Positions 1 to 64,000 of a DNA stretch of 64,000 bases are shown piece after piece. Below the pieces are notes generated by a model, which did no database searches, was not told the origin of the DNA, and was given only the letters and a program-made list of their open reading frames with translations. Source of the DNA: Coriobacteriia bacterium (GTDB lineage Bacteria; Actinomycetota; Coriobacteriia; WRKU01; WQUG01); the NCBI GenBank assembly GCA_009779855.1, contig WRBC01000002.1, positions 111,011 to 175,010 on the forward strand, given 5' to 3'. The position numbers and the translations under genes are program-made. The stretch's first letter is position 1; each line of letters begins with the position of its first letter.

Positions 1-668
1 ATGAAGTCTGATATTACGACATTAGGCTTAGCAGGAAGAAGTCTGGTGGGGCGCACACCTTGTGCCCCCTGGCGATTGTTGATGTTGTTCTTTGCATTTT
101 GTACAGAATCAGCGTAGATATCAAGGAACGTGTCCACCCATGAATCAAAAAGTTCAAAACCCTCTAAGGTAAAACCTTCGTGGGCTAGCTTTGCTGAAAA
201 GGCTTCAAAGCTGGGGGTAAGTGCGAGGGCATTAGTGGCTTCACGATCTTCATTCATAGCGCTGCTACCATCAGTGTTGAACTCACAGAACTTGAAGTCT
301 CCACTGTCTTCGTCGTAGAAAATGTCAATGCGGATAAGGGGGATTGCGCTAGAGTATCCTGGGTCAAGCAAGATAAGGTCTTCTAGTTCTTTTGGAAAAT
401 CAAAGTGGGTGCGGTATTCAGGATCATCAAGGTAGGCTTTGACGATTTTCTCAAGTATACCCAGTGTCGTGGTCGCAATCTGTTGGAAATGGGTGCGTTC
501 ACGGGCGGTATAAAGTTTTGGTACGTAAAGGAAGTCAGCAACTTCGTCTTTGTAGATGGCCTCAGAGTAGCACATGTAGTGTGCAGCAGATTCGCGTCCA
601 ATTTGGTCTAACTCTGGAAGATTCTCGATAATCTTTAGGTATTCGTTGCGCAATTCTGTTGTGTTCAT
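1..668 (-). CDS. Circularly permuted ATP-grasp / glutathionylspermidine-synthase-like amidoligase (runs off window start; not in ORF track)
   Basis: Hand translation from ATG 668 has no stop to the window edge: MNTTELRNEYLKIIENLPEL...IPLIRIDIFYDEDSGDFKFCEFNTDGSSAMNEDRE. RxD and EFNTD motifs present. ATGA overlap with the stop of the upstream gene. Confidence 0.8.
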   Translation of the reverse strand, partial: MNTTELRNEYLKIIENLPELDQIGRESAAHYMCYSEAIYKDEVADFLYVPKLYTARERTHFQQIATTTLGILEKIVKAYLDDPEYRTHFDFPKELEDLILLDPGYSSAIPLIRIDIFYDEDSGDFKFCEFNTDGSSAMNEDREATNALALTPSFEAFSAKLAHEGFTLEGFELFDSWVDTFLDIYADSVQNAKNNINNRQGAQGVRPTRLLPAKPNVVISDF

Positions 669-1981
669 GAGCTTCCTTTTGCAAGAGTGGTTTTGGCTGC
701 TATTAGTGGCTCGAATACGTCTAGATAAGCCTCCTCTTCTGGCGAGAGTCTTTGTAGTCCGCGGCGGGCACGGTAAAGCAGGTCTTGCAGGGCTAACTGA
801 ACGCTTCCCTCGTAATAATCCCCTACTGAGGCTTCATAACCATCACGAATAAGTGCACACTTGATTGTAGGAACGCTCTCCTCATTGAAGTGCACAAAAC
901 GTTCATTTAGTTCTGTTAGATTGCGCTCATCGTAAAAGAGCCCCTTGATTAGGGCTACATAGGCCAGTGCGTAGGGGAAAGGTATGCTGTCTGCACAGCG
1001 GATCTCAACATAATTACGTAGTCGTACATCGAAGAAAAGCATGGATAAAATATGCTCAATATCACTGTAGGCTAAGTGATTCATGTCGTAGCAGTCAGCA
1101 GCACCCTTTTGGCCTGCATAGCTGACCTTACCATCCTTATCGAAAAGTATGATGGGTGCGGTAAGGGCGGTTTGTGCGTAGGCAGCAAAGTCATAACCAG
1201 TGCGAAAAAGTCCTGGTGGAATCATGCTGCGAGCAGGGTCAACATCGTTCCAGATTGCTGTACGCTTCAGATAGTCCCTTACGGGGGCACCCTCGAAGGT
1301 GGGTGAATTGTCTGTTAATAATGAGAAAAGAGGGGTTAGGGCGGCAGCAACGCGCATCTTGATGATGGCGTCAGCTTCATTATTGTAATCAATGGTTACC
1401 TGGGTCGAGGCTGTTCCGCGCATCATGTTAATTCCGTGCTTGCCTGTGCCTTTAAAGTGCTGGTCCATCATGTTATAGCGCTCTTTAGGTAGTAGTGTAA
1501 TATCAGAAACCATCGTGTGTGGTTGGTAGCCAATAGTAAGTGGCCTATATCCCATCTGTTGGGTAACAGTAAGCAATTCGTCTTGATACTGCTTCCAGGC
1601 ATCACTTAAATCTTGCAGTTTCCAGAAGGGCATAGAGCTAAATTCGAACTGTGATCCTGGCTCTAGTGTGATCGTGGCGTCTTTGCGGACTAACCCTAAT
1701 AAAGGGCTAGAAGGGTTGGTTTTGTCTGCGCGAATTTCCTTTGCATAAAGAGGGGAGAGGCGTTCCAGTATTCCCGTGATTCCTTTTGATCCTGTAAAAG
1801 GAACAGTGCGATTGTCAACATCAACAATAATCTGCTCTAGTTCGAATCCTATACGGCTATTTCCGCAGGTTTTAGCACCCGCGGTGAAGTATTCCTTAAG
1901 TGCCGTAATGCCTGATGCGAGGTCTATTGCATTAAGCGCGGGCTCATCTTCAGTTTTGTGTGTTGGATTATGTGTAAGCAT
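665..1981 (-). CDS. Glutamate--cysteine ligase family protein (GCS2/plant-type GshA-like)
   Basis: Motifs IGFELE, ITLEPGSQFEFS, MMRGTASTQVTIDY, RTAIW, DVRLRNYVEIRCADS. Confidence 0.85.
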   Translation of the reverse strand: MLTHNPTHKTEDEPALNAIDLASGITALKEYFTAGAKTCGNSRIGFELEQIIVDVDNRTVPFTGSKGITGILERLSPLYAKEIRADKTNPSSPLLGLVRKDATITLEPGSQFEFSSMPFWKLQDLSDAWKQYQDELLTVTQQMGYRPLTIGYQPHTMVSDITLLPKERYNMMDQHFKGTGKHGINMMRGTASTQVTIDYNNEADAIIKMRVAAALTPLFSLLTDNSPTFEGAPVRDYLKRTAIWNDVDPARSMIPPGLFRTGYDFAAYAQTALTAPIILFDKDGKVSYAGQKGAADCYDMNHLAYSDIEHILSMLFFDVRLRNYVEIRCADSIPFPYALAYVALIKGLFYDERNLTELNERFVHFNEESVPTIKCALIRDGYEASVGDYYEGSVQLALQDLLYRARRGLQRLSPEEEAYLDVFEPLIAAKTTLAKGSS

Positions 1982-2091
1982 AACTTTATTTTATAGCATT
2001 TTTGCTTAGCTTTTATAGGGTATTATATTTCTGTCTAAGAGATAAGAGGATTTAGACGAATTTAAGCGTATGCGCGAATCGAAAGTGAGGA

Positions 2092-2607
2092 ATGTTTATG
2101 GAACAGGCAGGACAAGTACTGGCACTGGGGACAATGGATGCAGGTGTCATGGCAGGCTTTGGCATGATGCATGGCTCGATGCTCTCTATTGCAGCTATTT
2201 TGCAAATTGTGGGTATGGCTCTTGTTTTCAGAAAAGCTGATGAAGGCTGGTGGAAGGCGATTATCCCTATCTATGATATCTATATACAGGCAAAAATAGG
2301 GAAGGCGCCTCTGTCATGGTTCTGGATTGTGCTTGCAGCAATTGTCGGTGGAACTTTCCTTTCAATTGTTGGGGCCGTAATTGCTGGTGCTGTGAGCCCA
2401 GGTATTTTTGGACTGCTTGTAATGTTTGTCGGTATTGTTGTGATACTTGTAGGGGCAGCCTTCTCTATTATGATTTCATACAGACTGGTTCTTGCCTTTG
2501 GAAAAGGCGTAGGTTTTCTCATTGGCCTTATCTTTTTACCGACAATTTTTTGGTTAATTCTTGGTCTAGACAGTTCAGAATATCAGCCGGCTGAAACATC
2601 TGCGTAG
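2092..2607 (+). CDS. DUF5684-like membrane protein
   Basis: VFRKADEGWWKAIIPIY and FGKGVGFLIGLIFLPTIFWLILG motifs; GAGG RBS. Confidence 0.7.
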   Translation: MFMEQAGQVLALGTMDAGVMAGFGMMHGSMLSIAAILQIVGMALVFRKADEGWWKAIIPIYDIYIQAKIGKAPLSWFWIVLAAIVGGTFLSIVGAVIAGAVSPGIFGLLVMFVGIVVILVGAAFSIMISYRLVLAFGKGVGFLIGLIFLPTIFWLILGLDSSEYQPAETSA

Positions 2608-2633
2608 ACGTTATACGACAAGGATGCAAAACA

Positions 2634-2670
2634 AAGAGGGCTGGCAGCGTGAATGCTAGCCCTCTTCTTG
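2634..2670 (+). terminator. Intrinsic terminator
   Basis: aagagggctggca / tgctagccctctt stem followed by a T-rich tail. Confidence 0.65.
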
Positions 2671-2791
2671 TATGCTGACCCATTCCTTGTATAGGGCTGT
2701 GCTAAAATTCTATGCTTGTAGACTACTGCTAAAGTGCAGTGCACTTAGGTATACTTTCGACTTAGAAATACACTAATAAAGGGAGCATCTT

Positions 2792-5782
2792 TTGACCAAT
2801 TATAAAGATACGATGAATCTGCCAAAGACTGAATTTCCCATGCGTGCTAACTTAAGTCAGCGCGAACCGGTATGGGTGGACTTTTGGCAGGAGAAAGATA
2901 TTCATCAGCGTGCCGTTCAAGCACGTAAGGCGCAGGACGCACCTCCCTTTATTTTGCATGATGGCCCTCCGTATGCGAATGGACATATTCACATGGGGAC
3001 GGCTTACAATAAAATCTTTAAGGATCTTATCGTTAAGTATAAAACTATGCGCGGTTACTACAGTCCTTATGTGCCAGGCTGGGACTGCCACGGACAACCC
3101 ATTGAACATAAAGTAGAGCAAGATTTAGGTCCAAAGCGCATGGCGACTATTACAAAACCAGAATTGCGTGAGCTTTGCCGTGATTATGCGCTGAGATGGG
3201 TGGACGTTCAGCGCAGTGAATTTAAGCGCCTTGGTGTCTTGGGCGACTGGGATAATCCTTATCTGACCCTAAATCACGACTATGAAGCAGGAAATGTTGA
3301 AGTATTTAAAAAGCTTTTCTTAGATGGCGTGGTCTACCGCGGACGCAAGGCAATCCATTGGTGCATGCGTTGCCATACAGCACTTGCAGAGGCAGAGATT
3401 GAATACGGGGATGTGACCAGTCCTTCACTCTATGCAGCCTTTAAGATGAATGCCCTGCCGCAAGCATGGAAAGAGGCGGCTCGACAGGACGGGCAATCTG
3501 CGCCTGAGGCATCGCTGGTTATCTGGACGACGACCCCTTGGACACTGCCTTCAAACGTGGCGGTGACTTTGTCTGCCGATGCTGCTTATGTAGCACTACG
3601 TGCGGCAGAGGGTAAGCTGCTTATTCTGGCAAGGGAGCGCGCAGAAGCTATTGCAGAAGTGCTTGAACTTGATGCAGGCAGCATTGACTACTTGAAGGAT
3701 GCGCATGGCAAGGTAATTGAGGTTCTAGGGTCAGAGCTTGCTGACTTTACCTATCAACGACCTGTTTCTGAAACACATCCCGACTTGGCAGGTCGCATCG
3801 TTTTAGGTGAACATGTGGAACTAACCACGGGTACCGGTGCTGTTCACACTGCTACAGGCCATGGTCATGAAGATTACTTAATGGGACAAAAGTGGGGACT
3901 TGAGACCATTATGCCCGTTAAGGAAAATGGTGTTTTTGACCAAAACGCAGGCCCCTTTGAAGGAATGCATATTTATAAGGCTAACCCTAAGATTATTGAG
4001 TATCTTGAAGATAAGGGTACCCTTCTTGCGTCTAGCACCATTGATCACTCTTATCCCCATTGCTGGAGGTGTAAAAAGCCTGTCATTTTCCGCGCGACAG
4101 AACAGTGGTTTGTATCGATGGATCACCCAGGTCTTGCTGTGGACTCAGATGAGGCGGGTACGGACAAGGTGAATACGGGTGCTAGAAAACAAGGCTTGCG
4201 CGACGGAGCATTAGCAAAAACAGATAGTTTTCGCTGGATTCCAGGTGTGAGTAGAAATCGCATGTCAGCCATGATTGAAGGCAGGCCTGATTGGTGCATT
4301 TCCCGTCAGCGCTCGTGGGGGGTTCCTATTCCAGCACATCGCTGTGAACCTTGTGGCGAGGTTGTGGCAAATGAAGCAACACTTGATGCGATTATTTATT
4401 TGTTCAGAACACAGGGCGCAGATGCTTGGTTTACCACTGATCCTGCAGAGTATTTGCCTGCAGGAACAGCCTGCGAAAAATGCGGAAGCGCAGACCTTAG
4501 GCCAGAGAACGACATCGTTGATGTTTGGTGGGAGTCAGGTGTTTCACACACTTCTGTGCTTGAGGCACGCCCTGAATTGCAGCGTCCTGCACAGATGTAC
4601 ATAGAGGGTACAGACCAGCATCGTGGTTGGTTCCAGTCTGCTTACTTGACCAGTATTGGCGCCTATGGTGAAGCACCTTGGGAAAATTTGCTGACGCATG
4701 GTTTTACCGTAGACGGTGAAGGTCGCAAAATGAGTAAGTCAATCGGGAATGTAATTTCCCCCATCGATGTCACAGATAAACTAGGCGCTGATATCATTCG
4801 CCTATGGGTAGCGACCACCGATTTTAGTGGAGATGTGGGAGTATCTGATGAGATTTTGTCTCGCGTTAGTGATTCCTACAGACGCGTGCGCAATAGCTTG
4901 CGCTTTTTGCTAGGAAATACCTACGACTTCAATCCTGCAGTTGATGCACTGCCACATCGTGATTTGCTGCAAACTGACAAGTACTGGATGATTCGTCTGG
5001 CACAGCTACACAAAGCAGTGACTACCTATAATGATGATTGGAAGTTCTATCTGGCCCAGCGCGAAGCCCTAGATTTTCTAGGAGAATTCTCTGCGCTTTA
5101 CATTGATGTACTGAAAGATCGCCTTTATTCTGATTTGGCAGATTCTCGCGAACGTCGCAGTGCCCAAACGGTACTTGCTGCTGCGCTGAATCTGCTGGTA
5201 AAGGTCTTTGCTCCTGTTTTAGCGTTTACTTGCGAAGAAACCTGGAGCTTTATGGCAGACGAATGGAAGCGTGATGCTGCGGGTAATGTGGTGGAGAGCG
5301 TCCATCTTTGTGACTGGCCAGAATTTGAGCTAGATTTGTGTGATGAAGAGGTTGCTACACAAGTCACTGCTTTTGAGCGCGTACTGGAAGTACGTGAGGT
5401 CGCCACAAAGGCACTTGAGGCCGCTCGCAATGCAGGATTGGTAGGTAAGAGTCAAGAAGCTGTTATTACCATCAAGGCGCCTGCAGAAACTTTGAGTACA
5501 CTTCGTGCGATTGAGCTGGGATTGCTTGAAGAGGTATTTATTGTGGCAGCAGTCAACTTAGAAGAGGTCGATTCTAGCGTGCTTGCTGCTTCTGCAGGTG
5601 CTAATCAAATGGAGGGCAGTGGCGTGACTCAGGCCAGTCCGGTTGCAATAGTACTTGTCGACAAAACTGATCTTGAAAAGTGTCCACGTTGCTGGAACTA
5701 CCGTGAGTTAAGAACTGATTCTGCTTATCCAGAAGTCTGTGCACGCTGCGCAGCTGTGCTGACCCAATTGGCTCTGAACTAG
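2792..5782 (+). CDS. ileS: Isoleucine--tRNA ligase (type 1)
   Basis: LHDGPPYANG-HMGT, WCISRQR, KMSKS and C-terminal CPRCW...CARC zinc finger. Confidence 0.97.
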   Translation: MTNYKDTMNLPKTEFPMRANLSQREPVWVDFWQEKDIHQRAVQARKAQDAPPFILHDGPPYANGHIHMGTAYNKIFKDLIVKYKTMRGYYSPYVPGWDCHGQPIEHKVEQDLGPKRMATITKPELRELCRDYALRWVDVQRSEFKRLGVLGDWDNPYLTLNHDYEAGNVEVFKKLFLDGVVYRGRKAIHWCMRCHTALAEAEIEYGDVTSPSLYAAFKMNALPQAWKEAARQDGQSAPEASLVIWTTTPWTLPSNVAVTLSADAAYVALRAAEGKLLILARERAEAIAEVLELDAGSIDYLKDAHGKVIEVLGSELADFTYQRPVSETHPDLAGRIVLGEHVELTTGTGAVHTATGHGHEDYLMGQKWGLETIMPVKENGVFDQNAGPFEGMHIYKANPKIIEYLEDKGTLLASSTIDHSYPHCWRCKKPVIFRATEQWFVSMDHPGLAVDSDEAGTDKVNTGARKQGLRDGALAKTDSFRWIPGVSRNRMSAMIEGRPDWCISRQRSWGVPIPAHRCEPCGEVVANEATLDAIIYLFRTQGADAWFTTDPAEYLPAGTACEKCGSADLRPENDIVDVWWESGVSHTSVLEARPELQRPAQMYIEGTDQHRGWFQSAYLTSIGAYGEAPWENLLTHGFTVDGEGRKMSKSIGNVISPIDVTDKLGADIIRLWVATTDFSGDVGVSDEILSRVSDSYRRVRNSLRFLLGNTYDFNPAVDALPHRDLLQTDKYWMIRLAQLHKAVTTYNDDWKFYLAQREALDFLGEFSALYIDVLKDRLYSDLADSRERRSAQTVLAAALNLLVKVFAPVLAFTCEETWSFMADEWKRDAAGNVVESVHLCDWPEFELDLCDEEVATQVTAFERVLEVREVATKALEAARNAGLVGKSQEAVITIKAPAETLSTLRAIELGLLEEVFIVAAVNLEEVDSSVLAASAGANQMEGSGVTQASPVAIVLVDKTDLEKCPRCWNYRELRTDSAYPEVCARCAAVLTQLALN

Positions 5783-5791
5783 GACAGTTAC

Positions 5792-6475
5792 TTGCTAGAT
5801 CAGCCCAGAAAAATGTTCCAAGCGGTAGTAGTATTTTGGCTACTGCTTGACTTCATGACAAAGCAGGTTGTAGTTCAGTTCATGGATTTACGTGAAAGCA
5901 TTCCCTTATGGGAGGGTGTTTTCCATCTGACCTCTGTGCGCAATTCTGGGGCAGCATTTTCTTTGATGGAAGGGCAATTTTGGGTCTTTTATTTGGCGAT
6001 GGCCTTGCTGGCTCTTATAGTCGCTTGGTATTGGGTGTCGGAAAGACCGAGGCACTGGATGCCTGTGCTCGGAACAGCTCTGGTGATGGCGGGTGCTCTA
6101 GGCAATACTGCTGATCGCCTGGCTACGGGTGCTGTTGTTGATATGTTCGATTTTAGGCTAATTAACTTTGCCATATTCAATGTTGCTGATGTGGGTATTA
6201 CAGTCGGTAGCATCCTTTTTGTGGTTTGGCTAGTCTTCCTGTCAGAGGAAGTCAAGTGGGGTGAAATCTTCGGTCGGAGAAAGGCAGCCCCTAACGAAAT
6301 AGTGCCCGCAATGGCAGGAGCCACTGATATTTCGGTTGTCGCGACAGAAAAGGCAGATGCTGCAGAGGCAGCAGCAATAAAAGAAGCTCTTCCCCGTCTT
6401 AGTTTATGGGAGCGCCTCGAATTGAAGCTGCAAAAATGGGAAGCAGATATTGAACACGAAGAGGGTCATGGCTGA
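5792..6475 (+). CDS. lspA: Signal peptidase II
   Basis: NSGAAFS, GNTADR, VVDMF, FNVADV motifs; follows ileS. Confidence 0.93.
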   Translation: MLDQPRKMFQAVVVFWLLLDFMTKQVVVQFMDLRESIPLWEGVFHLTSVRNSGAAFSLMEGQFWVFYLAMALLALIVAWYWVSERPRHWMPVLGTALVMAGALGNTADRLATGAVVDMFDFRLINFAIFNVADVGITVGSILFVVWLVFLSEEVKWGEIFGRRKAAPNEIVPAMAGATDISVVATEKADAAEAAAIKEALPRLSLWERLELKLQKWEADIEHEEGHG

Positions 6476-7448
6476 TTCCAATATAACTAACCTTGAGCAT
6501 GTGATAGATCGCGTAATCGAGCATACGGTAGGCGAAGAAGATGCAGGGACACGTCTTGATGTTTTTATGGGGTCATTGCCTGACATTGAGACACGTTCGC
6601 GTGCCGCACGCTACATCGACGAAAAGCTGGTAACTGTTGACGGAGAGCTGCGGACAAAGAAGCACCTTGTTGTAGCAGGTGAGCGCGTCAGTATTTCTAT
6701 TCCGCCCCCACGCGTAACGACACTTGAGCCCGAATTTATCCCCCTTGATATTCGCTATGAAGATGACGAGATCATCGTATTGTCAAAGGAAACAGGAATG
6801 GTGGTTCATCCTGCCCCAGGCCACAGAACAGGAACTTTGGTAAATGCTCTTTTAGCGCATTCGATGGAACTAGGTAAATTGCAAGGCACTGAACGTCCCG
6901 GCATAGTACATCGTCTAGATATGGATACCTCGGGACTCATGGTGGTAGCAAAAAGTGACCGTGCACAGCAACGCTTGCAAGATGCTATTCGTGCCCGAGT
7001 AATCGACAGGCGCTATCTTGCTTTAGTGCACGGATGGATTGCCCCAGAAACGGGCATTGTGGATGCCCCTATAGCGCGTGCACCTGGGGACAAATTGCGC
7101 ATGCGTGTACATGACGGTTCTAGGGCGAAGGAAGCTCAAACAACCTTTAAAGTATTAGAGCGCTTTGAGCCTGGTCGCTATGATGATGGATTCACCCTTG
7201 TTGAATGCAAGCTATTTACGGGACGTACTCATCAAATTCGTGTACATATGCGCTATATTGGACACGCGATAGTGGGAGATCCGACGTATGGACGGGGCAC
7301 TCTGCCAGCTAATCACTATTTGCAGAGGCAATTTTTGCACTCATACATCCTCGCTTTTACTCATCCCGTAACGGGCGAAGAAATGTTTTTTGAAGATGAC
7401 CTACCAGAGGACTTGCAAAACGTAATCGACGAATTAAACCCTAGATAA
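6468..7448 (+). CDS. rluD: RluA/RluD family pseudouridine synthase
   Basis: S4 domain, GIVHRLDMDTSG, TGRTHQIRVH; ATG 6468 has a GAGG RBS. Confidence 0.9.
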   Translation: MADSNITNLEHVIDRVIEHTVGEEDAGTRLDVFMGSLPDIETRSRAARYIDEKLVTVDGELRTKKHLVVAGERVSISIPPPRVTTLEPEFIPLDIRYEDDEIIVLSKETGMVVHPAPGHRTGTLVNALLAHSMELGKLQGTERPGIVHRLDMDTSGLMVVAKSDRAQQRLQDAIRARVIDRRYLALVHGWIAPETGIVDAPIARAPGDKLRMRVHDGSRAKEAQTTFKVLERFEPGRYDDGFTLVECKLFTGRTHQIRVHMRYIGHAIVGDPTYGRGTLPANHYLQRQFLHSYILAFTHPVTGEEMFFEDDLPEDLQNVIDELNPR

Positions 7449-7499
7449 TAAGTCGCTAATAGATCGAAAATAAGCCAAAATCACGAACAGGAGCCAACC

Positions 7500-8699
7500 A
7501 TGTCAGTAGAGCAACTACCTAGAACTATTTGGTGGGAAGACAATGCCGTCCATATGATTGACCAGACGCGTCTGCCCTTGCAGGGGGACGTACTAGTTTG
7601 CAACACCTACGAGGGTGTGATTATTGCCATCCAGACTCTTGCGGTGCGCGGGGCACCTGCAATCGGTGCTGCAGGCGCGTTGGGCGTTGCATTGTGGGGG
7701 AGCACTGAGGGTATGCAGTTTGAGACTCTTGCTGATGAGTATCTGGTTGCAGCCCAATCTATTTGTGATGAATTGGCAGATGCTAGACCAACTGCAGTAA
7801 ATCTGTCGCGTGAAGTTAATCGACTGCGCGCTGTCATCGAAAAGGCTGCAGCGGAAGAGTTGAGTCCAGAAACTTTGAGTGAATTGCTTATTGCAGAGGC
7901 TCATAAAGTTATGGAGGAAGATGAGGCGGCCAATAGAGCCTTAGGTGATTACGGTGCTGCGCTCTTTGATAGCCCGACAAAGTTTTTGACGCACTGTAAT
8001 GCGGGGTCGTTGGCAACAACCTTCTATGGCACTGCTCTAGGTGTTATTTATTCAGCACATACGCAAGGCAAGGTCGAGCATGTCTGGGTAGATGAGACGC
8101 GCCCTGTTAATCAGGGTGGTAGACTTACTGCCTGGGAATTGCTGTTTGCAGGTGTTCCTTCACAGCTAATCTGTGACAACATGGCAGCTTTCGTTATGGG
8201 GGAAGGGCTGGTTGACGCGATTGTCGTAGGGGCTGACCGCATCTGTGCAAATGGAGACACCGCCAATAAGATTGGAACTTACGGTCTGGCCATCATAGCA
8301 AAAGAACATGACATACCCTTCTATGTTGCTGCCCCCAGCACGACCTTTGACTTGGAGCTTACAGAAGGCAAGCAGATCGAAATTGAGGTGCGTGACCAAC
8401 GTGAAATCGAAGGGATTACGGTTAGTGGAACCTTTGATGCACCTAGTCCAGAAATAAGTGCTGCCTTCGACAAAATGATAGCAGAGGGTCCTGCAGAAAT
8501 GCCTTTGTCAAAGGGCCACCATATGACTATAGCGCGTAAGGGCGGAGGGTTTGCCTTTGATGCGTGGTTTAAGAATACTCCTACGCATGTACAGTGCTTT
8601 AATCCTGCCTTTGATGTGACACCAGCAAAGTATGTTACTGCCTATATTACAGAGCGCGGTGTTATTACTGCAGGCGAGATCAAGGAGAAGATGGCGTAG
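7500..8699 (+). CDS. mtnA: S-methyl-5-thioribose-1-phosphate isomerase
   Basis: IDQTRLP, VRGAPAIG, THCNAG, DETRP, GADRI, NKIGT, NPAFDVTP. Confidence 0.93.
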   Translation: MSVEQLPRTIWWEDNAVHMIDQTRLPLQGDVLVCNTYEGVIIAIQTLAVRGAPAIGAAGALGVALWGSTEGMQFETLADEYLVAAQSICDELADARPTAVNLSREVNRLRAVIEKAAAEELSPETLSELLIAEAHKVMEEDEAANRALGDYGAALFDSPTKFLTHCNAGSLATTFYGTALGVIYSAHTQGKVEHVWVDETRPVNQGGRLTAWELLFAGVPSQLICDNMAAFVMGEGLVDAIVVGADRICANGDTANKIGTYGLAIIAKEHDIPFYVAAPSTTFDLELTEGKQIEIEVRDQREIEGITVSGTFDAPSPEISAAFDKMIAEGPAEMPLSKGHHMTIARKGGGFAFDAWFKNTPTHVQCFNPAFDVTPAKYVTAYITERGVITAGEIKEKMA

Positions 8700-8720
8700 C
8701 CTTTGGTGTTTCTAGCCCGG

Positions 8721-9485
8721 CTACCATGCGCGACCTAGTGTAGCTACGCGTACTTCTTGTGCGCCTGCCTTTAGTAGTGCTTGTGTGGCGGCTTCTGCTG
8801 TTGCGCCTGTGGTGAAAACATCATCAATAAGCAGGATTTTGCGGGGAAGAGGCGAATAATGATTCTGCGTGCTGGCACTGGTGTAGTCTTTTGCATTTAT
8901 TTTGTCCATGATGCAGGTAAATTGTAGCGAGACCTCCTTTCGTTGCTTTCGGGAGAGCCCTCTTTGATCATGGTTGTCTAACTGTTTTTGACGGACGAGC
9001 AGGGATATGGAGGGCAGATTCAGAAGGTGGGCAGAGCTGCACGCAAGCAGTTCCCCGTGATCAAATCCGCGTCGCTTCAGCGCTTCTTTTGTGGAGGGTA
9101 TCCAGCAGGCTGCTTCTGCCCACGTCCCCCAGTTGTCTTGGATACACTTTGCTAAAAGAGTCCCGAGTAAACGGGCAAGTCTTCGCTCATTCGCATCTTT
9201 GTATAGCACGATTGACCGTGCAAGTGAACCATCCAGTATGCCTAGGGAAAGCGCGGCAGTAAAGCTATATTCTGTTTCCCAGCACTCAGTGCAGGTTAGG
9301 GCTCCGTAAGGTCCTGCACATTTAGGACAGGCTTGTTCTTGTAGATAACTTTGTTGAAGGCTCTCTAGACATTGGGAGCACAGGAGGATTCCCTGTCTCT
9401 CGCATCCAGCACAGCGTGTAGGAGCGATGAGCTCCCCCAAAGCCATTCCTATACTTGAGTTTAAAACCCTACCTGCTAACTTCAT
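8721..9485 (-). CDS. comF: ComF family competence protein (double zinc ribbon + PRTase domain)
   Basis: Four CxxC pairs, RRGFDHG, LLIDDVFTTGAT. Confidence 0.88.
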   Translation of the reverse strand: MKLAGRVLNSSIGMALGELIAPTRCAGCERQGILLCSQCLESLQQSYLQEQACPKCAGPYGALTCTECWETEYSFTAALSLGILDGSLARSIVLYKDANERRLARLLGTLLAKCIQDNWGTWAEAACWIPSTKEALKRRGFDHGELLACSSAHLLNLPSISLLVRQKQLDNHDQRGLSRKQRKEVSLQFTCIMDKINAKDYTSASTQNHYSPLPRKILLIDDVFTTGATAEAATQALLKAGAQEVRVATLGRAW

Positions 9486-9491
9486 GCTTTT

Positions 9492-9497
9492 ATCCTA
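9492..9497 (-). promoter_or_regulatory. -10 box (TAGGAT) of a probably leaderless comF promoter
   Basis: TAGGAT lies 6 nt before the ATG; no Shine-Dalgarno sequence. Confidence 0.55.
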
Positions 9498-9506
9498 GCA
9501 AGCGAC

Positions 9507-9605
9507 GATTCGAGCCTGATTAAGCTGTCAGTAAGTGTGCGTTAAGTCTTGATTAAAGCAGGATTAAGGCAAGGTTAAACGAGGATTAAGTCTTGATTCA
9601 GGGCG
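9507..9605. repeat. Array of 8-9 degenerate 11-bp direct repeats (GRTTAAG core) upstream of comF
   Basis: Cores at 9520, 9531, 9542, 9553, 9564, 9575, 9586, 9597, an exact 11-bp period. Confidence 0.8.
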
Positions 9606-9619
9606 TCTTTAACTATTTC

Positions 9620-9643
9620 AAAGCGGTCGAATTCGACCGCTTT
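9620..9643. repeat. Perfect 24-bp palindrome AAAGCGGTCGAATTCGACCGCTTT
   Basis: Directly visible, with no loop. Confidence 0.9.
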
Positions 9644-9689
9644 ACACTATCTTTAATTGGCTTCAAAGGTGATTTCTGTCCAATGAGTG

Positions 9690-9695
9690 TATAAT
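9690..9695 (+). promoter_or_regulatory. -10 box TATAAT of the raiA RNA promoter
   Basis: Consensus hexamer 7 nt before the 5' arm of the RNA's closing stem. Confidence 0.6.
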
Positions 9696-9701
9696 TGCTC
9701 T

Positions 9702-9962
9702 GCCTTCGCGCGGGTCTGTGGTTGCGTTTGTTTTGCTGGGCAAGACAAGTTAGTTCATAGGTAGGTGCGGCCGAAAGAACCCACGTAAGCACATCACTCG
9801 ACAGGAGGATGTGTGAGCATGGCGCACCTTAGGGGTAAGTCGTACCGTCTGCAGTCTGGCATATGTCAGGTAAACGGGCGAGAGGACTAGTCGTGAGATA
9901 GTATCAAGCTAACGTCCCGGTACGCGAGTGTGGGGTCAAAGATCAGGTCAGCCGCGCGAAGG
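9702..9962 (+). ncRNA. raiA motif RNA
   Basis: Closing stem CCTTCGCGCGG (9703-13) / CCGCGCGAAGG (9952-62). Conserved raiA blocks in the expected order: TGTGGTTG, CCACGTAAG, GAGCATGG, TTAG..GTAAGTC, GGCGAGAG, GTGAGA, GCGAGTGTGGGGTCAAAGATCAGGTCA. Flanked by comF and a substrate-binding-protein gene, both known raiA neighbours. Confidence 0.88.
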
Positions 9963-10077
9963 TATTCTTTATTACCCTAGCCTGATATCAGTTTAGTCTG
10001 CATTAGCTCAGCCTTCATTCATTATTTAACCTACATCAATTAGCATGCCTGAATCGTTTTGCTTTGTGTTTTCTTGT

Positions 10078-10142
10078 TGCATAAAATTTTAGATAAACGC
10101 ATAAAACTACATATAACAAAATGTGAAATGTATATTTAAGCA
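10078..10142. promoter_or_regulatory. Putative ARG boxes (ArgR sites)
   Basis: TGCATAAAATTTTA (10078), CGCATAAAACTACA (10098, 20-bp period) and TGTATATTTAAGCA (10129), upstream of a polar amino-acid ABC operon. Confidence 0.4.
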
Positions 10143-10247
10143 AAAAATTGCACTCAAATTAAAATTGTGGAAGAATACTATACCTATGAAGTAGAAAATA
10201 AGGCACAGCGCCATGTTGTGTCATCAGCTGTACGAAAGGTGTGAATC

Positions 10248-11111
10248 ATGAAAAAGCGTTTACTTATGCTAAGCCTTGCTGCAATCCTTGTGCTTTCTGC
10301 ATTTGTTCTTGTGGGATGTAACCAAGAAGAGGAAGCCCCTGACCTGGATGCAGGGTCAGACAGTAATGTTGAGACTCATATCGCCCTTGCCGATGTGGTT
10401 AGCGGGGATGGTTTAACTATAACGGTTGCTACTGAGCCTACGTATCCTCCCTTCCAGTCTAGGGAAGGCGGCGAAGTTGTTGGGTTTGACATTGACCTAG
10501 TCAAGGCAATCGCTGAAGAGCTAGGCGCAGAAGTTGAGTTCACTTTCCTTGAGTGGGACGCACTTCTTACAGCACTTAGTGCAGACAGTCGTGACTTTGA
10601 TTTTGCTGCAAGCGCTATGACGATTAGACCAGACCGTGCAGAGACAATCCTCTTTTCAGATCCTTACTTTGTGTCTGTCCAGGCTTTAGCTGTTCCTTCG
10701 GATTCAAGTGTAAATTCCATAGCCGATGTAGGTGAAGGCTTTAGGGTTGCCGTGCAAAACGGTACGACAGGACACATCTTCGCTACTGAAAACCTAGAAG
10801 AGAAGGGTGCGGTTGTAAGACCGTATCAAGGCGGTCAGGAATGTTTTCTTGCCCTAGCATCAGGGGAGGTTGATGGCGTTATCATCGACCTTCCTGTAGC
10901 AGTTAACCAGGCTGCGCTGGGTGACTTTGACTTGAAGACTATTTTGATTCCTCAGGCAGACCAAGAGCACTTTGGCCTAGCGTTTGGCAAGAGCAGAACT
11001 GACCTTGCCTATGCAGTTAATGATGCCCTGGCAGCTATTATTGCCGATGGAACCTATGCAGAGATTTATGCACGCTGGATTGATGCAGACAACGATCCTG
11101 TAATGCCATAG
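10248..11111 (+). CDS. Polar amino-acid ABC transporter substrate-binding lipoprotein
   Basis: Lipobox LVGC, TYPPF, GFDIDL, FSDPYF. Confidence 0.92.
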   Translation: MKKRLLMLSLAAILVLSAFVLVGCNQEEEAPDLDAGSDSNVETHIALADVVSGDGLTITVATEPTYPPFQSREGGEVVGFDIDLVKAIAEELGAEVEFTFLEWDALLTALSADSRDFDFAASAMTIRPDRAETILFSDPYFVSVQALAVPSDSSVNSIADVGEGFRVAVQNGTTGHIFATENLEEKGAVVRPYQGGQECFLALASGEVDGVIIDLPVAVNQAALGDFDLKTILIPQADQEHFGLAFGKSRTDLAYAVNDALAAIIADGTYAEIYARWIDADNDPVMP

Positions 11112-11127
11112 GAGAATACTTCTTACC

Positions 11128-11973
11128 ATGTGGACTAATTTTGTTGAGTGGTGGGAATCCTTCTCTATCCTGCGGGTGTTCTTTTCACCTACAGTAGCTA
11201 TAGAGACGTTTCCCATTGTGTTACAAGGATTTCCCATCACTTTGGTTCTTGGGTTTGTGGGCTTTGCTCTAGCTATTCCCGTTGGACTTGCTCTGGCGTT
11301 CATGAAAATGAGCAAGGTTGCCCCCTTGCGCTGGGTTGCAACTGTTTACGTTGATATTATTAGAGGAACGCCCCTGTTACTGCAGATTCTTATTATCTAC
11401 ATGGGGCTTCCTCTTATCCCTGCTTTTCAGGCGGCAATGGAGCCCTTTGCGGATGTTTCTGTGCTAGGTGTTCCTTTTTCTGCTTGGTTTCGCGCTTTCC
11501 TGATTTTGTCCGCAAATTCTGCTGCCTATCTGGCAGAAATTTTCAGAGCAGGCATTCAGTCTATTCCAAAAGGTCAAATGGAAGCGGCTAGATCTTTGGG
11601 AATGCGGATTCCGGCAGCCATGGCCTTTGTTATCCTTCCGCAGACAATTAGGCGTATTCTTCCGACCTGTATGTCGGAGTTTATCCTACTATTGAAAGAT
11701 ACGGCCCTCTTTGCCATGGTGGCAATGGGTGAAGTTATGTTACAGGCGCGTGTTGAGTCCGCTCGCGTGTTTAATATGACGCCTCTTACGGTTGCTGCGA
11801 TATTTTATCTGATTGTGACCATCCCTGCTGGTAGAATGGTTGCTAGGCTAGAAAACAAGTTAGCGGAGCAAGATTCAGGAGCGGCGCAGCCAGGCAAGCG
11901 TAGCCCGCGTCTTAATGTTCCCTCGACTCATGTAGTTAGCCACAGGGAAAATACTATGCAGGACGTTAGGTAA
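11128..11973 (+). CDS. Polar amino-acid ABC transporter permease
   Basis: RGTPLLLQ and [23 protein letters not shown] (EAA loop). Confidence 0.93.
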
Positions 11974-11978
11974 CCGCC

Positions 11979-12719
11979 ATGAGCGAAGCAATTGTAAAAA
12001 TAAGAAATCTCAAAAAAACCTTTGGCAGCGAAGAGGTGCTACACAACATCAATCTTGAAGTTGATAAAGGTGAAGTTGTCTGTGTGCTAGGACCTTCAGG
12101 TAGCGGCAAGTCCACTATGCTGCGCTGCATTAACCTATTAGAGGTGCCCACCTCTGGTGAGGTTTGGGTGAATGATACTCAGGTTAATGCAAAGGGCACT
12201 GACATCAATAAGGCACGCGAACATCTGGGTATGGTTTTCCAGCAGTTCAACCTTTTTCCTCATAAGACTGCACAGGGCAATGTCGAGCTTGCTTTGCGTA
12301 AAGTGCGCAAGATGTCAAAAGAAGAAGCTAGCTCTATCGCCAAAGAGCAATTAGAACGTGTAGGTCTGGCAGAACGTGCAGATTTTTATCCTAGCCAACT
12401 TTCTGGTGGCCAGCAGCAGCGCGTGGCCATCGCACGAGCACTCGCCATGGAGCCTACCGTTATGCTGTTTGATGAAGTTACTTCAGCACTTGATCCAGAG
12501 CTTGTTCGTGATGTTCTTAATGTTATGCGTGATCTTGCGCAGGCAGGCATGACCATGATAGTGGTGACTCACGAAATGGGGTTTGCTCGTGATGTGGCAG
12601 ACCGTGTGGTATTTATGGATGGCGGATCAGTTATCGAAGAAGGGTCTCCTGAAGACATCTTTGAAAATCCAAAAAATGAACGTACAAAGGACTTCCTGGG
12701 TCACTTAAGCGAATCATAG
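11979..12719 (+). CDS. Polar amino-acid ABC transporter ATPase (GlnQ-like)
   Basis: [29 protein letters not shown]. Confidence 0.94.
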
Positions 12720-12721
12720 TT

Positions 12722-13672
12722 TTGATTTCACCTAACAATAAGCCTGGCAAGTTGAATAAGCCTGAACTTTTAGCACCCGCTGGAAGTATGGAGGCTTTAA
12801 AGCTCGCTATTGACTGTGGGGCGGATGCTATCTACGGCTCTGGGATGAGTTTCGGTTTGCGTTATAATGCAAAGAATTTCTCTCTTACTGATTTGCGTAA
12901 AGCGGTAGAGTATGCCCATGGTCGGCAACGCCGATTCTACCTTGCGGTCAATGCACTTATTCACGAGTCAGATCTTGCCTCGCTAAAAGAATATCTTCTT
13001 GCGGCAGGGGAGACGGGCATTGATGCCTTTATTATTTCTGACCTAGGTGCAGCAGTCTTAGCAAGAGAGGCTGCCCCGCATGTTGCGCTGCACGTTAGTA
13101 CTCAAGCTAGTGTCGCGAATTCTGCTAGTGCAGAAGCATGGCATGAAATTGGAGCAAGACGCATTATCGCAGCGCGCGAGCTATCCCTGCGTGAGCTAGC
13201 CGAGATGAAGAAGGATATGCCGACTGACATGGAGCTTGAAGTTTTTGTTCATGGGGCGCAGTGTATGGCTGTAAGTGGGCGTTGCATCATTAGCAATTAT
13301 CTTGCACATCGTGATGCAAATAAAGGTCAGTGTGCTCACAGTTGTCGCTGGGATTATCAGTTGGTAGAGAAAAAGCGCCCCAATGAGTATCTGCCTGTGA
13401 TTGAGGAGGATGGTCATACCTCAATCTTTAGCCCCTATGACCTTAATATGATTGAACACCTTGATGACCTTGTCTCTGCAGGGATTGATAGTTTCAAAAT
13501 TGAGGGACGAACTAAAGGCGTCAACTATATCTCTACTGTCGTCTCAGCCTATCGCGCAGTCCTGGACGGGGAAGAGGCAAAGCAGTATGTTGAAGGACTC
13601 CGCGCTCAGACCCCGCGTCCCCAGGGAACGGGGTTCTATTATGGCTATCCGCAGCAAAATTATCGTAACTAA
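12722..13672 (+). CDS. Peptidase U32 family Fe-S protein (TrhP-like)
   Basis: PELLAPAG, EVFVHGAQCMAVSGRC, CAHSCRW, FKIEGR. Confidence 0.85.
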   Translation: MISPNNKPGKLNKPELLAPAGSMEALKLAIDCGADAIYGSGMSFGLRYNAKNFSLTDLRKAVEYAHGRQRRFYLAVNALIHESDLASLKEYLLAAGETGIDAFIISDLGAAVLAREAAPHVALHVSTQASVANSASAEAWHEIGARRIIAARELSLRELAEMKKDMPTDMELEVFVHGAQCMAVSGRCIISNYLAHRDANKGQCAHSCRWDYQLVEKKRPNEYLPVIEEDGHTSIFSPYDLNMIEHLDDLVSAGIDSFKIEGRTKGVNYISTVVSAYRAVLDGEEAKQYVEGLRAQTPRPQGTGFYYGYPQQNYRN

Positions 13673-14343
13673 AGAATGATTTCTTTAAGCTGGGAAGTGC
13701 CTGTATTTCCGCCAGGACAGACAAAGAGTCGCTCTGTCGCTGGGCCTACGAATAGAAATGACGATTTTTGTTTAGGGTTAATGAGGCCTGCTTCAAAAAG
13801 CTGCGTGTGAAAGCTCTGAGCAATGTCAAGGTTTAGTTCGCTCAGTTGCTGGTCTTCTCGGAATGTTAATTTGAGATATGCCTCTGTGGGGAAGGGAGCT
13901 GTGTGGTCAAGGCTTCTATCGCTGTCTTGAATGTGCTGCACTTCAGAATAACCATTAGAGAAGCTGCTTCTGGTAGGTAAATCGTAATGAATACTTCCTG
14001 CTATAGAGCTCTCTGCTCCGAAAACTTGAGGGAGTATTTCTGCTAGCTTAACGCCTGCTGCCCTTTCCAATTTAGCTGCAGCTATCCGGTCTTTTTGACC
14101 ACCAATTCTCTCGCTGATAGTGACTGTTGGTTCTTTACTAAAATCATTCTTTCTAGCATGGGTTATCTGTTCTTTTTGTTGGTCTGAACCTAGGGTCATT
14201 TGGCTTACGGCAGACTGAGTGTAAAAGATTATGAGCGCCGAGGCTAGCAAAATAACTATCAAACATCCGAGCATCATGAATTTTTTAATGGTTGGGGAGG
14301 GTAGAAAGTCTTTCTTGTTCATGTCTTTATTTTTGCGCTTCAT
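13669..14343 (-). CDS. Hypothetical protein with an N-terminal membrane anchor
   Basis: ATG 14343 with AGGAG RBS overlaps the end of the upstream adhesin gene; one hydrophobic segment. Confidence 0.6.
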   Translation of the reverse strand: MKRKNKDMNKKDFLPSPTIKKFMMLGCLIVILLASALIIFYTQSAVSQMTLGSDQQKEQITHARKNDFSKEPTVTISERIGGQKDRIAAAKLERAAGVKLAEILPQVFGAESSIAGSIHYDLPTRSSFSNGYSEVQHIQDSDRSLDHTAPFPTEAYLKLTFREDQQLSELNLDIAQSFHTQLFEAGLINPKQKSSFLFVGPATERLFVCPGGNTGTSQLKEIIL

Positions 14344-17300
14344 GTTTTTTCTCCTTATCTCTTTTCCTAACAGCAAGCTCTAGCAGTGCAAAGACCCCTG
14401 CGCACGCTGCTGCCAGTGCCAAGGCAAACCAAAATCCTCCATTATTTTGATCTCCTGTTTTTGGGGAATGCGGTATAAGCGAACCGCCTTTTTCCTGGGT
14501 ATTCTCCGTACTTATTTTGCTGTTCGTATTGGGGCTAGTATTCAATGCCAAAGGGTTATCTTTGTCGTTTTTGGAGGTGTCTCTAATGCTCTCCCGGGAA
14601 GTCTCGTCTCCAGTGTTCCTGTTACCGTCCTCATGCGTAAAGGAGTCAATAAGGCGCGTCTCTACCTTATCCCTGTCATCATCTTTGAGGTTAATGTTGC
14701 GTGTGATATGTGAACTGGCAGAATTTAAGATGATATTTTCTAGACCTGTTTCAGGGTCATACTTCTCTATAGGATGCGGACAGTAGACTAGATAGGATAG
14801 AGGAGCAAGACCAGCAGCGTTGGCAGACTCTTCACTGTAGAAGCGATCATCTATCTCTGGGTTCCACTCATTATCATTTTTACTCGTGAATCCTTTTTCT
14901 ACCCGTCCGTACTCTAGCTTAATCGCTGTAACATGTTCATTGTCTTCTAGATTTAGGTCTGATACGGCCAGTCGCAGTCTCTTGCCTGCATCAAGGTCTT
15001 CCTGCCATAACTTCCACCCCTTATTGTCAAAGCGCATTATCTTTTCAGGATTAGCAGGATTGCGCTCATCCTTGCTGGCTGCAATGCTGTCAGAATACAT
15101 TGTTGTTTCGTCGCTTAGATTTGTCTGGTACCACAGGTTGTAAAGACCGTTAGAGTCTCCCCAGACGACAGGAGTCCAGAGCTCTTCTATGCGGATTTGA
15201 CCTGCGTTGACCCCCTCAAGGTAGTCGATGACCACATATTCATCTGCCCAATCATTTGAAGTAGACCTAAAGTTGACATCGTAACGGTAAAGTTCTTTAC
15301 TACCCTGTGCACTGTTGTCGATTTGCGCTTCACCAGGTAATGATTTGTATCCTGCAGAAGTTATCTTGATAGTATGCTTGTCAACCTCACATGAGACAGC
15401 AACAGGTTCATTTTCAACCTCTACTTCACTCCAGACTATGGCTGTATGTTGATCCTTGTACTTCAACTCAATATTGAAGATTTTTGGACTAAGTAAGTAC
15501 CACGGGTTTGCCTTAGCCTCTACTAGTTCATAGTCCCCTAGATAGAGGGAGATGCTTTCGGCTACGCCCTTTTCATTGGTGATAAGTACATCAGCTACAT
15601 CCCCTGCAGTCAGACGCACAGAGCCATCACTTGTGACGATGTCCTTTTTTGCTCGCAGTTCAAACACTGTTTCGGTCACAGCGCTTGCAGTAATACTGTC
15701 GACCTTCATCACGCGCACTTTACCCATTGCAGGGTAGTTGTCTATGCTCACAACCAGAGGGTCTGTCCAGTGATGATCTGTGTTTACTTGGAAGGCTATA
15801 GGTTCTTCTAGTAAAAGATATCCATCCGGTGCTTGTACTTCTTTTAGATAGTACGTTCCAAACTTGAGTGGTTCTGGTAGATTAATCTGCCCTGTTTCAT
15901 CGGTGGTAAAAGTGCTAATTGTTTGTGTGTGAGGAAAGTTTATAGTGAAACTCATCAACCTCATATCTTTGTCAAAGATTTGAAATTGGGTTCCCGCTAA
16001 TGGTATGACCTTTCCTGTTTCTGCATCACGCTTTACGATACTTATTGCAGCAGTAATCTCATGATTTACTAGATGATAGCGCTTCTCCACACCGTTTTCG
16101 TCTACGCTGAACTTCATATCGTCGATAGGCCTTAAACCTTCTGGGGTAGACGCAGGGTCTTCGTGCAAGATGTAGTCACCGTATTCAAGAAAGCCACTAC
16201 TGAAGTCTTTGGTTCCCCATTGCGACCGTGGTGGGATGAGGTCGCGACTTGTCGCAAATCCCTCCCTGTCCGTGGTTAGCGTTGCCACAATCTGACCATA
16301 GCGGGGGTTAGCCCTTCCATCTCCATTCCTTGGGGTGTCGTCAATAATGTGAAAGCGGACTTTTTCCAGTGGATGAATCAGGTCTCCATCAGGCGCAGTG
16401 TATTTGCGTAGAGCTATGTCTCCGCGGATAATCTGTTCGTTTATGCGAGGAACTACATTATGTAGTGATATCTCTATTGGACGATCAGCCCCACCGGAGT
16501 CTGCTACGTTGAAGCTGCGCCAATTGGCGAACTCTGGATCAATCAAATAACCTTCAGGTGCTTTTACTTCACGAATTTGGAAGGTTCCGATAGGTATGCC
16601 TGGCATAGAAGCCCCCGTGGCACGATATTCAGCATGACCTGAGGCATCAGTTATAAGCTGCTGTGTTCTCCAGCCGTCAGGAGCTGAGGAGTCTGCCCAG
16701 CGAATCTCAAACTCTGCTCCAGCTAAACTGGCCCCGCCACTTGCAATGGCTTGTCCTGTTTCCTTATCAACCTTGCGAATATTAAGATCTGTTCCGTAGC
16801 GACGAGCATCGCTTGAACTTACACGTCCAATGCTGGGGCTACTTGTCCCCGTTGGGACCAGTACGACTCTATGAGTAGTTGCGTCCAGTATGTGTCCAGC
16901 CGGAGGGATAATCTCTTTAATGAAGTAATCTCCCATCCGCAGTCCGTCAAGACCTGCTGCTCCCTGGACATTAGTGGTCATCCTGCCTACATAAGAGGTA
17001 TGACTTGTATTTTTCGTATCAGCTGCAGAACTATTGGTCCATACGCCATAAACGGCACCAGCAAGACTGTAGGCAGAATTCCCTGCAATACTTGCACTAG
17101 AGATAAAGTTCCCAGGAGAGGTTGATTGCTTATTTAGTTCAATACGTCCAATGGGTTCAGGTTCGTTATGTATTGCTCCTGCGAGATAACTGGGCAGAGA
17201 ATTGTTGGTTGCTTCGGAATCATCTCCGCCTGTGGGGGTTACAGATAAAACAGTGGCATTAAGTAAATATCCTGGGGGTGCACTGATTTCTCTAATGTAG

Positions 17301-18139
17301 TAACTGCCGCCAGCAGGAATACGATACCACCAGGCATTCCCGTCGGATCCTGAGGTGCTTGACTGGATAAAGCTGGGGCTACTGGTGTTTCCGCTAGCTG
17401 CTGCTGCGCGACTAGTCCATATGCCGAAGGTAGCCCCAGCAAGGGGGGCATTGCTATGAGCGTCGCGTTTTTGAACGCGTATACGTGAAGTAAGTGGGTC
17501 GCCCTGGGACAAGACCATTCTTTGCACATTGCTATTTGATGGGGGAATATAAGGCCAATAGCGATTAAGCTGAACGCTACTGCTGCTTAAGGCCCGACTT
17601 ACTATCCAGGAGGACGCCCTCCAGTGGTCGGTGCTTGTGCTGTATTCGGAAAGGTTCTCACCTTGAATTCTGAAGATTGCTAGCTGAACTGCCATGCGCC
17701 ATTCAATATTTGTGAGCGCTATTCCATTGATAGTTGTTCCGCCAGAAGTTGTGGTGGGGCCTAAATCTAGTGCGATAGAAAGAGCACGTCCCTCGCTACT
17801 TGTCGCTCTAGACAACTTTGTTCCGCGGATCATTTCCAGGTTGTAAGGAGCCGCCCTTCTGAAGTCGAGACAATATGCAGCCGCAGTTCCCGAATTATGC
17901 ACAGGTATCCCTACGTGGCTGCTTTGTGTATTGAAAGTGCGTCGCTGTGCGGGTACGGCAGACAGTGCAAGTGATGGCACAATTGTCTGTATAAGCAAAA
18001 TACTGAGTAGTGTCATCAATACTATTGCTGATGAACGCCTAAAAGGAAGAGGTGGTAGTATTGTTCGCCCTTTCTTATGCCTTGTTCCATATGGCCATGA
18101 GGTCATGTGATTATGAGAAGGCGTGATTGCTTTAATCAT
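14327..18139 (-). CDS. Sortase-anchored surface adhesin: N-terminal thioester (TED)-like domain + about 6 SpaA/CnaB isopeptide domains
   Basis: Signal peptide; YCLD, VQLAIF and VQRMV motifs; repeated Y/F-x-x-x-E-x-x-A-P-x-G-Y E-boxes; SPKTG + TM helix + basic tail. Confidence 0.85.
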   Translation of the reverse strand: MIKAITPSHNHMTSWPYGTRHKKGRTILPPLPFRRSSAIVLMTLLSILLIQTIVPSLALSAVPAQRRTFNTQSSHVGIPVHNSGTAAAYCLDFRRAAPYNLEMIRGTKLSRATSSEGRALSIALDLGPTTTSGGTTINGIALTNIEWRMAVQLAIFRIQGENLSEYSTSTDHWRASSWIVSRALSSSSVQLNRYWPYIPPSNSNVQRMVLSQGDPLTSRIRVQKRDAHSNAPLAGATFGIWTSRAAAASGNTSSPSFIQSSTSGSDGNAWWYRIPAGGSYYIREISAPPGYLLNATVLSVTPTGGDDSEATNNSLPSYLAGAIHNEPEPIGRIELNKQSTSPGNFISSASIAGNSAYSLAGAVYGVWTNSSAADTKNTSHTSYVGRMTTNVQGAAGLDGLRMGDYFIKEIIPPAGHILDATTHRVVLVPTGTSSPSIGRVSSSDARRYGTDLNIRKVDKETGQAIASGGASLAGAEFEIRWADSSAPDGWRTQQLITDASGHAEYRATGASMPGIPIGTFQIREVKAPEGYLIDPEFANWRSFNVADSGGADRPIEISLHNVVPRINEQIIRGDIALRKYTAPDGDLIHPLEKVRFHIIDDTPRNGDGRANPRYGQIVATLTTDREGFATSRDLIPPRSQWGTKDFSSGFLEYGDYILHEDPASTPEGLRPIDDMKFSVDENGVEKRYHLVNHEITAAISIVKRDAETGKVIPLAGTQFQIFDKDMRLMSFTINFPHTQTISTFTTDETGQINLPEPLKFGTYYLKEVQAPDGYLLLEEPIAFQVNTDHHWTDPLVVSIDNYPAMGKVRVMKVDSITASAVTETVFELRAKKDIVTSDGSVRLTAGDVADVLITNEKGVAESISLYLGDYELVEAKANPWYLLSPKIFNIELKYKDQHTAIVWSEVEVENEPVAVSCEVDKHTIKITSAGYKSLPGEAQIDNSAQGSKELYRYDVNFRSTSNDWADEYVVIDYLEGVNAGQIRIEELWTPVVWGDSNGLYNLWYQTNLSDETTMYSDSIAASKDERNPANPEKIMRFDNKGWKLWQEDLDAGKRLRLAVSDLNLEDNEHVTAIKLEYGRVEKGFTSKNDNEWNPEIDDRFYSEESANAAGLAPLSYLVYCPHPIEKYDPETGLENIILNSASSHITRNINLKDDDRDKVETRLIDSFTHEDGNRNTGDETSRESIRDTSKNDKDNPLALNTSPNTNSKISTENTQEKGGSLIPHSPKTGDQNNGGFWFALALAAACAGVFALLELAVRKRDKEKKHEAQK

Positions 18140-18172
18140 CGAATCTTCCCGTTAAACTTTTGAAGTGGATGT

Positions 18173-18178
18173 ATCATA
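18173..18178 (-). promoter_or_regulatory. -10 box (TATGAT) for the adhesin gene
   Basis: GCTATGAT about 34 nt upstream of the ATG, compare GCTAGGAT at comF. Confidence 0.5.
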
Positions 18179-18187
18179 GCGAAATTG

Positions 18188-18275
18188 GACTAAAGCCCAG
18201 CAAAGTTCTGGTTAAGGTAGGATTAAGTAAAGGTTAAGTGGGGATTTCATAATGATTAACAGAATGCTAAAACAG
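18188..18275. repeat. Second 11-bp-periodic GRTTAAG array (8 units)
   Basis: Cores at 18190, 18201, 18212, 18223, 18234, 18245, 18256, 18267. Confidence 0.72.
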
Positions 18276-18330
18276 CACTGCTTGGTGTGCTATCATGGGC
18301 GTGGATTTTTAACATGAAAGGTACGGAATA

Positions 18331-18963
18331 ATGAACATAATTTTACTAGGTGCTCCAGGGTCAGGAAAAGGCACACAGGCTGCAAAGCTAGTTGAGGCTT
18401 TTGGGTTAGTTCACATATCAACGGGTGATATGTTGCGTGCGGCGGTAAGCGCCAGTACACCACTGGGCGTCGAGGCAAAGAAATATATGGACGCGGGTGA
18501 CCTTGTTCCTGATGAACTTATTATTGGCCTTATCAAGGACAGGTTAAAAGAAGAAGATACTGAAAAAGGTTTTATTCTGGACGGATTTCCGCGTTCGACT
18601 TCACAGGCTATTGCTCTGGATGAGCAGCTCGCAGAACTTAAGCGCACAATTGATGTGGCGATTGCTATCGATGTGGATGCAGAGGTTATTGTGAATCGCA
18701 TCAGTACGCGCCGCTTTTGTCCTGCTTGTGGTAGGAGCACTAATGCCTCTGAAGGGGAGTATTGCATTATTTGTGGATGTGCTCTTGAAGTGCGTGCAGA
18801 CGATAAGGAAGATGTCGTACGTAAGCGACTGAATGTTTATGAGCAAAATACCGCCCCACTTATTGATTATTATCGTGGTAAGGGTATTTTGCGCTCTATT
18901 GACGGTGATCGCCCTGTTAGTGTGGTCTGGGAAGATGTGGAAAAGATAGCCTCGGGCGACTAG
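18331..18963 (+). CDS. adk: Adenylate kinase (zinc-lid type)
   Basis: GAPGSGKGT, ILDGFPR, CPAC...CIIC lid. Confidence 0.96.
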   Translation: MNIILLGAPGSGKGTQAAKLVEAFGLVHISTGDMLRAAVSASTPLGVEAKKYMDAGDLVPDELIIGLIKDRLKEEDTEKGFILDGFPRSTSQAIALDEQLAELKRTIDVAIAIDVDAEVIVNRISTRRFCPACGRSTNASEGEYCIICGCALEVRADDKEDVVRKRLNVYEQNTAPLIDYYRGKGILRSIDGDRPVSVVWEDVEKIASGD

Positions 18964-19001
18964 TCTACCTGGTCAATCGGTAACCATGGCTAAGCAGTAA
19001 T

Positions 19002-19772
19002 ATGTCTCGTTTTTTACGCAGCAATATTTTAATCAAGACTCCAGCAGAGATTGAACAGATGCAGGAGGCAGGTGCCATAGCTGCACGTGCCCTGCGTCTT
19101 GCTTGTGAGGCAGTAGAGCCAGGTATTAGCACGCAAGAGGTTAATGATGTTGCGGAGGCGGCCATACGTGAAGCTTCAGCAGTGCCTACTTTTCTGGGTT
19201 ATTCAGGCTTTCCGGCTTCGATTTGCGCCAGTATAAACAGCGAAGTTGTGCACGGTATTCCCAGTAAAGGGGTAAAGCTTTGCTTTGGTGATGTGGTCGC
19301 TATTGATGTGGGGGCCACCTATAAGGGATGGATTGGTGACAACGCTGATACGGTAGCCGTGGGAGAAATCACAGACGATTCTCAGCAGCTTATCGATGTG
19401 ACGCGAAAGGCTCTTTATGCGGGAATTGCGCAATGTGTTCCCGGTAATCGCTTGGGGGACATAAGTCATGCGATAGGAAAGGTTGGACGTGCAGCAGGTC
19501 TTGGCATTATTCAACAGTATGTTGGACATGGCGTAGGCAAATCCTTGCATGAAGAGCCAAGTATTCCCAATGAGGGCAAAGCAGGGAAGGGACCCATTCT
19601 AAAAGCAGGTATGGTCTTTGCTTTAGAACCTATGTTTACTCTGGGTATCGATGATGTGGTAACGCGAGATGATCACTGGACCGTAGTGACAAAAGATGGG
19701 TCACGATCGGCACAGATTGAACATACTGTTGCTGTAACAGAAGAAGGGCCACTCATCCTTACTAAAGAATGA
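19002..19772 (+). CDS. map: Type I methionine aminopeptidase
   Basis: VVHGIP, IDVG, GHGVG, EPM, EHT. Confidence 0.95.
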   Translation: MSRFLRSNILIKTPAEIEQMQEAGAIAARALRLACEAVEPGISTQEVNDVAEAAIREASAVPTFLGYSGFPASICASINSEVVHGIPSKGVKLCFGDVVAIDVGATYKGWIGDNADTVAVGEITDDSQQLIDVTRKALYAGIAQCVPGNRLGDISHAIGKVGRAAGLGIIQQYVGHGVGKSLHEEPSIPNEGKAGKGPILKAGMVFALEPMFTLGIDDVVTRDDHWTVVTKDGSRSAQIEHTVAVTEEGPLILTKE

Positions 19773-19914
19773 ATATGTATCATTTGTGGATTGCTTGCAA
19801 AAATAATATGAACATTATGTAGATTTTATGTTATACTAACCCTGAGTAACAGGATTCCCTGTTGGCGTATTTAATGACAGAGAACCTGGTAAGTTCCATC
19901 TTAGGGGGGCTATC

Positions 19915-21891
19915 ATGAGATCGCCAAGACACACTACAGCTTATCGTTCTATATCCTTCATGTTGGCTATACTGCTTTTTCTAGCCTCGTTTGTATCTGC
20001 GCTGAACGCACCTATTGCTTATGCGTCCCCAGGTGAAGGTGTTAGCGAAATCTCTGTACCTGAAGAGGCTTCCTCACTTTCCCCTGATGACCCTGAGGTT
20101 GACGCTACGCGTATTGTTGCCTGGCCTAAAGAAAGCACAAACCCTGAAGAGGTAGAAGAGTCAGTCATTGAGGTAGTTGAAGATATGGAAGCTTCAGAAG
20201 AGACCTCAATAGACGCAGAAATAATTGCAAATCCTGGTGCAGATGATTTTGAGTCTCTTGTTATTGTTGAAGGCGATGAGCAGGTCACTGAAGACCTAAT
20301 AGATCAGATGATGGCTACAGGACTATTTGAAACTGTTGATTATGACGTACTTATTGATCCGCTGGCTGTCTACACTGCCACGCCTAATGACACGCTTTAT
20401 CCTAGTGCGGGATCATGGGGTCTTAAGCCCTTTCCTGGAGCGAATTTCTCTGCAGTATGGGCTAGGCTTGACCTAGCTAGGGGTAAATCAGATACGGCAC
20501 CAATCGCTATGATAGACACGGGATTTGATCTTACCCTAGAAGATCGTGGTCCTAATATTGTTGCTGCCTACGACTTTGCCCTATTCAGAAGTAGCGTGAC
20601 TCCACAATCACGTACACAACTTGCCTATCACGGAACCTCTACTGCGGGTGTTATAGGAGCTGCAACTAACAACAAAAAAGGAGTTGCGGGTGCTGCCTGG
20701 GACAATAAGGTGATTATCTATAAAGCAACTGATGCTAATGATAATCTATATCTTTCAGCAGTCACAAATTCAGTAAATGATGTTGTTGCAAAACGTAATG
20801 CACGTATAATTAATATGTCTTTAGGGGGCACAGCGTTTCCATCCTACTTCCAGATGGCTATAGATTCTGCTGTTAATTCAGGAATCTTAGTAGTTGCTGC
20901 TGCAGGAAATACAGCCCAACAAGGAAACGTAACCCTGTATCCCGCTGCCTATCCCCCTGTTTTGTCTGTAGCCTCTATTGGACCTACGGGAGCATGGTCA
21001 AGTTTTTCCACATACAATTCAGAGGTTAACATTGCTGCCCCAGGAGAACAGATTTCTGTTTTGCGCTATAGCAATACCTACAGCTATGCTTCAGGAACAT
21101 CTTTCGCTGCACCGCATGTTTCAGCGGCTGCCGCATTAGTATGGAGGGCTGCCCCTAATCTTAGCGCAGCGCAGGTTAAAAACATTCTTATTAATACTGC
21201 AAAGCCCATTGGTACAAAGGGTAATACTAAAACAGGGGCGGGTGCTTTAGACGCAGCAATGGCTTATGAGACTGCTTTGGGTTTGCCTTTCCAGCCAAAA
21301 ATTACAAGGGTTGACCGCGGCCGGGGAAATGTAAAGCTAACCTGGAGCTATAACACCAATAGTCCTCATTCTGTTACTGGGTATGTTCTTTGGTACCGTG
21401 CAAGCAGTCAGAAGAATTGGTCTGTGAGGAATATAAGTACTCAAGCAAAGCAGTACAGCTATACCGTAGGAGGACTTAAGGACAATACTAAGTACTACTT
21501 TAAAGTTGCTGCACTGACTACAAAAGGAAAGGGTCCCTTTTCTACTTATGTGGAAGGCACTACTTATCCGCCTAGCGTGCTGTCCTCAAAGCAGACTATG
21601 AAAATTAGGCGCGGACAATCTGCATGGCTGTACGTGGCTCCCCACTACTGTGTAAGACGAAGCCAGAAGGTTACTTGGAAAAGCTCTAATCCTAGAGTAG
21701 CTACCGTATCAAATCTGGGAAAAGCTGCCATGAAGAAAGGGTCAGGAGCTTGGACAGGAACTTCCTTGACAGATAAAGCAGTTGCACGAAAAGGAAGGAA
21801 ACTTGTGATTAAGGGAGAAAGAAAAGGAACTTGCTATCTTACCTTTAGCTCAAGTGGAGCTACTCGCAAAGTTAAAGTAGTTGTTTATTAG
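19915..21891 (+). CDS. Secreted S8 subtilisin-like serine peptidase with FN3 and Ig-like C-terminal domains
   Basis: IDTG, HGTSTAG, AAAGN, SGTSFAAPHV; signal peptide; FN3-like GLKDNTKYYFKVAA. Confidence 0.9.
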   Translation: MRSPRHTTAYRSISFMLAILLFLASFVSALNAPIAYASPGEGVSEISVPEEASSLSPDDPEVDATRIVAWPKESTNPEEVEESVIEVVEDMEASEETSIDAEIIANPGADDFESLVIVEGDEQVTEDLIDQMMATGLFETVDYDVLIDPLAVYTATPNDTLYPSAGSWGLKPFPGANFSAVWARLDLARGKSDTAPIAMIDTGFDLTLEDRGPNIVAAYDFALFRSSVTPQSRTQLAYHGTSTAGVIGAATNNKKGVAGAAWDNKVIIYKATDANDNLYLSAVTNSVNDVVAKRNARIINMSLGGTAFPSYFQMAIDSAVNSGILVVAAAGNTAQQGNVTLYPAAYPPVLSVASIGPTGAWSSFSTYNSEVNIAAPGEQISVLRYSNTYSYASGTSFAAPHVSAAAALVWRAAPNLSAAQVKNILINTAKPIGTKGNTKTGAGALDAAMAYETALGLPFQPKITRVDRGRGNVKLTWSYNTNSPHSVTGYVLWYRASSQKNWSVRNISTQAKQYSYTVGGLKDNTKYYFKVAALTTKGKGPFSTYVEGTTYPPSVLSSKQTMKIRRGQSAWLYVAPHYCVRRSQKVTWKSSNPRVATVSNLGKAAMKKGSGAWTGTSLTDKAVARKGRKLVIKGERKGTCYLTFSSSGATRKVKVVVY

Positions 21892-22032
21892 TATGAATTC
21901 GATGGGCGCATGGTCTATATCTTCCCCAAAGTTTACAACCCTTGCGTCCATCGTTTTCTATAAAGCAACCAGGCTTTATGGCATGTTCTTATGCGTCCCT
22001 AATGTGGTCACTGTTTCGGATACAATAGTAAT

Positions 22033-22851
22033 ATGACTAAACTAATATCATGGAACGTTAATGGTTTGCGTGCAAACCTGAAGAAGGGATTCATGGAGCA
22101 CTTTGAAGCCCTAGATGCTGATGTCTTTATGCTGCAGGAAATCAAGCTGCAGGCAGGTCAAATAGAGCTTGACCTGCCTGGCTATCATCAGTCCTGGAGT
22201 TACGCTGAAAAGAAGGGCTATTCAGGCACGGCGATTTTTTCCAAAGAAAAACCCTTACAGGTACTGCGTTATGTGGGGGAGTATCCCTTTGATTCTTCAT
22301 CTGGCAGTAACACTGGTGATGATTTTGACTTTAGTTTGTTGCAGGATTTAGACAGGGAAGGGCGCATTACGGCTTGCGAGTTCAGAGACTACTGGGCCGT
22401 AAGTGTTTACACGCCCAATGCACAACCAGAGCTGGCACGTCTAGATTTTCGCATGCGCTGGGAAGATGCCTTCCGCAATTTTGTCTTACGACTGGATGCG
22501 AGCAAGCCAGTAATTATTGGCGGTGACCTCAATTGCGCGCATGAAGAGATCGATCTTGCACGTCCAAAACCTAATATTGGTAAGCCAGGATTTTCTTATG
22601 AAGAGCGCGGCAAGCTCACAGAGTTACTTGATGCAGGATTTGCGGATCCGCTTCGTTTGATGAATCCTGAAGCTTCAGGATTATATACCTGGTGGTCTTA
22701 CCGGGCTAATGCGCGTGCAAATAATGTCGGGTGGCGCATTGACTACTTTTTAGTGTCTGAGCGCCTCTGTTCCCGTGTAGTGGATACTCCCATTTATGCT
22801 GACATCCATGGGAGCGATCATTGTCCCGTAGGAATTGTATTGCAGGACTAA
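22033..22851 (+). CDS. xth: Exodeoxyribonuclease III
   Basis: SWNVNGLR, LQEIK, GDLN, GWRIDY, GSDHCP. Confidence 0.94.
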   Translation: MTKLISWNVNGLRANLKKGFMEHFEALDADVFMLQEIKLQAGQIELDLPGYHQSWSYAEKKGYSGTAIFSKEKPLQVLRYVGEYPFDSSSGSNTGDDFDFSLLQDLDREGRITACEFRDYWAVSVYTPNAQPELARLDFRMRWEDAFRNFVLRLDASKPVIIGGDLNCAHEEIDLARPKPNIGKPGFSYEERGKLTELLDAGFADPLRLMNPEASGLYTWWSYRANARANNVGWRIDYFLVSERLCSRVVDTPIYADIHGSDHCPVGIVLQD

Positions 22852-22912
22852 AGGCATTGTGATAGTCTTATCAGTTGCTGTCTGTAAGTTTATTGAGATA
22901 AAGGATTAATGC

Positions 22913-23134
22913 GTGACACAAAAAGAGGGTGCGATTGAGCTTGAAGGTACGGTACTAGAGCCGTTGCCTAATGCAATGTTTAAGGTCGAACTCGAAAACG
23001 GTCATAAGGTACTGGCTCATATCTCTGGAAAGATGCGTATGCACTACATTCGTATCTTGCCTGGAGATAAAGTTACCGTTGAGGTAAGCCCCTATGATCT
23101 GACTCGCGGCAGAATCACCTATCGCTATAAATGA
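22913..23134 (+). CDS. infA: Translation initiation factor IF-1
   Basis: [14 protein letters not shown]...[11 protein letters not shown]. Confidence 0.97.
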
Positions 23135-23311
23135 TCTTGATGGCACCTAAGTGCCGATTTCAAAAGCTCGCGTATGTTATGCGTGCCGCTTTTAACTTCG
23201 ACACTTTTACACTCATAAAATTCGTTTAGCAATACAGACTGTTTGAAAACTATCGCCTGCGGCTGGGCGTTTAGATATATTAATTTACTTTGATAGAAAG
23301 GCGGGAGCGTC

Positions 23312-23425
23312 GTGAAAGTACGGCCTTCAGTAAAGAAAATGTGCGATAAGTGCAAGATTATCCGACGCCATGGTCGCGTATTGGTCATTTGTGACAATCC
23401 GCGCCATAAGCAGCGTCAGGGTTAG
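23312..23425 (+). CDS. rpmJ: 50S ribosomal protein L36 (not in ORF track)
   Basis: GTG start; [37 protein letters not shown]. Confidence 0.96.
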
Positions 23426-23437
23426 AGGAGGACGAGA

Positions 23438-23809
23438 GTGGCTCGTATTCTAGGTGTAGACCTTCCGCGTGATAGGCGCGTTGAAACTGGTCTAACTTAC
23501 ATTTATGGCATTGGTCTAACAACTTCAAAGAAGATCGTCGCGGAAACAGGGATTGACCCTGATATTCGTGTGGCTGATTTGACCGATGCACAAATTACGC
23601 AATTGCGTGAGTATATTGATCAAAACTTGCAGGTTGAGGGTGACCTGCGTCGTGAGACATCACAAAACATTAAACGTCTGATGGAGATTGGTTGTTACCG
23701 TGGTCTTCGTCACCGTAAAGGTCTGCCCGTTCGTGGACAGCGCACCAGTACTAACGCGCGTACCCGTAAGGGTCCACGTCGTCAAATTGGCGCAAAGAAG
23801 AAGGGGTAG
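23438..23809 (+). CDS. rpsM: 30S ribosomal protein S13
   Basis: [26 protein letters not shown]. Confidence 0.97.
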
Positions 23810-23815
23810 GAACTT

Positions 23816-24211
23816 ATGGCTAAGAAAAACGTACGTAGCCGCATCAAGCGCAGTGAACGTAAGAACATTGCTGTTGGTCAGGCTCATGTAAAGTCAACGT
23901 TTAATAACACCATCATTACTATTACCGACCCACAAGGCAACGTGATTTGTTGGCAATCTGCGGGTACATCAGGGTTTAAGGGATCACGTAAGTCGACTCC
24001 TTTTGCGGCTCAATTGGCTGCTGAAGCAGTTGCGAAGACCGCCCAAGAACACGGTATGCGTAAAGTGGCAGTGTTTGCGAAAGGCCCTGGTAGTGGTCGC
24101 GAGACAGCGATTCGCTCACTTCAGGCTGCCGGACTTGAGATTGCAAGCATCCAAGATGTTACGCCAATCCCACACAACGGTTGTCGTCCGCGCAAGCGTC
24201 GTCGCGTCTAA
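23816..24211 (+). CDS. rpsK: 30S ribosomal protein S11
   Basis: [26 protein letters not shown]. Confidence 0.97.
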
Positions 24212-24234
24212 CATTATTTGAGGAGTAATCTAAT

Positions 24235-24861
24235 ATGGCAAGATATACAGGACCAGTCTGCAGACTGTGTCGCCGTGAAGGAGAGAAACTTTTCCTCAAA
24301 GGTGACCGCTGCTATGGTGATAAATGTGCAATGGAGAAACGCCCTTACCCGCCGGGTCAGGCTGGGAAGAAGCGTCCTCGCGAAAGTGAATATCGCATTC
24401 AATTGCGCGAAAAGCAAAAGACAAAGCGTATCTACGGCATGCTTGAAAAGCAGTTCCGTAGCTACTACGAAGAGGCTAATCGTCAGCAGGGCATTACAGG
24501 TGAAAACCTACTACGCCTGCTAGAGACACGTCTTGATAACGTAGTGTACCGTCTGGGCTTTGCAAGCTCTCGTAAAGAGGCTCGCCAAACAGTACGCCAC
24601 GGACACATTCAGGTAAATGGAAAGCGTGTTGACATTCCGTCATTCCGCGTAAGCGAGGGTGACCTTGTGGCAATCGCGCCGAAGGCAAAGGATTATCTGA
24701 AAATAAAGTCTGCGATTATTTCAAGTGAACGTAGCACCGTTCCTGGTTGGCTTGAGGTAGACATTGAAAAGCTGCAAGGTAGCGTTATTTCTCTGCCGAC
24801 GCGAGACCAAATCGATCTGACGGTTAAAGAAAACCTCATCGTCGAGCTCTACTCTAAGTAA
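24235..24861 (+). CDS. rpsD: 30S ribosomal protein S4 (zinc-binding type)
   Basis: [29 protein letters not shown]. Confidence 0.97.
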
Positions 24862-24882
24862 GCGATTGGGAGGATAGTATCT

Positions 24883-25821
24883 ATGACCAAATTTATGAGA
24901 CCAGAAGTCACTGTTGAATCAGTAGGCGAAAATGTTTCACGCTATATTGTAGAGCCGCTTGATAGAGGGTTTGGCTATACGCTAGGTAACTGCATGCGTC
25001 GTGTACTACTGTCGTCACTTGAGGGCGCAGCGGCTACGAGCATTCGTATTGATGGTGCTCAGCATGAGTTTACAGCTCTTGATGGCATGCGTGAAGATGT
25101 GACAGACATCATCTTGAACGTTAAGAGCCTTGTATTCCGCGACACAGGCATCGGTGAAGAAAGTGCTGAAGCAGAGCTTAGTGTAACGGGACCTGCTGTA
25201 GTGACAGGAGCCGACCTAAAGGTTCCTAACGAATTTGAACTGGTTAACCCAGATCAAGAGATTGCGAACCTAAACGATGGTGCAAGCCTGACCATGTATG
25301 TCAACATCGACACAGGTCGTGGTTATGTTTCAGCAGAGCGCAATAAGCGTGCAGGTGATGCTATCGGCGTTATTCCTGTTGATTCGCTTTTCTCGCCTGT
25401 ACAGCGTTGTACTTACACTGTTGAAAATACTCGTGTTGGTCAGCGTACTGACTACGAGAGACTCATCATTGAAGTCGAGACCAATGGTTCGGTTGCCCCT
25501 GATGATGTTATTGCGCGTGCAGGACGTGTCATCAACGAACACACACAGCTTTTTGTAGAGCAGACTATTGCTCCTATCGAAGAAGGTTCAATCTTTGTAG
25601 AAATTGATCGCAGTGACACAAGCGGTCTAGACACGCCAATCGAAGAGCTTGATCTTTCGGTTCGTGCCTATAACTGCTTGAAGCGCCAAGGTGTTAACAC
25701 TATTGGACAGCTAACCGAGTGTACAGAAAATGACCTGATGAACGTCCGCAACTTTGGCGCAAAGTCAATTGAAGAAGTCAAGGACAAGCTCATCGACATG
25801 GGTCTTAACTTGAAAATTTAG
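24883..25821 (+). CDS. rpoA: RNA polymerase alpha subunit
   Basis: EPLDRGFGYTLGN, LDLSVRAYNCLKR. Confidence 0.97.
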   Translation: MTKFMRPEVTVESVGENVSRYIVEPLDRGFGYTLGNCMRRVLLSSLEGAAATSIRIDGAQHEFTALDGMREDVTDIILNVKSLVFRDTGIGEESAEAELSVTGPAVVTGADLKVPNEFELVNPDQEIANLNDGASLTMYVNIDTGRGYVSAERNKRAGDAIGVIPVDSLFSPVQRCTYTVENTRVGQRTDYERLIIEVETNGSVAPDDVIARAGRVINEHTQLFVEQTIAPIEEGSIFVEIDRSDTSGLDTPIEELDLSVRAYNCLKRQGVNTIGQLTECTENDLMNVRNFGAKSIEEVKDKLIDMGLNLKI

Positions 25822-25839
25822 ATAAGGAGTAGGTCCACT

Positions 25840-26190
25840 ATGAGACACCAGAAAAAGGGTCGTAAACTGGGCACCGATGCTTCGCACACAAAGGCGATGC
25901 GTCGTTCTCTGACTACTTCCTTGTTGCGCAATGATCGCATCAAGACCACAGAGACTCGTGCTAAGGAAATTCGCCCTGATGTAGATAAAGTTATCACTTG
26001 GGCAAAGAAAGGTGACGTACATAGTCGTCGTCTTGCAATCGCTGCTCTAGGTGACAAGGAAGTTGTTGCTAAGGTTTTCAGCGAGATTGAACGTTTTGAA
26101 GGTCGCAGTGGCGGCTATACGCGCATCCTGAAGCTGGGACCGCGCAAGGGAGATGCGGCGCCTATGGTGATTATGGAGCTTGTAGACTAA
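25840..26190 (+). CDS. rplQ: 50S ribosomal protein L17
   Basis: [30 protein letters not shown]. Confidence 0.97.
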
Positions 26191-26300
26191 GGCACACTTC
26201 AGATGCCATATCTTTGCGTCGAGCACAAATGAAGTGAGCGAGTATCGCGTATGCGAATGCTCTAGCGAACGAAGTGCAGTGAAGCCGAAGGCAACTTTTA

Positions 26301-26345
26301 AAAAGGGATAATCCACGTAGTAACTACGTGGATTATCCCTTTTCT
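26301..26345. terminator. Bidirectional intrinsic terminator (20-bp arms)
   Basis: aaaagggataatccacgtag-taa-ctacgtggattatccctttt between convergent rplQ and the XRE gene. Confidence 0.85.
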
Positions 26346-26725
26346 CATTCTTTGAATAGCTTCATCTGGCCACTGTCATCATAATGTACTGCAGCTTCCT
26401 GCATCTCAAATCTACCCACAAGTCCTGGAGACAGAATCTCTGTAAGTAGGTTACTGAATATTCCTGGATCAAGCACAAGGGAAACAGCTACTAAAAATTC
26501 CAGTGAAGGTAAGTGCGTCCCGCTCTCATATCGGTATATTGTTCTTGCAGAGTGATGGACTCCACAATAATCAAAGAGCGCTCTTGAAAGTTGTTCAGGG
26601 GAGAGGCTTGCCTCGATTCTGGCTCTTCGGAGTATTTCTCCGAACCGATTAGAGATGTGGTAGTCACTAATACGCCGGCCTAGCGCATACCTACATTGGT
26701 GGTAACTTCGATGGTTATATATCAT
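26345..26725 (-). CDS. XRE-family helix-turn-helix protein
   Basis: FGEILRRARIEASLSPEQLS...TIYRYESGTHLPS; AGGAGG RBS. Confidence 0.75.
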   Translation of the reverse strand: MIYNHRSYHQCRYALGRRISDYHISNRFGEILRRARIEASLSPEQLSRALFDYCGVHHSARTIYRYESGTHLPSLEFLVAVSLVLDPGIFSNLLTEILSPGLVGRFEMQEAAVHYDDSGQMKLFKE

Positions 26726-26971
26726 TGTCCCCCTCCTTGAAGGTGCAGAAATTTACTCACTGAACCTTCCCTGCAATATATAACAAATGTTGCAGAAAAT
26801 TATCCGCATTCTAGAATACTACTGCTGAAGCAAGATGCACAGAAAAATTTACTGACAATTTTGTCAATTGCCGTTAATTTACTTGCAAGGGATTGCTAGA
26901 TAATTGCAGAATACAGAGTGATAAGAGTTAGCACATACAGAGACCCCCACTGTGCTGACAATATTTGAGGA

Positions 26972-27007
26972 GAAGGGGCAGTCCTCCTTTAGGAGGACTG
27001 CCCCTTC
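26972..27007. repeat. Perfect 17-bp inverted repeat upstream of the cmk promoter
   Basis: gaaggggcagtcctcct-tt-aggaggactgccccttc. Confidence 0.8.
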
Positions 27008-27050
27008 GTACTGTTATACTAAGACTTCGATTTTAAAGGGAGCAATCTTT

Positions 27051-27797
27051 ATGATTATCGCTATAGATGGGCCAGCTGGCTCGGGCAAATCTAGCGTTGC
27101 GCGTGCAGTTGCGCTACGAATGGGCTTTCATTACCTAGACACAGGTGCTATGTATCGTGCGGTTGCAGTTGCTGCTATGAGGCGTGGTATTGACCTTAAT
27201 GATGGAGTGACATTGCGCGAGTTCAGTAAAACACGCAAAATCAGTTTTGCCTACGAAGAGGGGGAGGTTCTTCCCTCACGTGTTTATTTTGGCGATGAAG
27301 AAATGACTGACTACATTAGGTCTCCTGAAGTTGATAGGGCGGTAAGTCCTGTTGCCAGTTGTCCAGAGCTTCGTGGTGATATGTTAGCTAAGCAGCGCAT
27401 GTTAGGCAGCAAGGGAAATTATGTAGTGGAGGGTCGCGATATCGGATCTGTTGTTTTTCCTAATGCGGCGCTTAAGATATTTTTAACAGCCTGCGTAGAA
27501 GAGCGAGCCAGAAGGCGTAGTCTACAAAATGAAACCCGAGGCTTGCCAAGCGACTTTGACAAAATTTTGCGGGGACTTAAGGATCGCGATGAAAAGGATT
27601 TCAATCGCGAGATTGCCCCTTTAACAATTGCAGATGATGCGATTGAAATCGATACAACAAACATGAGTGAAGAAGAAGTTGTCCAAGCAATTGTCGATGT
27701 GGCTACTAAAGTGCGTGATAAAGTGTGCGGTCCAGACGGTGGTGCAAATGATGATAACTGCAGGGGACTTCCAGAAATTGGTGATGAGTACGCATGA
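27051..27797 (+). CDS. cmk: Cytidylate kinase
   Basis: IAIDGPAGSGKS, YLDTGAMYR, VEGRDIG; ATG 27051 with GGGAG RBS. Confidence 0.95.
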   Translation: MIIAIDGPAGSGKSSVARAVALRMGFHYLDTGAMYRAVAVAAMRRGIDLNDGVTLREFSKTRKISFAYEEGEVLPSRVYFGDEEMTDYIRSPEVDRAVSPVASCPELRGDMLAKQRMLGSKGNYVVEGRDIGSVVFPNAALKIFLTACVEERARRRSLQNETRGLPSDFDKILRGLKDRDEKDFNREIAPLTIADDAIEIDTTNMSEEEVVQAIVDVATKVRDKVCGPDGGANDDNCRGLPEIGDEYA

Positions 27798-28627
27798 AGG
27801 ATCCTGTTTCACCAGGCAAGGATGCTCAATCTAAAGATGAGCAAGGCAGGCAATCTGCTGATAAACAGCCAAAAAGAGAGCCACGGCACGCTAGGTTGCG
27901 CAAGCATGCGCTAGTGAATAAGGGCAAGTCAGGCGAACCCAAATGGATACTGCGCAGGTTTTGCCAGCTTCTGGCCTATACCATCATGCTGCCCCTATTT
28001 CGTGTAAAGGTGACAGGGGTAGAAAATATCCCTAAGGGTCCCTGTCTTTTAAGTCCTAATCACATCAGCTATGCTGATGGACTGATTGTTTTTGCTCTTA
28101 CTTTGCGCTATCGCATGCCTATGCGCGTTCTGGCAAAGCGAGAATTATGGAGCTTTGCCCCGCTGGGTTGGGTTTTGGATAGTGCTGGGGTGATGCCGAT
28201 TTCTCGTGAGAAGGCAGATCTTGATACCTTAAGGATGGCCTCCAGTGCTATTAAGGCGGGGGACAGCATGGCAATATTTCCTGAGGGTACCCGTGTACGT
28301 AATGAGGACATGAAGACAGATAAAGATCGTGGAATGGGCGAAGCTTTTGGCGGTGCAGCATGGCTAGCTATTCGTAATGACGTGCCTGTGATACCTGTCG
28401 CAATTGCAGGAACAGAACTTATTCGTCCTGAGGGCATGAAGTTGATGCGCTTTCCGCGTGTAGTGGTTCACTTTGGGACACCCTTAGTACCAGATGAGGT
28501 TGTTCCCAGTAGTGAATATAAGAGGAAAGACCGCATAGCAAAGCTGACAGAGCTTGTTATGGATGGGCTTGCTCAGGCCCTAGAAATAGCACGGAAAGAA
28601 AATGCTGCTCGTGGCAGACGGAAGTAA
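27794..28627 (+). CDS. plsC: 1-acyl-sn-glycerol-3-phosphate acyltransferase
   Basis: NHISYAD, IFPEGTR, VPVIPV. Confidence 0.88.
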   Translation: MKDPVSPGKDAQSKDEQGRQSADKQPKREPRHARLRKHALVNKGKSGEPKWILRRFCQLLAYTIMLPLFRVKVTGVENIPKGPCLLSPNHISYADGLIVFALTLRYRMPMRVLAKRELWSFAPLGWVLDSAGVMPISREKADLDTLRMASSAIKAGDSMAIFPEGTRVRNEDMKTDKDRGMGEAFGGAAWLAIRNDVPVIPVAIAGTELIRPEGMKLMRFPRVVVHFGTPLVPDEVVPSSEYKRKDRIAKLTELVMDGLAQALEIARKENAARGRRK

Positions 28628-28680
28628 AGCAATTAGCTGCAGAGACACGTATGCAGCAGGTAGGATATAAGGAGGACACT

Positions 28681-29568
28681 ATGGAGATCCATGTTGCCCG
28701 TCCAGCAGGGACATGTTACGGGGTCGAGCGCGCCCTGAAGCTTGCGCGCGAGGCTGCACGTAACGCAAAAGGAGCACCCGTAGCAAGTTTAGGAGAGCTT
28801 ATCCATAACCCACAGGCGGTTGATACTTTACGTCTGATTGGTGTTGATGTGGTTACTGACCTAAGTGACCTAAGCCCTTCTTGTGAAGGTATTGAAAGTA
28901 CCCTTATTATCCGTAGTCACGGTGTTGCACCAAGTGTTATCGAAGATGCAGAGGCACGCGGAGTACAGGTTGTAGACGCTACTTGTCCGCATGTTGCACG
29001 CGTGCAGGAGGCCGCAGAGCAGTTGGCTCATGAAGGATTTACCGTGCTTATTGTTGGCGAGCCCGACCACCCTGAAGTTTTTGGAATCCATGCGCGTGCT
29101 GGCAAGAAGTCGCACGTTGTCACGGGGGCGTCAGATTTGCCGCCATTTGAGAGCTTAAGTGGCGAGCGCGTAGGGGTTGTTATTCAGACTACACAGACAG
29201 CAGAAGCCTTAAATGAAGTTGTTGAAGAGCTGCGTGATAAGGTTGCAGAACTTCGTGTAGTAAACACCATATGCAGTGCCACCACACGTAGGCAGCAAGC
29301 TACTGAAGCTCTGGCCCATCAGGTTGATGTCATGGTAGTTGTGGGTGGTCACAATAGCGGTAATACGCGTAGGCTTTATGAGATTAGTAAAGAAGTTTGT
29401 CCACATAGCTATCATATCGAGACAAGTGCAGAACTTGAAGATGCGTGGTTTGATGGGGCAGAAAAGGTGGGTATTACTGCAGGTGCATCAACCCCAGAAG
29501 ACCAACTGCAAAGTGTCGTTGCACGTATTGGTGAAATCGACGAAGTAAAGGTAGATGACTGTGAGTGA
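28681..29568 (+). CDS. ispH: 4-hydroxy-3-methylbut-2-enyl diphosphate reductase
   Basis: GTCYGV, IHN, DATCP, TICSAT, GITAGASTP. Confidence 0.94.
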   Translation: MEIHVARPAGTCYGVERALKLAREAARNAKGAPVASLGELIHNPQAVDTLRLIGVDVVTDLSDLSPSCEGIESTLIIRSHGVAPSVIEDAEARGVQVVDATCPHVARVQEAAEQLAHEGFTVLIVGEPDHPEVFGIHARAGKKSHVVTGASDLPPFESLSGERVGVVIQTTQTAEALNEVVEELRDKVAELRVVNTICSATTRRQQATEALAHQVDVMVVVGGHNSGNTRRLYEISKEVCPHSYHIETSAELEDAWFDGAEKVGITAGASTPEDQLQSVVARIGEIDEVKVDDCE

Positions 29569-30997
29569 TATTGTAGCCCGCATCAAGACTGTTGAAGCTG
29601 GCTCCCCGGCTGATAGGGCAGGAATTAAGGCGGAAGAGTATGTCTATTCTGTCAACGGACAGACCGCTGTTGATTATATTGATTGGCTCTGGGAGAGTGA
29701 CGGAACAGAGCTAGAGCTTGAGGTCACAGACGTGAAGGGCAAGACACGTCCTGTTACTTTGCAGCGTGACGGCCTGCAAGATAGTTGGGGTATTGAGTTC
29801 GATGACCTTGTTTACGATGGTATCATCGCCTGTGAAAATGACTGTGTATTTTGCTTTATGAAGCAGCTGCCTGCAACAGCCCGCAAGACACTTTGTGTAA
29901 AGGATGATGATTATCGTCTGTCGTTTTTGCAGGGAAATTTTATCACGCTGACCAATCTAGAAGATGATGATAAGCAGCGTATTATTGAGCAGCGCATCAG
30001 CCCCCTTCGCCTGTCTTTCCATGCGGCAGACAAAGAAGTGCGTCAGAAGCTTATTGGAAGAAATCACGCTAAGGCTTTACGCAATTTTGATGACCTAATT
30101 GAAGCAGGTATCGATTTTCATATTCAGGTAGTGCTTGTTCCTGGGGTAAATGATGGGGATGTTCTGGAGGACACCTTACGTTACCTTAAAGATTCTAAGC
30201 GCCTGCCCCATGTTTTGAGTGTAGGTATAGTTCCTGTTGCCTTTACCCAGTATGCGCCGACAAGACTAAAGGAGATGCTAGGCTCTGCAAGTATGGTTCC
30301 TGCCGATAGGGAAGAGTGGTCGAAGTCGGTTATAGATCAAGTGCAGAAGCATCAGTTTGCCGAATTTGAAGAGCGTGAGTTAACTTGGGTTTATTTAGCA
30401 GACGAATTCTACATTCATGCTCATGCCCCCTTTCCCTTGCCAGATTTCTATGATGGGTTTCCTCAGCTAGAAAATGGCATTGGTATGGTGCTGAACTTCA
30501 TTGCTGATATTCGCGATAACTTAGAGGATCTTCAGACTGCATTGGCCTTATTGCCTCAGCATAACCAGACAGGGTCAGAAACAATCACAATCGTCTGTGG
30601 TGAACTGCTTACACAGACCTGGTTAGGAATACTGAGCGGCATCCAGGCAGGCGGAAAATTACGCCTACTTCCCGTGAAGAATCGTTATTTTGGAGGTAAT
30701 GTTAGCGTAACCGGCCTGCTAGCAGGGGCTGATATTTTGCGAGCAGTAAAGCTAGATAGTGACTACCTGCACGAGGAAGGTCACGTAGATGCTGGTAAGC
30801 ATCTCTACCTTATTCCTGACTGCATATTTAACGCTGATGGAATAACGCTTGATGACTACAGTGCCGACCAATTAGTTGAGGAGGCTGCAAGGCAGTCTGT
30901 ACACATTACGCTTTATGAAACCAATGCGGCAGGGCTTGCTGCAGATATTCGTAATCATGCAAAAGAGCAGGCGAAGGAGCTGAAGTCTGATGCCTAA
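29555..30997 (+). CDS. PDZ + radical-SAM-like DUF512 protein
   Basis: CENDCVFCF, KDDDYRLSFLQGNFITLTN, PQLENGIG. Confidence 0.85.
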   Translation: MTVSDIVARIKTVEAGSPADRAGIKAEEYVYSVNGQTAVDYIDWLWESDGTELELEVTDVKGKTRPVTLQRDGLQDSWGIEFDDLVYDGIIACENDCVFCFMKQLPATARKTLCVKDDDYRLSFLQGNFITLTNLEDDDKQRIIEQRISPLRLSFHAADKEVRQKLIGRNHAKALRNFDDLIEAGIDFHIQVVLVPGVNDGDVLEDTLRYLKDSKRLPHVLSVGIVPVAFTQYAPTRLKEMLGSASMVPADREEWSKSVIDQVQKHQFAEFEERELTWVYLADEFYIHAHAPFPLPDFYDGFPQLENGIGMVLNFIADIRDNLEDLQTALALLPQHNQTGSETITIVCGELLTQTWLGILSGIQAGGKLRLLPVKNRYFGGNVSVTGLLAGADILRAVKLDSDYLHEEGHVDAGKHLYLIPDCIFNADGITLDDYSADQLVEEAARQSVHITLYETNAAGLAADIRNHAKEQAKELKSDA

Positions 30998-32462
30998 AGA
31001 AGTACTTCCTGTCATTGCTGTTGTTGGGCGTCCAAACGTGGGTAAATCCAGCTTTGTCAACCGTATCAGTGGACGCGGGGATGCCATCGTTCACGGTGAG
31101 CGCGGTGTAACACGAGATCGCAGCTACCACGAAGCCGATTGGGCGGGAACTTCATTTATCTTAATCGATACGGGCGGTATCGAGATGGCGCGTGATGACG
31201 TCTTCCAGACAGGAATTCGCACGCAGGCTGAAGTTGCCATGGAGCAAGCAGATGCCATCATCCTTCTGGTTGATGGGCAAACGGGACTAACTGCTGATGA
31301 CGAGTCCCTAGCAAGGCTGCTTAAGCGCACGAAGAAACCTGTTTTCCTTGCAGTAAATAAAGTTGACGATCCAACAAGTGAACGCGAGACTTACGAGTTC
31401 TGGAACCTAGGACTGGGGGAGCCCTATCCCTTATCTGCGACACACGGTACGGGCACAGGGGATCTTTTTGATGAGGTCATCAAGTCCTTGCCTGAACTTA
31501 AGGCAGAGGCAGAAGCAAACATAGGGGCTGCGAGTATAGATGACTCCAGCCTGTATGAGGATAGCGACTTTGATGAGGATTATCTTGACGACTTAGACGA
31601 AGATGAGGCAAAGCGTATAAGTCGGAAGCCCGTATTTAATGAAGATGACCCTATTAAGGTAGCAGTTATTGGGAGACCAAATGCAGGAAAATCGTCGTTA
31701 ACTAATAGACTCTCTAATATGGATCGATCCATCGTTTCTGATGTTGCAGGGACAACAAGGGATGCCATCGACACTGACTTTGTCTACGAGGGACGCGAGA
31801 TCACCCTGGTGGATACTGCAGGTATTAGGCGCAAGGCAGTCATTGATTCTGATGTTGAATACTACGGATTCGTACGTGCTATGCGTGCAATCGACCGTGC
31901 AGACGTTGCATTATTGGTCATTGATGCAGAGATTGGTCTTACTGATCAGGACCAGCGCATTGCGTCTTACGCTCAAGAACGTGGTCGCGCTATAGTGGTT
32001 CTGTTAAATAAGTGGGATTTAATGAAGCAGGAATCTGCTGAACTAGCTGACGAGGCAGAGCGAGCTCGCAAAATCCTTATGGACCGCATTGAGGATCGTC
32101 TAGGGTTTATCTCGTGGGCGCCTGTATTGCGCGTCAGTGCAAAGAGCGGCCGTGGCCTTGATCGCATTCTTGATGCTGTGATTACAGTCTTTGGCAATTA
32201 CCGCGCCCAGTATTCGACATCGGTTCTTAATCGCTTTCTAACAGAGCTACGCCAATTTGGACATACGGTCAGTAGGGGGCCGCAGAAATTGAGCATTAAG
32301 TATATGGCTCAAACACATTATGAGCCCCCTGGTTTTACCTTTTTCTGCAATCATCCAAATCTTGTAGACGATACCTATAAGCGCTATTTAGAGAATCGAC
32401 TGCGCGAGCATTTTGAGTTGTCTGGTACCCCCGTTATTATGAAATTTAAACACAAGACCTAA
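30990..32462 (+). CDS. der: Ribosome biogenesis GTPase Der
   Basis: Two GRPNxGKS GTPase domains with an acidic linker and a KH-like C-terminus. Confidence 0.96.
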   Translation: MPKEVLPVIAVVGRPNVGKSSFVNRISGRGDAIVHGERGVTRDRSYHEADWAGTSFILIDTGGIEMARDDVFQTGIRTQAEVAMEQADAIILLVDGQTGLTADDESLARLLKRTKKPVFLAVNKVDDPTSERETYEFWNLGLGEPYPLSATHGTGTGDLFDEVIKSLPELKAEAEANIGAASIDDSSLYEDSDFDEDYLDDLDEDEAKRISRKPVFNEDDPIKVAVIGRPNAGKSSLTNRLSNMDRSIVSDVAGTTRDAIDTDFVYEGREITLVDTAGIRRKAVIDSDVEYYGFVRAMRAIDRADVALLVIDAEIGLTDQDQRIASYAQERGRAIVVLLNKWDLMKQESAELADEAERARKILMDRIEDRLGFISWAPVLRVSAKSGRGLDRILDAVITVFGNYRAQYSTSVLNRFLTELRQFGHTVSRGPQKLSIKYMAQTHYEPPGFTFFCNHPNLVDDTYKRYLENRLREHFELSGTPVIMKFKHKT

Positions 32463-32538
32463 GAAGACCTAAGGAGGAATGCTTTTCTATGCTAAAGTTT
32501 CTCTGGGAGAAATTTTAGAAAGAGGAGTATATCCATTT

Positions 32539-33228
32539 ATGGATTTTATTATTGAACCATTGGTAAGTTTGCCGCTGTGGGCTATTTTTGCGAGCACTCT
32601 TTTATTTGCCTATTTGTTCGGAGCCATTCCTTTCTCTATGGCTGCGGGCAAGGTTTTCTTCGGGGTAAACTTACGCGAAGAAGGATCAGGCAATTTAGGT
32701 GCGACAAATACCTTTCGTACCCTCGGTGCGAAAGCGGGCATTGGTATCCTGCTGCTGGACATGGCAAAGGGAGCCCTTCCCGTATTTGCGGCGCGCTCTG
32801 TGGCGCATGCGGCAGGCTTTAGTTCTGATGTGACTGCATGGCTGCTTATTGGTAGTGCTCTTGCAGCTATTATTGGGCACACAGCATCACCCTATATTGG
32901 CTTTAAAGGCGGTAAGGGGGCTGCGACCTCTGCAGGAGTAATGCTTGCGCTTGTTCCGTGGGTATTTCTTATTTCTGCGATTATTTTCTTTGTAACACTT
33001 GCCCTTACGCGCTATGTATCCGTAGCGACCATTGTGACGGCGCTGGCTTTTCCCATAAGTACTGCTTTGATATATCAAAGCTGGCCTTTATCCCTTTTCG
33101 CGCTGGTAATTGGCATTATTGTTCCTGTATTTCACCGGGCAAACATTCAAAGATTACGTGCAGGCACAGAGCCGCGTTTTTCTTGGAAAGATCGAGGAAA
33201 AAGGGCCGCTACCAATCAGGATAACTAG
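32539..33228 (+). CDS. plsY: Glycerol-3-phosphate acyltransferase PlsY
   Basis: GSGNLGATN, DMAKG, FKGGKGAAT, HRANIQRL. Confidence 0.93.
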   Translation: MDFIIEPLVSLPLWAIFASTLLFAYLFGAIPFSMAAGKVFFGVNLREEGSGNLGATNTFRTLGAKAGIGILLLDMAKGALPVFAARSVAHAAGFSSDVTAWLLIGSALAAIIGHTASPYIGFKGGKGAATSAGVMLALVPWVFLISAIIFFVTLALTRYVSVATIVTALAFPISTALIYQSWPLSLFALVIGIIVPVFHRANIQRLRAGTEPRFSWKDRGKRAATNQDN

Positions 33229-33236
33229 GAGAAGAC

Positions 33237-34229
33237 ATGACTAAGATATGCGTTATTGGAGCAGGCTCATGGGGTACGGCAGTTGCTTGGTTGTTGGATG
33301 GCAAAGGTCACAGCGTAAGAGTGTGGGCCTTTGAGCCAGAGATTGCTGACGCGATCAACAACACAGGCAGAAATCCTGTCTATCTGCCACATGTTAAATT
33401 TAGCGACCGTATATCAGCGACTGCTGATGTGGGCTCTGCGCTCAAGGGTGCAGACGCTGTAGTTATGGTGACCCCCAGTATTGGCGTGCGTGCAACTGCA
33501 GAAAAAATGGCAGAGGCTTTGCCTGAAGATGTGCCCGTCATTATTTTGAGTAAAGGCCTTGAAGCAGGGACCCATCTGCTTATGACAGAAATTCTTGAAG
33601 AAGTGTTGGGTAATCCTGAAAGGATAGCAGCACTTTCTGGACCAAATCATGCTGAAGAGGTAAGTAAGGCAGTGCCTTCTGCAACCGTTGTCGCGGCGCA
33701 TAATGAGGAGGTTGCAGGTTATTTTCAGGAGCTTTTCTCGACGCCTTTTTTCCGTGTGTATACGAACAATGACCTTATTGGCGTAGAGCTATGTGGTGCG
33801 GGGAAGAATGTTATCGCTATTGCTTGCGGTATGTGTGACGGTTTGGGGCTGGGCGACAATGCGAAGGCATCGCTTATGACGCGCGGGCTTGCGGAATTGG
33901 TACGCCTAGGTGAGGCTGTCGGTGCAAAAACAGACACGTTTCGTGGTCTTGCCGGCATGGGAGACCTTATTGTTACCTGTACTTCAAAGCACTCACGCAA
34001 TAGATCGCTAGGAGAAGGAATCGCCCGTGGTGATACCCTAGAAGGCTATCAGGAGCGCACTAAGATGGTTGTTGAGGGTGCAGTGGCGTGTAACAGTATT
34101 TATGAGCTGGCTCGTGACCGAGATATAGAGGTTCCTATTACGCAACTTATTTATGAAATTATCTACGAAGGATTGGATCTTGAGCGGGGGATGGCGATGT
34201 TAATGGATAGGCCCCTTCGTAAAGAGTGA
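33237..34229 (+). CDS. gpsA: NAD(P)H-dependent glycerol-3-phosphate dehydrogenase
   Basis: GAGSWGT, SGPNHA, GLAGMGDLIVTC, SRN. Confidence 0.95.
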   Translation: MTKICVIGAGSWGTAVAWLLDGKGHSVRVWAFEPEIADAINNTGRNPVYLPHVKFSDRISATADVGSALKGADAVVMVTPSIGVRATAEKMAEALPEDVPVIILSKGLEAGTHLLMTEILEEVLGNPERIAALSGPNHAEEVSKAVPSATVVAAHNEEVAGYFQELFSTPFFRVYTNNDLIGVELCGAGKNVIAIACGMCDGLGLGDNAKASLMTRGLAELVRLGEAVGAKTDTFRGLAGMGDLIVTCTSKHSRNRSLGEGIARGDTLEGYQERTKMVVEGAVACNSIYELARDRDIEVPITQLIYEIIYEGLDLERGMAMLMDRPLRKE

Positions 34230-34293
34230 GCACGAACCCTAAACACCTGATATATCCTCTAGTTTATTTAGATTGTGCTATACTAACCCGTTG

Positions 34294-34343
34294 CGTGTTC
34301 GTGTGTCTGGTCGGAAACCACTCACTTAAAAGCGAAGCCACGT
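34294..34343 (+). promoter_or_regulatory. Candidate L31 ribosomal-protein leader hairpin
   Basis: Nested pairings cgtg/cacg, ttcg/cgaa, gtg/cac, tggt/acca, located between the TATACT -10 (34279) and the rpmE RBS. Confidence 0.4.
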
Positions 34344-34367
34344 TTTACCTACATAAGGAGATTTTAC

Positions 34368-34829
34368 ATGAGATCCGGAATTCATCCAGATTACAAAGTT
34401 ACTGAATACACTTGTTCTTGCGGTAGTGTTTTTGAAAGCCATTCAACAAAGGGTGGTTCTGTCCGTCTAGAACTTTGCAATAAGTGTCATCCTTTCTTTA
34501 CTGGTACGCAGAAGTTTGTTGACACCGGTGGACGCGTTCAGCGCTTTGCTGATAAGTTTGGTGCGGCTGCTGCAGCAACCCTTGAAAAAGAAAAGGCTGC
34601 TACTGAAGCGCGTCGTGAAGAAGCAGAAAAGGAAGCTGCTGCTAAGGCTGCTGTTCGCGAAGAAAGAGCTGCTGCTAAGGCTGCTCGCGCTGCAGAATTC
34701 GAGAAGGCTGCTCCTGCAAAAGAAGAGACTACAGAAGAAGTCACTACTGAAGAGGCGCCAGCAGAGGCTGCTCCTGCAGAGGAAGCTCCTGCTACTGAAG
34801 CTGCGGCCGAAGAGACTAGGGAAGCTTAG
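34368..34829 (+). CDS. rpmE: 50S ribosomal protein L31 (zinc type) with a long Ala/Glu-rich C-terminal extension
   Basis: [30 protein letters not shown]. Confidence 0.95.
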
Positions 34830-34846
34830 TTCATTTCTTGTGTGTC

Positions 34847-34902
34847 ACTCTCGATTCCTGCGCATAATGTTAATGTCGCGGGGGTCGAGAGTTTTTGTTT
34901 TT
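34847..34902 (+). terminator. Intrinsic terminator after rpmE
   Basis: actctcgattcctgcg / cgcggggtcgagagt stem + T tract. Confidence 0.75.
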
Positions 34903-34999
34903 CATTCCACTTCCACTCCTAGTTTCCGCTGCGATGCTATCTGTGAACAGCGTAGCGAGAGGCCGATAGAGGGTCACCATAATCAGGAGGAGCATCAAT

Positions 35000-35689
35000 A
35001 TGCAGATTAAATTACTTTTTCACACACCTGATCCAGAGCGTGCTATTGCCGCCGCCGCGCGTCTTTGCTACGCAAAAGTAGGTGCCGATACGCTTATGGA
35101 TACTATGGATGACGCAGAAATCAAGCGCATTCTTAAGATTATTATGGGTAGTGGCCATCTGGCTGCACTAGAGCACGTTAGTTATACTTTTGCCCTTGAT
35201 GGGGTATCACGCGCCATGACTCATCAGCTTGTACGTCACCGCTTAGCCAGCTATAACCAGCAATCACAGCGCTACGTTAGCTATGATGACGAACCCGTGT
35301 TTATTGTGCCGCCAAAGGTGCGTGAAGCTGGGGGAGAAGCGAAAGCTGCTTACGTTCAGCACTGCAAAGAAGCCTTCGAGTCCTACCGTGATCTAATTGA
35401 TAAAGGGGTGCACAAAGAGGACGCACGTTACTTGTTACCCAATGCAATGGAAACTAAAATTGTGGTAACAATGAATACGCGTGAATTGCTGCACTTCTTT
35501 AGTCTGCGCTGTTGCCGTAGAGCCCAGTGGGAGATTCGTGAAGTTGCGGACAAGATGCTTGAACTGGCATCCCCTACAGCACCTTATATTTTTGCTGATG
35601 CAGGGGCTGCTTGTCGCAGAACCTTCTGTCCAGAGGGCAGTATGGCTTGTGGAAATCCCTTCCCTCGCGTTTTTCGGGATGAACTCTAA
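35000..35689 (+). CDS. thyX: FAD-dependent thymidylate synthase
   Basis: HQLVRHRLASYNQQSQRY, EDARYLLP, AQWEIR. Confidence 0.95.
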   Translation: MQIKLLFHTPDPERAIAAAARLCYAKVGADTLMDTMDDAEIKRILKIIMGSGHLAALEHVSYTFALDGVSRAMTHQLVRHRLASYNQQSQRYVSYDDEPVFIVPPKVREAGGEAKAAYVQHCKEAFESYRDLIDKGVHKEDARYLLPNAMETKIVVTMNTRELLHFFSLRCCRRAQWEIREVADKMLELASPTAPYIFADAGAACRRTFCPEGSMACGNPFPRVFRDEL

Positions 35690-35691
35690 TC

Positions 35692-36909
35692 ATGAATAAT
35701 GAGCAAACCTCTTATGGTGACGGACTCACTGATAGTCAGGTCAGCGATCAGGCTTCCGCTGATGAGGTAGCCTCAGCATCAACCTCGACACCTGCACCAA
35801 CGTTTAATGGTGTAACAGGCTATACGCCTATGCCTATTGGAGGGCAGGCAGTAATGGAGGGTGTCATGATGCGTGGCAAAACAGTTTGGGCTGTTGCTGC
35901 GCGCGACGAGCAGGGTGAAATCCATGTTGAACAGCATCCTTTGAAGACGGCTTCATCCCGCAATGCCTGGATGCAGTGGCCTGTCATTCGTGGTGTTGTG
36001 GGACTTGTTGAAAGTCTTGCATTGGGTACGAAGTCACTTGCTGCCTCTGCACGTATTGCTGGTCTTGAAGAGGCTGAAGAAGGTAAAGAAGGCCAAGACC
36101 GCGAATCCGCTATGACTAAGGGCATGATGGCTGTCTCTATGGCCTTAGGTATTGGCATGGCAGTGGTTCTTTTTATTCTTCTACCTACCTTTCTGACACA
36201 GCTTGTTATGGGTGGTGGAGCAGAAAACCTTTTTGCCCGAAACGCCTTAGATGGCGCTATCAGCATAATCATTTTCCTTAGTTACATTTATGCAATAAGC
36301 CGCATGCCTGACATTAAGCGCGTTTTTCAGTATCACGGTGCAGAGCATAAGGTAATCCATGCCGTCGAAGCAGGTGACCCACTTACCGTCGAGTCGGCTC
36401 AAAAGTATGACACCATGCATAATCGTTGCGGAACTGCGTTCCTTGTCATGGTTATGGTTCTTGCTATCCTTGTTTTTTCGATGGTTCCTGTAAGTGCTAT
36501 TGTTGATGCGCTGGGAATAACAAACTATGTTGCCATTTTTGGCATCCGCATAGCATCACGCTTGCTGCTGCTACCCCTTGTCGTGGGACTTGCGTATGAG
36601 GTGACCGTAAAGTGGGCATCAAAGAATACGCACCTAGGCATCGTGAAGCTTATTATGTGGCCAGGACTGCAAATGCAGCGCTTGACTACGGGGGAGCCTG
36701 ACGACGACATGGTTGAAGTGGCTATTGCAGCCACAAAATCAGTACTTGCAGCAGAACAGGGCATGGTTGAGCCAGAGTCAGATTCCGAACTAGCCTCAGA
36801 GAACGGTGCAAAGGATGACTCTGGAATTGCAGGTGGGACTACAGGCGAAGAAATAGACAAGACTGTCTTGCCACCCTTGAATCCGCAACCTGCTCCTGCA
36901 GGTGTCTAG
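35692..36909 (+). CDS. DUF1385 membrane protein
   Basis: GGQAVMEGVMMRG, FQYHGAEHK, HNRCGTAF, LTTGEPDD. Confidence 0.9.
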   Translation: MNNEQTSYGDGLTDSQVSDQASADEVASASTSTPAPTFNGVTGYTPMPIGGQAVMEGVMMRGKTVWAVAARDEQGEIHVEQHPLKTASSRNAWMQWPVIRGVVGLVESLALGTKSLAASARIAGLEEAEEGKEGQDRESAMTKGMMAVSMALGIGMAVVLFILLPTFLTQLVMGGGAENLFARNALDGAISIIIFLSYIYAISRMPDIKRVFQYHGAEHKVIHAVEAGDPLTVESAQKYDTMHNRCGTAFLVMVMVLAILVFSMVPVSAIVDALGITNYVAIFGIRIASRLLLLPLVVGLAYEVTVKWASKNTHLGIVKLIMWPGLQMQRLTTGEPDDDMVEVAIAATKSVLAAEQGMVEPESDSELASENGAKDDSGIAGGTTGEEIDKTVLPPLNPQPAPAGV

Positions 36910-36954
36910 TCTTAGTGTCACGTCTATTGCACTTATCGGGTACAATTTAGAGCG

Positions 36955-37803
36955 ATGTTACTTGCAGTCGACATAGGAAATACCCAGACGGTACTGGGCC
37001 TTTTTGAAGGAGCAGAGCTACGCCATACCTGGCGTTTAGCAAGTGATGTAGCACGCACGCGCGATGAAGTAGGTGCAATCGTTACACACCTTTTTCTCGA
37101 AGCAGAAAGACAGGGACAGAGCTCCTTTGTCGTCAATCAGATGGTGATAGCAAGTGTGGTCCCTGCACTTACACGAACATGGATTGAACTTGCCCAGAAC
37201 ATGAGCTGCCTAAAAGGTGTCCGCAAGCCTCTTATAGTGGATTCTGCTATTGCGCGACATTACAGTAGGAACATTGTTAATCCAGCAGAGATTGGAGCAG
37301 ATCGTATTGCAAATGCCATTGCGGCAAGAATGCTTTACGGGGCTCCAGCAATCGTAGTTGATTTTGGCACAGCGACCAATATCGATGTTATCGATAGTCA
37401 GGGCTACTATATTGGTGGCATCATTTCCCCCGGAATACAGGCTTCGGCAAATGCATTATTTAGCAGTGCTGCGCGGCTGCCTGCGGTAGATTTAGAATTG
37501 CCCGAGTATACTCTGGGAACCACCACAAAGGCGGCAGTTCAATCGGGACTTTTGCGCGGTGAAGCGGCAAAGGTGGACGCGCTTATTTGGGCTCTAAGAC
37601 AGGAAAATCCTATCCTGGCGAGACCAGGAATTGCCGTTGTCGCCACGGGCGGACTTGCTTCGCGTATCTTGCAGGCAACTACTCAGATTACGCATCACGA
37701 CCCTGACCTTACTCTGAAGGGGCTCTACCTTATTGCGGTACTACAGATTGAGGGACAGGCTAGAGGACGGACCGAAGAACAGGTTAGAGGACCACGTCCA
37801 TGA
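36955..37803 (+). CDS. coaX: Type III pantothenate kinase
   Basis: LLAVDIGNT, IGADR, VDFGTAT, GGIISPG. Confidence 0.94.
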   Translation: MLLAVDIGNTQTVLGLFEGAELRHTWRLASDVARTRDEVGAIVTHLFLEAERQGQSSFVVNQMVIASVVPALTRTWIELAQNMSCLKGVRKPLIVDSAIARHYSRNIVNPAEIGADRIANAIAARMLYGAPAIVVDFGTATNIDVIDSQGYYIGGIISPGIQASANALFSSAARLPAVDLELPEYTLGTTTKAAVQSGLLRGEAAKVDALIWALRQENPILARPGIAVVATGGLASRILQATTQITHHDPDLTLKGLYLIAVLQIEGQARGRTEEQVRGPRP

Positions 37804-38417
37804 GCGAGATGATTCGCATAGGGGGAAAGGTTCTTTCGCGCGATAAATTGTATGGCGCAATCGACCAATTGCTGCTGGATCGCTCAAAGGGAGCAACGCA
37901 GGCAGAGGCTGCCCGTGTTGCAGGTGTTTCACGTAGCTTCGTTTCAAACCTTGAGTCCCTAGGTGAGGTGCGCTATGGCGCGCGTGTTGCACTGGTTGCT
38001 TTTCCTGTTTCTAATGGAGACGAGCTACGCAAGCTTGTGGAAGAATTTTCCTTAGACTTTGCATTAATCTTTTCGCAAGATGAACGTTCCCGTGCAGAAT
38101 CAGGAAATGCGGGGGACATGCTAAATCAGCTACTTGACACCTTAGTCGAGCTAAACAATTATTCTGCAGTCATTGTGCTTGCAAGTGATTGGCGCGTACA
38201 GACCATGAAGCGTTTGCTGGATTCAGATGTTATTGGGATTGAATTGGGTGCATCACCACTGCACAATGATGTTGAGGTAGATATTGATCATCTGCGCAGT
38301 ATCCTTACAGGGGTCATAGAGGGCGCGCAGGACGAACAGCAACCTTCCAGGGGTGGGCGCATGAGTGAACGTGGTCAACGCGTAAGAAAGGCGTGGGATC
38401 AATTAAAGCGCCAGTAG
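37800..38417 (+). CDS. Helix-turn-helix transcriptional regulator-like protein
   Basis: MIRIGGKVLSR...GATQAEAARVAGVSRSFVSNLESLGEVR. Confidence 0.7.
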   Translation: MSEMIRIGGKVLSRDKLYGAIDQLLLDRSKGATQAEAARVAGVSRSFVSNLESLGEVRYGARVALVAFPVSNGDELRKLVEEFSLDFALIFSQDERSRAESGNAGDMLNQLLDTLVELNNYSAVIVLASDWRVQTMKRLLDSDVIGIELGASPLHNDVEVDIDHLRSILTGVIEGAQDEQQPSRGGRMSERGQRVRKAWDQLKRQ

Positions 38418-39367
38418 ATATGGCAGCTACGCCAGATTTGCAACCAGTAGCACCTCAGAAATCCGTAGTGAGTATTTCCCTGGGTTCATCTGCACGCGAT
38501 CATCAAGCAGAGATTCAATTAGGCAATCAGTATTTTTCAGTACACCGTGAAGGCACAGATGGTGACTCCGATGTGCTTAAACGCAGATTGGTAGAGCTAG
38601 ATGCAGATCCTACGGTTGCTGCTATTGGCCTAGGAGGGACTGATCTTTTTCTTAATGCTGCAGATCGCACTTACTGGCTTCGTGAAACGAAATCACTTGC
38701 AAAAATTGTGCGCAATAAAGCACTGGTGGATGGGTCTGGTCTCAAAGGGGCTGTAGAGGCTGATACGGTTCGTCACCTGCGCGATGATCTTGGGATAGAT
38801 CTCTTAGAAAAAAGGGTACTTATCACCTCAGCTGTAGATCGTTGGGGACTGGGAATGGCCTTTTGTGACGCAGGAGTAGATACAGATTTTGCAGATCTTT
38901 TCTACATATTGGGCTTGCGCAAGATTATTCGGGACAGAAAAACGCTGACCCGTGTTGTGCGTATGGCGGCACCCCTTGCAGTTCAGCTACCTTTTGCCTG
39001 GTTGTACCCTTCAGGCTCTGACCATACTTCAGAGCCAAAGCTGCATCCGTGGACCGATAAACTCTACGAGGACTACGATATTATTGCTGGTGACTATAAG
39101 TACATTGCAAAATACATGCCACCCAATCTTAAAGATACTTGGGTCATCACTAATACAACAACGGAAGAAGACGTTGAATTCTTGCGTTCACGCGGGGTAA
39201 GTAAGCTAATAACCACAACACCCCGTCTTGAGGGACGTACCTTTGGTACGAATGTGATGGAGGCTCTTTTAGTAGCTGCAGCGGGGGAGAGTCATCCATT
39301 AAGCCCACAGGGGTATTTGGATCTTTTGGCGAAGTATGACTTGCGCCCAAGTGTTCAAGAACTGTAG
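38393..39367 (+). CDS. Conserved protein of unclear function (family often auto-annotated 'quinate 5-dehydrogenase'); start may be ATG 38420
   Basis: VVSISLGSSARDH, GTDGD, VDGSGLK, TTTPRLEGRTFGTNVMEA. Confidence 0.65.
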   Translation: MGSIKAPVDMAATPDLQPVAPQKSVVSISLGSSARDHQAEIQLGNQYFSVHREGTDGDSDVLKRRLVELDADPTVAAIGLGGTDLFLNAADRTYWLRETKSLAKIVRNKALVDGSGLKGAVEADTVRHLRDDLGIDLLEKRVLITSAVDRWGLGMAFCDAGVDTDFADLFYILGLRKIIRDRKTLTRVVRMAAPLAVQLPFAWLYPSGSDHTSEPKLHPWTDKLYEDYDIIAGDYKYIAKYMPPNLKDTWVITNTTTEEDVEFLRSRGVSKLITTTPRLEGRTFGTNVMEALLVAAAGESHPLSPQGYLDLLAKYDLRPSVQEL

Positions 39368-39448
39368 AGGGTTATTGCTGCATACTATATATGACTAAGT
39401 ATCAGCATTTCATAATTCCTGCACTACAATATGTAAATATGCAAAAAA

Positions 39449-39497
39449 TTATGTAATAGTTGTTACATAACCCCCCCCCCCCATTTCCTGCCATAAT
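39449..39497 (+). promoter_or_regulatory. Operator palindrome TTATGTAA-N6-TTACATAA + C12 tract + extended -10 (TGcCATAAT)
   Basis: Palindrome 39449-39470, poly-C 39471-39482, CATAAT 39492-39497. Confidence 0.65.
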
Positions 39498-39575
39498 ACA
39501 TTTACGCATAAGGTGTGTGTGGCTCCTCATGTGTCGTTTGACGATGCAAAACTAAATGGAATTGAGGTAGATTCT

Positions 39576-42500
39576 ATGGCCCCACGATCAGGTACCCTGC
39601 GGAAATTTTCTTTTAGGAAATTCTCCTTGCGCAAGAAAATAATTGTTTCTCTTTTAGCTGTCCTTTTGGTGGCTCTTCCCTTGTTAGCAGTAGCCAACCC
39701 TGATGTAGTGCAGTCTGCTGCAAGTCAGATTCAGCAACTTTTTGTAGGATCACAGACTTCTTCTGAATCTGTTACTGCGCGAGACTTGCCCAGGGGCGGA
39801 GAAGGGGATATCTTATCTCAGAGACTAGCTATACCACTAAGTACTCCTGTTCCTGTGTCTTCAGAGACAGAACTGCGGACTGCCATCAATGCGGGTGAGG
39901 ATTACATTGAGCTGACTCAAAGTTTTACAGCGGCAGGTGTATTTGCTGTTGGTTCACACACTCCTACTATTGTGAGTGACGTAAATGGTCCTCACACGAT
40001 TACAAGAAATTCAGGCACAACACGCCACTTCACTGTTGGGGTAGATGGATCGCTTACTTTAGGAAACATCATTCTAGAAGGTGATCATGAAAATGTTGCG
40101 GGTAATCACGGCGGGGTAGGACTTACGGGTGTAAGGGCTAGACTCACCCTTAATGATGGTGCCGTTATTACTGGCAATAGGTTTAGTATGGGTGGTGGAG
40201 TAGATGTAAATGCTAATCAGTCAACACTCATTATGAATGCAGGCTCTGTCGTAACCAATAATAGGGCAAATACTGGTGGCGGTGTACGTATCAATTCGGG
40301 ACTTAATATACCTGGAGTAAACTCAGGAACAAACCCGCCCGTTACTATAAATCCTGGTGCGACAATTAGTTATAACCAGGCTGGAACTAACCCCTCATCA
40401 GGTTCAGCCATCGCTGGTGGCGGTATTTGGGTAAGCGAATCCTCGCTTGTCATGAATGGTGGAAGCATCCTTAACAATACCTCAATGGGTCCTGGCGGTG
40501 CTATTAGCTTTACCGGTCAAACAAGTGGACCAGGGGGACAGCATCAGCAGCATTTCACTATGAATGATGGGCTTGTTGATGGTAATGTTTCTCACGGAAC
40601 CACTTTAGGTGGCGGGGCTTTCAGTATCACTACAGGGATCGGGGAAACACTTAACCGAATTATTCCACACTACAATTTCTATGGGGGCACTGTTAGTAAT
40701 AACAGAGATCATTCCACCGGCTGGAGAAGAACTGGCGGCGGAATGGATGCCAGCGGGGCAAATAGAATCACGATTGATAATATCTGGACGGGTAATCGCT
40801 CAGAGAATGGGGATGGTGGTGCCTTTAGTGTCTCGAGTACTGCTGGGGGCTATCAAACTGTTATCATTAGGGAAAATGCAGAGATAACGTATAATTTCTC
40901 TCATGGTGTAGGTGGTGCCATCTATCTCACGCCAAATGATGAGGTACGGTTCGCTGCACAGGGTATGAGGAACCACCTCTATATGCATGGAGGAACGATT
41001 GCCTATAACACCACACGTTCTGGCATGCTTGGTGGCGGAATATACCTCGAACATATGCAGTGGAATATTCCGAATCCTGAAGCCACAAATTTGGGCCTAA
41101 CTCCAGGAATGCACTGGAGTGGTGCTGGCATGACTTTTCATGGTGGTGAAATCAGAAACAATGGCTACACTACCGATCCTGGCAGTGGAAATGCTACCGT
41201 TCAAGTTTTTGCTGGTGGCGGTGTGTACGTAAGACACTTCGCTGAATTTGTAGCAACGGGACAAAGCGACAGTGCTATTGCAGGCAACAGGGCAACGCTT
41301 GATGGGGGAGGAATTTTTACTGAAGCCTTCCAGAATGAGCCTATTCTTGCAAGGTGTTCAAATGTACACACGCCAAACGGCCTACCTAGCGGTTCTCCTA
41401 TTACAGAGCAGTGCAATCTCTTTCCCTATCACAATCTGGTTATTGATAGGGAGGTAGCTTTTGCGGGTAATATCGCAGGACGCGGCAGCTTTGCTAATCC
41501 CAACAATCCAGAAGGTACAAACATTGACTTCCCTCTTAGCGGGCCGTCTGTGTTTGCCCCTATCTTCATGCATACGCTGAATAATGCAGACATTAATTAT
41601 AGAAGGTCTGCTACAGTAGTTCTTCACAAGACACTGACCATGCCAGAAGATGTTGCAACGCCTAGCCCGCTGCCTACCTTTGACTTTACCTTTACTCCCG
41701 TACAGTTTCAGTTAAGCGGTGGCGGATTCTCAAGACCTGTTGCTGACTTCCAGACCTTGCTAGCAAGTCCGCAGACCGTTGCACTTAATTCCGCTACAAC
41801 TACTACTGCATCAGGTGCGCGAACTATCACGGGGACACTTAATGTTCTTCAGTTACTCGAGTCCCTTCAGCCTTTCCCAGGCGCAGGAGTATTTGCGTGG
41901 ACAGTAAGCGAGGTAGATGGCAGTTCTGGGACTACTCCGCCATTAGAGATGACCTATGATACAGATACACATTTCCAGTTAAGGGTAGCTACAAACGCTA
42001 GTGGTAACATTACCGCTGTAGGGGTCTTCGAGTTGGACGAAATTTCAGGTAATCTGGTCCCAGGCAATGAAGTCGCCAGTGGCGGCATGAGCTTTGTAAA
42101 TAACTACACGGTAGTGATCCCGCCCCCAGAAATGGGGATTACGAAGACGCTCACCCTGCCAGAAGGAACACCTCTTCCGACGCCGATAAGCTTTGATTTC
42201 CAGTTTACGCCGGTAACGCAAAGGCTTAATAATGCTGCACCTTACATTTATTCAAGAGCAGATCAGCCAACGATTAGTCCAAACCCTATAACTATACCCT
42301 TAAGTTCTGCAACAGCAACTACTACTGCAGGCACAACGACACTTGTGGGACACTTTGATTTAGGTGCACTGCTTAATAATTTAACCTTCCCAGGTGGGGG
42401 AATCTTTGTCTGGAACTTGCATGAAATAGCAGGATCATCCGGTACTGTTATTCCTTCAACGGTCACCTATGACCAGAACCGTTTCCAGATAAGGGTGCAT

Positions 42501-43250
42501 GTAGACAGGCATGGAACTCCTGTAAACATAGAGGTTATAGAGCTTGAGCTTGTTTCAGGGTCCTGGGTACCGAATCTTGATAACAAGCCAGATGATATCG
42601 AGTTTGTGAATGTGTACAGAGGACTGGGGGATATGGATGTCTCTAAGACTATTCCCAGTACTGACAGGAACTTGCTAGCTAACCTTAATACGTTCTTTGA
42701 TTTTAGTATTACACTTACGGCACATAATGCGCTGAGTACTGGGGACGGAACGACTCCGGTACCGCTGCCAGCTGCGGTAACTGCGACTATCATAGGACGT
42801 GATGGGAGCCCTGTTGCTGCACCAAGAAACCCCGTAACTATTGCTATTTCTTCAGGCGTGGGAACTCAGGATTTCCAGCTGATGCACGGGGAAAGGTTAG
42901 TTCTGGATGGGACGCATGGAAGCACCAGATTGCCTTATGGAACTACCTGGCAAGTAACAGAATATGCCCATCCGCAGTTTGCTCCAACGGTGGAAATAAC
43001 TGTAGGGGGAACCACTTTGACTCCAGCGCTTACCGAAGATCCGAATACTAACCTTTCTACAGGAAACCGAATCCTCACAGGTGGAGGAGGCAATTCGGCT
43101 GACTTTGAGAATAACCATCAGTTTGCCCCTCCGACAGGACTTATAGTGCAGAGTGCACCGATTGCTTTGGCACTGCTTGCCGCCCTAGCCCTGCTTGTGC
43201 TAATTGCTCTTCGCAGAAGGCGGACTATAGAGAAGATGCCACTTGTCTAG
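39576..43250 (+). CDS. Sortase-anchored surface protein: GGA/GGG-repeat beta-helix-like head + FctA/Spy0128-like stalk domains
   Basis: ATG 39576 with GAGGT RBS; signal/TM segment; repeated GG(A/G)(I/V) motifs; repeated KTLTxPE...FxFTPV...FPGxGxFxW domains; APPTG + TM + RRRR. Confidence 0.8.
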   Translation: MAPRSGTLRKFSFRKFSLRKKIIVSLLAVLLVALPLLAVANPDVVQSAASQIQQLFVGSQTSSESVTARDLPRGGEGDILSQRLAIPLSTPVPVSSETELRTAINAGEDYIELTQSFTAAGVFAVGSHTPTIVSDVNGPHTITRNSGTTRHFTVGVDGSLTLGNIILEGDHENVAGNHGGVGLTGVRARLTLNDGAVITGNRFSMGGGVDVNANQSTLIMNAGSVVTNNRANTGGGVRINSGLNIPGVNSGTNPPVTINPGATISYNQAGTNPSSGSAIAGGGIWVSESSLVMNGGSILNNTSMGPGGAISFTGQTSGPGGQHQQHFTMNDGLVDGNVSHGTTLGGGAFSITTGIGETLNRIIPHYNFYGGTVSNNRDHSTGWRRTGGGMDASGANRITIDNIWTGNRSENGDGGAFSVSSTAGGYQTVIIRENAEITYNFSHGVGGAIYLTPNDEVRFAAQGMRNHLYMHGGTIAYNTTRSGMLGGGIYLEHMQWNIPNPEATNLGLTPGMHWSGAGMTFHGGEIRNNGYTTDPGSGNATVQVFAGGGVYVRHFAEFVATGQSDSAIAGNRATLDGGGIFTEAFQNEPILARCSNVHTPNGLPSGSPITEQCNLFPYHNLVIDREVAFAGNIAGRGSFANPNNPEGTNIDFPLSGPSVFAPIFMHTLNNADINYRRSATVVLHKTLTMPEDVATPSPLPTFDFTFTPVQFQLSGGGFSRPVADFQTLLASPQTVALNSATTTTASGARTITGTLNVLQLLESLQPFPGAGVFAWTVSEVDGSSGTTPPLEMTYDTDTHFQLRVATNASGNITAVGVFELDEISGNLVPGNEVASGGMSFVNNYTVVIPPPEMGITKTLTLPEGTPLPTPISFDFQFTPVTQRLNNAAPYIYSRADQPTISPNPITIPLSSATATTTAGTTTLVGHFDLGALLNNLTFPGGGIFVWNLHEIAGSSGTVIPSTVTYDQNRFQIRVHVDRHGTPVNIEVIELELVSGSWVPNLDNKPDDIEFVNVYRGLGDMDVSKTIPSTDRNLLANLNTFFDFSITLTAHNALSTGDGTTPVPLPAAVTATIIGRDGSPVAAPRNPVTIAISSGVGTQDFQLMHGERLVLDGTHGSTRLPYGTTWQVTEYAHPQFAPTVEITVGGTTLTPALTEDPNTNLSTGNRILTGGGGNSADFENNHQFAPPTGLIVQSAPIALALLAALALLVLIALRRRRTIEKMPLV

Positions 43251-43332
43251 CTAAGGACTTGAGAACACTAGCTTAAGCATGCTCAAATAAAGGTAGTTCA
43301 TACTTGTCGGTTGCTATCTTTTTGAGAAATAA

Positions 43333-43374
43333 GAAGAAGGTCACACTTTTCATCGCTTTAGTGTGACCTTCTTC
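43333..43374. terminator. Bidirectional terminator
   Basis: gaagaaggtcacact / agtgtgaccttcttc between convergent genes. Confidence 0.7.
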
Positions 43375-43413
43375 GCTTTATTAATCTTATGAGAATGGTA
43401 CTGTGGCGGTTTG

Positions 43414-44301
43414 TCAACCAATGTGATCTAAGAAGAGCTTTACTAGGTGAGAGTGCTTAACTCGTGTATTGAGTACAGTATAAATCTTTCGGTGGGGGAT
43501 TCTTTCTTCACAGCGCAACCTGACGATTTGTCCTTGCGCTAGAGCGTCACGAGCGGCCAGTTCAGAAACAATTGAGACCCCAAGGCCGCTGGCAACTGAG
43601 TTGATGACGCTTTGAGTGTTGCCCATATTGACGCAGGACTGTATTTTCTTAAGATCAACGTTATTGTCAGTAAAAAATTTCTCATATTGGATTCGCGTGC
43701 CTGAGCCTACTTCCCTAGAGATAAAATTCCCTTCGTAGAGTAGGTTTTCCAACGTGTAGACTCTTGTGCTGAATAATGTGTTTGTAGCTGCAGATCCAAT
43801 GAAGATAAGTTCTTCATCCGTGAAGACATTGAAGCTACATGTAGGGTTTTCGATGATGCTTCCGCTGAAGCCTATGTCTACCTTGTTTTCTGCGACTGCC
43901 TGTGTGGCCGCTGCACTATCTTTTTGATCTATAGTGAGGGTGACCTTAGGGTAGAGCGCATGAAATTCTGCTAGGATTTTTGGCAGAAGGTAGGATGCGG
44001 GAACACTTGATGCTGTGATACGTATTTCACCACTATGGTCCTCGCTAAGGTCCTTCATGGCATCGACGGACTCGCTTCGTAAGGCGATAAGTTCTTTTGC
44101 ACGTGCAAGGAAGCGCTGGCCTGCAAGGGTAGTGGATACGGTTTTTGTAGATCGGTTAAGAAGCGTTATGTCCAGTTCGCGTTCTAGGGTGCTAATGTAG
44201 GTGCTGACGCTGGGCTGTGAGACGTGGAGCTCTTTGGCTGCTTTTGAGAAACTACCCAGCTCGACTACCTTTATATAGGCTTCTAGCTGTCTAAACTCCA
44301 T
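43414..44301 (-). CDS. Selenium-metabolism-associated LysR family regulator
   Basis: LysR HTH (SFSKAAKELHVSQPSVS), REVGSGTR; located in a yedE cluster. Confidence 0.85.
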   Translation of the reverse strand: MEFRQLEAYIKVVELGSFSKAAKELHVSQPSVSTYISTLERELDITLLNRSTKTVSTTLAGQRFLARAKELIALRSESVDAMKDLSEDHSGEIRITASSVPASYLLPKILAEFHALYPKVTLTIDQKDSAAATQAVAENKVDIGFSGSIIENPTCSFNVFTDEELIFIGSAATNTLFSTRVYTLENLLYEGNFISREVGSGTRIQYEKFFTDNNVDLKKIQSCVNMGNTQSVINSVASGLGVSIVSELAARDALAQGQIVRLRCEERIPHRKIYTVLNTRVKHSHLVKLFLDHIG

Positions 44302-45475
44302 GAGAAGTACCTAGTAATTCTTTAAGGCTGTTTAGTAGATAGTCGACTTCCTTTAAGGTGTTTGTGTGTCCAAAGGAGAAGCGCACCGTGCCTTGCGGGA
44401 ACGTGCCCAGTGTTTTGTGTGCCGCTGGAGCGCAGTGAAGGCCGCAGCGTGTCATGATGCCGTAGTGTTTATCAAGAGTTGCTGCAATAGCAGCGTTATC
44501 GTGGCGAGGGAAGTCAACAGATACTACAGGAACCTTTTTTGTCTGTGTTAAGGCTGTTTCTGAAGTGCTGTTTTCTGCAGCAATAAGGTTTATACCTTCA
44601 ATGTCTTTTGCGCTACTAATGAAGTGACGGTAAAGCTTTATTTCATGCTGATAGATGGTATCGATGCCCTGTTCAAGTAGGTGATTTATGGCGGCTTTCA
44701 GCCCCAGTATTCCAGCAATGTTCATAGTCCCTGATTCAAATTTATCAGGTAAGAAATCCGGCTGGTCAAAGCCCTGGGAAAGACTGCCTGTACCACCCCA
44801 TAGGGTGGGTTGAATCTGTTTTGCAAAGTCACTTTTAACAATAAATCCGCCTATGCCCATTGGACCTAGAAGTGCTTTATGTCCTGGAAAGGCCAGGGCA
44901 TCAATACTGGAGATATCAATGGGCAGCACCCCTGCAGTTTGTGCTGCATCAACTATCAGACGAAGATTGTGCTGTTTGCAGATGTTTGCGACTTCCTGAA
45001 TGGGTAGTACGGTGCCGCAGACATTTGAGGCATGGGTCATCACAACGGCTTTTGTGGTGCTGCGAATCAAGGGAAGGATGTCCTCTGAATTGAGCGACCC
45101 GTCACTGCTGCATTCTGCGACATCATAAGTCACTTTGCGCTGTTGACTGAGCGCATGTAGAGGGCGCATGACGGCATTATGTTCCATGGATGTCGTGATG
45201 ACATGGTCGCCCTTTGCCAGGAAGCCACTAAGGATAGCATTCATCGCATAGGTGAGGCTGGGGGTAAAGATTACTGCGCGTGGATCTGCTGCGTTAAAGA
45301 ACTTAGCAAGCAATTCGCGTGCTTGTAAGATTTCCATGGCGATGTCAAAGCTGGCAGCATATCCACCGCGTCCAATATTGTAGGCGCCTTTATTAAGGTA
45401 GCTAGTTATCGCCTCTGTGACACCAGGAGCTTTGGGGATGGAGGTAGAACTATGGTCGAAATAGGCGTGTTTCAT
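44291..45475 (-). CDS. Class V PLP aminotransferase (cysteine desulfurase / selenocysteine lyase-like)
   Basis: ATG 45475 with AGGAG RBS; EHNAV, DAAQ, FPGHKALLGP, RCGLHCAP. Confidence 0.88.
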   Translation of the reverse strand: MKHAYFDHSSTSIPKAPGVTEAITSYLNKGAYNIGRGGYAASFDIAMEILQARELLAKFFNAADPRAVIFTPSLTYAMNAILSGFLAKGDHVITTSMEHNAVMRPLHALSQQRKVTYDVAECSSDGSLNSEDILPLIRSTTKAVVMTHASNVCGTVLPIQEVANICKQHNLRLIVDAAQTAGVLPIDISSIDALAFPGHKALLGPMGIGGFIVKSDFAKQIQPTLWGGTGSLSQGFDQPDFLPDKFESGTMNIAGILGLKAAINHLLEQGIDTIYQHEIKLYRHFISSAKDIEGINLIAAENSTSETALTQTKKVPVVSVDFPRHDNAAIAATLDKHYGIMTRCGLHCAPAAHKTLGTFPQGTVRFSFGHTNTLKEVDYLLNSLKELLGTSHGV

Positions 45476-45644
45476 CTGGTGTGCTCCTAAGTGGATTGTA
45501 AAGAGGCCGAGCATGTAGTAACCAAACACATATTAGAGTTATTTATAGATTGCATCAATTTCATCAATAAATACTATCATAGCGACGGATAATCGGTGCT
45601 AGACTTTTCAGTCAAGCAATGCAAAAGAGACAACAGGAGAGACC

Positions 45645-46793
45645 ATGCCGGTGGCAGATGATAAAAAACAGATAAAAGAAGAAGATATAGCGAAAAAGGA
45701 AAGCACCTTGAAAGAGGAGGGCACTTCGAAGGCAAAGACGTTTCACTTGCTGCTATTGCCTATTGTGGGTGTAGTAGTTGTGGCGGTGGCTTTGCTACTT
45801 CAGCACTTGGGTAACCCAGCAAACATGGGCTTTTGTATTGCCTGTTTCCTGCGCGACACTGCAGGTGCTGTGGGCTTACACTCCGCTGCAGTAGTTCAGT
45901 ACGTAAGACCAGAAATCATCGGTATCATTTTGGGTGTATTTATCTTTGCGCTTGTACGGGGGGAATTTAAACCAAAGGGCGGCTCTGCTCCTGTGACGCG
46001 TTTTGTCCTTGGTTTTGCCATGATGATGGGTGCACTGATATTTTTGGGCTGTCCGTTGCGCATGCTGCTGCGTATTGCGGCAGGCGATCTTAATGCAATT
46101 GTAGGACTTTTTGGATTAGTAGCGGGTATTTTTATAGGAGCACTTTTCCTAAAGAGGGGCTTTTCGCTGAAGCGCAATTACGATCAGGGTAAAGCGGAGG
46201 GATCACTGCTACCTGTTATTGCACTTATTTTGCTGGGTATTGTTTTATTTGCGCCGGTAATCTTGCTGGTTTCAGCCGAAGGTCCTGGAAGCATGCATGC
46301 CCCGCTGCTTATTGCGCTTGCCGCAGGTCTTATTGTGGGTGCGCTGGGCTTTATAACCAGACTTTGCTTTACGGGTGGCATCAGAGACGCAATCTTAATG
46401 AAGAAATTTCCACCTATGTTGTGGGCCTTTATTGCCATTCTGGTTGTTGGCTTGATTGGAAACCTGGTACTGGGAACTTTTAACCTAGGTTTTGCTGATC
46501 AACCAATTACGCATACCGACGGATTGTGGAATTTCCTAGGTATGACCTTAGTTGGTCTTAGCGCGACCCTGCTTGCAGGATGCCCTTTCAGGCAGTTAGT
46601 TCTTGCGGGAAGCGGCAACTCTGACAGTGTGATGGCTGTAGCGGGTATGGTTGTGGGTGCTGCCTTTATGCATAACTTCAATATGGCATCAAGCCCTGCA
46701 GGAATTGGTGAGAATGCCATCTATGGTTTCGTGATTGTTGCTGCTATAGTAGTAGGGATTGCCGTTTACAATACCTTTTTCAGAAGTAAGTAG
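45645..46793 (+). CDS. yedE: YedE family putative selenium/sulfur transporter
   Basis: GNPANMGFCIACFLRD, FLGCP, AGCPFRQ. Confidence 0.88.
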   Translation: MPVADDKKQIKEEDIAKKESTLKEEGTSKAKTFHLLLLPIVGVVVVAVALLLQHLGNPANMGFCIACFLRDTAGAVGLHSAAVVQYVRPEIIGIILGVFIFALVRGEFKPKGGSAPVTRFVLGFAMMMGALIFLGCPLRMLLRIAAGDLNAIVGLFGLVAGIFIGALFLKRGFSLKRNYDQGKAEGSLLPVIALILLGIVLFAPVILLVSAEGPGSMHAPLLIALAAGLIVGALGFITRLCFTGGIRDAILMKKFPPMLWAFIAILVVGLIGNLVLGTFNLGFADQPITHTDGLWNFLGMTLVGLSATLLAGCPFRQLVLAGSGNSDSVMAVAGMVVGAAFMHNFNMASSPAGIGENAIYGFVIVAAIVVGIAVYNTFFRSK

Positions 46794-46862
46794 CGTTGGT
46801 GAGCGCGGACACGATTAGTGCGAAACCAATGGGTGAAAAGGGAAGCCTTTAAAGAAAGAAGC

Positions 46863-47111
46863 ATGAACAACTACATAGCAACTTTTTATAGTCACTTTGG
46901 AGCTCTTTCACTTTGCAAAGAGCTCCAACAACGCGAAGGTGCTGCTAACACCGCAGAGCTCATACCCGTTCCACGTGAACTGAGTACTTCGTGTGGGGTG
47001 TGTGTTAGTTTTCAGGGTGACGATTGGGTTTGCGCAAAGGATGTTGCGATTGATCTTGAGGGCATCTATCGAGTTGCAGGTGGCAGATATGAGGAACTGT
47101 TTACTGCTTAG
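46863..47111 (+). CDS. DUF3343 protein
   Basis: YIATFYSHFGA, PVPRELSTSCG. Confidence 0.8.
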   Translation: MNNYIATFYSHFGALSLCKELQQREGAANTAELIPVPRELSTSCGVCVSFQGDDWVCAKDVAIDLEGIYRVAGGRYEELFTA

Positions 47112-47209
47112 TCTTATGGGTAGGTTGTTTCGTTTCGTTAAGGTAGAGTAATAGGGAAGAATTTGCCTTTCCCGGGCTAGTTCAGGGCACGCCTGACTGC
47201 TTAGATTGT

Positions 47210-47665
47210 TCACGTGCAGTTGGCACGCTCTTCTTCGCCAGTTTCGTCAGGCCTTTCTTCAAGGAGTCTTTCTAGCTGTGTCGCGATAAAGGCTACGTAT
47301 CCCTTGCAGACTTGTTTGCTAACACTGGATTCAGCGTCAGGCTTCAATTCAAGGCAGGTAGTATACCCGTATTGTTCTTCGAAAGAATCTATGAGTGCCT
47401 TAGTGTATTTGGGTAGCTCTTCATTGCGTGGTTCGCCTGGAACACGTCCAAAATGATTTCCTAATACGAGCGCTCCAGCAGCCGCTGCCCCACAAAGGTT
47501 CTTTGCACCGGTCCCTCCGCAAAAAGCAAAGGATAGTTTATTGCCCAGATTTTTATCTTCTGTGCTGATATTGTCACGCTCAGCAAAGGCAAGCCAGACG
47601 GATTCTGCGCAGCAGAACCCTTCTTCTGTGTAGAGCTGTGTTGCTCTGTTGGCAATTGTGGACAT
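47210..47665 (-). CDS. C-GCAxxG-C-C family redox protein (possible Sec read-through to 47201)
   Basis: CCAES, LCGAAAAG, TTCLEL, VCKGYV. Confidence 0.85.
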   Translation of the reverse strand: MSTIANRATQLYTEEGFCCAESVWLAFAERDNISTEDKNLGNKLSFAFCGGTGAKNLCGAAAAGALVLGNHFGRVPGEPRNEELPKYTKALIDSFEEQYGYTTCLELKPDAESSVSKQVCKGYVAFIATQLERLLEERPDETGEEERANCT

Positions 47666-47769
47666 AGTTCATGCCTCCTTTTACTTCGTCAATCTGTATT
47701 TTATCTTAGCAATTGATACAGCGGGGATGTCCCGTACTATTTTTTGTGTGGGGTTAGGCAAGAAAGAAA

Positions 47770-47803
47770 AAAGACCTGCTAGCTATTAGCAGGTCTTTCT
47801 TTT
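47770..47803. terminator. Terminator downstream of tRNA-Leu
   Basis: aaagacctgcta / tagcaggtcttt flanked by A and T tracts. Confidence 0.8.
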
Positions 47804-47809
47804 GTAATA

Positions 47810-47895
47810 TGGTGCGGGTGGAGGGAGTTGAACCCCCACGAGCGTTGCTCACTAGAACCTAAATCTAGCGCGTCTGCCAATTCCGCCACACCCGC
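47810..47895 (-). tRNA. tRNA-Leu(TAG)
   Basis: GCGGGTG acceptor stem, CTAGA-TTTAGGT-TCTAG anticodon arm, long variable arm, GGTTCAA T-loop, encoded CCA. Confidence 0.96.
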
Positions 47896-48009
47896 AGCGA
47901 CGTACAAGTATAACAAATCTAAGAAAAGCTGCAAGCACCTATTTCATTTTGCTGTTGGTAAGCGGCATTTTCTTCGCCAGAATTTCTTAGGCTTGCCTGC
48001 AAATACCCA

Positions 48010-50013
48010 TTAGATCTTTGTTCTAAGTATGCGCATGGCGTTAAGGACTGCAATAAGGGTTACACCTACATCGGCAAAGACTGCCTCCCATATGCCTGCC
48101 ACGCCAAGGGCCGCCATAAGCATGAAGGCTGCCTTAACCCCCAGCACAAAGACAATGTTCTGCACGACGATTCTGCGTGTAGCCCGTGCAATCTTTATAC
48201 CACTTGCAAGCTTTGAGGGTTCATCGGTCATCAGGACAACATCTGCAGCTTCAATGGCCGCGTCTGATCCTAGTCCGCCCATAGCAATGCCAACATCTGC
48301 ACGTGCGAGCACTGGTGCGTCGTTAATGCCATCCCCTACAAAGCCGAGGCTTTTTCCTGCACGCTTGCCTGCGTCAAGCTGCTCAATAATACTTACCTTA
48401 TCTTGTGGCAGTAGTTCTGCATGCACCTCGTCTGTTTTGCCTAGGGCAAGTTTCTTGCCAACATCACGTGCGACAACGGCATTGTCCCCCGTAAGCATGG
48501 CAATCTTGCGAACCCCTAGTTGCTTGAGTTCCTTAAGGGCATGCTTGCTGTCAGCCTTTACTTCGTCAGCTATAACTATGCAGCCTAGATAGGCACCGTT
48601 AACTGCCGCATAGAGCTTTGTGCCGACTTCGGGACACTCTGTGAATGGGATAGACTCCGCCACCATAAATTTACTGTTACCTGCCAGGATGTGGTCGTCG
48701 CCCACAGTGGCACTGATGCCATGACCAGCAACCTCTCTGAAATCTTGAGGCGATTCCAGCTTGCAACCAGGATGCATCTCATCATGTGCCTGCGATATGG
48801 AATGAGCGATTGGGTGGTTTGACAGCAACTCTGCCTTCGTCGCGTAGTCAATGAGGTCGTCGATACTGTGACCCTCTGCAGGATGCATACTGCAGACCTT
48901 AAAGATACCTTCGGTCAGGGTTCCTGTTTTATCAAGGGCAACGATGTCTAACTTAGTCAGCGCGTCTAGGTAATTACTTCCCTTGACTAGGACCCCGTTG
49001 CGCGATGCTGTCCCGATACCACTGAAATAACTGAGAGGAATCGACACAACTAGGGCACAGGGACAGGAGATGACTAGGAACACTAATGCACGGTAGAGCC
49101 ATTCTTCCCAAGATCCTGCAAAAAAGAGGGGAGGAATTACTGCAAGCAGGGACGCAAGCGTAACAACAAGGGGTGTGTAGTAGCGTGCAAACGTTGTAAT
49201 AAAGTTTTCAGTTGCAGCCTTTTTGCTGCGAGCATTTTCGACTAATTCGATGATTCTTGCAACCGTGGAGTCTTTATAGGCAGCGGTAACTTTAATGGTT
49301 AGGGCGCTATCCAGATTAAGAGTTCCTGACAGGACCTCTTCTCCTGTTGTGACGTTGCGGGGTACGGATTCCCCTGTCAGTGCACGAGTGTCCAGCAGTG
49401 ATCTACCTGCAGTGACGGTTCCATCTAGGGGAATCTTTTCACCGGGCTTTACTATGATGATGTCACCTACGTTAATCATGCTTGGGTCGACTTGTGTGCG
49501 CTTATCACCTTCGACTAGAGTCGCAAAATCAGGGCGAATGTCCATGAGTTCTGCAATGGATCGCTTTGACTTATTTATGGCACGATTCTGGAAGTACATG
49601 CCGACAAGGTAGAACAACATAACAGCCGCGCCTTCAGCATACTTACCAATAGCAAAAGCACCTATAGTGGCGATACTCATCAAGAAATTTTCATCAAAGA
49701 TTTTTCCGCGAAATAAGTTATGGACTGCTTTGTAGAGTACACGCCAGCCTAAAATGAGATAACTTACAAGGAAAGCGGCAAAGGAAAGTGTTGGATCTGG
49801 CAGAATAAATCCCGCCACAAAGGGGAGCACGCCCAGTCCTAATTGGATAAGTTGGTTGCGTTGCGCATTATCGTTGTTAGCAGTGGCGTTAGTGGCAGCG
49901 CTAGTGGACGAACTGTCACTGTCGTCTGCGTCTTCTGCCTGCTCGCAGCTGCCACTTTCGCAGCATGCGCAGCCAGTACCTACTATTTGGCTGTTAGTGC
50001 TATTACTGTTCAT
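48010..50013 (-). CDS. cadA: Heavy-metal (Cd/Zn/Pb) P1B-type ATPase
   Basis: TGES, CPC, DKTGTLT, HP, GDGINDAP. Confidence 0.92.
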   Translation of the reverse strand: MNSNSTNSQIVGTGCACCESGSCEQAEDADDSDSSSTSAATNATANNDNAQRNQLIQLGLGVLPFVAGFILPDPTLSFAAFLVSYLILGWRVLYKAVHNLFRGKIFDENFLMSIATIGAFAIGKYAEGAAVMLFYLVGMYFQNRAINKSKRSIAELMDIRPDFATLVEGDKRTQVDPSMINVGDIIIVKPGEKIPLDGTVTAGRSLLDTRALTGESVPRNVTTGEEVLSGTLNLDSALTIKVTAAYKDSTVARIIELVENARSKKAATENFITTFARYYTPLVVTLASLLAVIPPLFFAGSWEEWLYRALVFLVISCPCALVVSIPLSYFSGIGTASRNGVLVKGSNYLDALTKLDIVALDKTGTLTEGIFKVCSMHPAEGHSIDDLIDYATKAELLSNHPIAHSISQAHDEMHPGCKLESPQDFREVAGHGISATVGDDHILAGNSKFMVAESIPFTECPEVGTKLYAAVNGAYLGCIVIADEVKADSKHALKELKQLGVRKIAMLTGDNAVVARDVGKKLALGKTDEVHAELLPQDKVSIIEQLDAGKRAGKSLGFVGDGINDAPVLARADVGIAMGGLGSDAAIEAADVVLMTDEPSKLASGIKIARATRRIVVQNIVFVLGVKAAFMLMAALGVAGIWEAVFADVGVTLIAVLNAMRILRTKI

Positions 50014-50025
50014 AGATGTTTCCCT

Positions 50026-50376
50026 TTACCCTTCCTGGATATGTTCGAGGCTGACGGTGAAAATATCTTCAATATGATGATCAAGTAGCGAGTAGTAAAT
50101 AATCTGTCCTTCGCGACGTGACTTGACGACATTACTTAGTCTAAGTAGCTTTAACTGATGGGAGGTAGCGGACTTAGTCATGCCCAGAAGTGCACTTAGA
50201 TCACAGACGCACATTTCATGACGCTGTAGAGCCCAGATGATTCGGACGCGTGTTTCACTGGCGAGCATTTTGTGTAGGTTTGCCATATCTGCAAACTCTT
50301 CGGCTGTGGGCATATGTTGCTGGGCATCTTTGACAACATCTGCGTTAATAATCTTTTTGCTATTGCTGTGAGCCAT
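50026..50376 (-). CDS. ArsR/SmtB (CadC/ZiaR-like) metalloregulator
   Basis: EMCVCDLS, SHQLKLLR, DHHI...EH alpha-5 site. Confidence 0.9.
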   Translation of the reverse strand: MAHSNSKKIINADVVKDAQQHMPTAEEFADMANLHKMLASETRVRIIWALQRHEMCVCDLSALLGMTKSATSHQLKLLRLSNVVKSRREGQIIYYSLLDHHIEDIFTVSLEHIQEG

Positions 50377-50440
50377 GGCGATAGTGCTCCTTTCTAGGGT
50401 GCTTCCTTTTTGAAGAGGAAGGCTACCTTTTCGTTAGTGA

Positions 50441-50464
50441 ATAGTTGAGCATATGTTCAACTAT
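50441..50464. promoter_or_regulatory. ArsR/SmtB operator
   Basis: ATAGTTGAGCAT-ATGTTCAACTAT near-perfect palindrome upstream of the ArsR gene. Confidence 0.75.
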
Positions 50465-50554
50465 ATGACAGAAGGAAATATCTGTCAAGAAATAATCGGG
50501 AAGCACTCTAGAATGTAATGGTGTATGCTTTTGCAACCATGAAAGGGTATTTCT

Positions 50555-50995
50555 GTGACTACAAAAGCTAAGAAAATCATAGTAGACGTGTGTATGCTAA
50601 CCTTTATTATTTTGTCGTTTATTCGGTGGGATGGTAGCCCTGCTTTCCATATTGTTGTTGGTACGATTTGTACTTTATTTTTCATTTTGCACATTTTCTT
50701 ACATAGAAAATGGCTAGCTGCACAGACGAAAAAGTTTGTTGCTGGAAAGATAAGTGCAAAGGTGTTACGTCTGTATATTGTCGATGTACTACTCCTAGTC
50801 ATTTGGACGATTTCAATCGTGACAGGAGTTTTAGCAACTGCACCCTATGTGATTGAGGTTGAAGGCTTAGCTTGGATGGGTAGAGTTCATGGAATAACTG
50901 CACGGTTAGCACTTGTGCTTGTGGTCGTGCATCTGTTGCAGCATATAAAACAGGTACGTTCGTACTTTGGATGGCCTAGGAAGAATAAGGGCTAG
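50555..50995 (+). CDS. DUF4405-like His-containing membrane protein
   Basis: Four hydrophobic segments with His residues (FHIVVG, LHIFLH, VHGIT, VHLLQH). Confidence 0.6.
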   Translation: MTTKAKKIIVDVCMLTFIILSFIRWDGSPAFHIVVGTICTLFFILHIFLHRKWLAAQTKKFVAGKISAKVLRLYIVDVLLLVIWTISIVTGVLATAPYVIEVEGLAWMGRVHGITARLALVLVVVHLLQHIKQVRSYFGWPRKNKG

Positions 50996-51162
50996 TTCTT
51001 AGTTGATTTGCTCATTAAACCACCTCTTTTGTTACAATCAATAGGTTATGAAATCACTTGATATTGGTTGATGTGCACGAGGTTTTACTGCAGTATCTGC
51101 CAATCAAAAGTATATCCATCAGGCAAGCTATTTAGAGGCGGCCAGCGAGAGAGGAATTATCT

Positions 51163-52524
51163 GTGAGTTTTACCAGTAGCGTAGAGCGTGCGGCGGACAA
51201 GGCAAAAGTGACCGTAGCTGTCGAGGCAAAAAAGGTCGATGAGGCTATCAAAAAAGAATTCAGGACAGTTGCAAAGCAATTTCGTTTCCCTGGCTTTAGG
51301 CCGGGCAAGGCCCCTCGCAGTGTTATCGAGGGCCAGGTCGGACGTGAGTACATTCTGGCTCAGGCACTGGAAGCTGTCGTAAACGAGACCTATCCGCTGG
51401 CGGTAGATAAGGAAGAGCTGCGCACAGTGGGCAAGGTTGACTTTGCTGATCCTGCAGACCTGGTGGAAGGCGAAGATTATAGCTACATGGTGGAGGTTGT
51501 CCTGCGTCCAGAGCTAACCCTGAAGTCAACGGATGTCAGTATCGACATGACTCCCAAAGAGGCGACTGAAGCAGAAATCGATGCTCAGATTGAGGGCACA
51601 CTAGACCGCTTTGCTACCTATCCTACAGGTGAGGATAAAGCTGCAAAAGTGGGCGAAGATAGCTTCCTTACATTTAGCTTCGAATCTACGATTGATGGTG
51701 AAGAGTATGATGGTTCAAAGGTGGAGCGTCACCTATACCAGCTAGGACAGGGCATGATGCCAGAAGACTTTGACAAAGGTCTTATGGGTGCAAAGGCTGG
51801 TGATAATCTAAAGATTGAGTTTACCGTTGAGGACACGGGTCAGAACTCTGAATTTGCGGGCAAGACTATGGCTTTTGATTTAACAGTTGATGAGCTGAAT
51901 GAGAAGGTCATCCCAGAAGTTGATGATGAGTTCGCAAAAAACACAGGCTTTGACACTGTCGAAGATATGCGCAGTGAAATCAAGAGCTATATTGAATCGC
52001 AGAAAGCTCAAAGCTGGGATCGTGAACGTGACAATAAGCTACTAGAAGTACTGGTAGTACAGCTGGAGGGCGAGCCAAATCAAGAGCTAGTCGAGGCTCG
52101 TGCCGATGACATGGTGGAAGAGTTTAGTCGAATGTTGGAGCAGTCGAACATGACGCTTGATGGCTACCTAGAGCAGGCTAACATTGACCCAGAGCAGTAC
52201 CAAGCTGACATGGAAGAACAGGCAGCTATTTCTGTGTCCAATGACCTGGCACTGGAGGCTTTGGCACGTCTAAAGGATCTTATCCCTAGCGACGAAACGC
52301 TGGACGAAGAATTTGAGAAGGCTGCAAAGGCCGACAAAGAGTCTAAGGTAAACGCAAAACAAATGCGTGAAAGTTGGGTAAAGCGCGGAATGCTAACGTC
52401 TCTGCGTGATGACCTGGCACGTGGCAAAGCTATGCAATGGCTGCGCGACAACGCAGTTATCAACATTGATGCAGATGCAAAGCCTGCTGGCGCAGCTAAG
52501 GCAGACAAAGCGGACAAGGCTTAA
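51163..52524 (+). CDS. tig: Trigger factor
   Basis: PGFRPGKAP motif, FKBP-like domain, precedes clpP. Confidence 0.94.
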   Translation: MSFTSSVERAADKAKVTVAVEAKKVDEAIKKEFRTVAKQFRFPGFRPGKAPRSVIEGQVGREYILAQALEAVVNETYPLAVDKEELRTVGKVDFADPADLVEGEDYSYMVEVVLRPELTLKSTDVSIDMTPKEATEAEIDAQIEGTLDRFATYPTGEDKAAKVGEDSFLTFSFESTIDGEEYDGSKVERHLYQLGQGMMPEDFDKGLMGAKAGDNLKIEFTVEDTGQNSEFAGKTMAFDLTVDELNEKVIPEVDDEFAKNTGFDTVEDMRSEIKSYIESQKAQSWDRERDNKLLEVLVVQLEGEPNQELVEARADDMVEEFSRMLEQSNMTLDGYLEQANIDPEQYQADMEEQAAISVSNDLALEALARLKDLIPSDETLDEEFEKAAKADKESKVNAKQMRESWVKRGMLTSLRDDLARGKAMQWLRDNAVINIDADAKPAGAAKADKADKA

Positions 52525-52600
52525 GCGGCTATCAGCATCAAGCACAATAACGGCAAATAAGTAACTAACCTAAGTAACTAACCTGAGAGGATTATGATTT

Positions 52601-53242
52601 ATGAGTGACAATCCTGCAATGGACTTTCAATCAAACCTTGTTCCTTACGTAATTGAACAAACCAGTCGCGGTGAGCGCAGTTTTGACATTTACTCACGTC
52701 TACTTAATGAACGCGTTGTGTTTCTAACGGGCGCTGTGAACGAAGTAAGCGCGAGCCTTGTTATTGCACAGATGCTTCACTTAGAGAGTATTGATCCGAC
52801 TAAGGACATCAATTTCTACATTAACTCTCCTGGTGGATCAGTTGTGGATGGCCTGGCTATCTATGACACTATGCAGTTTATTAAGTCAGACGTGTCGACT
52901 ATTTGTGTTGGGCAGTGTGCTTCTATGGGTGCCGTTCTGCTGGCAGCAGGGGAGCCTGGTAAGCGTTATGCCTTGCCACATTCACGTGTGTTGATTCATC
53001 AGCCACATGGCGGCGCACAGGGACAGGCATCAGACATCGAGATTGCGGCACAAGAAATCTTGCGTATGCGCAAAGAGCTAAACGGAATCCTTTCGCGTCA
53101 CACAGGACAAACCATTAAGCGCATTGAGAAAGATACTGACCGCGATAACATCATGACGGCGAAAGTGGCTGTCGAGTACGGACTAGTTGACGCAGTTATT
53201 GAGAATCAGGCAAGTATCGCGAAGAGAAATAAAGGCAAATAA
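52601..53242 (+). CDS. clpP: ATP-dependent Clp protease proteolytic subunit
   Basis: [25 protein letters not shown]. Confidence 0.96.
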
Positions 53243-53244
53243 GC

Positions 53245-54651
53245 GTGAGCAATAAGAATCGTTATGGCAAGGTAGTGGACGGCAGCAAGGGAGCTGATAT
53301 CAACAGCGCCCATGACCAGGACAAGGGTAGTACCGACGAAAAAGAACCCAACTGTTCTTTCTGTGGCCGTCCTGCCTCCTTGGTCAGCAATATGCTTAAA
53401 AGTCCTGAAGGTTCCTATATCTGCGACGAATGTGTAGATATGGCTAATGACGTTATCCTGGGGCTGCAAAAAGCAAGCTTAGATCCCACTATGCCGCAGA
53501 AGTTTGGTGCGGGTGATTATGGCTTTACCTTTGAATCTGATGAGGAATTTGAGGCTCACATCCCCGGTAGTGAATTTTCAACTGAAACCTTGCCGACCCC
53601 ACGCCAATTACATGATGCTTTAGATGACTATGTTGTGGGACAAGATCGAGCAAAAAAGATCCTTTCTGTAGCAGTGCATAATCACTACAAACGCGTCATG
53701 GTCGAGGCCCAAGAAAAAGAGCAGGGACTTGAGCCTGACGAGGTCGAACTAGCCAAAAGCAATATCATGCTACTAGGACCTACGGGTACCGGTAAGACCT
53801 TGCTTGCAGAGACGCTGGCGCGTGTACTAGACGTGCCCTTTGCTATAGCTGACGCGACGGTACTGACAGAGGCAGGTTATGTTGGAGAAGACGTAGAAAA
53901 CATCCTGCTGAAGCTAGTCACTGACGCAGATGACGATATAGAGCGTGCCGAAATAGGCATTATCTACATTGACGAAATCGACAAGGTGGCTCGTAAGGCA
54001 GAGAACCTGTCCATTACTCGTGATGTATCAGGGGAGGGCGTCCAGCAAGCACTGCTAAAAATACTGGAAGGCACGATTGCTAGCGTACCCCCAAAGGGTG
54101 GACGCAAGCATCCTGACCAGCCATTGCTAAAGATCAACACGAAGAATATTCTCTTTATTGTAGGGGGAGCCTTTGTGGGACTAGAGAAAATCATTGCTGA
54201 TCGTATAGGTAGCAGTGGGGTTGGGTTTGCAGCAGAGGCGAAACCGCAAAACAGTGAATCGGTTAGTGATTTATTCGAGCTGGCCCAACCAGAAGATCTA
54301 AGCAAGTTTGGTATTATTCCTGAATTTGTGGGTCGCGTGCCTGTCATGACATCAACGCGTGATCTAGAACTAGATGACTTGATGCATATTCTGACAGAGC
54401 CGAAGAATGCTTTAACTAAGCAGTACAAACGACTCTTCGCCCTAGAAGGAGTAGAGCTGACCTTTGACAAAGCGGCACTTAAGGAAATCGCAAAGCTTTG
54501 CAAGGACCGAGGAACGGGTGCAAGGGGTCTGCGTTCAGTCTGCGAGTCAGTGCTGCTAGATGCAATGTATCACCTGCCAGAGAAGAAAGACGTCAAGAGA
54601 CTAAAGGTAACCGCAGCGGTTGTGCGCGACGAAAAACCGCTTCTGAAGTAA
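53245..54651 (+). CDS. clpX: Clp protease ATP-binding subunit ClpX
   Basis: CSFCG...[30 protein letters not shown]. Confidence 0.96.
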
Positions 54652-54652
54652 A

Positions 54653-56230
54653 TTAGTGTGTTTCGGTACGGGCTTCTACCCAGCGGGCGATTTGTGAATT
54701 GATGCAGCCTTCTGTAGCCGGAATGACCTTTTGATAGCGCTCACAGGCACCTTCCAGGCTGGATAGACGGTTGGGCACATGGGCTGCTTCAGGAGCCAGC
54801 CTACGAATAGCACGCAGCAACTCAAAACCAGTCATTTCATTGTAAGGTGTAGTCAGCTCTTCGTCATGAGGAATGCCCAGCAGTCCGCGTAATACATTGG
54901 GGCCAAACTTTGCCCAGTGGGCCGTCGACACTATCATCATGGGGTTGGCTTTGTCTTTATTGGTATTGCCTTCGCCGCGGTGCTTTTCTGCAGCATGTAG
55001 GGCGATAGCTGTATGCGGTTCTATCAGATAGTGGTAGCGTTTCCAGCAGTCCTGAATAACGCTGAGGGAAGTTGCATTATCTACGTAGTCTGCAGCAAAG
55101 TCTTGCTGTATCAGTGATAGAGTTCCTGCATCAACTTCAAACACGCCTTCTTCACGCAGTTGTTTCATCCATTTACGTGTACGCTCTGGACCAGCCAAGA
55201 AGTACAATAAGCGTTCTAGATTGCTGGACACTAAGATATCCATGGCAGGGCTTGCTGTCATATAGAAGTCCCTGCCGCGAATGTCGTAGACTCCTGTATT
55301 AATGAAGTCTGCAAGCACGTTGTTTTCATTGCTCGCACAGATGAGGCGGCCAATGGGTGCCCCCATTTGTTTGGCCAGCCAGCCAGCCATAATATTACCA
55401 AAATTTCCTGTAGGTACGGCAATGTCTAGTAGTTGTCCGTCCGCCAACTTTCCTGCGGCGCGCAAGTCAATAATCGCGCTGAAATAGTAAATGATTTGCG
55501 GCATCAAGCGACCCCAGTTAATAGAATTTGCGCTTGATAGCTGCAAGTCAGTGTGGTCTTTTAGCCACTTCTGCAGGTCTTCGTTAAAGAAGGCCTCTTT
55601 AACAGCGCGCTGGCAGTCATCAAAATTGCCCTTTACACCGTAAACACCTACGTTCATACCCAGGCTACTGGTCATCTGTGTGCGCTGGACATCAGATACT
55701 CCACCATCGGGATAGAAAACAATCAGGTTGGTGTGACTGCGATGGGCAAAGCCTGCTAGTGCAGCACTTCCTGTGTCACCACTTGTTGCAACTAAGATAA
55801 GTAGATCACGTGATAGGCTACCGTTTGCCAAGCCACGTTTTAGCGAAAACGAAAAAAAGCGCGGCATGCATTGTAGTGCCATGTCCTTGAAGGCAGAGGT
55901 GGGACCATGCCACAGTTCCAGCATGTGCGTGTCTTCATCTAGGCTTACTACGGGTGCGATACGGTGATCATCGAATTGATTGCCATAGGCCTTCTGCATC
56001 ATACGTAACGTATCCGCTGCCTTGATGTCGATGCCAAAGGCATCATATATGAACGCGCCACGCTGCGCATAGTTTGCGCTGTGCAGAGTGTCCATTTGAT
56101 CCATGCTAAAAGTCGGTAAATTTTCGGGCAGATAGAGTCCGCCCCCGTCAGCGATTCCGCGAAGCAAAACCTCGCTAAATGTAGGACGCGAGCTGTCAAG
56201 CCCGCGTGTATCAATAAATTTAAGAGTCAT
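54653..56230 (-). CDS. thrC: Threonine synthase
   Basis: HGPTSAFKD, ATSGDTG, SANSINWGR, VPTGNFGN. Confidence 0.94.
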   Translation of the reverse strand: MTLKFIDTRGLDSSRPTFSEVLLRGIADGGGLYLPENLPTFSMDQMDTLHSANYAQRGAFIYDAFGIDIKAADTLRMMQKAYGNQFDDHRIAPVVSLDEDTHMLELWHGPTSAFKDMALQCMPRFFSFSLKRGLANGSLSRDLLILVATSGDTGSAALAGFAHRSHTNLIVFYPDGGVSDVQRTQMTSSLGMNVGVYGVKGNFDDCQRAVKEAFFNEDLQKWLKDHTDLQLSSANSINWGRLMPQIIYYFSAIIDLRAAGKLADGQLLDIAVPTGNFGNIMAGWLAKQMGAPIGRLICASNENNVLADFINTGVYDIRGRDFYMTASPAMDILVSSNLERLLYFLAGPERTRKWMKQLREEGVFEVDAGTLSLIQQDFAADYVDNATSLSVIQDCWKRYHYLIEPHTAIALHAAEKHRGEGNTNKDKANPMMIVSTAHWAKFGPNVLRGLLGIPHDEELTTPYNEMTGFELLRAIRRLAPEAAHVPNRLSSLEGACERYQKVIPATEGCINSQIARWVEARTETH

Positions 56231-56488
56231 AATGGGTTATTGTACCGCTATTCTCTGTGTTCAGGCAGAAGAAATGGAAATGTTACCTATGAAATTTGCG
56301 GCGGAAGACAGGACCAATTTCATGTGATGCCTGAAATGTGGAGCAGCAAAGTGACTTAATCGGAATAGCTGAGAGCCGCTTACAGAAGACATAAATAAAA
56401 ATAGGAATCGTTATTATTTTTCTGATACTATATTAGTCAAATATTACTTTCAAACTTTCAGTAGGATATTGGACGGAAGGGAAGAACA

Positions 56489-56959
56489 ATGAATTACCTG
56501 AAGAATTTCAAGACTGTAAAGGCTGCTGCTGGAACCGCTGAAGCTTCTGCTGAGATGACAAGAACTGCGAAAGATGCTGCTGCAGGTCGTGCAAAGGAAA
56601 ACCGCGTAAAGGGTGAAACTTCGATTATTCAAAAACTGGGTGCACTTTTTTTGTTTACAACAGCGGCATGGAGTCTCTATGTCAACATCGATAGTTTTGG
56701 CACCTTTCTTGTGATGTTCAATGAGATGTTTATAACGCACACTAAGGTCTTGTCAGGTGATTACCTAACAGCTTCTTTCATTCTGGGATTTGGTGCAGTT
56801 CCTCTTTTTGTACTGGGAGTACTCTTGCGTCTAGGCGCCCCTGGTGGAAGTGCACTTAAGTGGGGAGTCATTGGGCTACTTACTTCAGTTTTGACGGCCA
56901 TCTTTTGGCTGGTAGTGATTATACTCATGTCAATTGGGGTGGCACTAAGCCCATTCTAA
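56489..56959 (+). CDS. Hypothetical membrane protein
   Basis: Purine-rich RBS; three hydrophobic segments. Confidence 0.55.
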   Translation: MNYLKNFKTVKAAAGTAEASAEMTRTAKDAAAGRAKENRVKGETSIIQKLGALFLFTTAAWSLYVNIDSFGTFLVMFNEMFITHTKVLSGDYLTASFILGFGAVPLFVLGVLLRLGAPGGSALKWGVIGLLTSVLTAIFWLVVIILMSIGVALSPF

Positions 56960-57101
56960 TCCTTTTGTGTTTTTGCTGGGCACTTTCTTTGTCTTTCTCA
57001 CGTATAAATAGGGCATTCCTCCGCATAGTGGGGCGGTGGTATGCTCTGTTTATACAAAATGCTCATAAGATATCTCAATTTAGTGTATTATATAAGGCAC
57101 T

Positions 57102-59999
57102 ATGCCTAAAACATTAAAGAGTAGAGTTGTCCTTGTATTAGCGACACTTCTCCTCGCAGTTGGAGTGATCGCCACTGCTGCATGGGCGTTAGACCCCTCT
57201 CTTGATGGTCTCACTATTGAAACAGGTGGTCCTGCCAGCGAGTTTACTTCAGGATCCCTTGTTACTCCTTCCTTAACTACTTTGTCAGAAGGCGAAGTTC
57301 TTGTAGGTAAATCCGTTGTCTACAATACGGACCCTATACTGGGTACTCCTGACGGGACGGTTACTGTCACTTTATCTGCTTGGGCTAGCACCTTTACTGA
57401 TGCTGACGGAGTAGTTCAAAATCCATTAGTTCCTATGGCTGATGGGGCTTACCTTACTATCACTGATGATATTAATGAGTTTGCCGTTGTGGGCAGTCTG
57501 CCTGCAGGACTAAGCATCAGTGGTGCCACGATAACCTGGGATATTACTGACCAGTCAACTCTTTTGGGTGTAGGTCCACTGGAAGTGCAGTACACCTTAA
57601 CAGTTGCTAATCCCGCTAATCAGCCCTACATGATGAACTACTGGTATTCGACGGGCGCGGCTGAAGTATTGTTTGAGCCCCATCACGAAAATCCCTATTA
57701 TTACACTATGGTCGAAACAGTGTATGACCAGTTTGATATGTCCATGAATTGGAATAATGGCACGGGACTTAACAACGGGGCCATTATTGATAATGAACTA
57801 GGTCTAACGATTGTGTTTCCCTCTAATATTTCTGCTGCAGGATTGAATGCCTATAATGCGGACGGCACCATGAACACGGCTGGACAGTGGAATTGGTGGC
57901 CGCAGAACGCAAATACGCAAAATCAAGCAGCAACCGTTGTGACCCCTGCAGGTACACAGCACTATACCTGGCACTTGCATTGGACGCGCGGTGCTATCGT
58001 AAAGAGCTACATCTTTACGATAAAAGACTTCCTGGGTCCTGGATTAGACGTTCAGTATGAGGCGATCCTAGATGGTGCTGGGGGTAGTGGTTCTATTGCT
58101 GGCGGTAAGACCGTCGTAAGTGATACGTATTTCCAGCGAACCTTTAACAGTGACCAAGATGATCCCTTCTTCTGGACGGGAGACACCATCAGTAAAGAGC
58201 TTGATGCAATAGGCGAGGTCATGCTGGTTGATCAAAGCGTTCCGCCAACATTTCAACTTGCGATAGAGAAGGCCTTTGGTACAGGAAGCACGCATCTTGA
58301 CTGGGACATTGATGATAGCAGCGAGTTTGTTTTCTCTATGCAAGACGACACCACGGGACTATATTTAGCATTCATCGATATGGGCGGTGGGGAGCTAGCC
58401 TTTAATGGCTACACTGCCCGCCAGGTATTGATACCTTTTAGCGTGGACGCGCCTGTTATTCTAACGGATATTCCGACCGAAGATACGGAAGGCAATCAGA
58501 AAACATACGCAATAACCGAGTACCCTAATTGGACTACCATATCTGTCCATCCACCACAGGTTGACGTAGAGTACAGCGTGGATGGTAGCGCGACTGCGAG
58601 TAACCCAGCTACCATCGAGCCGCAGGGTAGTGATGAGAGCACAGTGACCGTAACGAATACGTTCACCAATATGCCTGTGGCAGCAATGCGTCTAATGAAG
58701 CTGTTCGATGGTTTTCCCGCAGATTGGGGCATTACTTCCTCAACTGAATTCCAGGTAAAGATTTGGGATGTGGACAATGAAGTGTACTTGCTTTTTGTAG
58801 AACCCGATGCGGCCTCGCTTGCGCCCGGATCTAGCTGGGACAGTAGCTATTGGTCCCCGGGAACCTTATTTTGTGTAGGCAATGATGGGGGAGCCAGCGG
58901 TGCTTGGGACATTAGCGATTCTTACTGGGAACAGCGTCACCTTGCGGGGACAGCAGATATTTTTGACACTATCTCGATCTATCGTTTGCAACAGGTAGGC
59001 CTCACCAATATTTGGCCAAGCCAGTATGAAATACACGAATTGGACTTTGAGGGGAATCTGCTTGCTACATCCCCTGCCAGTTCATGGTGGCAAGCCTATT
59101 ACAATTTCGTTAGTTTGGACCGTGCAGGCGGCCCTGGTGATCCAGGCACTATTGCCCCTGGTGGTAACTATGTTGTCTTGGTGACAAACGTTTTCCAGCA
59201 CGGTGAGGGAAACCTGTCATTGTTTAAAGAACTAGAGGGATATCCAGAAGACTGGGATGTGAGTGATGAGACATCCTTTACTGTTAGAGTTTGGGATGCG
59301 GCTGTGAGCCCTTCGGTTCGCTTGCTGTTCGATCCTGTCAGGCAAAGTGACGGCACTTTTAGGCATGTGGGATTCATTGATGCTGGCGGACAAAGGATTC
59401 TTGATGACCTCTCATGGACAGGCGATTTAGCAACAGCGATTTATGACCTAACCTTCAGTGTTAATTCACCCCTTGTGGTTTCGAATCTTTATACGGGGAC
59501 TAATCATCAATATTTGGTCGAAGAGTTAGTAGGGGACGGCTACACCACCCGGTTCTTCAATGGGGGGCAAGAAATAATAGCAACCGATCCATCAAGTGGT
59601 GCGATCATTAGTCCTGATGATGCGGCAAACATCAGGGTGGTCAATACCTTTGAGAGGGCACCTGTGGATCCACCTGTTCCGCCATTACCCCCAAGACCTG
59701 AACCAGGTCCTGATGACCCCGATCCTCCGCATCCTGGACCTGGGCCAGATAGACCTCCTGTTAATGGGGGAGACAACAGAGACGATGGCGGATCAGGCAA
59801 CAATGGAAGCTTTGTGGATGGCGGATCAGATGACGAAGCCTCAGATGAGGGGACCGCTGCAAGCAGGGGTCCTGCAACGGGTGATGCCGGCAGCATAGAG
59901 TTCTGGCGCGCCCTTGTGGTGGGTGCCCTTCTTGTAGTGGTCGCCGTTATCGTTGTCTACGTCAAAGATCGCAAAAAGAGTCCTTCTTGTGGATTGTAA
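57102..59999 (+). CDS. Sortase-anchored surface protein with three repeated Ig-like domains and a Pro-rich linker
   Basis: Signal peptide; 3x K-x-F/L-x-G...DW-x-I/V...F repeats; PVDPPVPPLPPRPEPGP linker; GPATG + TM + basic tail. Confidence 0.75.
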   Translation: MPKTLKSRVVLVLATLLLAVGVIATAAWALDPSLDGLTIETGGPASEFTSGSLVTPSLTTLSEGEVLVGKSVVYNTDPILGTPDGTVTVTLSAWASTFTDADGVVQNPLVPMADGAYLTITDDINEFAVVGSLPAGLSISGATITWDITDQSTLLGVGPLEVQYTLTVANPANQPYMMNYWYSTGAAEVLFEPHHENPYYYTMVETVYDQFDMSMNWNNGTGLNNGAIIDNELGLTIVFPSNISAAGLNAYNADGTMNTAGQWNWWPQNANTQNQAATVVTPAGTQHYTWHLHWTRGAIVKSYIFTIKDFLGPGLDVQYEAILDGAGGSGSIAGGKTVVSDTYFQRTFNSDQDDPFFWTGDTISKELDAIGEVMLVDQSVPPTFQLAIEKAFGTGSTHLDWDIDDSSEFVFSMQDDTTGLYLAFIDMGGGELAFNGYTARQVLIPFSVDAPVILTDIPTEDTEGNQKTYAITEYPNWTTISVHPPQVDVEYSVDGSATASNPATIEPQGSDESTVTVTNTFTNMPVAAMRLMKLFDGFPADWGITSSTEFQVKIWDVDNEVYLLFVEPDAASLAPGSSWDSSYWSPGTLFCVGNDGGASGAWDISDSYWEQRHLAGTADIFDTISIYRLQQVGLTNIWPSQYEIHELDFEGNLLATSPASSWWQAYYNFVSLDRAGGPGDPGTIAPGGNYVVLVTNVFQHGEGNLSLFKELEGYPEDWDVSDETSFTVRVWDAAVSPSVRLLFDPVRQSDGTFRHVGFIDAGGQRILDDLSWTGDLATAIYDLTFSVNSPLVVSNLYTGTNHQYLVEELVGDGYTTRFFNGGQEIIATDPSSGAIISPDDAANIRVVNTFERAPVDPPVPPLPPRPEPGPDDPDPPHPGPGPDRPPVNGGDNRDDGGSGNNGSFVDGGSDDEASDEGTAASRGPATGDAGSIEFWRALVVGALLVVVAVIVVYVKDRKKSPSCGL

Positions 60000-60113
60000 A
60001 TGAGAATGCCCAGGGGCGTAAATGAACTTCTGTTAACTGCTATTATTCATATATCAAATCCTGTATACTAACTAAAGTTCATGTGAGAGTGAAATTAGAT
60101 TGTGAGGTATCTA

Positions 60114-62453
60114 ATGGCAGGATTGTCTAGGACACATGCTGCGGCAGTGTCAAAATTAAGTATTGTCTTTGTGCTTTCTTTAGCACTTTTAGCGGGAGGC
60201 GTCTTACCAGCCTTCCAGCAAATCCCCTTCTTACAAACCCATCAAGCACAAGCTTCCCCTACCATTACCACGACAGGACGAGAGATCATGGCGTGGGGTA
60301 CCAATACTATGGGGCAATTGGGGCTTGGGGTTACGGGCGGAAATCGCCTTACCCCTGAACAGGTTGGAAACAGAACTGACTGGGTTCAGCTGGCTGTTTC
60401 TTCAAGTCATACCGTCGCACTTTCAGAGGACGGGGAACTTTGGTCGTGGGGTTCTAATCAGAACGGACAGTTGGGTCTAGGTGACCTTACAAGTCGCAAC
60501 GAGCCTACCCGTATAGGAACGGACAATAACTGGGTTCGTGTCTCAGCATACGGAGCTCATAATCTGGCACTTCGCGATGATGGAAGCCTCTGGGCGTGGG
60601 GGGCAAATGGCGCTGGTCAAATTGGAAATAACACAACCTCGGCTCCTTTGGACGGGGTAAGAAGTCCTGTTCGCGTAGGAACAGCTAACAACTGGACAGA
60701 TGTTGCTGCTGGAAATACTTTTTCTTTTGCTGTCAACGACCAAGGTCAGCTTTGGGGCTGGGGGTCTAATACTGCTGGTAGACTGGGAGGAAATCTTCCC
60801 TTGACACAATATTTAACACCGCAGCGTATAGGTACGGGGACCCACTGGGAATCTGTTTCTGCGGGTAATGTACATACCGTTATGATAACGGACGCGGGTC
60901 ATCTTTATGCCTGGGGAAGTAATCCCTCAGGGCAGCTAGGCAATGGTGACTTTGGTACGGGAGCAGACAGGGCAGTACCTACCCGTATAGGAACTGCTGA
61001 TGATTGGGTACAGGCTTCTGCCGGTAATGCCCAGACCTTTGCTATCAATGAAGCTGGTCAACTGTGGGGTACAGGTGGAAACACTAACGGCGAACTGGGT
61101 CTTGGGGTAACTGATGTCAGAAGGACTACCCTTCAGAGGGTTCCTGGGGATCATGTATGGCGTTACGTAGCACACGGAAGAACACAGACAGCAGCAATTA
61201 CTGAGAGCAATCAGCTTTGGATGTGGGGAGGTAACCTGCACGGTCAGCTGGGGCAGGGTGACGTGGGCAATGCCACTAATAGGAATGTCCCTACCCGTGT
61301 AGGACTTGCGGCCAGTTGGATACATGTAGCCACAGGATCAAGCTTTACCATAGGTGTAGGACCCTATAATGTCAGCATGGATGTTCCTTTGACAAAAACC
61401 CTGCGCATACCAGAGAGTGTTACTACCCCCAATGTGAGTTTCAATTTTGAGGTCGATCCTGTGGGATGGATGCCCCTCAACGGATCCACACTGCTTCCTC
61501 CGACACAGCCCTTCTTCCCGACCGTAGGTAACCAGACAATTAACTTTACTTCGGCAGATACGGGTACGGTTGCTGGTGGAGTACGTACGGTTACAAGGAG
61601 TGTCTCAGACATTTTGGCGGGCACGGACTTCACGCAGACAGGCGTTTATGTGTGGGAGGTAAGCGAAGAGTCGAGTAGCTCGGGGATGAGTGACCCTTAT
61701 TCGATGACCTATTCATCTGCGCGTTATGAAGTAAGGGTCTATGTTCAGCCCGGCATCTTGCGCCCGCATATTTCCGCCATTACCGTGACCGTCTTAAGTG
61801 TCGATGGTCCAGGTCAGACGGTAGATCATAAGACAGAGGAAATGCTGTTCACTAATACGCTTCTACGTATTGTAGGGGAGCCTGGCCTCACAGGACACAA
61901 TGCATTTGAGCTGCAGAAGAGAGTAGACGGAGACTTCGCTGATTTGGACACGCAGTTCACCTTTGCACTTAATTTGCTTAATCCGGCATTGGGATCTGTG
62001 GCATCCCCTCTTACCGCCTATGTTGTGTCTGTTGAAGATCCAACCGTTTCTTTACGTACCGTGACCATTACCAATAGGGCTGCAAGCTTTAGCTTAGCCC
62101 ATGGTGAGCGTTTGGTTATTCCGCGCTTGTATGCAGGAACAGGTTTTAATGCCATAGAACTTGCAGATGCAAGGTTTGCCCCTTCTGCGACTGTAGTCTT
62201 AGGGGGAGTTGCCCAGACTCCGCCATATAGCGAGGATCCTGGAGACCTCCTTGCTACAGGAGACTACATTATTGCGAATACAGGTAGGAATGCTATCGAG
62301 TTTGTGAATACACACCAGTTTAGTCCGCCAACGGGACTTAACATGAGCGTTGGTGCGATAGGGGTTCTTTTTGTTATGGCAGGGGCTGCTCTTGCCACGC
62401 TGCTTGCAACAAGGCGCAGAAAATCTATTGAACGATTATCTGTTAGTGAGTAG
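60114..62453 (+). CDS. RCC1-repeat beta-propeller surface protein with an FctA-like stalk and PPTG sorting signal
   Basis: About seven WGxNxxGQLG repeats; KTLRIPE...FNFEV, GVYVWEVSE; SPPTG + TM + RRRK; ATG 60114 with GAGGT RBS. Confidence 0.85.
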   Translation: MAGLSRTHAAAVSKLSIVFVLSLALLAGGVLPAFQQIPFLQTHQAQASPTITTTGREIMAWGTNTMGQLGLGVTGGNRLTPEQVGNRTDWVQLAVSSSHTVALSEDGELWSWGSNQNGQLGLGDLTSRNEPTRIGTDNNWVRVSAYGAHNLALRDDGSLWAWGANGAGQIGNNTTSAPLDGVRSPVRVGTANNWTDVAAGNTFSFAVNDQGQLWGWGSNTAGRLGGNLPLTQYLTPQRIGTGTHWESVSAGNVHTVMITDAGHLYAWGSNPSGQLGNGDFGTGADRAVPTRIGTADDWVQASAGNAQTFAINEAGQLWGTGGNTNGELGLGVTDVRRTTLQRVPGDHVWRYVAHGRTQTAAITESNQLWMWGGNLHGQLGQGDVGNATNRNVPTRVGLAASWIHVATGSSFTIGVGPYNVSMDVPLTKTLRIPESVTTPNVSFNFEVDPVGWMPLNGSTLLPPTQPFFPTVGNQTINFTSADTGTVAGGVRTVTRSVSDILAGTDFTQTGVYVWEVSEESSSSGMSDPYSMTYSSARYEVRVYVQPGILRPHISAITVTVLSVDGPGQTVDHKTEEMLFTNTLLRIVGEPGLTGHNAFELQKRVDGDFADLDTQFTFALNLLNPALGSVASPLTAYVVSVEDPTVSLRTVTITNRAASFSLAHGERLVIPRLYAGTGFNAIELADARFAPSATVVLGGVAQTPPYSEDPGDLLATGDYIIANTGRNAIEFVNTHQFSPPTGLNMSVGAIGVLFVMAGAALATLLATRRRKSIERLSVSE

Positions 62454-62496
62454 CTACCCACAAACGAATACTGCTAGTCGTAAAGAGCAACGAATT

Positions 62497-62528
62497 AAAG
62501 CCTGCACTACGCAGGCTTTTTCTTTTTG
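62497..62528 (+). terminator. Intrinsic terminator
   Basis: aaagcctgc-actac-gcaggcttt + T tract. Confidence 0.75.
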
Positions 62529-62734
62529 TGGGGCTCTTTTCTTATTTCTTAGAATTTTTCTAAAAAAGTAGTTGTGCATTTATTGTGAAGGTGTTATTAT
62601 TTTAATGTGTATCCATATTATGAACACAAACAGTTCATGAGCCTTGCATTAAGGCGGACATGGAGAAGGATCTAGGCTGGAGGTTACTGCTAGACATTCA
62701 GTAGCGCCTAGTTCTCACAGAAGGAGGAGATGAC

Positions 62735-64000
62735 ATGAAGCACATAAACACAACTCTCACTAATCTAGACTTAAGTCAGAAAAAGACAGGACTGTTGCTA
62801 CTTCGTATGTGTTTGCTTGTCGCCTTCTTCATTGTGATGGTGGGCATAGCGTTGCCAGCGGGTGCAGTATACCGTGGGTTTACTCCGCTCAGTCCTGACG
62901 ATACGCTTCCTGGCTATCTTAGCTGGGATATGGCTGTACAAGTCATGCAGGGAAACGACGTTGACGCAACCCTGCAAAATACTGCGCATGGTGGCTATGT
63001 GACGACTACTACTAAGTGTATCGTTTGCCACTCTCCTCACCGTGCATTGGGTATTCCCAGTGGTATTCCTGGTCCGCAAAACCAATACTTCCTAACCAGT
63101 GGTGGAGCGTCCTGTACGAATTGTCACGCTATTTGGGGCGCACAGGCTTCATCACTTCTTGTAGAGTGGGGCGTAACAGGCGGTCCTCATAATTCTCGTG
63201 ATGCCTGTCTTGCCTGTCACCAGGGTGGTATCCATGGTGGTAGTAACTCGCAGTTCCACGTTATGAACGTGTTCATGTTGGGTGATACCGCAGATGCCCA
63301 GCTAGCAAGCGAGGCAGGGAGACTAGCACTAGGTCCTAACTCTGCGCTATGGGTTCCTCCAAGCCTTACTGGTGGTATTAATGAAAACCCTGCAGCTGGC
63401 AATGCCCCTACTATAGGTAATACCTGGTGGTATGACGGCGGTGCCTCTGTTAATGGTGGTACAAGAGTCGGTGGTCCCACACAGATTGGTGGCCTACCTG
63501 GCGAACGCCCCGGTGCTGCTGCGCTGGTAAATGCTGCACAGTACTCTGCTGCTAGATCTGTTGGCACCAGCTATGTGTGTTCACAGAGTGGTTGTCATGT
63601 AAACACCGTTATGGCGAACTTGCAGTGGGGTGTGGGCTTTAACCGCGATGTTGATGGTAGCGGAACAGAAGTAATGGTAACAGCGCACACTTTGCCTGCT
63701 ATCATGCGTACCAATGGTGCCTACAACGGCAACAATCAGGCACAGGCCTGTGGTCCTTGTCACGTGGGTACCCCAGCAGGATTCCCTACTGATGGCTTTG
63801 CTGTATCACGTGTAGCCTATGGCTGTGACCAATGCCACGACATGATAGGTGTTGCAACCAACAGTACTGCATGGCCACATGGTAACCGCGGTATTCGAGT
63901 CTACGAGTGGGAAGAAGTCGAAGCACCTAGCGGAGGACGAGCCATCCATCGCTACGAGACCGACATGACTGCAGGCAATCTATGGATGTACAGTGGTAGC
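62735..64000 (+). CDS. Secreted multiheme c-type cytochrome, at least 6 hemes (runs off window end; not in ORF track)
   Basis: AGGAGG RBS; 422 open codons; signal peptide ending LPAGA; CIVCH (63017), CTNCH (63113), CLACH (63206), CSQSGCH (63578), CGPCH (63749), CDQCH (63824). Confidence 0.9.
   Translation, partial: MKHINTTLTNLDLSQKKTGLLLLRMCLLVAFFIVMVGIALPAGAVYRGFTPLSPDDTLPGYLSWDMAVQVMQGNDVDATLQNTAHGGYVTTTTKCIVCHSPHRALGIPSGIPGPQNQYFLTSGGASCTNCHAIWGAQASSLLVEWGVTGGPHNSRDACLACHQGGIHGGSNSQFHVMNVFMLGDTADAQLASEAGRLALGPNSALWVPPSLTGGINENPAAGNAPTIGNTWWYDGGASVNGGTRVGGPTQIGGLPGERPGAAALVNAAQYSAARSVGTSYVCSQSGCHVNTVMANLQWGVGFNRDVDGSGTEVMVTAHTLPAIMRTNGAYNGNNQAQACGPCHVGTPAGFPTDGFAVSRVAYGCDQCHDMIGVATNSTAWPHGNRGIRVYEWEEVEAPSGGRAIHRYETDMTAGNLWMYSGS

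Follow-up and report, generated by a model that had tools for sequence, protein, structure and literature searches.

Phased 11-bp repeat arrays at DNA-uptake, adhesin and toxin-antitoxin promoters point to a possible competence switch in a termite-gut member of the Coriobacteriia

Two repeat arrays upstream of comF and an adhesin gene

The stretch of DNA that we analyzed (64,000 nucleotides, "the window") is from a termite-gut bacterium that is known from metagenomes only, a gut anaerobe with a 1.5-Mb genome and 47% G+C. In two places, a leftward gene with a divergent neighbor is preceded by an array of 11-bp units:

8721..9485, minus strand: comF (254 amino acids; the name is taken from the earlier note)
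9492-9499, minus strand: extended -10 of comF, ATCCTAGC (G-C-TAGGAT), with a 7-nt spacer up to 9506
9507..9605, minus strand: array 1, 9 units of 11 bp upstream of comF (PWM segment score 69.2 bits, the top of the genome)
9705..9960, plus strand: raiA RNA, the divergent neighbor of comF, outside the predicted regulon (RF03072, 146 bits, gathering score 101.3)
14327..18139, minus strand: adhesin gene (1270-amino-acid surface protein), the predicted target of array 2
18173-18180, minus strand: extended -10 of the adhesin promoter, ATCATAGC (G-C-TATGAT)
18181-18187, minus strand: pyrimidine-rich 7-nt spacer between the adhesin -10 box and unit 1
18188..18275, minus strand: array 2, 8 units of 11 bp upstream of the adhesin promoter (PWM segment score 52.8 bits)
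18288..18296, plus strand: candidate extended -10 of adk, T-G-C-TATCAT, read from the sequence; it starts 13 nt past the distal end of array 2
18331-18963, plus strand: adk, divergent from the adhesin gene, called by eye from its P-loop N-terminus

Relatives of comF are present in all 41 of the Coriobacteriia genomes that we searched, and its closest named records are from Coriobacteriia MAGs (36-39% identity). The start codon of comF lies 6-7 nt after the box in five genomes (G000, which is the genome studied here, and G002, G003, G006, and G007), and in G000 it is 6 nt after the hexamer. This spacing predicts a leaderless mRNA, and if so, the box is a real -10. The identity of the divergent raiA RNA, which had been named from the sequence in an earlier note on this DNA, agrees with the Rfam match. 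Past the distal end of array 1, and before the raiA promoter, there is a perfect 24-nt palindrome (9620..9643), which is a candidate terminator or operator.

Array 2 has the core GRTTAAR (followed by N4) on the plus strand, which is CTTAATC-like on the transcribed minus strand. Units 3-5 are perfect and units 2 and 6 are weak. All eight units that had been reported are present, letter for letter, at 11-nt steps. The start codon of the adhesin is 41 nt past the G of the -10 box. The adhesin has a signal peptide, five SpaA (prealbumin-fold) domains (Pfam, E ≤ 0.01), and a C-terminal SPKTG motif followed by a hydrophobic stretch and a basic tail. It had been labeled as a thioester adhesin, but Pfam detects no thioester domain at E ≤ 0.01. 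The divergent arrangement of adk and the adhesin gene is kept in G001 and G002.

The arrays are in a fixed register with the -10 box

The first unit begins 15 nt past the start of the box at each locus, so the offsets of the cores are identical. This agrees base for base with the common register, relative to the leftward -10 boxes, that had been described for comF and the adhesin gene. Compared in register, the two arrays agree at 33 of the 56 positions in the cores, 12 of 32 in the spacers, and 31 of 100 in the flanks. Because the spacers and flanks are mostly different, the arrays do not derive from a recent duplication, as the earlier note had also argued.

The same architecture is found across the genome. 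In 11 of the 12 arrays that score at least 20 bits, G-N-TANNNT occurs exactly 7 nt after the box-proximal unit. These 11 in-register arrays all share G(-14), T(-12), A(-11), and T(-7), and the distance from the 7-nt core to the TANNNT hexamer is always 9 nt. The number of units per array in G000 varies from 4 to 9. The arrays end 7 nt short of the box, and they never cover the -10 or the predicted start site. We found no -35/-10 pair of the sigma-70 type for either leftward promoter (comF or adhesin). If transcription starts 6-7 nt past the box, then the two proximal units span about -39 to -18. Since the heptamers are exactly 11 bp apart, they all face roughly the same side of the helix.

The signal is in the phasing

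Three analyses of G000 show that the arrays exceed chance. First, the score for a 6-unit consensus was 38 of 42 at period 11, versus maxima of 28-30 at periods of 9, 10, 12, or 13. Second, a search anchored on TAGC gave 8 sites scoring at least 18 at an offset of 11 and 0-3 sites at other offsets. Third, the real genome had 12 PWM clusters of at least 20 bits, versus 0, 0, 0, 0, 0, 0, 0, 1, 1, and 1 in ten Markov-1 genomes. Five of the 11 in-register arrays (those upstream of tad, comEA, vanY, gp49-xre, and the prepilin peptidase) were not in the training set for the PWM. With 17 occurrences in the window versus 16 expected, the single word GRTTAAG shows no enrichment, so the signal is the phasing rather than the word. 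TRF detects the comF array only; array 2 is too degenerate for it. A 43-bit match at period 10 was rejected as an ordinary tandem repeat elsewhere in the genome. A 3-unit match on contig 12 (at about 24472) has no -10 and seems to be a chance look-alike.

We also compared the window to contigs from four termite-gut DNA runs. Run X3 contributes two long contigs over both arrays, and run X8 contributes a 269-nt contig over the comF array; the other two runs have no listed piece over the arrays. The X3 and X8 contigs have no listed differences within the arrays, which is uninformative about constraint or copy-number variation, and the nearest single differences are at 8969 and 18059. Among RNA runs, none was listed for positions 8700-18400 of the window.

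Predicted regulon

The 11 in-register arrays precede five DNA-uptake loci, the adhesin gene, four toxin-antitoxin pairs, and an operon with vanY, a response regulator, and a histidine kinase. The DNA-uptake loci are comF, comEA-comEC, yraN-comM-dprA, the only tad/Flp pilus operon, and the gene for a prepilin peptidase. These five loci comprise all of the DNA-uptake machinery that our searches identified. Pfam supports YraN, ComM, DprA, ComEA, ComEC, and the peptidase (A24) in these array-bearing operons. Within the tad operon, Pfam identifies CpaB, a TadZ-like protein, TadA, and TadB/C, while a Flp-like protein is below the cut-off and TadE is weak. The genome has one T2SSE ATPase (the one from the tad operon) and one ComEC. 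The toxin-antitoxin pairs are of type II, with Pfam support for HicAB, BrnTA, HigBA, and Gp49/XRE.

The earlier note had suggested searching the genome for such arrays and asking if they are enriched upstream of DNA-uptake or pilus genes, and with five of the 11 in-register arrays at such loci, they are. The regulon is wider than had been proposed, since a two-component operon and four toxin-antitoxin pairs belong to it as well. One common cis-element precedes comEA, comEC, comF, dprA, and the uptake pilus, which is the pattern by which we would recognize a competence regulon. We predict that the eleven promoters form one natural-competence program that is coupled to surface adhesion, and that this bacterium may be transformable. 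Since neither vanY nor toxin-antitoxin pairs are among the classical competence genes, the program may exceed competence. A search of G000 (93% complete) for the ComK (PF06338) and TfoX_N (PF04993) families found no member at E ≤ 0.01. The arrays point to a previously undescribed master switch of natural competence in this group.

Conservation and turnover of the motif

Across 41 genomes, a 3-unit pattern had 18 matches in G000, 23 in G002, 3 in G003, 6 in G007, and 0-1 in each of the other 37; the reversed pattern, as a control, matched once in G012 and nowhere in the other 40. We read nine loci in G002, G003, and G007, and eight of them have the same anchor. These loci precede yraN-comM, comF, cpaB, two toxin-antitoxin pairs, and a topA-like gene (with a TAAC anchor), and at one locus no ORF was found. 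The comF array is kept in G001, G002, G003, and G007, and the adhesin array is kept at the orthologous promoters of G001, G002, and G003. The idea that one control element links comF and the adhesin gene, which was first put forward from the two loci in the window, is supported by this conservation.

The sister genus (g3) uses a different heptamer (GGTAAG) with the same register and the same set of genes. The pattern KGTAAG-N5-KGTAAG has 20, 2, and 21 matches in the genomes of this genus, versus 2, 1, and 0 for the control. These sites precede yraN-comM, comEA, cpaB, comF, an adhesin-like gene, and toxin-antitoxin pairs, and the TAA core is equally far from the -10. The arrays in g3 have two or three units. 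Autocorrelation at lag 11 in the regions upstream of yraN detects only long arrays, those of genera g1 and g2, and short arrays were read directly.

The composite pattern is absent upstream of yraN in 19 of 29 cases, comF in 22 of 29, and comEA in 25 of 29. In genus g11 of family f5, the yraN promoter alone matches (in 3 of 3 genomes, with 22-bp spacing) and we did not find a second convincing site. A strict pattern with 22-bp spacing, searched in families f5 and f8, identified the yraN promoter in three genomes, and its other matches were no better than the reversed control. Since this search found only yraN, the regulon is demonstrated no further than family f1. When we scanned 80 distant ComF loci for the heptamer of G000, there was just one weak match (L066); the heptamer is lineage-specific.

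Comparison to known systems

The regulons of ComK (K-box) in Bacillus, SigX (cin-box) in streptococci, Sxy-CRP (CRP-S) in Haemophilus, and TfoX in Vibrio likewise have one cis-element upstream of comEA-comEC, comF, dprA, comM, and pilus genes. Known competence elements are promoters for an alternative sigma factor, palindromes, or pairs of AT-boxes. In contrast to the K-box, cin-box, and CRP-S types, the element described here is a phased array of direct repeats that is fused to a -10.

Pho boxes, which are bound by PhoB/OmpR-type regulators and by PhoP at the multi-repeat sites of Streptomyces, are made of 11-bp units with 7 conserved and 4 variable bases. They are tandem direct repeats that lie about 10 bp upstream of the -10 and replace the -35, and extra repeats add cooperative binding. 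The unit layout and the placement are shared with our arrays, but our arrays are longer. The regulon here is also unrelated to phosphate, and the candidate receiver-domain regulator is present in few genomes (see below).

SARP regulators bind direct repeats with a spacing of 11 or 22 bp, of which the 3' one lies 8 bp away from the -10, and the afs box spans -40 to -19, according to the accessible part of a published account (PMC10936776). As far as that account goes, the promoters of AfsR/afsS, ActII-ORF4, and DnrI resemble ours in having direct repeats at 11 or 22 bp, although we see an excess at period 11 only; the gap between the repeat and the -10 is 8 bp there and 9 nt here, and in both cases the -35 is missing or poor. 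SARP promoters are otherwise of the housekeeping-sigma type, as are these, and a SARP-fold protein is encoded in this genome. SARP sites have two or three repeats, versus four to nine in G000, and a different heptamer. The targets also differ: SARPs control antibiotic clusters, while the arrays precede DNA-uptake, pilus, adhesin, and toxin-antitoxin genes.

There is precedent for parts of the predicted regulon. The competence regulon of Haemophilus influenzae also includes a toxin-antitoxin pair, according to the available portion of one report (PMC6957337). Micrococcus luteus, another member of the Actinomycetota, uses a tad/Flp pilus, and not a Com/type IVa pilus, for DNA uptake with comEA/comEC (PMC4322843, available portion). 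That system resembles the one predicted here in combining an actinomycetotal tad pilus with comEA/comEC, but the available portion reports no repeat-array promoter. A study of M. luteus from January 2026 states that the upstream signals and the regulators of transformation are still to be identified (PMC12849477). The earlier note knew of no described competence regulator for this lineage. Our literature search agrees: outside of motif lists in supplements, which were beyond its reach, it found no such arrays and no competence regulator described for Coriobacteriia or other Actinomycetota.

The control of natural transformation in Actinomycetota is an open question, and we now have a sharp cis-element, a complete predicted regulon, and two candidate regulators. 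With these, the control of competence in Coriobacteriia could be examined in reporter and binding assays. Cultured and genetically tractable Coriobacteriia exist, as the accessible part of a report on tools for Eggerthella lenta describes (PMC9734109). If our proposal is correct, a SARP-type mechanism would extend from antibiotic regulation to horizontal gene transfer, and in an unusual long, phased, multi-site form. Judging from the predicted regulon, the competence state may also have adhesion and toxin-antitoxin activity wired into it.

A TPR-SARP protein is the likeliest binder

We propose that the arrays are the upstream half of activator-dependent promoters of one competence/adhesion regulon, with a TPR-SARP protein as the most likely binder. 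Given the architecture and the comparisons above, we consider this probable. Each promoter would consist of four to nine CTTAATC-like heptamers, then 7 nt, then G-N-TANNNT, with no -35. On the two proximal units, at the position that winged-helix activators of the SARP and PhoB types occupy, the binder would offer a protein surface to region 4 of the housekeeping sigma factor, in place of the -35 hexamer. Further units would load extra protomers side by side, which could give a cooperative, switch-like response. Transcription is predicted to start 6-7 nt past the box.

The candidate is:

contig 4, 110817-112958: TPR-SARP candidate regulator (714 amino acids)

This is the sole protein in G000 with a BTAD domain above the Pfam cut-off (PF03704, 72.4-77.4 bits, cut-off 22.1). 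Residues 20-445 form a TPR-like helical solenoid, and the SARP part spans roughly residues 455-714. Trans_reg_C scores 16.8-19.8 bits, which is below Pfam's cut-off of 26.2. Using phmmer, residues 22-257 of the C-terminal part align with the whole SARP domain of AfsR (E = 1.9e-7, the best match in PDB). A structural model (pLDDT 84.7) superposes on the SARP domain of AfsR with a TM score of 0.74-0.75 over 261-266 columns, and it also superposes on EmbR. From the alignment to AfsR and the superposition of the model, we judge that an OmpR-type winged helix lies directly before the BTAD domain. The order of domains in AfsR is SARP-NOD-TPR, while in this protein it is reversed, with the SARP domain at the C-terminus, unlike described SARPs. 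The TPR solenoid is plausible as the signal-sensing part.

The TPR-SARP protein is single-copy in 40 of 41 Coriobacteriia genomes. In G007, a 59% complete genome with arrays, we did not find it. The protein occurs in far more genomes than the motif can be demonstrated in. The stretch with the recognition helix differs between the two motif classes, but the genomes compared are few and related, and phylogeny is a confounder. We also considered synteny with comF, but in family f5 the two genes are about 11 kb apart with eight unrelated genes between them (G016), so we rejected this weak argument. Overall, the TPR-SARP protein is the likeliest binder by our assessment; the link is circumstantial, and we view the arguments for and against this particular assignment as about evenly balanced.

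The main alternative is that the binder is the OmpR/PhoB-type response regulator from the array-bearing operon with vanY and the histidine kinase. It would then be autoregulated, and the kinase would supply the inducing signal. This regulator (280 amino acids) has a receiver domain and a winged helix joined by a long linker. Regulators of the OmpR/PhoB family recognize 11-bp direct repeats that stand in for a -35, and positive autoregulation is common in competence and two-component switches. The operon of this regulator has an array of 5 units with an in-register box. Also, the sequence upstream of the vanY operon is nearly identical between G000 and G002 and is recognizable in G007 and G001. 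However, this array is the weakest in-register array except for the peptidase's (24.6 bits for 4 units), and the genome encodes five other OmpR-type regulators. Orthologs of the regulator with at least 79% identity are found in G001, G002, and G007 only, while arrays are also found in G003 and, with the other heptamer, in G004, G008, and G009. In G003 (78% complete), the best match is just 39% identical, and in genus g3, which has the same regulon and the same geometry, the best matches to it are about 50% identical and cover the receiver domain only. We therefore think that this regulator is unlikely to be the binder.

The arrays could instead be operators or architectural DNA, either by bending from phased TTAA or as a coat of a nucleoid-associated silencer or repressor, so that the genes stay off until the coat is shed. 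For a genome with 47% G+C, the arrays have a relatively high AT content, long arrays look more like coating than like the site of a dimer, and toxin-antitoxin pairs and adhesins are presumably among the classes of genes that are often silenced. But the G and the C or R that flank the core are conserved, and the heptamer changes across genera while its register with the -10 does not shift by a single base, which curvature alone would not need. Furthermore, the arrays stop 7 nt short of the box and leave the -10 and the start site uncovered, and a search of the genome for the Lsr2 family gave no match. Without a -35, these promoters would need help rather than hindrance. We consider silencing or bending very improbable.

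Finally, chance likeness or non-regulatory remnants of duplicated or mobile sequence would be in keeping with the lack of enrichment of single heptamers in the window, the 3-unit match on contig 12 without a -10, and the near-identity of the three proximal units among promoters in G002 (which could hint at the spread of a cassette), but we dismiss this explanation because simulated genomes had 0-1 arrays instead of 12, 11 of the 12 are in register with a -10, the spacers and flanks of arrays 1 and 2 are unrelated, and orthologous promoters in other genera keep the arrays.

Returning to the TPR-SARP protein, the various observations can be joined in a broader reading. This class-wide, single-copy protein would be the first competence master regulator in Actinomycetota. 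It would receive a signal via its TPR part and polymerize on up to nine heptamers, which would yield an ultrasensitive switch for DNA uptake, a covalently anchored adhesin, and toxin-antitoxin pairs (attach, pause growth, and take up DNA). The heptamer would have drifted along with the recognition helix, while the geometry stayed fixed. We offer this reading tentatively, as a possibility that is somewhat more likely to be wrong in some part than right as a whole.

In G000, G001, G002, and G003, there is no array near the TPR-SARP gene, which counts against the link to this protein, and a different conserved element is found there. In favor of the link, a GGTAAG array is present about 285-320 bp upstream of the gene in the three genomes of genus g3 (3 of 3 genomes, which amounts to about one independent event). 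In G000, the sequence upstream of the gene includes a small hairpin that contains two heptamers.

Two phased arrays in the window

The earlier note described runs of 11-bp units (a heptamer core plus 4 nt) upstream of -10 boxes at two genes, comF and the gene for an adhesin. The features are:

8721-9485, minus strand: comF
9492: box of the comF array, ATCCTAGC (8 nt; G-C-TANNNT on the lower strand)
9507-9605: comF array, nine 11-nt units
14327-18139, minus strand: adhesin gene (1270 amino acids)
18173: box of the adhesin array, ATCATAGC (8 nt; G-C-TANNNT on the lower strand)
18188-18275: adhesin array, eight units

All eight units listed for the adhesin locus match the sequence exactly, in 11-nt steps. 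The proposed common register holds to the base: at both loci, the first unit starts 15 nt past the start of the 8-nt box. We also agree that neither array is a copy of the other (33/56 core, 12/32 spacer, and 31/100 flank positions are identical when the two are aligned in register). The signal is the phasing rather than the single heptamer. By itself, the heptamer shows no enrichment across the window (17 occurrences vs. 16 expected). A consensus of six units scores 38/42 at period 11 versus 28-30 at periods 9, 10, 12, and 13, and a TAGC-anchored scan gives eight sites scoring at least 18 at offset 11 and 0-3 sites at every other offset.

A perfect 24-nt palindrome (9620-9643), which may act as a two-way terminator or as an operator, sits between the raiA promoter and the far end of the comF array. 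At its own far end, the adhesin array stops 13 nt before a putative -10 box for the divergently transcribed adk (distal unit and box, 18265-18296), so a protein filament on this array could also touch the adk promoter.

Eleven arrays in the genome

We searched the assembly (1.54 Mb, 47% G+C, 15 contigs, with the window on contig 2) with a position weight matrix that was trained on 42 units from six arrays. Its consensus is G-R-T-T-A-A-R followed by four uninformative positions. The top in-phase segments at period 11 score 69, 58, 53, 51, 47, 42, 34, 34, 29, 27, 23, and 23 bits, with background below. The reversed matrix and other periods reach at most 24 bits, except for a 43-bit match at period 10, which comes from a simple tandem repeat unrelated to the arrays (10-nt unit, about 8 copies, contig 3 near 72608-72690, outside the window). 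Clusters of four-unit windows with at least 20 bits number 12 in the real genome and 0-1 in each of ten Markov-1 genomes. Downstream, 11 of the 12 have the same anatomy on the transcribed strand: the last heptamer, 7 pyrimidine-rich nt, and G-N-TANNNT, whose G, T, A, and final T never vary among these 11 in-register arrays. (Five arrays lay outside the training set.) The twelfth cluster, with three good units at 24472-24500 of contig 12 (outside the window), has no in-register -10 box and is probably due to chance.

Genes behind the eleven array-bearing promoters
comF
yraN-comM-dprA, then a 235-amino-acid gene without a family
comEA-comEC
tad operon: cpaB, a TadZ-like gene, tadA, and two tadB/C genes; also a Flp-like pilin gene (below the Pfam cut-off), several small unknown genes, and a weak TadE-like match
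prepilin peptidase (A24)
1270-amino-acid adhesin
HicA/HicB
BrnT/BrnA
HigB-like/HigA-like
Gp49-like/XRE
operon of a VanY-type carboxypeptidase, an OmpR-type response regulator, and a histidine kinase

The tad-type ATPase and comEC are each single in the genome and both lie behind arrays; therefore, the element precedes every identified DNA-uptake and DNA-processing gene. This bears out, genome-wide, the enrichment at DNA-uptake and pilus genes that the earlier note had suggested looking for. The programme may exceed DNA uptake, because toxin-antitoxin pairs, vanY, and the adhesin are also present. A family search of the genome found no ComK or TfoX proteins.

The adhesin has a signal peptide, five SpaA domains (the only domains found in a Pfam scan), and a C-terminal SPKTG motif, which looks like a sorting signal, followed by a membrane-spanning basic tail. 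Its single cysteine (residue 90, near the N-terminus) has the context Y-C-L-D, which we take to resemble the cysteine motif of thioester domains.

Boxes as -10 elements and a possible mechanism

The extended -10 element of actinobacteria is TANNNT with a G two bases upstream, and we found no sigma-70-type -35/-10 pair at either leftward promoter (comF or adhesin). The G-N-TANNNT boxes are, judging from their sequence and position, probable -10 elements, and the comF spacing is the strongest internal evidence. In the source genome, the ATG of comF starts 6 nt past the hexamer (9485-9499), and the start codons of its orthologues in four relatives (G002, G007, G003, and G006) are 6-7 nt past their boxes. 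Because this spacing recurs in five genomes, we predict that the comF mRNA is leaderless, with transcription starting on the start codon. Transcripts without a leader are common in the phylum. Short leaders, with a purine run that resembles a Shine-Dalgarno sequence, precede the adhesin gene and yraN.

PhoB-type pho boxes follow the same logic as SARP sites. If the start is counted 6-7 nt after the hexamer, then unit 1 (nearest the box) lies at about -28 to -22 and unit 2 at about -39 to -33, and with their spacers they cover -39 to -18. SARP sites are reported to be direct repeats at 11- or 22-bp spacing, the 3' one being 8 bp from the -10, and the afs box of AfsR to span -40 to -19, where two side-by-side protomers contact sigma region 4 (PMC10936776). 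The two positions agree within one base pair. Given this fit and the parallel with pho boxes, we read the arrays as putative class-II-like activator sites that replace the -35 element. The mean score is lower for units 1-2 (6.0 bits) than for units 4-5 (8 bits), which suggests that the proximal units may be shaped by polymerase contacts and that the distal units may be high-affinity loading points. Long arrays would give cooperative, switch-like occupancy.

Conservation and motif turnover

The source organism is a member of the Coriobacteriia that lives in termite guts. We scanned 41 Coriobacteriia genomes with a three-unit pattern (up to 3 mismatches), which has 18 matches in the source genome, 23 in G002 (same genus), 3 and 6 in G003 and G007 (sister genus g2), and 0-1 in the other 37. 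The reversed control has no matches in 40 of the 41 genomes and one in G012. At 8 of the 9 loci that we read in G002, G003, and G007, the box is in the same register as in the source genome. The genes there are yraN-comM (two genomes), comF, cpaB, two toxin-antitoxin pairs, and a topA-like gene; at one locus we found no ORF. The strict pattern overlooked G001, where comF, yraN, and the adhesin are preceded by arrays in which weaker units alternate. At the adhesin, the array counts about nine units in both G002 and G003 versus about seven in G001, and the divergent arrangement with adk is retained in G001 and G002. The comF, yraN, adhesin, and toxin-antitoxin promoters of G002 (loci L088, L093, L097, L100, L122, and L197) have nearly the same sequence over the three units closest to the -10 box and their spacers, which suggests concerted evolution or the spread of a promoter cassette.

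In genus g3 (G004, G008, and G009), the units of the orthologous promoters are GGTAAG, two or three per promoter and 11 bp apart, and the distance from the TAA core to the -10 hexamer equals that in the source genome. KGTAAG-N5-KGTAAG occurs 20, 2, and 21 times in the three genomes, versus 2, 1, and 0 times for the reversed control. These pairs precede yraN-comM, comEA, cpaB, comF, an adhesin-like gene, and HicAB-, VapBC-, and XRE-type pairs: in g3, the same gene set stands behind another heptamer. The adhesin-like and toxin-antitoxin promoters of g3 share an extra conserved element of about 25 nt directly upstream of two GGTAAG units (G004 and G009; compared at L210, L224, L226, L228, L232, L219, L221, and L223); competence-gene promoters have a third unit in its place.

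A composite pattern (a pair of TAA cores spaced 11 or 22 bp, then 9 nt, then G-N-[TC]ANNNT) was chosen after inspecting the data, so its counts are descriptive only: it matches 10/29 yraN upstream regions (0.03 expected from shuffles), 7/29 for comF (0.02 expected), and 4/29 for comEA. The matches include families f3 and f5. In genus g11 of f5, only the yraN promoter matches (3/3 genomes), with no second convincing site. Hence, we consider the predicted regulon well supported in family f1 (genera g1, g2, and g3), with only traces outside it.

Candidate binders

A profile search of the source genome found six OmpR-type regulators and exactly one protein above the BTAD cut-off. This TPR-SARP protein (714 amino acids, contig 4: 110817-112958) adjoins secA and prfB, is preceded by three tRNA genes, and is labelled in databases only as [quoted passage not shown] or "SARP family." The best PDB sequence match of its C-terminal 259 residues is the SARP domain of AfsR (E = 1.9e-7), with EmbR next. 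In its AlphaFold model (pLDDT 84.7), residues 20-445 form a helical solenoid with general similarity to TPR proteins, and residues ~455-714 superpose on AfsR (TM 0.74-0.75) and EmbR. The domain order is opposite to that of AfsR.

We think there is about an even chance that this protein binds the arrays. One copy is present in 40 of the 41 genomes; it is absent only from G007, which is 59% complete. The stretch aligned to the recognition helix of AfsR has one sequence in the source genome, G002, and G003, a variant in G001, and a different sequence in g3. All three g3 genomes have an array of 2-3 GGTAAG units about 285-320 bp upstream of the gene, which points away from it, beside tRNA genes, and lacks an in-register -10; g1 and g2 have no array at this gene. 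The helix variation and the g3 array hint at a link to the arrays, and are phylogenetically non-independent. The main rival, which we consider rather unlikely, is the OmpR-type response regulator within the regulon itself. Its own promoter is nearly identical in the source genome and G002 and recognisably retained in G007 and G001, but its close orthologues are confined to G001, G002, and G007, and the TPR-SARP protein serves better as one orthologous binder for both motif classes. Some other protein takes the remaining probability.

Around the TPR-SARP gene, a conserved pair of GACAATT/GTCAATT-like words lies about 90-110 nt before the start (L132 2700-2725 on contig 4) and is common to G000 (the source genome), G001, G002, G003, and G005 (also L134, L135, L136, and L137); it is possibly an operator controlling this gene itself. 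About 290 nt upstream of the gene, between two tRNA genes, the source genome has a hairpin of two facing array-type heptamers (L132 2517-2535; 8-bp stem, 3-nt loop), at a similar distance as the true array of g3. In nine genomes (eight from f5 and one from f9), an orthologue of about 1100 amino acids is encoded on the same strand as comF, at a distance of about 11-12 kb; the interval in G016 (L203) contains an amino-acid ABC transporter, hpf, an HD-domain protein, and two unknown genes.

Relation to known systems

In a literature search of main article texts, we found neither arrays of this kind nor a regulator of competence described for Coriobacteriia or for other Actinomycetota. A 2026 paper describes competence regulators as still unknown in the phylum's model organism (PMC12849477). 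Activation, co-expression, start sites, the binder, and transformability are our predictions. The arrays would work like SARP and pho-box promoters. They differ from these in how many units they have, in which genes they control, and in how the domains of the candidate protein are ordered. The gene content is classical for a competence regulon. Toxin-antitoxin genes are also reported within the competence regulon of Haemophilus influenzae (PMC6957337), and the Tad/Flp pilus, which is part of the predicted regulon here, is reported to be used for DNA uptake by Micrococcus luteus (PMC4322843).
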